From IMG/VR virus record IMGVR_UViG_3300030330_002507, positions 1 through 32,656 of that record: a DNA stretch of 32,656 nt, one strand, 5' to 3'. Shown here one piece after another: positions 1 to 32,656 of the stretch. The notes under the pieces were generated by a model. The model was not told the DNA's origin. It searched no databases and was given only the letters and a program-made list of their open reading frames with translations. The stretch is from a virus (taxonomy: Duplodnaviria > Caudoviricetes). The position numbers and the translations under genes are program-made. Within the stretch, counting starts at the first letter, position 1. The number at the start of each line of letters is the position of its first letter.

Positions 1-111
1 CAGATTTGGTAGGGATAAATCGGTTATATGTGTTTGGGACGGTTGGAGATGTATAAGGATAATAACTTATGATAAGAATAGTTTAAGTGAGTTAGCTGAG
101 AATGTTAAAGG
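1..111. repeat. Terminal direct repeat, left copy (circular assembly overlap)
   Basis: 1-111 matches 32546-32656 with one mismatch (position 13 G vs A; AGG/AGA, synonymous Arg in terL). Confidence 0.95.
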
Positions 112-520
112 TTATGCAGAAACTTATAAGATCAGTAGAAGTAATATAGTTGTAGATAGTGATGGAGTTGGAGGAGCTATCCCTGATTTTATTAAGGGAG
201 TGAAATCCTTTGTTAATAATAGTAAAGCTTTAAAGGGAGAGAACTATAGAAATCTTAAAAGCCAGTGTTATTATGATTTTGCTAATCAAGTTAATAAAGG
301 TTTAGTTTATATTAATACTGATAGTAGTGAAATTAAACAATCTATTATAGCTGAGTTTGAAATGGTTAAGCAATATGATATAGATAAAGATAGTAAGTTA
401 GCTATAACTCCTAAAGAGAAAATTAAAAGCTTATTAGGTAGATCGCCGGATATAGCTGATGCTCTAATTATGAGATCGTATTTTAACTTTAATAAGAGTA
501 AGGTTTTATATTTTGGATAA
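2..520 (+). CDS. terL: Terminase large subunit, C-terminal nuclease part (continues from 31761 across the junction)
   Basis: Frame is open from base 2 and in frame with the 200..520 ORF. Motifs (DVA)RFGRDKSV, DSDGVG and GRSPDIADAL fit the RNase H-like terminase nuclease domain. The joined protein is 434 aa. Confidence 0.9.
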   Translation, partial: RFGRDKSVICVWDGWRCIRIITYDKNSLSELAENVKGYAETYKISRSNIVVDSDGVGGAIPDFIKGVKSFVNNSKALKGENYRNLKSQCYYDFANQVNKGLVYINTDSSEIKQSIIAEFEMVKQYDIDKDSKLAITPKEKIKSLLGRSPDIADALIMRSYFNFNKSKVLYFG

Positions 521-569
521 TCTAAAAATTGCGAGAGTGTAAATATATTATTAACTATTATTGCAAATT

Positions 570-1052
570 ATGGAAATTACTACATTAAATAAAAGGCATA
601 GCAAGATATTAACTCAGTTTAATAAATGTATAGATCGGTTTATATATGAATCAACTGAGAACTATAGTTATAATATGTTTAGGAACTTTAAACCTTTAAG
701 AAGTAAGGCAGTTGCTTTGCATAACTTTTTAGGAAAGGATATAGGTTCTGATAATGGAACTAACAACCTATCTCTTTCTGAGTGGGTATTTATGTTTCCT
801 AACTTTATGTTATTTGGAGCTATAGGATTTTCCTTATCTTTAAAGAATGGGAATAATGATGAGGAGTTAGATGTATTAACTGATGATCTTGTTGATGAGA
901 TGCAACAAACTATAATGGCTCTTGATGAGATGTTAGATGAGCATATATTTGAGAATGAAATAACTGATGAGGTAATAACTTTAATAACCAATAAAACTAA
1001 AAGAAATGATAAACTTAACAATAGGAGAGGGAGAAAAAAAGATAAAAGCTAA
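570..1052 (+). CDS. Hypothetical protein
   Basis: ATG at 570 within the 561 ORF; one hydrophobic stretch and an acidic C-terminal half; no recognised motif. Confidence 0.7.
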   Translation: MEITTLNKRHSKILTQFNKCIDRFIYESTENYSYNMFRNFKPLRSKAVALHNFLGKDIGSDNGTNNLSLSEWVFMFPNFMLFGAIGFSLSLKNGNNDEELDVLTDDLVDEMQQTIMALDEMLDEHIFENEITDEVITLITNKTKRNDKLNNRRGRKKDKS

Positions 1053-1710
1053 TATACCTAATTGCTGGAGTGAACTAACTATAGCTCAATATAGTAAGAT
1101 TATATCTATATTAGAGCAACATAAATTAGAGGAGCCGGAGGGGATATTAAGTGAAGCTCAAAAAAAGGAATTTGAGAAAGAACAAAAGTTAAATAATGTG
1201 AGAACTAATTTAGAAATGTTATCTTATTTAACAGGTTTAGAAATGGGGGTTATAAGAAATGTAAATATAAAACAAGCAGAGAATATGATAGGGATCATGA
1301 CTGGTTTACTTCAATCTAAAATCGATTACTCTATGAAAGAGGACGAGAGAGATCATTTTGTTTTTAAAAATAAAACTTATTACTTTCCTACTGCATATAT
1401 GAGAGATACAACTTTTGGAGATTATATAGAAGCTGAACAAGTTGCAATATCTAATAATAAAATAAAAGCTAATAGGTTTGGAGCTTTTGCAAAACAAATG
1501 GCTATACTTTGCAAAGAGAAAGACGTAGAAAATACAGATGAGATCGTAGCTAAGAAAGAAAGATTGTTTAGAGATTTACCTATGGATATAGCTTGGAAGT
1601 TCGTTTTTTTTTTGACCAAACAAATGAACATATTAAGGAAAAATTCGGAATGGTTTTCAAAAGTGGAAACAGAAACTCTAACAAGCATGCAACAGAAAAT
1701 TGGCATATAA
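1006..1710 (+). CDS. Probable tail assembly chaperone (gpG-like)
   Basis: Helical 234-aa protein with a T10 slippery run at 1604-1613 and an overlapping open -1 frame, the pattern of gpG/gpGT. Confidence 0.55.
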   Translation: MINLTIGEGEKKIKANIPNCWSELTIAQYSKIISILEQHKLEEPEGILSEAQKKEFEKEQKLNNVRTNLEMLSYLTGLEMGVIRNVNIKQAENMIGIMTGLLQSKIDYSMKEDERDHFVFKNKTYYFPTAYMRDTTFGDYIEAEQVAISNNKIKANRFGAFAKQMAILCKEKDVENTDEIVAKKERLFRDLPMDIAWKFVFFLTKQMNILRKNSEWFSKVETETLTSMQQKIGI

Positions 1711-1931
1711 TGGAGGGATTAGGTTGGTTAAATACTTTATATGATGTAGCTACCGATAAGGTATTTAATAAAGCTCCTCATAATGCTATTGATAGTGTAA
1801 TGAAAACAAATCTCTATGAGGTTTTTACTTATCTTAGTTGGAAGTCAGCTAAGAATGAATATGAGTCAGCTGTTAGAGATGGTATGGATCAAGAACATAG
1901 AATAAAACAATCAATGAAAACAAATAGATAA
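1604..1931 (+). CDS. -1 frameshift extension (gpT-like), or a separate 73-aa gene from the ATG at 1710
   Basis: The -1 frame is open from 1593 through the T-run to the stop at 1931. A TAATG overlap at 1708-1712 offers an alternative start. Confidence 0.55.
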
Positions 1932-1933
1932 AT

Positions 1934-2416
1934 ATGGCTACAACTTTAAATATAGAGGAGATAGTTTCAGTAATGGAAACAAGATGGAAAGCAATGGCTT
2001 GTATTAGTGATGGAGAGTTTAATATGTTTCACTATGGCTATCCTCAAGAAGTAGATGATCTCCATAATAAGAGATTACCTTTAATGGTTTTAAACTATCC
2101 TACTTCTACCAGTGCTGTTCCAGAATATGAGGGTAATAGAGTAGATACTACTACTACTTTTACTTTACAGATTTACGGATATTCAAATAATAATCATGGT
2201 AATTTTGTAACTCTTAATAGAGAGTGGGATAATCTGGAAAATTGTTTTTATGTGTGGTTGCAAAATGTATTAAATACAATAGGATCAAGAGCAGTCATGG
2301 GATCAGGATCAGTTAGTATAAGTAGGAGAGATCAAGGTTCTAATGACCAGATGCAAAAATTAGAAATAAGGTTTAACTTGCAATATTATAGATATTGCTT
2401 AGGATTAATTCAGTAA
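1934..2416 (+). CDS. Putative tail terminator/completion protein
   Basis: 160 aa, in the tail module next to a neck-type gene; assignment by size and context only. Confidence 0.45.
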   Translation: MATTLNIEEIVSVMETRWKAMACISDGEFNMFHYGYPQEVDDLHNKRLPLMVLNYPTSTSAVPEYEGNRVDTTTTFTLQIYGYSNNNHGNFVTLNREWDNLENCFYVWLQNVLNTIGSRAVMGSGSVSISRRDQGSNDQMQKLEIRFNLQYYRYCLGLIQ

Positions 2417-2938
2417 ATGGATATTAAATTAATTAGAGATAAGGTTATAGATATTCAAGCTATATTAGGATTAAAACTTATAGAGCTTAAACGTGAAGCA
2501 AGTGGAGCTTTAATTAATTCATTTGAAAATGAAATAACCGAAACTAATAACTATAGCTTTAATATAAATATAAAAGGATTAAACTATTGGAAGTATGTAG
2601 AGTTTGGAACTGAGGGAGCTAATATTCCTTATGATGCGAGAAAGAGAACAGGTAATCAAGCTAATGCTTATATAGAGGGATTAATGAGGTGGATTAAAAT
2701 AAAAGGGATAGCTTCTGAAAATAAAACTGTTAAAGCTATAGCTTTTGCTATTGCAACTAAACAAACTGCTAAAGGAGGTTGGGGAAAGGGTAATCCTATG
2801 GATAAAAATAAATTAGGGTTTATAAGGAAAACAAGTTTACAAAGAAATGAAAAAACAAGAGAGATAGCTGAAGCTTATCAAAGTGAGATCGTAAGTTTAG
2901 TTTCTTTATTACCTAATGAAATGGAGATAATAATTTAA
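2417..2938 (+). CDS. HK97 gp10-like neck/tail completion protein
   Basis: SGALINS followed by YWKYVEFGT resembles the gp10-family TGxLxxS...YxxFVEFGT pattern. Confidence 0.55.
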   Translation: MDIKLIRDKVIDIQAILGLKLIELKREASGALINSFENEITETNNYSFNINIKGLNYWKYVEFGTEGANIPYDARKRTGNQANAYIEGLMRWIKIKGIASENKTVKAIAFAIATKQTAKGGWGKGNPMDKNKLGFIRKTSLQRNEKTREIAEAYQSEIVSLVSLLPNEMEIII

Positions 2939-2948
2939 AAAAAATATA

Positions 2949-4523
2949 ATGGCTACACCAAATATAAATTCCCAGATAGTTAGAGATAATTTAGTTAGCT
3001 CTTTGATGCCTATAATTTTTGTAGTTAGTGATACTAACTCAGATACTGTTAATATAGTAGCTACCGTTGAATATCAAAACGCTGGAGGAGTTTGGACACA
3101 GTGGGGAGGACAAATTAGAATGGCTAATAGATTAAATACTACAACTGTATATGAGTTAGATATATCCGATTTAGTGGCTGGTTTACCAAAGCAAAATTTA
3201 CCTACAGCTATAAATAGTTTAGGTAGAGGGTTTAAATGTAGTGGAGGGACGTATTCAATTATAGCTGAAACAAAATTTAATAATATAAGTGATTGGTATG
3301 TTAGAGTAAATTTTCAAAGAGAGTTTAAAGATGCGCTAACCGGACTAATAACTCTTGATCCCGATATAGCTACAAGTAATACCTTTTATGTTCATCAAGG
3401 ATCAGTTTTAAGTGAGCTTTCAAGATTTGGATATCGTCCAAGTGGTAGCTATTCTTTAGCTGTTTACAACCACCGATTTGGGTGCGATTTTGATGAGTGG
3501 GATAGGGGAGATAAATGGCTTTGGATGACAGATGCTCCTTATCAAATTAGAATACCAGATGTTGGAGAAGCTACTGAGACACGTCCAGAATATCAATTTA
3601 ATATTACAAAAGACGAACAGTTTTATTTAAGCTTTATTAATGGAGCTTTAGATACTTGTTGTGATGCAACAGATGAAACAAGATTAGTAATTAAAACTTA
3701 TGGTAATATAGGATCGGGAACTCAGCTTCTTAATACTCACTATCATAATTATTATAATGGACCGTCTAATAGTGGAGTGGTTTCTGTTGATGTAGGTTGG
3801 AGAACTTTATTAGCTGCCTTAACCCCTAATGCGAATGAGGGTAATGCGATGGGGGCAGCTTTCAATCAAGTAAAACATTATTATGTTTATAATCAAGTAT
3901 GTGACGGAGCAGGAGGTAGAACTAAAGAAAGTTTGCATGTTAAGTTTACTATACATGCTGGTTGTCGAACAGCTGACGGAGATTATCATACTGACTCGGG
4001 ACCGGCTGAATTTACGAGAGCTAATGACAGAATAGCTCAAGGGACAAGAAATGCTTATCAGAGATTTTTATGGTTATCTAAAGCTGGAACTCCGGATATG
4101 TGTTCGTCTCATGGATTATTAAAAGAAAAAAAGAAATTTAATAATAAACTTTTTAATAAAAGAAATCCAGCCGGATTATTTGGGAGAGTAGGAGATAACT
4201 ATTATCAAACTGATGCTCAAACAATTTATGAAGTTACTACTCACGAAATGGATATATTAGAAGCTAAATATATGGCTTGTATTGGGCAAAGTGTTGAAAC
4301 CTATTTAAGAGTAGAAGTAACCGATCCTAAATATTCTGTTAATACTAAATCCTTTGTAGATATAGTAAAAGGAGAGGAGTGGAGAGATAACTCTGAGTGT
4401 AATACATATATCCCTATAGTTATTATCTCAAAGAGTGTTAATGTTTACTCAACTTCGGAAAATACAGCTAAGGTTAAATTTAGCTATTACTTTGCAAATA
4501 AAGAACACCTACCAAGAAACTAA
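2949..4523 (+). CDS. Virion tail-tip/baseplate-type structural protein
   Basis: 524 aa, beta-strand-like composition, lies between the neck gene and the large tail protein. Confidence 0.5.
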   Translation: MATPNINSQIVRDNLVSSLMPIIFVVSDTNSDTVNIVATVEYQNAGGVWTQWGGQIRMANRLNTTTVYELDISDLVAGLPKQNLPTAINSLGRGFKCSGGTYSIIAETKFNNISDWYVRVNFQREFKDALTGLITLDPDIATSNTFYVHQGSVLSELSRFGYRPSGSYSLAVYNHRFGCDFDEWDRGDKWLWMTDAPYQIRIPDVGEATETRPEYQFNITKDEQFYLSFINGALDTCCDATDETRLVIKTYGNIGSGTQLLNTHYHNYYNGPSNSGVVSVDVGWRTLLAALTPNANEGNAMGAAFNQVKHYYVYNQVCDGAGGRTKESLHVKFTIHAGCRTADGDYHTDSGPAEFTRANDRIAQGTRNAYQRFLWLSKAGTPDMCSSHGLLKEKKKFNNKLFNKRNPAGLFGRVGDNYYQTDAQTIYEVTTHEMDILEAKYMACIGQSVETYLRVEVTDPKYSVNTKSFVDIVKGEEWRDNSECNTYIPIVIISKSVNVYSTSENTAKVKFSYYFANKEHLPRN

Positions 4524-4535
4524 AAAATAAAAACT

Positions 4536-7500
4536 ATGGCTACTCAAAACCCAGATATACAATTTCAAATATTCGATACTACAACAACTCCGGATTGGAC
4601 AATGTTAGGAGAGTTAGATATTAGCTCTAATAAAGATTTTCCTTTAGCTATAACATTTTCAATTAAGGACGTAATGGATATTACTAAAAGTAAAGGAAGC
4701 TATAGTAAAACTTTTAAGATACCGGCTACAAGACACAATAACGATATTTTAGAAAATATATTTGCAGACGGCTTCTACAATTCTGAGATATTTGTTTCTA
4801 ATAAATTTGCTAAGATATATTCTAATAGTCAATTAATAATGGAGGGGCAGTTTAGATTAAAAGCTACTGTTATTGATGATAAACCTTTAGAATATGAGTG
4901 CATAGTATTCGGAGAAAATTTTGAGTGGGTTACAGCTTTAGACGGCTTAAATGTTTGTGATTTAGAATTTACTATTGGAGATATGTTTTCAGCTTATCCT
5001 CATTTAGTAGAACGAACTTTTGATAGTGTCCAAGATACATGGAACTATAATGATAGTACTCATTTAAGATCGGGAGTTGGAACTCATATAGTTTACCCTT
5101 TACTTAATAGAGGTAAATGGTTGGTTAATAATCAGGTTCACTATACTGATCTTATTCCAGCTTTTTGGGTAAGGAATTTAGTTTATCAAATGTTTATAGT
5201 TCAGGGCTATACTTTGGTTTCTAATTTTTTTGATAGTGATTGGTTTAAAAGATTAATAACAGTTTTTCCTACTGATGATGGGGTATGGGAGCAAACTGTA
5301 GTAAACCAAGTTGATGACGCGTATAATGGAGAGATAGTTGGACCGGCTGCTACTGAGTGGAAAATTCCAAAGGATTATCGTGATCCAGCTATTGGGAATA
5401 GATTTGATGGGGCTTTATTATTCACTGATATAACTTTCGTTCCTCCTAATAATAATTCTAATTGGAGTGCTCAAAATATTGAAATAAATTCTTGTAATAA
5501 TGATATGTGGAAGTGGAATTTATGGGGAGGTTTTGGTGGAACTAATTTATCTATAGATGATAGAAGTATCTCGGGTTGGTATTGGGGTAGGCATGGAGGA
5601 GCTATAAATAATTTTAGTTATGGACAATCTTTTAATAGGTTAGATGATGTAGTTTGTTGTCCACCTATTAAAAATATTTGGGGGCATGAATGGGGAGAGA
5701 TTTGGGAATGGGCTTCAGGATATTGTGCTGCTAATCGTGTTCCTACTTGTGCAGATACTCACAATTATACTTTAAATAATGTAGCAATATTTACTCCAAC
5801 TACAGCTGATGAGTATGCGTTCTCAGGAGAGTTTGTTTTAGAAATGGATAATGATTATGTAAGAGATAATGAGCCAGAACCTTATGATTGTGAGTGGGGA
5901 TCGCCGGGCATCTATGGAGGAGGGTTCTTTTATCTTAATGATGGTTATTGGTATGATGATCCAGCTTATGGATATGGCTGGGACGTAGGAGGGAGTTATT
6001 TTGCTGGAGCTGTTTATTTAGCTTGGGTTCACTATGATGAGAATTATACTGAGTTTATTAAATTAGATAAATGTGTTCAAAGCTCTATATTTTATGGGGG
6101 TAATTGGTATTATAATGGTTACTTTCAGCCAGTTCATTCTCCTCTACCGGCTGATCCTGACAATATAGAGTTCCCTTTATCTTATAGTAATGTTATAGTA
6201 GACGTTCCTAATACTAATGATAGGTTTTATATCTATATGGAAGTTAATGAGGAGTTTCATACTGAACACGGGTTTGCTGGTTTAGGTATTGGTGGTTATT
6301 GTCAGTGTAAATATAGAATTAAAGAGGGAGCTTTAGACGGGGGATTAACCTCAGCTGTAACTACTGCAACAGTAACTAATATAAATGTAGCTACTCTTTT
6401 GCCATGTGATATGGCTCAGTTAGATTTTGTAAATGGATTAACAGGTTTATTTAATTTATATTGGAAATCAGATGAGGAAAATAAGATCGTATATGTAGAG
6501 CCGAGAGATGACTTCTTTTTAGACAGAACTCAAGCTGTTGATTGGAGTGAGAAGTTAGATTTTAGAACTAAACAAACTTCTAAATTTATATATGATGCTC
6601 TTAATAGAGATTTATGTTTTACTTATGAGGAGGACGGATCAGATGGTTTTGTTGAGGAAAGAAATAGATTAACAGGGCAAGTTTGTAGTTTATATAGTTA
6701 TGCAATGGATTTAGGTTCTCTATATAAAGATGAGGAAAGTAAGATCGGGACAAATCTATTTGCTCCTACTTATATGTTTAGAGATAAAACAATAGGAACT
6801 AATCAGGGTAAAAGCCCTTTTATTCCTGTTATACATAGTGAATATCAAAATATATGGAATGTTACTGATAGTTTTAACTTTCCTGATAAAATGACCGACT
6901 TCTCTCCCCGAGTTTTATTATGGGCTGGATTAATTCCTTTAAATAAAGAGGACGGTCCAACTTCTACTAATATGTGGCGATGGAGTGATGACAACCCTGT
7001 CCCAAGTCCAATAGAGAAAAAACACTATCCGGCTGCTATGATGTATTATGATGAGGACGAGCAATTCTTTCCTCCTTTAACTGTTGGAGGTTATACTTAT
7101 TATCCTACTTTACCTTATAATGATATAGAAGCTAATAGGGTAGAGCCAATTCCTATTCCTCCAGCGACTTATCCTTTTTGTGCTGGATTATATCAAGTAT
7201 TCTGGGAGAGATCAATAGAGAACATGTTGCAACGTCCAAGAGTGAAAAAAGCTAAGTTTTATTTTACTACTAATGATATAGCTCAATTAGATTTAAGAAA
7301 ATTAGTTTACTTAAAAACCGGAACTGAGGATACTTATTGGATTATTAATAGGATCATAGATTACAAGCCCGGCAAAAACTTATTAACTCAAGTAGAGTTA
7401 TATCAGTTTATTCCAGCTACCCCAACTCGTAGAAATAATAATCCTAAATTTAATAGAAGTAACGAGGTTTCAGTTACAAGAGATTATGTTACAGGACAAG

Positions 7501-8030
7501 GTAGATTAGTTTCAGAAACTAACTTCGGAGCTTTAGGTAGTATTGGAGGGATTACAAGAAATAATAATAATATGCAAACTCCTATTAGATCGGCTTCTAA
7601 TTATAACCCTAATAATAATATAGGTAATAGATTTGAAGCAAATGTAGCTCTTGGTAATTCTAATCAGGGCTTAATAGCTGGAGATGGTAGAAGCATGGTA
7701 AAACACCCTAACTCTCCTAAAAGCTCTAACTATGGACACAATAATTTAGTTCAGCAAAACAGGGGAACTCTCGCAGTAGGTAATAATTTAAATAATTTAA
7801 GAAGTAATACTATCTATGTAGGTTATGGATCAGGAACTATAAATCCCCACCCTATTCAATTTGTTCAGGGAGGTAAAACTTCTTTAGCTATAGATGGCTC
7901 TGGTAATGTTTTAGAGGGAGGAGGTGGAGCAATTATGGCTCAAGATGCTTCAGGTAATTATTTTGAAGTTTATTCAGAAAGTAATTTTGCTGGAGAAATT
8001 AATGTAAGAAAAATTTTAAAAAGTCAATAG
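4536..8030 (+). CDS. Large tail-tip/hub protein with aromatic-rich central insert
   Basis: 1164 aa; N-terminal SYSKTFKIPAT..N motif of the kind seen in Bacteroidota siphophage tail proteins; adjacent to the tape measure gene. Confidence 0.6.
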   Translation: MATQNPDIQFQIFDTTTTPDWTMLGELDISSNKDFPLAITFSIKDVMDITKSKGSYSKTFKIPATRHNNDILENIFADGFYNSEIFVSNKFAKIYSNSQLIMEGQFRLKATVIDDKPLEYECIVFGENFEWVTALDGLNVCDLEFTIGDMFSAYPHLVERTFDSVQDTWNYNDSTHLRSGVGTHIVYPLLNRGKWLVNNQVHYTDLIPAFWVRNLVYQMFIVQGYTLVSNFFDSDWFKRLITVFPTDDGVWEQTVVNQVDDAYNGEIVGPAATEWKIPKDYRDPAIGNRFDGALLFTDITFVPPNNNSNWSAQNIEINSCNNDMWKWNLWGGFGGTNLSIDDRSISGWYWGRHGGAINNFSYGQSFNRLDDVVCCPPIKNIWGHEWGEIWEWASGYCAANRVPTCADTHNYTLNNVAIFTPTTADEYAFSGEFVLEMDNDYVRDNEPEPYDCEWGSPGIYGGGFFYLNDGYWYDDPAYGYGWDVGGSYFAGAVYLAWVHYDENYTEFIKLDKCVQSSIFYGGNWYYNGYFQPVHSPLPADPDNIEFPLSYSNVIVDVPNTNDRFYIYMEVNEEFHTEHGFAGLGIGGYCQCKYRIKEGALDGGLTSAVTTATVTNINVATLLPCDMAQLDFVNGLTGLFNLYWKSDEENKIVYVEPRDDFFLDRTQAVDWSEKLDFRTKQTSKFIYDALNRDLCFTYEEDGSDGFVEERNRLTGQVCSLYSYAMDLGSLYKDEESKIGTNLFAPTYMFRDKTIGTNQGKSPFIPVIHSEYQNIWNVTDSFNFPDKMTDFSPRVLLWAGLIPLNKEDGPTSTNMWRWSDDNPVPSPIEKKHYPAAMMYYDEDEQFFPPLTVGGYTYYPTLPYNDIEANRVEPIPIPPATYPFCAGLYQVFWERSIENMLQRPRVKKAKFYFTTNDIAQLDLRKLVYLKTGTEDTYWIINRIIDYKPGKNLLTQVELYQFIPATPTRRNNNPKFNRSNEVSVTRDYVTGQGRLVSETNFGALGSIGGITRNNNNMQTPIRSASNYNPNNNIGNRFEANVALGNSNQGLIAGDGRSMVKHPNSPKSSNYGHNNLVQQNRGTLAVGNNLNNLRSNTIYVGYGSGTINPHPIQFVQGGKTSLAIDGSGNVLEGGGGAIMAQDASGNYFEVYSESNFAGEINVRKILKSQ

Positions 8031-8033
8031 ATT

Positions 8034-11000
8034 ATGACAACAAGTTTAGAAACGATATTAAATATAAAAGTAGACGGAACTTCTCAAATGACAGCTTTAA
8101 AAGAGGAGATAGATAAAACTACTCAAGAGCTTAAAGATTTAAAAGCTGAACAGAAAGCCGGAACCGGAGATACTAAGAAACTCAATGCCCAAATTTTAAC
8201 TCAAGAAACGAGATTAAAAGCTATGAGATCAGAAATGAATAAAGCTAAAACTGAAACTATTAAAATGAATTCAGCTTTGGCTTCTCAGGGTAAAAGCTAT
8301 AACGATCTCACTAAACAAAATGCTGCCCTATCTCAAGAGCTTAGAAAGTTAGCTGATCCTATGGGGAAAAATAGAAAGGAGTTTGATACTTTAAGTAAAA
8401 AGATAAGAGATAATACTAACGAGCTAAAAAAGATGGACGAAGCTATGGGGAGACAACAACGAAACGTTGGGAACTATGGTGGAGCTATAAAAGGAATGGC
8501 TCTACAAATTGGAGCTGCTATTATGGCTTTCAAAGGTTTAGAAACGGCTATAAGCACCTTCTCAGATTTTCAATTTGCTATAAAACAAGTAGGAGTTATA
8601 TCGGGAGCTTCAGCTCAGGAGATGCAATTGTTAGAAGATCAAGCTAAAGAGTTAGGAGCTACTACTGCCTTTACAGCTGGAGAGGTTGCTAATTTACAAA
8701 TAGAGTTAGCTAAATTAGGTTTTGATGCTCAAGATATTGATAGTATGACAAGCTCAGTTTTAGATTTATCTTTTGCTTTTGGAGAGGAATTAAATGTAAC
8801 AGCTGAACAGGTCGGGGTTACTTTAAGAGGGTTTAATTTAGATGCTTCAGAAGCTTCCCGAGTTACTGATGTTATGGCTGCCGCCTTTAGTAATACAGCT
8901 TTAGATTTATCTAAGTTTGCAACAGCTATGCCTAAAGTAGCTTCTGTTGCTTCTACTATGGGCTTTACTTTAGAGGACACTACTTCAATATTAGGACTTT
9001 TAGCTAATACGGGTATGGAAGCTTCTTCGGCAGGTACAGCCCTAAGAAATATGTTTTTAAAATTAGCTGATCCTACCGGAGATTTAGCTAAAGCTTTAGG
9101 TAGAAATATAACCTCAGTAGAGGAGTTAATTCCAGCTATGCAGGAGTTAGATAAGAAAGGAATTGATGTGGCTGGAATGTTAGAGATAACTGATAAAAGG
9201 AGTGTTACTGCGTTTGCTTCTATGTTAAAGGGTAGTAAACAATTAGGAGAGCTTAACAAAGTAATGAAAGATAGTCAGGGATTAACTAAGAAATTTGCTG
9301 ACGCAATGAGAGATAGTTTAAAGGGTAATATAGATGCAACTAAATCAGCAGCTGAGGGGTTAGTAATTGAGTTGGTAGACGGTTTAGAACCTATTATAAA
9401 CATGCTTCTATTTGTATTCCAAGAGTTTTTAGGAGTTATGAGAAGTTTAGTTCCGGTTATTATTTCAGTAACAGCCGGATTTGCTGGATATAGTGCTGTT
9501 CTCGCCGTTAATAAAGCCAGAGTTTTAGCTTCTCAATTAGCTATTAAGTTATTAGGAACTTCAACGGTTACTACTACCGGAATAATAAACGTAGCTAAAA
9601 ATGCTATGTTAGCTTTCAATACTGCAATAAGATCAAACCCTATAGGTTTATTAGTAGGAGGACTTGCTACAGCTGTAACTTTATTTAGTCAGTTTAGTGA
9701 TGGAGCAGATGAAGCTGGAGATGAGTTAGAAAATTTAAACAATCAAAGAGATAGATTTAATGAAATAGATCAACAAGCTAATAATAATTTAGCTACTCAA
9801 TTAGCTGAAGTTCAAAGTTTAATAAATGTAATTGGAGATCATACTAAGGGATTAAAAGAAAGAAATAAAGCTTTAGATAAGCTTAATGAAATCCACCCAA
9901 CTACGATCTCAAATATGCAAGACGAAAAGAAATTAGCTGGGGAGTTAGAGCAAGCTTATGAGGATATAGCTAAAGCTATGGAAGCAGAGATATTAATGTC
10001 AGCAGCTAAAGAGAAAGTAAAAGAGTTATTAATAGAACAAAGAGAGGAGCAGGATAAAATTAAAGTAGCTACTGATGATGTATTAGAAACCCAGCTTAGA
10101 TTATTAGGGGTTGCAAATGATATATCGGCTGAGGGTAAAATTATAGGGCATGTGTGGGACGGGGCTTCTGGTAGTATGGTAGAAAATGCTGATGCGATAC
10201 AATTTGTTAAAGATAATTGGACCGATGCTTTATTAGAATTGAGAACAGCTCAATCTATGTATGATGATGCAACGGCTACCCATAATGGATTAGTATTACA
10301 AAATTCAGAAGCTCAAGATAGATTAGCAATATCAGAACAGAAAGTAGCTGATATTAAAACAAAAGTAAAAGAAATTTTAAAAGAAGCTACTGATGAGAGT
10401 AATGCTTTAACGGCAGCTATAGTAGATCAAACTGATAAAGTAGATGATGATAGGACGGCTTATGAAAAATTACAAGATGCAGTTTCAACGGCTAATAAAA
10501 ACTTAAAAGAAGCTGTAGCTACTAATGGAGATGTAGCTGGAGCTACTAAAAAATTAGTAAAAGCTAAAGAAAATTTAGCTAAAGTAGATACTGAAGTAGC
10601 TAAAATTATTAAAGAGAATGATGATAAAAATAAAGATAACACTAAAGGACTTAAAGAGCAAATAGCCAAAGTTCAAGAAAAAATTGATGCAGATACTAAA
10701 CAACTTGATACATTAAAAAAGTTAGAAAAAGCTGAAGCAGATATAACTAAAGAAAGAATAGAGCAAGCTATTAAAGTTGCTGAAGCTCAATTAGAGATGG
10801 CTTTATTAGTAGCTGACTCAACGGACAAAAGCTTTACCGACCAAGCAACTCATATTAATAATTTAAAAAATCAAATAAAAGGTTTCAATGAGGAGTTAAA
10901 TAAATTAAGTGATGATAATAGTGTGAAACGCCCATCTGGTTGGTTAAATAGCAATCTATTTGGAACAGGAGGAGAGGACGGAAGCTCAGGAGAGCCATTC

Positions 11001-11819
11001 ACTGGAGCAGATATGATAAATTCTATATCAACTACTTTAGGAGCAGTTATGGACGTTATGGACGGTTTTAATGAATTGCAAAATGCTAACTCAGAAGCTC
11101 GTATATCTAATATGGAAGCTGATAAACAAGCTGAGATTAAGAAGTTTAAAGAAAGTGCTGAGTTTGCCGTAATGACGGAGGAGGAGAGAACTAAGAAAAT
11201 AGAGGATATTGAGGAGAAACATGATGATGCCATATTAGCAGAAAAAATAGCTATGTTTGATAAAAATAAAAAGTTTTTAAAATCTCAGGCAGTTATGGCT
11301 GGAGCTATGGCTATTATGCAGATTTGGAGTTCCTCTGGAACGGGTAATGTAATAGCTGATACTATTTTAAAAAGTATTTTAACAGCTGCCCAAATAGGTT
11401 TAACGGCTATGCAAATAGCTACTATTAATGCTCAACAACCTCCTTCAGCTGAATTAGGAGGTATTGAGGGAGAAACTTTTGCAGATGGTGGAATGGTTCA
11501 TGGGCGATCTCATGCTCAAGGAGGAGAGAAGTTTAGAGTTGGAGGTAGAGTGGTAGAGTTAGAGGGGGGAGAAGCTGTTATTAATAAACGATCTACAGCT
11601 ATGTTTAAACCTCAGCTCTCAGCTATGAATGTAGCTGGAGGAGGTAGAAAATTTGCAGATGGAGGAATGACTTTTGCTACTGATGTTTTACAAGATCAGA
11701 GTTTAGCTTTAGGTTCAGCCCTCGATAATCAAACTCAACAACAAGTAGTATTAGTTGAATCAGATGTAACCGATAGTCAGAAATCAGTAGAAAATATAGA
11801 AGCACAAGCAACATTTTAA
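8034..11819 (+). CDS. Tail tape measure protein (TP901-type core)
   Basis: 1261 aa, coiled-coil and Ala-rich; core AKELGATTAFTAGEVA...LAKLGF; hydrophobic mid-segment; C-terminal ADGGMVHGRSHAQGG...EGGEAVIN. Confidence 0.9.
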   Translation: MTTSLETILNIKVDGTSQMTALKEEIDKTTQELKDLKAEQKAGTGDTKKLNAQILTQETRLKAMRSEMNKAKTETIKMNSALASQGKSYNDLTKQNAALSQELRKLADPMGKNRKEFDTLSKKIRDNTNELKKMDEAMGRQQRNVGNYGGAIKGMALQIGAAIMAFKGLETAISTFSDFQFAIKQVGVISGASAQEMQLLEDQAKELGATTAFTAGEVANLQIELAKLGFDAQDIDSMTSSVLDLSFAFGEELNVTAEQVGVTLRGFNLDASEASRVTDVMAAAFSNTALDLSKFATAMPKVASVASTMGFTLEDTTSILGLLANTGMEASSAGTALRNMFLKLADPTGDLAKALGRNITSVEELIPAMQELDKKGIDVAGMLEITDKRSVTAFASMLKGSKQLGELNKVMKDSQGLTKKFADAMRDSLKGNIDATKSAAEGLVIELVDGLEPIINMLLFVFQEFLGVMRSLVPVIISVTAGFAGYSAVLAVNKARVLASQLAIKLLGTSTVTTTGIINVAKNAMLAFNTAIRSNPIGLLVGGLATAVTLFSQFSDGADEAGDELENLNNQRDRFNEIDQQANNNLATQLAEVQSLINVIGDHTKGLKERNKALDKLNEIHPTTISNMQDEKKLAGELEQAYEDIAKAMEAEILMSAAKEKVKELLIEQREEQDKIKVATDDVLETQLRLLGVANDISAEGKIIGHVWDGASGSMVENADAIQFVKDNWTDALLELRTAQSMYDDATATHNGLVLQNSEAQDRLAISEQKVADIKTKVKEILKEATDESNALTAAIVDQTDKVDDDRTAYEKLQDAVSTANKNLKEAVATNGDVAGATKKLVKAKENLAKVDTEVAKIIKENDDKNKDNTKGLKEQIAKVQEKIDADTKQLDTLKKLEKAEADITKERIEQAIKVAEAQLEMALLVADSTDKSFTDQATHINNLKNQIKGFNEELNKLSDDNSVKRPSGWLNSNLFGTGGEDGSSGEPFTGADMINSISTTLGAVMDVMDGFNELQNANSEARISNMEADKQAEIKKFKESAEFAVMTEEERTKKIEDIEEKHDDAILAEKIAMFDKNKKFLKSQAVMAGAMAIMQIWSSSGTGNVIADTILKSILTAAQIGLTAMQIATINAQQPPSAELGGIEGETFADGGMVHGRSHAQGGEKFRVGGRVVELEGGEAVINKRSTAMFKPQLSAMNVAGGGRKFADGGMTFATDVLQDQSLALGSALDNQTQQQVVLVESDVTDSQKSVENIEAQATF

Positions 11820-11839
11820 TAACTAAAAAAAATAAAAAT

Positions 11840-11932
11840 ATGGGAGATTTGATATGTAAAATAATTAATAAAATTAGCTTTGGCTTAATTTGTTTGGGAA
11901 TGTGTGATATACCAAAATGCTGTAAAAAATAA
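11840..11932 (+). CDS. 30-aa Cys-rich micro-protein (not in the ORF track)
   Basis: MGDLICKIINKISFGLICLGMCDIPKCCKK; A-rich leader; fills the gap and ends 3 nt before the next ATG. Confidence 0.5.
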   Translation: MGDLICKIINKISFGLICLGMCDIPKCCKK

Positions 11933-11935
11933 AAT

Positions 11936-12142
11936 ATGGAGGAGGTTTTTAAATTAATAGAGGGCTATGGATTGCCCTTAGTTTTATTGATTGGAGCTTT
12001 ATATGCCTTATATAAATTTTTCTTTTTTTCTATTCACGAGGTTAAAAATACGTTCTCAAAACACCACGAAAAAAACGCTGAAAATATGCAAGAATTGAAA
12101 GAAAAAATTAACATTATTTTAGAATTTATTAAGAAAAAATAA
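11936..12142 (+). CDS. Small membrane protein, holin-like (one TM plus coiled coil)
   Basis: N-terminal TM GLPLVLLIGALYALYKFFFF, helical tail and basic C-terminus, a BhlA/UviB-like layout. Confidence 0.5.
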   Translation: MEEVFKLIEGYGLPLVLLIGALYALYKFFFFSIHEVKNTFSKHHEKNAENMQELKEKINIILEFIKKK

Positions 12143-12169
12143 TTTAACATAATATAAATTATATAAAAA
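12142..12169 (-). other. dif-like XerCD recombination site
   Basis: Minus strand reads TTTTTATATAA-TTTATA-TTATGTTAAAT (11-6-11). The XerD arm is identical to E. coli dif, the spacer differs at 1 of 6 from TGTATA, and the inner ATAA of the XerC arm is conserved. Intergenic. Confidence 0.75.
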
Positions 12170-12284
12170 AAACTTTTATTTTTCTTATCAAGTGAATTGA
12201 TTGTATCGTAATAAAAGAAATTTTTAGTATTAGGATAAGCCAGATAGGGTAAAGTTCCTTAAACGGCTTAAAAACAGCTTTAAA

Positions 12285-12473
12285 ATGAAAATAACAGAAA
12301 CTAAAGAAACTCAGCAAAAAAGGTTAAATATTTGTAAAAATTGCGAACATAGAAGCAATAGATTTTTAGCTATTTTTAGTGCTGATAGTTGCTCAATTTG
12401 TAAATGCAATTTAAAAGCAAAAACAAAAATGAGTAAAAATTTTGGAGGTAAATGTCCAATAGGAAAATGGTAA
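12285..12473 (+). CDS. Small Cys-rich zinc-binding protein (DUF6171-like)
   Basis: RLNICKNC...CSICKCNL..K...CPIGKW pattern. Confidence 0.65.
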   Translation: MKITETKETQQKRLNICKNCEHRSNRFLAIFSADSCSICKCNLKAKTKMSKNFGGKCPIGKW

Positions 12474-12535
12474 AATTAACTTTTAATTGTTTAAAATTAT
12501 TTTAAGTTGGTATTACCGATTACAAAGTTTGATAT

Positions 12536-12543
12536 TAAGTTTG
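12536..12543 (+). promoter_or_regulatory. Bacteroidota -7 promoter box
   Basis: TAAGTTTG (TAnnTTTG) about 20 nt upstream of ATG 12564. Confidence 0.4.
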
Positions 12544-12563
12544 TAAAAAAAACTATTGGAAAC

Positions 12564-12821
12564 ATGCACGAAAAAAGATTAGCTGAAAAATTTTCTATTG
12601 ATGATAGTAATGAAGTAGATATCATTTTAAGTAGAATAAGAAAAGACGCACGAGGGAGATATATGTATAATCGTGACGATGCTCGGTTATTACTTAAATA
12701 CTTTAGAAAGTATATTGATCCTGATGTTCCGGATAATATTTTTGGTTGTGGAGGTTGCGCTACTAAAATTATTGTTCAGATGTTTAAAATCCAAAAAGAA
12801 TGGCTAAACCCAACTCCATAA
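12564..12821 (+). CDS. Hypothetical protein with a CxxC motif
   Basis: ATG 12564 preferred over TTG 12507 because it follows a promoter box and leader; contains CGGC. Confidence 0.6.
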   Translation: MHEKRLAEKFSIDDSNEVDIILSRIRKDARGRYMYNRDDARLLLKYFRKYIDPDVPDNIFGCGGCATKIIVQMFKIQKEWLNPTP

Positions 12822-13153
12822 AATTTATAGAGGATTTTAAAGAGTTAATATGGGTAGAAGTAACTACTCGATTTGGAGAGTTTGCAACACCTAAAGACGT
12901 TATTTACCATTTAGCCGAGAAAGGATTAATAGAACCTACAAGATTAAGAAATTATCTAATAATAAAAGATTTTGATAAATTCTTAGTTAAAAATAGTGGG
13001 CATGTTACTCATACTTTTATGGATTTATCTATTAAGTATAATCTTTCAGATAGGCAAGTTCAGGGAATAGTTTATAAATACCGATCTAAATTTCAAAAAG
13101 AAGCTAATATAAAAAAAAGTAAAAGAGTATATACTTTCAAGCATACTCTTTAA
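12800..13153 (+). CDS. Mor/C-like HTH transcription regulator
   Basis: C-terminal LSIKYNLSDRQVQGIV resembles the Mor-family HTH. Confidence 0.5.
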   Translation: MAKPNSIKFIEDFKELIWVEVTTRFGEFATPKDVIYHLAEKGLIEPTRLRNYLIIKDFDKFLVKNSGHVTHTFMDLSIKYNLSDRQVQGIVYKYRSKFQKEANIKKSKRVYTFKHTL

Positions 13154-13169
13154 AATATTTTTACAATCC

Positions 13170-13244
13170 AAAAAAAAACTTTGTTTTAATAGTTGTTATA
13201 TAAAAAAAACTTTTATATTTGCATAGTAAACAAAACCAAAAACT
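13170..13244 (+). promoter_or_regulatory. Early-type promoter with repeated A-tract boxes and ACCAAAAACT leader
   Basis: TTG at 13193, box TTATATAAAAAAAACTTTTAT 13196-13216, -7 box TATATTTG 13214-13221. Confidence 0.75.
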
Positions 13245-13529
13245 ATGTATATAACTAAAGAAATAAAATTAAACTTTAAAATAGAGAAAGGAGAGGGAAC
13301 TCCTTATCAAGTTGTTTGTAAACAATCAGGAATGACTATCGGTTGTTATTCTAAAAAAGAAGCAAAGCAATTAAAAGACAATTGGGATAGCTGGGAGTTT
13401 GCAGATTTATATTCAAAAGTTGGTTTAGATACTTTAGGAATTAAAGAAAATGATATAGTAAAGTTTTGGACTAAACCTCACGGAAAAAATTATACTGAGG
13501 AGGTAGTTATAGATATGTTAAATGTTTAA
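13245..13529 (+). CDS. Hypothetical protein
   Basis: 94-aa ORF behind a promoter and leader, overlapping the MTase start. Confidence 0.7.
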   Translation: MYITKEIKLNFKIEKGEGTPYQVVCKQSGMTIGCYSKKEAKQLKDNWDSWEFADLYSKVGLDTLGIKENDIVKFWTKPHGKNYTEEVVIDMLNV

Positions 13530-14574
13530 TTACGATTGGACTTTAAAAGAAGCTAATTTCACTAAAGACAAAGGGAAAGTATTTAGTTGCTTTGCTTGTG
13601 GAGGTGGCTCAACGATGGGCTATAAATTAGCTGGATTTGATGTTATAGGGATAAACGAGATTGATCCTAAAATGGCTGAGATATATAAAACTAATCATAA
13701 TCCTAAACATGCCTTTATTGAACCTATACAAGATTTTGTTTGTAGAGACGAATATCCTAAAGAGTTATATAACTTAGATATATTAGACGGCTCTCCTCCA
13801 TGTTCAAGCTTTAGCTTTGCTGGGGCAAGAGAAAGAGATTGGGGAAAAAAGAAAAAATTTAGAGAGGGGCAAGCTGAACAGGTTTTAGATAGTTTGTTTT
13901 TTGATTTTATAGAGTTAGCTTGGAAACTTCAACCTAAAATAGTTATAGCTGAAAATGTTAAAGGTTTATTATTAGGTAATGCTAAACAATATGTAAAGAG
14001 AATTTATGAGGACTTTGATAAAGCTGGTTATTATTGTCAACACTGGTTATTAGATAGTCAATATATGGGAGTTCCTCAAAGGAGAGAAAGAGTTTTTTTT
14101 GTTTGTATAAGAAAGGATTTAGCTACTCCTTTTTTAACTCAAATGAATTTATTTGATATATTACCTAAATTAGATTTAGAGTTTAACGATAAACCTATCT
14201 TATATAAAGAGATCGTAGATGAGGAGGACAAAACAGAAGCTCCTAACACAGCCGAAACTTATAAGCTTTATAATGCAGTAGAAAGAGGGAGGTTTTTAAG
14301 AGAAGCCCACCCTAAAGGACACTTTTTTCAAGAAAGGAGATTAGATTGGGATATGGTTTGTTCTACTATTATAGCTGGTAGTAGTGGAGATTTCCACCCT
14401 GATATATATAGGAGATTAAATAAATCAGAATTATTAAAAGCAAGTAGCTTTCCAAGAGATTATAACTTTTTAAAAACAGGGCATAAATATGTTATGGGAA
14501 TGTCAGTTCCTCCTATAATGATAGCCAGAATAGTAACTGAAGTTTATAATCAATGGCTATCTAAAATAAATTAA
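13522..14574 (+). CDS. DNA (cytosine-5)-methyltransferase, orphan
   Basis: Motif I FACGGG, motif IV GSPPCSSFS, motif VI ENVKG, motif VIII QRRERVF, motif X GMSVPP; no adjacent restriction endonuclease. Confidence 0.93.
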   Translation: MFNYDWTLKEANFTKDKGKVFSCFACGGGSTMGYKLAGFDVIGINEIDPKMAEIYKTNHNPKHAFIEPIQDFVCRDEYPKELYNLDILDGSPPCSSFSFAGARERDWGKKKKFREGQAEQVLDSLFFDFIELAWKLQPKIVIAENVKGLLLGNAKQYVKRIYEDFDKAGYYCQHWLLDSQYMGVPQRRERVFFVCIRKDLATPFLTQMNLFDILPKLDLEFNDKPILYKEIVDEEDKTEAPNTAETYKLYNAVERGRFLREAHPKGHFFQERRLDWDMVCSTIIAGSSGDFHPDIYRRLNKSELLKASSFPRDYNFLKTGHKYVMGMSVPPIMIARIVTEVYNQWLSKIN

Positions 14575-14611
14575 ATTCCTTTTTTTTCGATATAAGTTTT
14601 TTTATCTAAAT

Positions 14612-14619
14612 TATTTTTG
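14612..14619 (+). promoter_or_regulatory. -7 promoter box for the head operon
   Basis: TATTTTTG followed by CA, about 20 nt upstream of ATG 14640. Confidence 0.55.
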
Positions 14620-14639
14620 CAGTTGATAAAAAAATATCT

Positions 14640-15686
14640 ATGCAAAATTGGTATAATATAAAAAATGAATCGGCTGAAACTGCCGATATCTTTATATATA
14701 GTGAGGTAGGAGGTTATGATGTTAATGCTCAGAAGTTTATTGAGGAGCTTAAAGGTTTAAAAGATAAAAATCTTAATATTCATATAAATTCTTTAGGAGG
14801 TTCTGTTTTCGATGGAATGGCTATTTATAATGCCTTAAAAAATCATAAAAAGAAAGTAACAACAAAAGTAGAGGGGATAGCTGCTTCTATAGCTTCAGTT
14901 ATTGCAATGGCTGGAGATAGTATAGAAATGGCTGAAAACTCTTTATTTATGATCCATAACCCTTTTACTATGGCTGGAGGTGATGCGAGTGAACTTAGAA
15001 AAACAGCTGATATTTTAGATAAGATCAGAGATGAGATAGCTAATATTTATGCTTCAAAATCTGAGCAAGATGTGGACACCTTAATAGGTTTAATGAATGT
15101 AGAAACTTGGTTTAATGCGAGTGAAACTATAGATAGTGGTTTTGCTAATGAAATAACCAAAGCTGTAAAAGTGGAAAATAGTTATGATCTTACAAAATTC
15201 AAGAATATAACTACTGATAAAGTAAATGAGATAGTAAATAATAGTAACTTAATTAAAATTGAAAAAATGGCAAAAATTGAAAACAATGAGCTAAAGGAGG
15301 AAAAAACTCTTTTAGACAAAATTAAATCTTTAGTTGTTTCTGAACCTGTAAAAAACGACCACGAGGAAGGACACGAGGGAGAGAAAGAGGAAGCAGATGT
15401 AGCTGATTGGGAAGGCATGGAAACAAGAATTGAAAACCTTGAGAAAGCTGTTCACAAATTAGAGGAAGCTATGGGAATGAAAGAGGAGGAAGCGAACCAA
15501 GCTAAAGGAGAGTTAGAAACAGCTAATTTAGAAATTGAGAACTTAAACGCAGAAATCAATAAGATAAAAGCTGAGGGAACTCAAGTAAAAAAAGAAAATG
15601 ATCCAGCAATAGTAGAAAATAAAGCAACAGATAGTAATATGGCTTTCTTTAATGCAATGGCTGATAGTATCAAAAAAAGAGCTTAA
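14640..15686 (+). CDS. ClpP-type prohead maturation protease with C-terminal scaffold
   Basis: INSLGGSVFDG, AASIAS (catalytic Ser), MIHNP (His), ETWF; acidic coiled-coil tail; directly upstream of the capsid gene. Confidence 0.92.
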   Translation: MQNWYNIKNESAETADIFIYSEVGGYDVNAQKFIEELKGLKDKNLNIHINSLGGSVFDGMAIYNALKNHKKKVTTKVEGIAASIASVIAMAGDSIEMAENSLFMIHNPFTMAGGDASELRKTADILDKIRDEIANIYASKSEQDVDTLIGLMNVETWFNASETIDSGFANEITKAVKVENSYDLTKFKNITTDKVNEIVNNSNLIKIEKMAKIENNELKEEKTLLDKIKSLVVSEPVKNDHEEGHEGEKEEADVADWEGMETRIENLEKAVHKLEEAMGMKEEEANQAKGELETANLEIENLNAEINKIKAEGTQVKKENDPAIVENKATDSNMAFFNAMADSIKKRA

Positions 15687-15721
15687 TAATCAATAATCAA
15701 TAATAATAAAAATCAAGAAAA

Positions 15722-16702
15722 ATGGCAAATGTAGCAACAAGTAATATCGGAGCGACTTATTCGGGAGCGCAATTTTCTGAGTTATTCTTAGAACCGATTT
15801 TTAGAGATAGTGATATCTTTCAATTTAGAGTAATACCGAATGTAAAACACAAAATGAACCTTTATACAGCTGACGCGCTTTCTTGCGTGGTAGCTAAATA
15901 TTCAACTTGTGGAGGAGATGAAACAGGAAGCTTCGCAGTTAATGATAAGGTAATCGAAGCTGGTAGATTAAGAGTAGCAGTTTCAGAATGTCAACAAGCT
16001 TTCTTTGGAACTTATATAGAGGAGAGTTTTAAAAATGGAGTTAATGTATTTGATTTATCAGGTACGGCTTTAATGGATACGATCTTAGCTAATGTTAGAC
16101 AATCAATAGGAAACGATATAACTAAATTAGCTTGGTGGGGTGATACAGCTGAAGCTGGAGCAAGTGCTTCATGTTATAATCCAACTGATGGATGGTGGAA
16201 GCTTTTACAAGCTGATGCGACTGTTGATGGTAATAAAGTAACTATTCCAAACTCTGGAGCTTTTACTACAGGTAATGCAATAACTGCTCTTAGAAGCTTA
16301 TGGACACAAGCTCCGGCTGCTCTACAAGCTGTTGATAATAGAGATAAGGGTATCTACGTTAGTAGAGAAATTTATGATGATTACTTAACTTCTTTAGAGA
16401 ACTTAGGTAATGCTGAGGGCTTCTCGCAATTAGTTGATGGAAAGCCGGTTTGTTACTTTAGAGGAGTTCAAGTTCACCCTATGTATTCTTGGACTACAGC
16501 TGCTTCTCAAGTAGGAACGGCTGACGATGTTAGAGCTGTATATACTGCAAAAGAAAATTTAGTAGTTGGAACGGATACTAACGATCCTCAAGGAGAGATG
16601 AAAATGTTTTATGATGATTTAACTGAGAAAGTATATGTTAGAGCTTATTTCAAATTAGGTTTCCAATTTTTACATGACAGTTTAGTTGTAATCGGATACT
16701 AA
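15722..16702 (+). CDS. Major capsid protein
   Basis: 326 aa right after the protease/scaffold; HK97-like size and features (WWGD, DGWWK). Confidence 0.8.
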   Translation: MANVATSNIGATYSGAQFSELFLEPIFRDSDIFQFRVIPNVKHKMNLYTADALSCVVAKYSTCGGDETGSFAVNDKVIEAGRLRVAVSECQQAFFGTYIEESFKNGVNVFDLSGTALMDTILANVRQSIGNDITKLAWWGDTAEAGASASCYNPTDGWWKLLQADATVDGNKVTIPNSGAFTTGNAITALRSLWTQAPAALQAVDNRDKGIYVSREIYDDYLTSLENLGNAEGFSQLVDGKPVCYFRGVQVHPMYSWTTAASQVGTADDVRAVYTAKENLVVGTDTNDPQGEMKMFYDDLTEKVYVRAYFKLGFQFLHDSLVVIGY

Positions 16703-16728
16703 TTATTAACCTTTAAAAATTAAATAAA

Positions 16729-17283
16729 ATGGCAGGAATTACAAGAGGACACGACGTTATTTGTTGCGATAGAAATCGACGTGGTGGAATTAAAAAAATA
16801 TGGCTAACTAATACTGATGATATCGCAAGTTGGACAGTAGGTTCTAATCATGACTATACAGCTGTAACAATGGCATCTGGAAAAACGTTTTTCGTTTGGG
16901 AATTTGATAGAGGGACAGCTGGATTTACAAGTTCAGCTACTCGTGAAAATGGTTCTACACTTATGGACGTTTCTTTAGAGTTCTATATTCCAAAAATTAC
17001 TGGGGTAGTTAATGAGGATTTAATGATGTTAGCTACAAGTTGTGGAATAACAGCTATTATTGAAACTTATGCTGATGACTGTGCCGATCCAGCAGTTACT
17101 TACCTATTTGTTTTAGGTTGGGATCAAATTTTTGAAGAAACTGCATATATGGAGTTCACTTCAGGAGAGCAAGGGACAGGAACAGGATTACAAACTGCAA
17201 ACGGAACTACTATTACTTTAACTTGTCAACAAGGAGAGTATCCAAGAGAATACTCAGGAACTCAAGCATCTATACCTGTATAA
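16729..17283 (+). CDS. Major tail tube protein
   Basis: 184 aa, Thr/Gly-rich, N-terminal C...GGIKKIW; follows the capsid gene and precedes a strong terminator. Confidence 0.65.
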   Translation: MAGITRGHDVICCDRNRRGGIKKIWLTNTDDIASWTVGSNHDYTAVTMASGKTFFVWEFDRGTAGFTSSATRENGSTLMDVSLEFYIPKITGVVNEDLMMLATSCGITAIIETYADDCADPAVTYLFVLGWDQIFEETAYMEFTSGEQGTGTGLQTANGTTITLTCQQGEYPREYSGTQASIPV

Positions 17284-17331
17284 TAGTATAGAAAGTTGAT
17301 TTTTAGAGTTTTGGGTTATTAACATTAAATT

Positions 17332-17360
17332 GGTGGCAGTTTAAAGATTGCCACCTTTTT
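17332..17360 (+). terminator. Rho-independent terminator
   Basis: GGTGGCAGT-ttaaag-ATTGCCACC then TTTTT. Confidence 0.85.
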
Positions 17361-17377
17361 AATTTCTAAATAAAGAA

Positions 17378-17385
17378 TATATTTG
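17378..17385 (+). promoter_or_regulatory. -7 promoter box for the portal operon
   Basis: TATATTTG just after the terminator, about 22 nt before ATG 17408. Confidence 0.6.
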
Positions 17386-17407
17386 TAGTATAAAAAAATA
17401 AATTATT

Positions 17408-17605
17408 ATGTATAAATTAAGTAAAAAAATAGCTAACTCTACTTCATTTCGTTGGGGTATTCCTTTAAGAAAATATGTAACTTCTGGGATTACTCAAGAA
17501 ACTCTAAAAACTTTATATGATAAAGGTTGTGAGTTTGTTGCAAAGTCAGATAAACCTAATAAAACGAAATCAAATGCCCAGAGTAAAGCGAAATCAGACG
17601 AGTAA
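17408..17605 (+). CDS. Small hypothetical protein
   Basis: 65 aa with an A-rich leader, between the tail tube and portal genes. Confidence 0.65.
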   Translation: MYKLSKKIANSTSFRWGIPLRKYVTSGITQETLKTLYDKGCEFVAKSDKPNKTKSNAQSKAKSDE

Positions 17606-18818
17606 AAACATAAAAAAAGCTGGAGATAAATTAGGTTTTGCAAAGTTTGATATAATTAATATGACAGTTCCTCAATCAGTTGAGGAGGTTACTAATAGTA
17701 ACGGAATAAAAACTCCTTACGTCCCGTTTGGAGCAAATAATCTCTTTCCAGAATATTTAGCCGAAGTAACAAGAAAATCTCCTACTCATAGAGCTATATT
17801 AGGACAAAAGAAAATTCTTTCAGTAGGTAAAGAGTTTCAAGCTGAAAACGAATTATTAATGAGCTATGTAGATAGGGTTAATCCTAATGAAAGTTTAAGG
17901 GATATCTATGGTAAAATCATGGCTGATTATTATACTTTCGGTAATGCTTATATAGAGTTAGTTACTTATGAGGGAGGGGTAAATTTATATCATGTTGATG
18001 CAACCTTTTGCAGATTATCAAAAGATCAGAAGCAAGTTTATATCCACCCAGATTGGAAAAATTATCAATCTACTAAAAAGGATACTGTTATTCTCGATAT
18101 GTATCCAAAATTTAGAGGGAATAGAGCTATAATTCATATTAAAGATTACGAACCTACTTTCTCTTATTATGGGCTTCCGGATTTTATAGCTGCTTTAAAA
18201 TGGTTAAATATTGACCACCTTTTACAATCCTATAACAATACTAAATTTGAACAAAATTTTATGCCAAGTGCAATAGTTGAGATTAACGGGGATATGGGGC
18301 AAGAGGAAGCTGAACAGTTGGTAAAAGAAGCTCAAAATAAATGGACTGGAGAGGGGAATAATTCTAAGATTTTATTCTTAGTGAAAAATGGAGATACTTC
18401 CCCAGCTAATATTACTATGCTTCAAGATACGGCTGATGGCTCTTTTATGGATTTACAAAGATTAACCTCTCAAAATATAATAACAGCTCACAGGTGGCAA
18501 CCGGCTATGAGTGGGATTATTAATGTAAATAAATTAAACTCAACAGGTAATGAAATTAGGGTAGCTTGGGAGATGGTTATGGGAACTATAATTAAAGATG
18601 TTGAGGGATTAATTTTAAGAAAAATTAGAGACGTAATTGACAGATATATGCCTTTTAGTGCAGATGATCTTGAGATCGTGTATGAGCCACCGGTTAGCTA
18701 TTTAGCTGATATTGAAGCTTCAACTATATTAACTCTAAATGAGCAAAGAGTTATGTTAGGATTTGATCCTTTAGATGAGGGAGGAGATGTGTTATTAACT
18801 AAAAAAACTACTAATTAA
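17574..18818 (+). CDS. Portal protein
   Basis: About 414 aa from ATG 17574; YYTFGNAYIE, YYGLPD, F..NFMPS and TLNEQRVMLGFDPL are HK97/lambda-like portal motifs. Confidence 0.88.
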   Translation: MPRVKRNQTSKNIKKAGDKLGFAKFDIINMTVPQSVEEVTNSNGIKTPYVPFGANNLFPEYLAEVTRKSPTHRAILGQKKILSVGKEFQAENELLMSYVDRVNPNESLRDIYGKIMADYYTFGNAYIELVTYEGGVNLYHVDATFCRLSKDQKQVYIHPDWKNYQSTKKDTVILDMYPKFRGNRAIIHIKDYEPTFSYYGLPDFIAALKWLNIDHLLQSYNNTKFEQNFMPSAIVEINGDMGQEEAEQLVKEAQNKWTGEGNNSKILFLVKNGDTSPANITMLQDTADGSFMDLQRLTSQNIITAHRWQPAMSGIINVNKLNSTGNEIRVAWEMVMGTIIKDVEGLILRKIRDVIDRYMPFSADDLEIVYEPPVSYLADIEASTILTLNEQRVMLGFDPLDEGGDVLLTKKTTN

Positions 18819-18819
18819 T

Positions 18820-19359
18820 ATGGCTGTAATTAACAACTTTATGTCTTTAGCTACTTTTTTAACTGCAAATGAAGTTATCCAAAAAGTTTTTACTAATCAA
18901 AATACTGATCCAAGTTTAATTTCTACTGAAATTAGGCAAATAGCTGAAGTTGCTCATATTATAGAACCTTTAGGGAGAGATTTTTATATTCACTTAAAAG
19001 AAGCTTTTGATGGTTCTACTCAAACACCCGATGAAACTATTTTAATGGATAATTGGATACAACCTTGTTTAGCTCAATTTACAAAATTTGAAGTTATTTT
19101 AGAAATACAAAACCAATCTACAAGCTCAGGGATAGTAGGTAATATTCCAGAGTTTGCTTCTTTAGTATCTCCCTCCGATCTTAATGTATATAAACAAGAT
19201 GTATTTAGAAAGGGTAAAATTTTAAAGGAGCAAATGTTAGATTTTTTAAATGATAACTCTAACTCTTATCCTGAGTATCAGAGTGAAAGTGGATCAGGAA
19301 TTTTATGTAGTGAGAATAAATCAGGAACGGTTAAAACTCACGGAATGATAATATATTAA
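18820..19359 (+). CDS. Head-tail connector/adaptor (DUF6712-like)
   Basis: 179-aa helical protein right after the portal; I.PLG..FY..L, I.P.LA and FL..N...YPEY patterns. Confidence 0.55.
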   Translation: MAVINNFMSLATFLTANEVIQKVFTNQNTDPSLISTEIRQIAEVAHIIEPLGRDFYIHLKEAFDGSTQTPDETILMDNWIQPCLAQFTKFEVILEIQNQSTSSGIVGNIPEFASLVSPSDLNVYKQDVFRKGKILKEQMLDFLNDNSNSYPEYQSESGSGILCSENKSGTVKTHGMIIY

Positions 19360-19363
19360 AATA

Positions 19364-19927
19364 ATGCCTTTACCAACACCAAAAACAAACGAAAAAAAAA
19401 GTGACTTCATAGGTAGATGTATGGAGGATTTAACTACTAAAGGAGAGTTCCCTAATGTAGCTCAAAGGATTGCAGTTTGTAATTCTATTTGGGATAAAGA
19501 AACTAAAAACGAAGTATCTAACAAATCAAGAAAAAACAAAGATTGTCCTGATGGTTGGGAGCACCAAATGCCAGACGGGAGCTGGATGTGTGGTAAAACT
19601 CACAAAGAGAAAGAACCTTATAACGAAACCTATAATGATTATCCTCAAGCAGCTACAAATAATGCTAAACGGGCGTTAAAGTGGGTAGATGAAAATGGTT
19701 GGGGAAGTTGTGGAACTCCGGTTGGGAAAAAACGTGCAAACCAAATCGCTAACCGAGAGAGTTTAAGTAGAGATACGATAGCTCGGGTTGCTTCTTTTAA
19801 AAGACACCAAAAAGATAAAGACGTTCCTTATTCTGAGGGCTGTGGGGGATTAATGTGGGATTGTTGGGGAGGAACTTCTATGATTAATTGGGCTATAAAA
19901 AAATTAGAACAAATTGATAATAAATAA
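19364..19927 (+). CDS. Multi-module Cys/His-rich phage protein
   Basis: Modules PTPK..E..DFIGRCM...QRIAVC...W, CPDGWEHQMPDGSWMCGKTH and DYP...NAKRAL...CGTPVG..RA.Q...WGG. Confidence 0.65.
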   Translation: MPLPTPKTNEKKSDFIGRCMEDLTTKGEFPNVAQRIAVCNSIWDKETKNEVSNKSRKNKDCPDGWEHQMPDGSWMCGKTHKEKEPYNETYNDYPQAATNNAKRALKWVDENGWGSCGTPVGKKRANQIANRESLSRDTIARVASFKRHQKDKDVPYSEGCGGLMWDCWGGTSMINWAIKKLEQIDNK

Positions 19928-19950
19928 AAAACAACTAAAAAACTAAAAAT

Positions 19951-20775
19951 ATGAGTAATTTACACAAAAATTTAAACAATGCTGAGTTGCATGATCCTAA
20001 GGATTTTAGCACGGCTTCAAATAATACCTATTTAACTAAAGACGGATCAGGGAATTTAGTTTGGGCTGCCGATTCCGGAGCTGGAGTTTCAAGTATTATA
20101 GCTGGAACTAATGTAACGATCTCTCCAGCCGGTGGAACAGGAGCAGTTACTATTAATGCTTCAGGAGGAGGTGGAGCTGTTTCAAGTTTAACTACTACCG
20201 GAACCTCTGGGGCTTCTACTTTAGCTGGAGGAGTTTTAAATATTCCTGTTTATGCAAATACTAATACCTTTCAAATAAATTATGAAGCTTATGGAAGTAT
20301 AGCTACAGGAACTGAGTGGGGGATATCTAATGCTCAATTTAACTCAGAACACAAATTTACTATAAATCTTGGCTCTCCTCTTATTACAACAGTAACTCCT
20401 AAAAATCATGTTTCAGCTTCTGTTTTTTGTAATACTACTTCAGGAACTCAGCTTAGAAGTTGGGCTGGTTGGATTTGGGGAGGAGCTGGAGCTACCGTTA
20501 CTCTTTCTTTATTAAGAGCTAAACTTGCTTGTCCAATTGAGGGAGAGTATCCGTCTACTATTCCTGTTTGCAGAACAGCTACTACTACTATAGCTTTAAC
20601 AGGTAATAGTAGCCCTAAATGTTGGAATTTAAGTGGAGATGAGATAACTCTTTGTGAGGGTTGGAGTGCTTCAATGGAAGCAAATGAAATGATATTAGCA
20701 ACAGCTTATCTCTCTGAGGGAGAGGAGGGAAGTTTTGTAATGAATAATAATTTGCAGTTTACGTCTGGAATATAA
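19951..20775 (+). CDS. Putative tail fibre/virion appendage
   Basis: N-terminal HKNL...LHDPK, Gly/Thr-rich VSSIIAGTNVTISP..GTGAVTIN repeats and a beta-rich C-terminal domain. Confidence 0.6.
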   Translation: MSNLHKNLNNAELHDPKDFSTASNNTYLTKDGSGNLVWAADSGAGVSSIIAGTNVTISPAGGTGAVTINASGGGGAVSSLTTTGTSGASTLAGGVLNIPVYANTNTFQINYEAYGSIATGTEWGISNAQFNSEHKFTINLGSPLITTVTPKNHVSASVFCNTTSGTQLRSWAGWIWGGAGATVTLSLLRAKLACPIEGEYPSTIPVCRTATTTIALTGNSSPKCWNLSGDEITLCEGWSASMEANEMILATAYLSEGEEGSFVMNNNLQFTSGI

Positions 20776-20778
20776 AAA

Positions 20779-20973
20779 ATGAATTTAAAAATGATTAATG
20801 AGATAATTGGAAAATTTTGCCCTACTACTATAATATTAAATGTAGGAGCTATAGGAGTTAGTTTGACGGATTTGGAGATAGGATTAAAACTATTATCTTA
20901 TTCAGTAGCTATTATATGGACAACTTTAAAAATAGCTAAAGAGATTAAAACTTGGAACGAAAAAAATGGCTAA
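20779..20973 (+). CDS. Putative holin
   Basis: 64 aa, hydrophobic segments, charged C-terminus, upstream of the endolysin. Confidence 0.55.
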   Translation: MNLKMINEIIGKFCPTTIILNVGAIGVSLTDLEIGLKLLSYSVAIIWTTLKIAKEIKTWNEKNG

Positions 20974-21100
20974 GAGATCAACTTTTATATTTAGAGCAAA
21001 CCCTCAAAAAAAGAGAAAGGGAGTTCATGCTAAAAGTAAAACCTCTAAAAATAAAAATAGTAAAAACTATAAGAAACCTTATAACCAACAAGGGAGATAA
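20966..21100 (+). CDS. 44-aa highly basic peptide (not in the ORF track)
   Basis: MAKRSTFIFRANPQKKRKGVHAKSKTSKNKNSKNYKKPYNQQGR; overlaps the holin stop and ends 1 nt before the endolysin ATG. Confidence 0.7.
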   Translation: MAKRSTFIFRANPQKKRKGVHAKSKTSKNKNSKNYKKPYNQQGR

Positions 21101-21101
21101 A

Positions 21102-21608
21102 ATGGCAAAGTATAAATATTTAGTTATTCACTGTTCAGCTACAAAAGAGGGAGTTAATATTAAGCCAGAGCAGATAGTAGATTGGCATACAGGAAAAAAT
21201 GGTAGAGGTTGGAGTAGAGTAGGTTATTCAGATGTAATTACTTTAGACGGCTCTTTACATAATTTACACTATGATAAAAGCTCAAATCCTTATGATGATT
21301 ATATTGAATATAATGAAATGACTTGGGGAGTCAAAGGGATTAATAAATATTCTAAACATGTATGTTATATTGGTGGTTTAGATAGTAATGGCGATCCTAA
21401 AAATACGATGACTAACGAGCAAAATTATACTTTAGAAATTTATTTAAAACATGAGCTATTAAGACAACCAGATTTATTAATAGCTGGTCACAATCAATTC
21501 TCTAATAAAGCTTGTCCAAGTTTTTTCGTTCCTAACTACTGCAAAAATATAGGAATAGATAGTAAAAATGTTTACTTAGATAACCCAAATAATTACAATG
21601 GATTTTAA
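21102..21608 (+). CDS. Endolysin, N-acetylmuramoyl-L-alanine amidase (T7 lysozyme/Amidase_2 type)
   Basis: VIHCSAT, GW..VGY, GH and KACP supply the Zn ligands and catalytic residues. The start is most likely ATG 21102, not TTG 20952. Confidence 0.9.
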   Translation: MAKYKYLVIHCSATKEGVNIKPEQIVDWHTGKNGRGWSRVGYSDVITLDGSLHNLHYDKSSNPYDDYIEYNEMTWGVKGINKYSKHVCYIGGLDSNGDPKNTMTNEQNYTLEIYLKHELLRQPDLLIAGHNQFSNKACPSFFVPNYCKNIGIDSKNVYLDNPNNYNGF

Positions 21609-21804
21609 TAAATTTTTAAAATCAAAGAGATTTGCTATAACTATATATGTTTTAGTAGCTTGGTTAGTGTTTGGAATATTAGGGATAATATATGGAGCTA
21701 ATATGAGTGAATTTGCTGCCTATTTTGCTGCCCTATCTCCTTTTATAATTGGTTATATATATGGAGAAACTAAAAGAAGTTCTAACTCTAAAAATAATGT
21801 ATAA
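21598..21804 (+). CDS. Two-TM membrane protein, holin-like
   Basis: 68 aa with two hydrophobic helices, inside the lysis cassette. Confidence 0.6.
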   Translation: MDFNKFLKSKRFAITIYVLVAWLVFGILGIIYGANMSEFAAYFAALSPFIIGYIYGETKRSSNSKNNV

Positions 21805-22273
21805 GCTATTTATTATAATTACTATATTTATTCTAAGTTCTTGTTGCACAACTCGTATTTGTGAGGTAGAAAGAGCTGAAAAAAAAATAGCTAAATTAAC
21901 TAATAAATATCCAGAGCTTTTAAATCAAGATACTATAATTTTAAAAGATACTGTTACGATCTCAGATATAATAGCTGATACTACTTTTATAGATCATAGC
22001 TCAAGCCCAGATACTATAGTAATTACTAAGGATAAATTAACTATAAGATATATTAAAAAAGATAGCTTAATTTATTTAGAGGGAAACTGCGAGGGAGATA
22101 CTATATTTATTACTAATGAAATCCCTGTAGAGAAAGTAGTAGTTAGAGAGCTAACTTGGAGAGAGAAAGCTAAAGAATATACTTACTTTTTATTTGCAGT
22201 AGCTTTATTATTATTAGTTATTAGAATTTTCTTTAAGGACTTCTTTAAAATTTTTAGAATATTTAAGCTATAA
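21797..22273 (+). CDS. Lipoprotein with C-terminal TM, unimolecular spanin-like
   Basis: Signal MYKLFIIITIFILSS-C (lipobox), beta-rich periplasmic part, C-terminal TM YFLFAVALLLLVIRIFF. Confidence 0.7.
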   Translation: MYKLFIIITIFILSSCCTTRICEVERAEKKIAKLTNKYPELLNQDTIILKDTVTISDIIADTTFIDHSSSPDTIVITKDKLTIRYIKKDSLIYLEGNCEGDTIFITNEIPVEKVVVRELTWREKAKEYTYFLFAVALLLLVIRIFFKDFFKIFRIFKL

Positions 22274-22275
22274 TA

Positions 22276-23514
22276 ATGAAAAAAAAACATGAGCAATTTC
22301 GCCCTCACTGGAAGCCAGAGCTTAGGGATTTAATTACTCAGTTTAGAACCCTCCCTATAGAAATTCAAAAGCAATTACTTGTAAAATCTTTAGATCAAGC
22401 TAAAAAAGGTTTAGAAATAAACATAGAAACTAAAGATAACACTAAAACCCTAACCTCCCCTAAATCTCATAGGATTAAAACCTTAGACGATCTTATTAAA
22501 GTTTGCAAAATAGATACTAATATTTGGGAAGTAGATAGGTATATAGTTAATAAATGGGAAGTAGGTAGCCAAATAGACGGAGCTATTATAGTAGAACCTT
22601 TATTCCAAGTTAAAGCTTGGTTAAAGAAAAATAAAGAAGTATATAGATTAGAAACTTTACGATCTCAAATTTTAGAGGAGGTTAAATCTTATGCTCCTAA
22701 ATATAAGAAAATAGATTATCCTATTATAGATAAAGGACAGCTTTTAGAAATTAATATTTTTGATCTCCATTTTGGTAAACTATGTTGGGGTAAAGAAACG
22801 GGAGATAACTATGATACTAAAATAGCTCGTAAAAGGTTCTTAGAAGCCATTAAATCAATTATCTCCAGAGTTAAGGGTTATTCTATTAAAAAGATAGTTT
22901 TTCCAATAGGGAACGATTTTTTTAATTCAGATAATAAAGCTAATACAACTTCAAATAATACCCCTCAAGATGAGGATTTAAGGTGGCAAAAAACTTATAA
23001 GAGAGGGAGAGAGCTTTTAATAGAGGGAATAGATTTACTGCAAACTATAGCTCCTGTAGATGTAGTAGTAGTTCAGGGTAATCATGACTTTGAGAGAAGT
23101 TTTTATGTTGGAGATGCTATGGAGTGTTGGTATAATAATAATCCTAATGTATTAGTAAACAATGAAGCTAACCCTCGTAAACATTATAAGTTTGGCAAGT
23201 GTTTAATATCTTATACTCATGGTAATAACGAGAAAATAAATGATTTACCTCTATTAGTAGCTTCAGAAGTTCCTAAGCTTTGGGCTGAAACTAAATATAG
23301 AGAGGTTCATATAGGACACCTCCACCATAAAAAAGAAATTAAGTTTATGGCTACTCAAGAACATAAAGGAATAGTTATAAGATTTATGAGATCGTTATCG
23401 GGAACAGATGCTTGGCACAATTTAAAAGGTTATACCGGAGGAGTTCAGGCGTGTGAAGCTTTCATTTGGGACGAAAATGAGGGCTTAATTTGTCAATTTT
23501 CGCACAATTTATAA
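22276..23514 (+). CDS. Calcineurin-like metallophosphoesterase
   Basis: DLHFG, GND, GNHD, HG and GHLH motifs in canonical order. Confidence 0.85.
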   Translation: MKKKHEQFRPHWKPELRDLITQFRTLPIEIQKQLLVKSLDQAKKGLEINIETKDNTKTLTSPKSHRIKTLDDLIKVCKIDTNIWEVDRYIVNKWEVGSQIDGAIIVEPLFQVKAWLKKNKEVYRLETLRSQILEEVKSYAPKYKKIDYPIIDKGQLLEINIFDLHFGKLCWGKETGDNYDTKIARKRFLEAIKSIISRVKGYSIKKIVFPIGNDFFNSDNKANTTSNNTPQDEDLRWQKTYKRGRELLIEGIDLLQTIAPVDVVVVQGNHDFERSFYVGDAMECWYNNNPNVLVNNEANPRKHYKFGKCLISYTHGNNEKINDLPLLVASEVPKLWAETKYREVHIGHLHHKKEIKFMATQEHKGIVIRFMRSLSGTDAWHNLKGYTGGVQACEAFIWDENEGLICQFSHNL

Positions 23515-23555
23515 AAAATTTCAACTTTTTTTTTGACTTTTTTACCCATGTAAAT

Positions 23556-23646
23556 AAAAAAAACTTTAATTTTCTTTGATTTTTCTTTTGCAGTATAAAA
23601 AAAAGTTTTATCTTTGCTGTAGAAATTAACCAAAAAACTAAAAATT
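23556..23646 (+). promoter_or_regulatory. Early promoter with A-tract boxes and ACCAAAAAACTA leader
   Basis: -33 TTTG 23587-23590, TATAAAAAAAAGTTTTAT box, -7 TATCTTTG 23609-23616. Confidence 0.8.
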
Positions 23647-24009
23647 ATGTCAGTATTACTTAAAACTAAAAATGAAATCAACACGATGATGAATGAGTTA
23701 GCAACTAATGAAACAGAACAGAGAGCTATATGGTATGGTTATATAGCTAATGTTACTGCTTTTAATGTTCAATACCAAGAAAATATCCAAATCGATTTCC
23801 AAGACGAAACAGAAGCTCAGTTTGAAAATCAAAATGATAAAGATGAGTTTTTAGCTGGATCAATCTCAAGCTTATTATATAATGTTTATACAAATGCTGG
23901 AAATTGTTTCTTAGCTGATAAGTGGGTAAAAGAGTTAGAAAATTTAAAAACTAAAACTAAAGAGGTAACAGATTACGGACAGCTTAAAGCTCAAGTAGGA
24001 AGCTACTAA
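23647..24009 (+). CDS. Hypothetical early protein (likely monocistronic)
   Basis: 120 aa between a consensus promoter and a terminator. Confidence 0.75.
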   Translation: MSVLLKTKNEINTMMNELATNETEQRAIWYGYIANVTAFNVQYQENIQIDFQDETEAQFENQNDKDEFLAGSISSLLYNVYTNAGNCFLADKWVKELENLKTKTKEVTDYGQLKAQVGSY

Positions 24010-24015
24010 ATTAAT

Positions 24016-24042
24016 GGGGAGTGTAAAAAGCTCCCCTTTTTT
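24016..24042 (+). terminator. Rho-independent terminator
   Basis: GGGGAG...CTCCCC stem then TTTTTT. Confidence 0.85.
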
Positions 24043-24064
24043 ATTAACCTTAAAAATTAAAATT

Positions 24065-24274
24065 ATGCCAAATATGAGTTATTGTAAATTTGAGAACACA
24101 AGTAAAGATTTAGCTTTATGCCTTAAAGCTATTTGGATAGGAGATTTTCAAAACCTATCTGAGTATGAAATAAGAGGGCTTCAAGATTTACTTAAATTCT
24201 CTAAAGAGATTGTAGAATGTGAGGACGATATTAACTATGCAATCCAATTAGCTAATGATGAAACCGTTAGATAA
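24065..24274 (+). CDS. Hypothetical phage protein (MSYCKFENT type)
   Basis: Start moved to ATG 24065, downstream of the terminator and an A-rich leader. Confidence 0.7.
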   Translation: MPNMSYCKFENTSKDLALCLKAIWIGDFQNLSEYEIRGLQDLLKFSKEIVECEDDINYAIQLANDETVR

Positions 24275-24923
24275 TTATCTTTTAGATCAGTTATGGAAGC
24301 TTAAAAGCTTTAGTTACTTAACTCAAGTTCAAAAGCAATATCCTGATCTCACTATTTATATTTTTGGAGGAGCTATTAGAGATATATATAATAGCTACTT
24401 CAATAATATAACTTCAATAAATGATATAGATGTTTTTATAGATCAAAGGAAAATGCCTGCTCTAAAGATTGAAAAATTAAAACCTCAAATAGAATTAAAT
24501 GAGTTAGATTTTTTTTCAAGTAATGATTATTTTAAGGGCTTAAATTCAGATAATATTTTAGATTATTGTAATGGATCAGATTATACTATTAACTCAGCTT
24601 ATTTTAATTTAAAAACAGGAGAGCTTAAATATGCAGATAAATTTTTATCTCATATTAAAAGTAAAACTCTTTCCTTAATGTTAAAAGGGATAAGCTGTTT
24701 AAATAATACTGATGGCAATTATAGGTTATTAGTAACCTATTATAAACTTAAAGATAAATTAGGTTTTAAGGGCGATCCTAAAACTATAGAAGTATTTAAA
24801 AAAAATAATAAAAGATACGGACACCAGCTTAAAAATATTGTTCACTATTGCAAAGTAAAAAATTATGATCCTATTATAGCTGAAACCGTTATTAATAAAA
24901 TACTAATAAATAAAATTAATTAA
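24255..24923 (+). CDS. Nucleotidyltransferase, CCA-adding enzyme/poly(A) polymerase head-like
   Basis: YIFGGAIRD...DIDV (motif A) and DYTINS (cf. RRDFTINA). Confidence 0.7.
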   Translation: MMKPLDNYLLDQLWKLKSFSYLTQVQKQYPDLTIYIFGGAIRDIYNSYFNNITSINDIDVFIDQRKMPALKIEKLKPQIELNELDFFSSNDYFKGLNSDNILDYCNGSDYTINSAYFNLKTGELKYADKFLSHIKSKTLSLMLKGISCLNNTDGNYRLLVTYYKLKDKLGFKGDPKTIEVFKKNNKRYGHQLKNIVHYCKVKNYDPIIAETVINKILINKIN

Positions 24924-24934
24924 ATCCAAAAACT

Positions 24935-25057
24935 ATGACAAAAGAAAGATTTTTATATTACCAAAAAGAAATAGAAAGATTAAGAAAATTAGATAAGCTT
25001 ATAACTGATAAAGTTAGGGCTTCTTATACGATCTCAAAAAAGAAAAAAAATGCTTAA
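24935..25057 (+). CDS. 40-aa basic hypothetical protein (not in the ORF track)
   Basis: CCAAAAACT-ATG leader; MTKERFLYYQKEIERLRKLDKLITDKVRASYTISKKKKNA; overlaps the next start. Confidence 0.55.
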   Translation: MTKERFLYYQKEIERLRKLDKLITDKVRASYTISKKKKNA

Positions 25058-25421
25058 CGGATTTGAAAGAGAAACTCACGAGCTAACCTCAGAGGAGTTA
25101 GATAAAGTAGCTACTATAATGAAAGGTTTATCAAACAAGATCGGTAAAGATAATGCAGTTACAAGCTCTAAGATTTGCGAAGCTATGAATTTAACCGGTC
25201 CAAGATTAAGAAAAATTATTAATCATATTAGGATATATAATTTAGTTCCTGCTCTTTGTGGAAGCTCTAAGGGATATTATGTAGCTAAAGATAAAGATGA
25301 GTTAGATCAGTATTTAATAAGTTTAAAGCAAAGGATTTCAGCTCAGATTAAAGTTTTGCATAGCTTAGAAAAACAAGATATGATCTTTGGGGGTACGGGA
25401 CAAACTACTATATTTGATTAA
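25050..25421 (+). CDS. Winged-HTH DNA-binding protein
   Basis: TSSKICEAMNLTGPRLRKIINHIR followed by a wing-like CGSSKGYY. Confidence 0.65.
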   Translation: MLNGFERETHELTSEELDKVATIMKGLSNKIGKDNAVTSSKICEAMNLTGPRLRKIINHIRIYNLVPALCGSSKGYYVAKDKDELDQYLISLKQRISAQIKVLHSLEKQDMIFGGTGQTTIFD

Positions 25422-25435
25422 AAATTATTTTCATA

Positions 25436-25480
25436 TTATAAAAAAATAGTTATATTTGCATAACCAAAAAAATTAATAAA
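25436..25480 (+). promoter_or_regulatory. Early promoter and leader
   Basis: TTATAAAAAAATAGT then TATATTTG 25451-25458, then an ACCAAAAAAA leader. Confidence 0.7.
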
Positions 25481-25993
25481 ATGTCAAAGAAACCAAGCTT
25501 AACAAATAGAGAAAGATTAAAGCAACTTTATATACACTATAATTTAAATAGAGAGGATATTTTTACTCATGATAAATTTGGATATGTAATGTTAACAAGA
25601 ACAGGGGTAGAAAAAATAATGGCTCATGATAATATTCAAGTCAGCTATCAAAAAGAATATTGCACAAATGAGGGAGCTTGCTATATGGCTACTGCAATAA
25701 GAGGAGATGTTAAAATAGAAACTTTAGGATCAGCTCATAAAGGGAACTGCAAAATTGCTTATTATCCGGAGATGGCTGAGAAACGAGCTAAAGCCAGAGC
25801 TGTTTTAATGTTAGCTGGATTTTATGAGATCGGTTGTTATAGTGAAGTTGAAGCTGATGAGTTTCATAGAAATAAATCTAATACAAAACCTCAAGAAAGT
25901 GGATTAGCTGAGGAAGTAGCGAAGCTAAATAGTGGGACAGGTTTAGCCGATACTATGAGAGAATATGCAGAACAGGGAATTGGAGGGCAATAA
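25481..25993 (+). CDS. Putative single-strand annealing protein/recombinase
   Basis: TRTGVEKI and EMAEKRAKARAVL...YSEVEADEF resemble Rad52/Sak/Redbeta-like annealase cores; located in the replication module. Confidence 0.5.
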   Translation: MSKKPSLTNRERLKQLYIHYNLNREDIFTHDKFGYVMLTRTGVEKIMAHDNIQVSYQKEYCTNEGACYMATAIRGDVKIETLGSAHKGNCKIAYYPEMAEKRAKARAVLMLAGFYEIGCYSEVEADEFHRNKSNTKPQESGLAEEVAKLNSGTGLADTMREYAEQGIGGQ

Positions 25994-26357
25994 ATATAGC
26001 TTATATATAAATGCTGAATATTTAATAACAGTTAGAGATATGTATTTAGAGCAGAAATATGGGGAGCTATTACACTTTGATTTAAAAGATTTAGCTGAAG
26101 TAATCTTAGGTAAAGATTGGAAAGAAAGTGAAGCTCCTATAGTTGCTAATTTTAGAAAGAGAATGTTTTGGAGGGGTTTAAATATAGATAATGATATAAA
26201 AGAGCCGATCTTATTTGGTAAGATCATAGCTGATAAAAACCCAATGAGATATCCTGAGTTAGTTTTATTTAGTGAACTTGCTTTAGATAAATCAATTATA
26301 GAAGTAGATAAATTAATTAAATCAAATAAAGTTAAATTAAAAACAATTAAAAAATGA
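25965..26357 (+). CDS. Hypothetical protein
   Basis: 130-aa ORF coupled to its neighbours. Confidence 0.6.
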   Translation: MQNRELEGNKYSLYINAEYLITVRDMYLEQKYGELLHFDLKDLAEVILGKDWKESEAPIVANFRKRMFWRGLNIDNDIKEPILFGKIIADKNPMRYPELVLFSELALDKSIIEVDKLIKSNKVKLKTIKK

Positions 26358-26686
26358 TAGGACAAATTTTATTATGGATAGTAGTTATAGTAGCTTTAAT
26401 ATTTACTCACTTAGTTTCTTTCTTTGCTGGAATGTATAAGGGATTTAGTGACTTTGCTAAAGATAAAGCTGAATGGAGTGAGTTGGATAAAAAACTCTAT
26501 AAACAATATACAGCAAAAAACTTAGATAAAGTAAATCCTTTAGCTGAGGTTATTGCAGAACAAAAGATAGCTGAGTTAAATGAAAGAACTAAAAAGGAGA
26601 GAGTTAAAAAACAAAGAAGCAGGATTTATAAAAAAGTTTCTAAAGAATTAAAAAAAGAAAAATCTAATGCAAAACGAAAAAAATAA
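26354..26686 (+). CDS. Hypothetical membrane-anchored protein
   Basis: N-terminal TM and a basic helical C-terminus; ATGA overlap. Confidence 0.65.
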   Translation: MIGQILLWIVVIVALIFTHLVSFFAGMYKGFSDFAKDKAEWSELDKKLYKQYTAKNLDKVNPLAEVIAEQKIAELNERTKKERVKKQRSRIYKKVSKELKKEKSNAKRKK

Positions 26687-26948
26687 TGATACTGATTGGA
26701 TTGATGATTTCTTTGATAATCTTGATGATCCAAAAGTAGATAGTTGCACGTTGATAGGTTATTTAGATACCTTAATATTAAACTCAGTTTTTAATGAAAC
26801 TACTAAGAGTGAACTATATAAGGAGTTAGATAATTTAAGAGAGAGTAAAGTTAATGATTTTATATATAAATTAAAAAGTAACCAGAATATACGCGATCCT
26901 AAGGAGCAATATGAGCAAATGGTAAGGAGAGGGGTATTCACAAAATAA
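26667..26948 (+). CDS. Hypothetical protein
   Basis: 93-aa coupled ORF. Confidence 0.65.
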   Translation: MQNEKNNDTDWIDDFFDNLDDPKVDSCTLIGYLDTLILNSVFNETTKSELYKELDNLRESKVNDFIYKLKSNQNIRDPKEQYEQMVRRGVFTK

Positions 26949-26953
26949 ATAAT

Positions 26954-27172
26954 ATGACAAAAAAAGATAATGAGTTTAGTAAAACCCTTAGATATAAAGG
27001 GATAAGTAAAAGATTTTTAGGAGATCAGTTAAATGTTTCTCAACCAACTATTAAAGATTACTGCGAGAACCCAAGTAAGTTTAGGTTAGATCAGTTAAGA
27101 GCTATAGGAAAAATTACTGATATGAGTGTAAGTGAATTAGATGAGATTATAGATGAAAAAAAAGAGAAATAA
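26954..27172 (+). CDS. Cro/XRE-like HTH regulator
   Basis: KGISKRFLGDQLNVSQPTIKDYCENP..FRLDQL..I pattern. Confidence 0.7.
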   Translation: MTKKDNEFSKTLRYKGISKRFLGDQLNVSQPTIKDYCENPSKFRLDQLRAIGKITDMSVSELDEIIDEKKEK

Positions 27173-27401
27173 AAGAGAGAACTTAATTGCTTTTAAAGAT
27201 TTAACTGAGAAGCAAAAAGATAAAATATTAGATCATCTTAGATTAACAGGCGAAGCTATAGCTAAAGCCCAATTTAGATTTAACGTTACTGCAATAACTA
27301 TTAATAAAATCTATGCTGAGAGATATAATAAAAGAGAAAAAAATATTAACAATTTAATAACTGAAGTAAAAAATTACGCCGATGATCTTAGAAATAATTA
27401 G
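27153..27401 (+). CDS. Hypothetical protein, possible HTH
   Basis: 82 aa; IAKAQFRFNVTAITINKIY. Confidence 0.55.
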   Translation: MKKKRNKRENLIAFKDLTEKQKDKILDHLRLTGEAIAKAQFRFNVTAITINKIYAERYNKREKNINNLITEVKNYADDLRNN

Positions 27402-27546
27402 CTTTGGAGTTGGCTTCTATTTTGGAATAAAGCTTATGCAATATCATGAAAATTCTGAGCATAAAAAAGAAATAGATAAGCTCCATAAAAAATATATAGA
27501 TTGCTACGATTATCACTTTAAAAACCTTAATAATAATAAAAAATAA
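27382..27546 (+). CDS. 54-aa small membrane protein (not in the ORF track)
   Basis: MILEIISFGVGFYFGIKLMQYHENSEHKK...; fills the gap and ends 6 nt before the next ATG. Confidence 0.55.
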   Translation: MILEIISFGVGFYFGIKLMQYHENSEHKKEIDKLHKKYIDCYDYHFKNLNNNKK

Positions 27547-27552
27547 AAAACT

Positions 27553-27831
27553 ATGGCACAAACAGAAAAAACCTTTATCAATGGATTATTTATTAGAGAG
27601 AAAGAATTTGATTGGGGTACGATCTTATCAGTTGATATAGATGTAAATAAAGTTACTAAGCAACTTAATGAGTTAAAAAATGAGAAAGGATTTGTAAAGC
27701 TTGATCTTAAAAAAAGACAAAATAAATCAGATCAAGGATTAACTCACTATGCAGAACTTAACACGTTTATTCCTAAAGAGAATATACAATCTAATCAACA
27801 AGCTACTAATGATGATGATTTACCTTTTTAA
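27553..27831 (+). CDS. Putative single-stranded DNA-binding protein
   Basis: 92 aa with an SSB-type acidic tail DDDLPF, upstream of the replication initiator. Confidence 0.6.
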   Translation: MAQTEKTFINGLFIREKEFDWGTILSVDIDVNKVTKQLNELKNEKGFVKLDLKKRQNKSDQGLTHYAELNTFIPKENIQSNQQATNDDDLPF

Positions 27832-27834
27832 GCT

Positions 27835-28476
27835 ATGAATAAAGAAAGAAACTTCTTAGGGATTTGGATACCTAAAAACATATATCTTAATCAAGAATTG
27901 AGTTGGAGTGAGAAAATTCTATTAGTAGAGATTGAAAGCTTAGATAATGAAAATGGTTGCTTTGCTTCAAATGATTACTTTGCAGATTTCTTAGGAGTTA
28001 CTAAGACAACTATCTCAACTTCAATTAGTAAGCTTAAAAAATTAGGATTTATAGAGCAGGTTTCTTTTGATGGTAGAACCAGAGTTATTAAAGTTATAAG
28101 CTCAGAGTTTAAAAAAACCGAAAGGCAGAGTTTAAAAAAACCTAAAGGCAGAATAAAGAAAAATTTAAAACATAATAATACAAGTAATAATACAACTATA
28201 AATCATATATCATTAAGGGAGCAAAGATTTAAAAATGATGTTTCTTTATTAGACGCCGATCTTAATACTCAAAAAGAATTTATTAGCTATTGGACAGAAA
28301 AAAATCCTAAAGGAACTAAAATGAAATTTGAAATGGAAAAAACATTTGATATTAGTAGGAGATTATTAAGGTGGCAAACCAATTCTAAAAAATGGAATAC
28401 TCAAAAAAGTAAATCAACTATAAAAACCTCAGCTGAGAGTTATATGAGTGCAAGATCAAAACTATTAGGATTATGA
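27835..28476 (+). CDS. Replication initiator (N-terminal HTH_36-like domain)
   Basis: LSWSEKILL.EI.SL...GCFASNDYFA.FLG.TK.TIS..ISKL...GFI, basic linker, C-terminal F..YW.E domain. Confidence 0.75.
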   Translation: MNKERNFLGIWIPKNIYLNQELSWSEKILLVEIESLDNENGCFASNDYFADFLGVTKTTISTSISKLKKLGFIEQVSFDGRTRVIKVISSEFKKTERQSLKKPKGRIKKNLKHNNTSNNTTINHISLREQRFKNDVSLLDADLNTQKEFISYWTEKNPKGTKMKFEMEKTFDISRRLLRWQTNSKKWNTQKSKSTIKTSAESYMSARSKLLGL

Positions 28477-28850
28477 AAATAAGTGAAATAGATAAGAAAG
28501 AGTTATTAGTTTTATGTAATGATCTATTATTTAAAACTATAATAGAATTAGGACAAAATAAAAAAGAGGACTGGTTTTTAGTTATGAGTAATAGTTTAGC
28601 TAATGATCTTATAGAGGACTTTCCTAAGTTAAGCTTTATAGATATTATTAGAGCTTTTAGAGAGGGGGTTAGGAATGTAGATGATCTTAGATTTGTTTTA
28701 AATGTTCAAACTTATTATTTATGGATTAAAAATCATAGGCAATTAATTTGGGATAATAGTTCCGTAGAACCTAATAGAATAGATAAGAGATTAAAATATA
28801 GAAGCAGAAAGGGAACGGGTTTATTAGAAATTAAAAAAGCTTTAAAATGA
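28473..28850 (+). CDS. Hypothetical protein, possible helicase loader
   Basis: ATGA-coupled directly after the initiator (lambda O-P-like position); function inferred from position only. Confidence 0.5.
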   Translation: MKISEIDKKELLVLCNDLLFKTIIELGQNKKEDWFLVMSNSLANDLIEDFPKLSFIDIIRAFREGVRNVDDLRFVLNVQTYYLWIKNHRQLIWDNSSVEPNRIDKRLKYRSRKGTGLLEIKKALK

Positions 28851-29206
28851 GAAACAGACAGCCAGAATTACAATTACAAATTGCAGTAGTTACTTGGCTA
28901 AAGCTTAACTTTCCGGAGATTAGATATTGTGCTTCAGCTGGAGGTATGAGGACAAGCTTATCAGTAGCTAAAAAAATGAAAGCTTCTGGCTATGTTAAGG
29001 GCTTCCCTGATCTTTTTTTATACCACCCTACTATGAGCAAAAATGGAATGGCTATAGAGTTAAAAGCTAATAAGCAATCCTATGCAACTAAAGAGCAAAA
29101 ACAATGGATAGCTGACCTCAATAATAGGGGTTATTATGCAGTAATATGTAAATCTTTTGAGGAGGTAGTAACCGAAATTACTTCCTATTTAAATGAGGAA
29201 GTATAA
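28847..29206 (+). CDS. VRR-NUC domain nuclease (Holliday junction resolvase-like)
   Basis: E..LQ, G...GFPDL, IELK and Q..W...L...GY are PD-(D/E)XK VRR-NUC motifs. Confidence 0.85.
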   Translation: MRNRQPELQLQIAVVTWLKLNFPEIRYCASAGGMRTSLSVAKKMKASGYVKGFPDLFLYHPTMSKNGMAIELKANKQSYATKEQKQWIADLNNRGYYAVICKSFEEVVTEITSYLNEEV

Positions 29207-29283
29207 AAAAAAGTTTTATTTTATAGCTGTTATATAAAAAAAAGTTTTATCTTTGTCAAGTATTAACCAAAAAACTTATAGAA
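29205..29283 (+). promoter_or_regulatory. Early promoter with A-tract boxes and ACCAAAAAACT leader
   Basis: Box TTATATAAAAAAAAGTTTTAT 29230-29250; -7 TATCTTTG 29248-29255. Confidence 0.8.
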
Positions 29284-29736
29284 ATGACAGAAATTATTAA
29301 AGAAGTAGGGAGCAAAAAAGATATGATCTTAGCCCTACTAAATTCAAAAGAATACGAAATTGATTTTGATAGAGATAATGGAATAGTAACCTATATCTCT
29401 AACTGTGAACTAAATGAAATGTTAGATGTTCAGCTATGCTTAGATAGTGATTACTTTAACAAAGAAATTTATTATCAACCTCGTTATAGCTCTGATCCTT
29501 GTGATGTGCAGTCAAAGGGTAATCTAAATATAATGGAGCTTGATCCTGATGATTTAGAAGCTTGGGACGATAGCGATTTTTGTGAAGTGTTTTATAACAA
29601 CATAGATAAAATTGAAGTAGAAAAAATAGAGGACGGAGAGCCGATCTCAGAATGTTGTGGAGCTACTATAATTCCTAATACTGATATTTGTGGTAATAGT
29701 GATTGTGGAGAGCATACAGGAACTCATAATATTTAA
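29284..29736 (+). CDS. Highly acidic protein with C-terminal Zn-ribbon-like motif
   Basis: About 35 D/E versus about 10 K/R in 150 aa; SECCGA...IC....CGEH. Confidence 0.7.
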   Translation: MTEIIKEVGSKKDMILALLNSKEYEIDFDRDNGIVTYISNCELNEMLDVQLCLDSDYFNKEIYYQPRYSSDPCDVQSKGNLNIMELDPDDLEAWDDSDFCEVFYNNIDKIEVEKIEDGEPISECCGATIIPNTDICGNSDCGEHTGTHNI

Positions 29737-29739
29737 GCC

Positions 29740-30165
29740 ATGATAAATACTGAAAATTTTATACAAGAATATAAAGATGACAATTTTGATGTTTCTTTAT
29801 ATAATGAAAAAGAACACTTATTAGCTAAATATAAAGATCAGTTAGATATAGAAAGTGAGGAGGAGATTGATGAGGTTAATGTTTCTACTTGTAAAGTAAA
29901 ATGGGATTTTGCTTTAGAGTGTAGGAGCTGGGGAGTTAAAAGCTTTACTTGTTATGCAACCGAAGTTGTTTTATCTCTATTAGTTGAGATCGTAGTAGAG
30001 AATACTGAAGCCCACTGGAAAACAAAGGAGGTAGAAATAGAAATGGATATAAGTGATTTTAAGTTAGATACTGAAGTTTCTCCTGATTTTACCGGATCAT
30101 TTTCAGTAGACAATATAGAGATTGATTTTGGGCAAAGGGATATAATAGTTAATATAAATAGATAA
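29740..30165 (+). CDS. Highly acidic hypothetical protein
   Basis: About 33 D/E versus about 13 K/R in 141 aa. Confidence 0.7.
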   Translation: MINTENFIQEYKDDNFDVSLYNEKEHLLAKYKDQLDIESEEEIDEVNVSTCKVKWDFALECRSWGVKSFTCYATEVVLSLLVEIVVENTEAHWKTKEVEIEMDISDFKLDTEVSPDFTGSFSVDNIEIDFGQRDIIVNINR

Positions 30166-30166
30166 T

Positions 30167-30250
30167 ATGTTTAAATTTTGTAGAAAGTGTTTTACTATGG
30201 TATTAGTTAAAGATCGTAAATGCTTTATATGTAAATACGAGATATGTTAA
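30167..30250 (+). CDS. 27-aa CxxC-CxxC micro-protein (not in the ORF track)
   Basis: MFKFCRKCFTMVLVKDRKCFICKYEIC; starts 1 nt after the previous stop and overlaps the next start. Confidence 0.55.
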   Translation: MFKFCRKCFTMVLVKDRKCFICKYEIC

Positions 30251-30465
30251 AACAAAAGCTTAAAAAATTCGTTTGCATATATTACGGCTGGATTACTCGG
30301 TATGGAGATTGGGACGTAGATGAGCTTCATATAATGGCTTATGATAAACAAGAAGCAATAGATAAAGCTAATACACTTTTACAAAATAAATTATTAAAGG
30401 GTAAACCCCAAATAATAACTGAAGCTTATTATAATCAAAAAATGAAACAACTTAGTAATAATTAA
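30244..30465 (+). CDS. Hypothetical protein
   Basis: 73 aa; A.DKQEAI.KA motif common in small phage early proteins. Confidence 0.65.
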   Translation: MLKQKLKKFVCIYYGWITRYGDWDVDELHIMAYDKQEAIDKANTLLQNKLLKGKPQIITEAYYNQKMKQLSNN

Positions 30466-30476
30466 ATAAATAAAAA

Positions 30477-30884
30477 ATGAATATGATAAAACCAAATGCA
30501 AAAGATGCTTGCTTGAAAATTTGTGAAGCTATATGGAGTTGTAGAGATGACGAACAAAAAAAGGGCTGTTATACTATGAGAGATAATTATATTAGAGATT
30601 ATGGAGAGGAAAGTTTAGGAGTTATCTTTATAGAACTTGAGTTAAAGAGATTAGAGAAAATGATTGAGAAAATGAAAGAGAGACAAATGCAAATGCAAAG
30701 AACTCAAGAAGCTTTAAAGAATAAAGAACCTAACCCTGATATTGATCCTACTAAAGCTGATCCTACTAAAAACACTGATGCAAGTCCATCGGCTGGATTT
30801 GATAGTAAGAAGCATAAGCTTGTAATGGATAAAGAATTAGGAAAGAGTAAAGTAGTTCCAATTAATGCGAAAGAAAAAAAATAG
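30477..30884 (+). CDS. Hypothetical protein
   Basis: 135 aa with a coiled coil and a Pro/Asp-rich linker (DPTK twice). Confidence 0.65.
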   Translation: MNMIKPNAKDACLKICEAIWSCRDDEQKKGCYTMRDNYIRDYGEESLGVIFIELELKRLEKMIEKMKERQMQMQRTQEALKNKEPNPDIDPTKADPTKNTDASPSAGFDSKKHKLVMDKELGKSKVVPINAKEKK

Positions 30885-30904
30885 CAACTGCATATCTTTG
30901 TAGT

Positions 30905-30992
30905 TGTTTCTATTGTTTTAAGTGAAGTTCTGATTAGCTTATGACAAATAGTTTTTTGGTAGAGGGAGGGGTAGTTCCCTCTCTCTTTTTTT
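30905..30992 (+). ncRNA. Candidate small RNA (about 85-90 nt)
   Basis: -7 box TATCTTTG 30893-30900, no credible ORF, ends in a terminator; contains TAGTTTTTTGGT, complementary to early-gene leaders. Confidence 0.4.
30961..30992 (+). terminator. Rho-independent terminator
   Basis: AGAGGGAGGGG-tagt-TCCCTCTCTCT stem with G-U pairs, then a T run. Confidence 0.8.
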
Positions 30993-31004
30993 ATTATCTT
31001 TACT

Positions 31005-31316
31005 ATGACTAAACACTCTAAATATTATTACGATTTTGATAGGAATATGCCTTATAAAGAAACCAATATAGATTTATCTAAGTATAAAGGATTAACAGAA
31101 CACTTAGATCAAGTAGATAAAATAAAAACTACTGCAACTAAATACGATAAGGTTATAACTATTAAAGTAGATCAGGATACCTATGATGCTTGGGAACTAT
31201 TAAAAGAGAATTGGGGAGATGTAATAGGATATGATAACGATAGTAAGATATTTGAGTTTGCAATAATAGAAGCTCTTAATATACCGATCTCAAGCTTAGG
31301 GGGTTTCAACTTCTAA
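31005..31316 (+). CDS. Hypothetical protein, possible ribbon-helix-helix C-terminus
   Basis: 103 aa; KVITIKVDQDTYDAWELLK followed by a helix. Confidence 0.6.
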   Translation: MTKHSKYYYDFDRNMPYKETNIDLSKYKGLTEHLDQVDKIKTTATKYDKVITIKVDQDTYDAWELLKENWGDVIGYDNDSKIFEFAIIEALNIPISSLGGFNF

Positions 31317-31365
31317 ATGTTAATAAAGATAATATAGCTAATATAAAAGATAATTTAACTTTATA

Positions 31366-31373
31366 TATATTTG
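31366..31373 (+). promoter_or_regulatory. -7 promoter box for the terminase operon
   Basis: TATATTTG about 17 nt upstream of the terS ATG. Confidence 0.5.
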
Positions 31374-31390
31374 TTTAAAAATACTACAAT

Positions 31391-31795
31391 ATGGGACACC
31401 CTAAAAAAAAGGAGCAAAAGAGAACGAGTTTAAATAAAGAAACTTTAATAAAAGCTTTAGAGAATAATATGGGCAATGTTACTTTAGCTTGTCACTTCTC
31501 TGGAGTGGCTCGATCTACTTTCTATAGATACTATGATAATGATAGTGAATTTAAAAAGCGAGTAGACGATATAGAGAATATGGCTATTGATGTTTGTGAA
31601 GCTGAGTTATGGAAGCTAATAAAAGACGGGAACTCTACTGCAATTATATTCTTTTTAAAAACCAAAGGAAAGAAGCGAGGTTATGTAGAAAGACAAGAGC
31701 TAACCGGACAAGATGGAACTCCTATAGTATGGAACGAAACCAAAACCTATAAAGAAACTAATGGAGCTATCAATAAAACAAACTCAAGCAATTGA
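31391..31795 (+). CDS. terS: Terminase small subunit
   Basis: HTH GNVTLAC..SGVARSTFYRY and TAIIFFLKTKGKKRGYVERQELTG.DG; overlaps the terL start. Confidence 0.85.
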   Translation: MGHPKKKEQKRTSLNKETLIKALENNMGNVTLACHFSGVARSTFYRYYDNDSEFKKRVDDIENMAIDVCEAELWKLIKDGNSTAIIFFLKTKGKKRGYVERQELTGQDGTPIVWNETKTYKETNGAINKTNSSN

Positions 31796-32656
31796 TATAT
31801 TAGAGAACTCTAATTATAATACTTTACTTTATGGAGGAGCAGCCGGAGGGGGAAAGTCAATCTTAGGTTGTTATTGGATTGCTAAGATGTGTTTAAAGTA
31901 TCCTAATACTCGTTGGGTTATTGGGCGATCTCGTTTAAAGACACTAAAAGAAACTACCCTCCAATCTCTATTTGAAGTTCTAAAAATACAGGGATTAAAA
32001 GCTCAAATAGATTTTACTTATAATGAGCAGAAATCTATAATCCTATTCCACCAAACTAAATCTACGATCTTATTAAAAGATTTATTTGCTATGCCCTCCG
32101 ATCCTCAGTTTGATGCTCTCGGATCGCTTGAGTGTACTGGCTGTTTCATAGACGAAGCTTCAGAGATAACTCCTACTGCATATAATATTTTACAAAGTAG
32201 GATCAGGTATAAGTTAGATGAGAATAACTTAATCCCTCGTATGTTATTAACTTGCAATCCCTCCAAAGCTTGGTTATATACTACTTTCTATAAACCTTAT
32301 ATAAATGGAACTTTAGATAGTAAGAAATACTTTATCCAATCTTTAGTTACAGATAATCCTCATATATCTAAACACTATATAGATCAGTTAGAAAGTTTAG
32401 ATATGGTAAATAAGAAACGTTTACTTTATGGAGATTGGACTTATTCCGATGATGAGAGTAATCTATTTTCAGTAGATAAACTAAATGATCTCTTTACTAA
32501 TAGCTATGTAAAAACAGGAGATAAGTTTATGAGTGTAGATGTAGCCAGATTTGGTAGAGATAAATCGGTTATATGTGTTTGGGACGGTTGGAGATGTATA
32601 AGGATAATAACTTATGATAAGAATAGTTTAAGTGAGTTAGCTGAGAATGTTAAAGG
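31761..32656 (+). CDS. terL: Terminase large subunit, N-terminal ATPase part (not in the ORF track; runs off the end into base 2 onward)
   Basis: MELSIKQ...LYGGAAGGGKS (Walker A), CFIDEA (Walker B), LTCNP (motif III), DNPHI, LLYGDW. Confidence 0.93.
   Translation, partial: MELSIKQTQAIDILENSNYNTLLYGGAAGGGKSILGCYWIAKMCLKYPNTRWVIGRSRLKTLKETTLQSLFEVLKIQGLKAQIDFTYNEQKSIILFHQTKSTILLKDLFAMPSDPQFDALGSLECTGCFIDEASEITPTAYNILQSRIRYKLDENNLIPRMLLTCNPSKAWLYTTFYKPYINGTLDSKKYFIQSLVTDNPHISKHYIDQLESLDMVNKKRLLYGDWTYSDDESNLFSVDKLNDLFTNSYVKTGDKFMSVDVARFGRDKSVICVWDGWRCIRIITYDKNSLSELAENVK
32546..32656. repeat. Terminal direct repeat, right copy
   Basis: Matches bases 1-111 at 110 of 111 positions. Confidence 0.95.

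Follow-up and report, generated by a model that had tools for sequence, protein, structure and literature searches.

Phages that lack an integrase generally pass for lytic, and the assumption is that they have no need for site-specific recombination. In phage P1, the circular DNA of a tailed phage is resolved site specifically by Cre-loxP, and the phage encodes its own recombinase together with a partition system; in contrast to P1, no recombinase was detected in the phage described here. The chromosomal dif sites of Bacteroidetes (Kono et al. 2011, PMC3025954) have the same 11+6+11 layout as the phage site, which agrees in 26/28 positions with those of Amoebophilus, Cytophaga, and Dyadobacter. 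According to the cited excerpts, cer of ColE1 and psi of pSC101 (PMC5357621, PMC6312765) likewise provide a replicon that has no recombinase with a core for host XerCD, next to which a stretch is conserved, and the IMEX (CTXphi, VGJphi, TLCphi, dif-type double-jelly-roll phages, and enterogokushoviruses; PMC5357621, PMC12715192, PMC7062461) likewise carry a dif-like site and no integrase. A strong gyrase site is also carried by pSC101 (PMC6379681); par and psi are separate on this plasmid, which offers an analogy for an element beside a dif-type site.

The window is the whole of IMG/VR record IMGVR_UViG_3300030330_002507 (positions 1 to 32,656; 32,656 nucleotides), from a marine tailed phage of the Caudoviricetes. 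A 111-bp repeat at the contig ends, with 1 mismatch, closes it to a 32,545-bp circle, and the completeness rating of the contig is 100%, which bears out the claim of an earlier sequence-only reading that the genome is complete and circular. Terminase, portal, protease, capsid, and tape measure are encoded (Pfam and PHROGs on 51 ORFs), and the capsid matches those of Bacteroides and Parabacteroides phages at 25 to 27%. The plus strand holds all called genes. One small HTH is present, while ORF calls and Pfam revealed no divergent repressor or lysogeny module among the called genes, and Pfam and PHROGs found no partition genes among the 51 ORFs. The features discussed below are as follows.

11936 to 12142, plus strand: 68-aa ORF, whose stop codon meets the XerD arm
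12142 to 12152, minus strand: XerD-type arm of 11 bp, identical to the arm in published Bacteroidetes dif sites
12153 to 12158, minus strand: 6-bp spacer TTTATA, host type (TAAATA in the closest relative)
12159 to 12169, minus strand: XerC-type arm, inner 5 bp host-like and outer 6 bp T-rich, overlapped by the A-tract repeat
12160 to 12179, plus strand: 20-bp A-tract repeat, one of six copies, with no -7 motif after it
12179 to 12293, no strand assigned: noncoding element of about 115 bp, gap-free, with phased TTAAG blocks, abutting the XerC arm
12285 to 12473, plus strand: 62-aa Cys-rich ORF, 3' of the 115-bp element, which served as the synteny anchor
25481 to 25993, plus strand: 170-aa protein, a Sak-type strand-annealing lead (score 0.90, family on 19% of members)
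27835 to 28476, plus strand: replication initiator, with two 17-bp direct repeats inside (28103-28119 and 28126-28142)

The 28-mer that had been reported at 12142-12169 on the minus strand reads exactly as claimed and is present in a single copy in the genome. Its two 11-bp arms and 6-bp spacer agree with the layout of host-phylum dif; the XerD arm, which had been called perfect, indeed equals that of published Bacteroidetes sites, and the spacer, noted earlier as one base from that of E. coli, is the commonest among the listed host-type sites. The site begins the 142-bp gap between the 68-aa and 62-aa ORFs, directly after the tape-measure gene. It had been described as noncoding, which is right for the part inside the gap but not for base 12142, with which the stop codon of the 68-aa ORF ends. 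Because terS is 13.3 kb away, the site is unlikely to lie in a terminal redundancy. The 68-aa ORF itself recurs across at least 80 viral loci whose gene contexts are very different, and in its many other gene contexts the dif-type site is absent.

Alignment with predicted host dif sites, a check proposed earlier, gave a positive result: the inner 22 bp are identical in 5/19 published Bacteroidetes dif sites (supplementary table of PMC3025954), and the best match of the 28-mer among 59 host sites was 26/28. We also sampled 201 genomes of the order Flavobacteriales, the order of G035 (locus L441, an uncultured Flavobacteriaceae). The arm pattern was present in 113 of them, as a single match in 101 of the 113; the exact inner 22 bp of the window occurred in 35/201, and a reversed control pattern in 8/201. 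The XerD arm alone appears by chance at a mean of 0.14 per shuffled window (seen in 13/100 shuffles), and the relative G030 holds such a chance copy within its rep gene. For a 22-bp core with 12 variants, which was set after viewing the host list and the relative, about 1e-5 occurrences are expected in the window under models of order 0 to 4. Judged by its sequence, the site is a Flavobacteriales/Bacteroidota-type dif mimic, real and beyond chance.

One feature had escaped the sequence-only reading: the XerC half shares bases with a 20-bp A-tract repeat, which occurs six times in the genome and in 0/100 shuffles. The copies start at 12160, 13197, 23551, 23592, 29200, and 29231 and include two tandem pairs. 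Several other copies precede what we take to be Bacteroidota-type -7 promoter motifs, and the repeat is a possible operator or upstream element. A promoter was rejected as the full explanation of the site, since the local copy has no -7 motif and the repeat spans only the XerC half.

The earlier claim that the genome has no recombinase was borne out at every level searched. Neither a tyrosine nor a serine recombinase was found by Pfam and PHROGs on the 51 ORFs or by NCBIfam on 30 of these, six-frame searches with PF00589, PF00239, and PF07508 returned no recombinase while their controls worked, and a recombinase motif scan of the genome found nothing. PDB sequence searches with three hypothetical proteins gave no match. 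A hidden integrase was thus rejected at the profile and motif level.

In contrast to chromosomal dif, the phage site lies on a 32.5-kb phage, has a T-rich outer XerC arm, and is joined to an element that none of the host loci match (0/21). The conserved flank is about 115 to 130 bp, whereas that of cer and psi is about 180 bp in the excerpts cited above; moreover, copies of the element are found that have no core beside them or are reversed, and the carrier is a tailed phage. We did not class the site with cer and psi, which are marked by dependence on PepA with ArgR or ArcA and by selectivity for resolution. The IMEX, as the cited sources portray them, are small, nontailed, and seen as prophages, whereas this phage is tailed and no prophage was found; in TLC it is the XerD side that is lost and the XerC side that stays, and the relatives here do the reverse. 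Neither the paired inverted attP of CTX type nor the degenerate XerD side plus XafT of TLC type is matched, as there is one site with a perfect XerD side and no XafT-type Pfam match. The phage was not classed as an IMEX because integration was not observed. In its working the site would resemble those host-Xer sites that mobile replicons carry.

What is new here is the pairing of the dif mimic with the 115-bp element; in titles and abstract openings, a search that left most subscription journals outside, we found no description of a dif mimic with a wrapping element in tailed phages. Positions 12179-12293 align without gaps with seven other phage loci, and a profile was built from the 8 sequences. 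In L378 and L380, whose surrounding genes are different, the element accompanies a full dif, and the distance between the two differs from that in the window by no more than 1 bp. It stands at a fixed spacing from the XerC arm in three lineages; elsewhere it occurs alone or reversed. The profile found extra copies near dif in loci outside its build (among them L341, L313, L320, and L345) and further copies, of which several are reversed at 84 to 152 bp center to center from dif and others have no dif nearby. The element was counted in 8/71 loci, a count that is partly circular because the profile included several of those loci. Its conserved columns are in phase and its GC profile is periodic (2/2000 nulls), with 9.5 bp as the strongest period and 10.75 as the third. 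A structured RNA or attC-like hairpin was rejected, with 0 consensus pairs over 14 sequences and no Rfam match. Taking of the whole element from the host terminus was also rejected, as the element was found at 0/21 host dif loci and there is no gyrase register there.

In length, gap-free alignment, phased A/T blocks, and central register, the element resembles strong gyrase sites (Mu SGS and the 130-bp Topo-Seq motif; PMC6379681, as far as the excerpt goes). We scored it with the gyrase matrix of table DS10 of that source, which comes from E. coli. The Mu site scored 18.2, the highest value of its 3-kb locus and at most 4 bp away from the cut annotated there, against 10.9 for the window element, the 11th peak in the genome. 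The element was therefore not classed as a strong gyrase site, which would have the top matrix score in its replicon; one of its arms is also far more regular than the other. On the other side, 7/15 elements have their best gyrase score at one offset, the element middle (12231-12234 in the window), and a 130-bp motif centered there would span about 12168-12297, ending at the XerC arm. At this shared register the 15 elements reach a mean of 8.1 versus 4.3 +/- 0.7 (0/500 column shuffles), and 11 elements reach 8.3 versus 5.5 +/- 0.7 (0/300 motif shuffles); aligned capsid DNA controls reach 7.5 and 6.5 versus the 8.3 of the elements. Among 50 dif loci, the near gyrase score exceeded the far mean in 22, and the near block ranked top in 11 versus 4.1 expected. 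The element is a candidate gyrase or other DNA-wrapping site with a predicted center at 12231-12234, and we regard gyrase itself as possible, with clear reservation. A Topo IV site was rejected, as periodic arms are not part of the motif of that enzyme. When the element matrix was scanned on Mu, the top matches clustered at the gyrase site, but they were out of register and AT biased, and we did not count them as support. Mu-like gyrase scores of 16 to 20 were seen 110 to 220 bp from dif at L363:5232, L368, L332, L348, and L351.

Conservation was followed in 24 relatives retrieved with a neighboring gene. The site was present in 1/24, the gap itself being missing in most of them, and PF00589 was found in 0/19. 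The expectation that relatives would keep the site failed for the complete distant ones (0/12), which makes it an optional feature and not a clade-wide lifestyle, and succeeded for the closest relative, L001, in which both arms are 11/11 and the spacer is 4/6, with two bases changed. These shared arms prove little, because the window and L001 are 86 to 93% identical. In the capsid tree the window falls in a starred clade of six rows, five of whose members were scored for the site (L152 was not covered): the window and L151, which is the L001 record, have the full site, L153 has only the XerD arm, and L154 and L155 have neither arm. The element without the site occurs in L154, L155, L004, and L005. 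The XerD arm is 11/11 in L001, L153, L453, and L378. In the XerD-only genotypes L153 and L453, it remains at the same spacing beside an XerC arm of 6/11; these two share the 28-mer at 28/28, whereas their elements agree in only 78/116 positions with each other and in 74 to 76/116 (about 65%) with that of the window. This pattern makes the site an optional feature, of which the XerD arm lasts best.

The TAAATA spacer of L001 was found in 0/401 Bacteroidota genomes and in none of the listed Flavobacteriales-order sites, and yet it occurs in 20/90 viral sites and in 8/34 loosely built flank clusters. Spacers vary within 8/13 multimember flank clusters; in the search pattern only two spacer positions were variable, so it is uninformative on the bases toward XerD. 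A spacer that changes freely fits well with binding or with recombination of self by self, although it is compatible with integration too, because VGJphi accepts a one-sided mismatch (PMC5357621, in the part that treats this phage).

A dif mimic in a recombinase-free tailed phage supports the use of host XerC/XerD, as had been proposed earlier in two branches, integration or resolution of the phage's own DNA. The dif mimic and the missing recombinase stand, and of the two branches the own-DNA one fits better. Action on phage DNA is preferred because the spacer of the closest relative has no match in the host genomes searched, no prophage or junction was found, all genes are on one strand, and there is no lysogeny module. 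A dif copy beside a conserved 115-bp element, in a phage with no recombinase gene detected, points to host enzymes that likely untangle the phage circle rather than to prophage formation. We therefore favor, with confidence just short of even, a reading in which the dif site and the 115-bp element form a cis-acting, plasmid-like resolution module for the phage's own circles. The genome would circularize and the circle would replicate from the initiator-gene repeats; recombination or replication would yield dimers or catenanes, and host XerC/XerD would cut and rejoin two phage copies, with XerD activated by FtsK, an Xaf-like factor, or some other means. The spacer need not match the host, because the crossover would be self by self. 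The element would supply supercoiling or an accessory-protein wrap, with a host protein, possibly gyrase, bound beside the site, and the module would be optional, decaying to an XerD-only form or being lost. Several observations speak against the resolution module: the site is missing from all 12 complete distant relatives, the element stands without it in L154, L155, L004, and L005, the outer XerC arm is T-rich and overlaps a genome-wide repeat, the best host site agrees in 26/28 positions, the gyrase fit is moderate, no partition genes were found such as a stable plasmid state would lead one to expect, and the XerD-only form of L153/L453, probably a poor recombination substrate, is yet kept at 28/28.

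The repeats in the initiator gene are a candidate origin, about half a genome away from the dif-type site. The point opposite them (28103-28142) is 280 to 320 bp from the site, which is chromosome-like; the antipodal placement is about 1.9 kb off in G030, and in other phages the site is near rep, so that it is a weak signal. As for a source of dimers, the 170-aa protein is a weak lead for a Sak-type strand-annealing protein, and a second search with it gave no significant match.

XerD-only forms and additional lone arms would be explained if the site were a binding scaffold and not a crossover, at which bound XerD (plus XerC if its arm is intact) would recruit a type II topoisomerase or another terminus protein to the element or position it there. 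Conservation is highest in the XerD arm, and 5/73 viral loci have a further arm standing alone no more than 150 bp from dif, besides 2 inverted full pairs, against 2 arms in 484 kb of far-flank comparison. The element end carries a CTAG-type block 22 to 23 bp from the XerC arm, and 10/59 host dif loci have one at 23 to 24 bp; however, these host loci come from one related genome group and have no gyrase register. We consider this scaffold unlikely, because in E. coli the scaffold role belongs to XerC, whereas Topo IV binding is slightly inhibited by XerD on its own (PMC4865107, excerpt), the Topo IV motif lacks periodic arms, and the perfect host spacer of the window is not needed for binding alone. 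The hosts with the CTAG block (L546-L561) are mostly small Flavobacteriales-order genomes, and their block is a candidate for a site of binding or cleavage and may also hint at the host. As for the inverted full dif-core pairs, they are about 60 to 90 bp apart (L349:5001-5134 and L396:301-406), and the related contigs L321, L346, L355, and L381 break off at most 65 bp away from the site.

That the site is an attP, through which the phage integrates at host dif via XerCD in the manner of IMEX, seems improbable to us, even though the window agrees with host dif at every base of the spacer and of the XerD arm and dif motifs are sporadic among gokushoviruses (PMC7062461, excerpt). Two short patterns of limited sensitivity found no relative in GTDB genomes, and the 6 GTDB matches to a flank-plus-arm pattern were all unrelated. 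Contigs leaving the phage at 12142-12169, which the sequence-only reading had suggested looking for, were not found: in run X4, one contig runs unbroken across 12085-12500, its 4 differences all fall outside the site and the element, and it shows no joint. Reads placed at 80% likeness were mostly from other phages, with no listed piece spanning the stretch; low-depth read joints near the site had short sides and were set aside, and small-share sequencing runs were not taken as evidence. No attL or attR at host dif was found in these shallow searches, and the contigs of 45 homologs of one phage protein are at most 36.6 kb. The spacer of the closest relative has no host match (0/401), and neither a divergent repressor module nor an XafT-type match is present.

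Across IMG/VR the core occurs in about 130 stretches versus 6 for the reversed pattern, a count that overstates phage-borne sites because host dif beside proviruses is included. From the 80 listed loci, 30 records of at least 25 kb carry the core; it lies more than 1.5 kb from both ends in 15 of them and within 870 bp of an end in the other 15, and the latter placement speaks for an attP. PF00589 was found in 0/18 such large core-bearing records and a terminase match in 8/20. Against the attP reading, five provirus records that end 100 to 720 bp from a dif-type site (L312, L328, L365, L369, and L374) look, from their ORFs, like Mu-type prophages beside host DNA and not like relatives of the phage. 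Some of the five have a response-regulator-like gene beyond the site, and a repeated dif-side placement of Mu-like proviruses is odd for a transposable phage.

A relic or by-product with no present function, be it a dif that was captured or is decaying, or an old XerD arm for which the A-tract repeat happened to supply the missing half, is very improbable: it fits the loss or degradation of the site in 3/5 scored starred-clade members, the XerC half within the six-copy repeat, and the weak weight of arms shared with L001, but the 17 core bases beyond the repeat are expected 2e-6 times, the XerD arm stays 11/11 at about 65% element identity, and the viral core counts and interior placements given above stand against it.

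A broader form of the resolution module is a portable, protein-free "mini-terminus" in unrelated marine Bacteroidota tailed phages, in which a gyrase-type wrapping site fused to dif or to a lone XerD arm would bring host Xer and type II topoisomerase to the circles of the infecting phage; we think this unlikely. If the favored reading is true, integrase-less phages of this kind would depend, in a way not apparent from their genes, on XerCD and topoisomerases of the host, and the dif mimic with its wrapping element would be a short marker of host phylum. The 150-bp cassette is directly testable on a plasmid, and the XerD-only variants bear on a possible nonrecombining role of Xer on foreign DNA.

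A separate cluster of 26 phage loci (L311, L315, L325, L333, L334, and kin) has the dif core beside a small-terminase homolog, with three spacer types. In the window, a C5 DNA methylase gene (13522-14574) separates the late-regulator region from the head protease; in L153 it is missing from this place.
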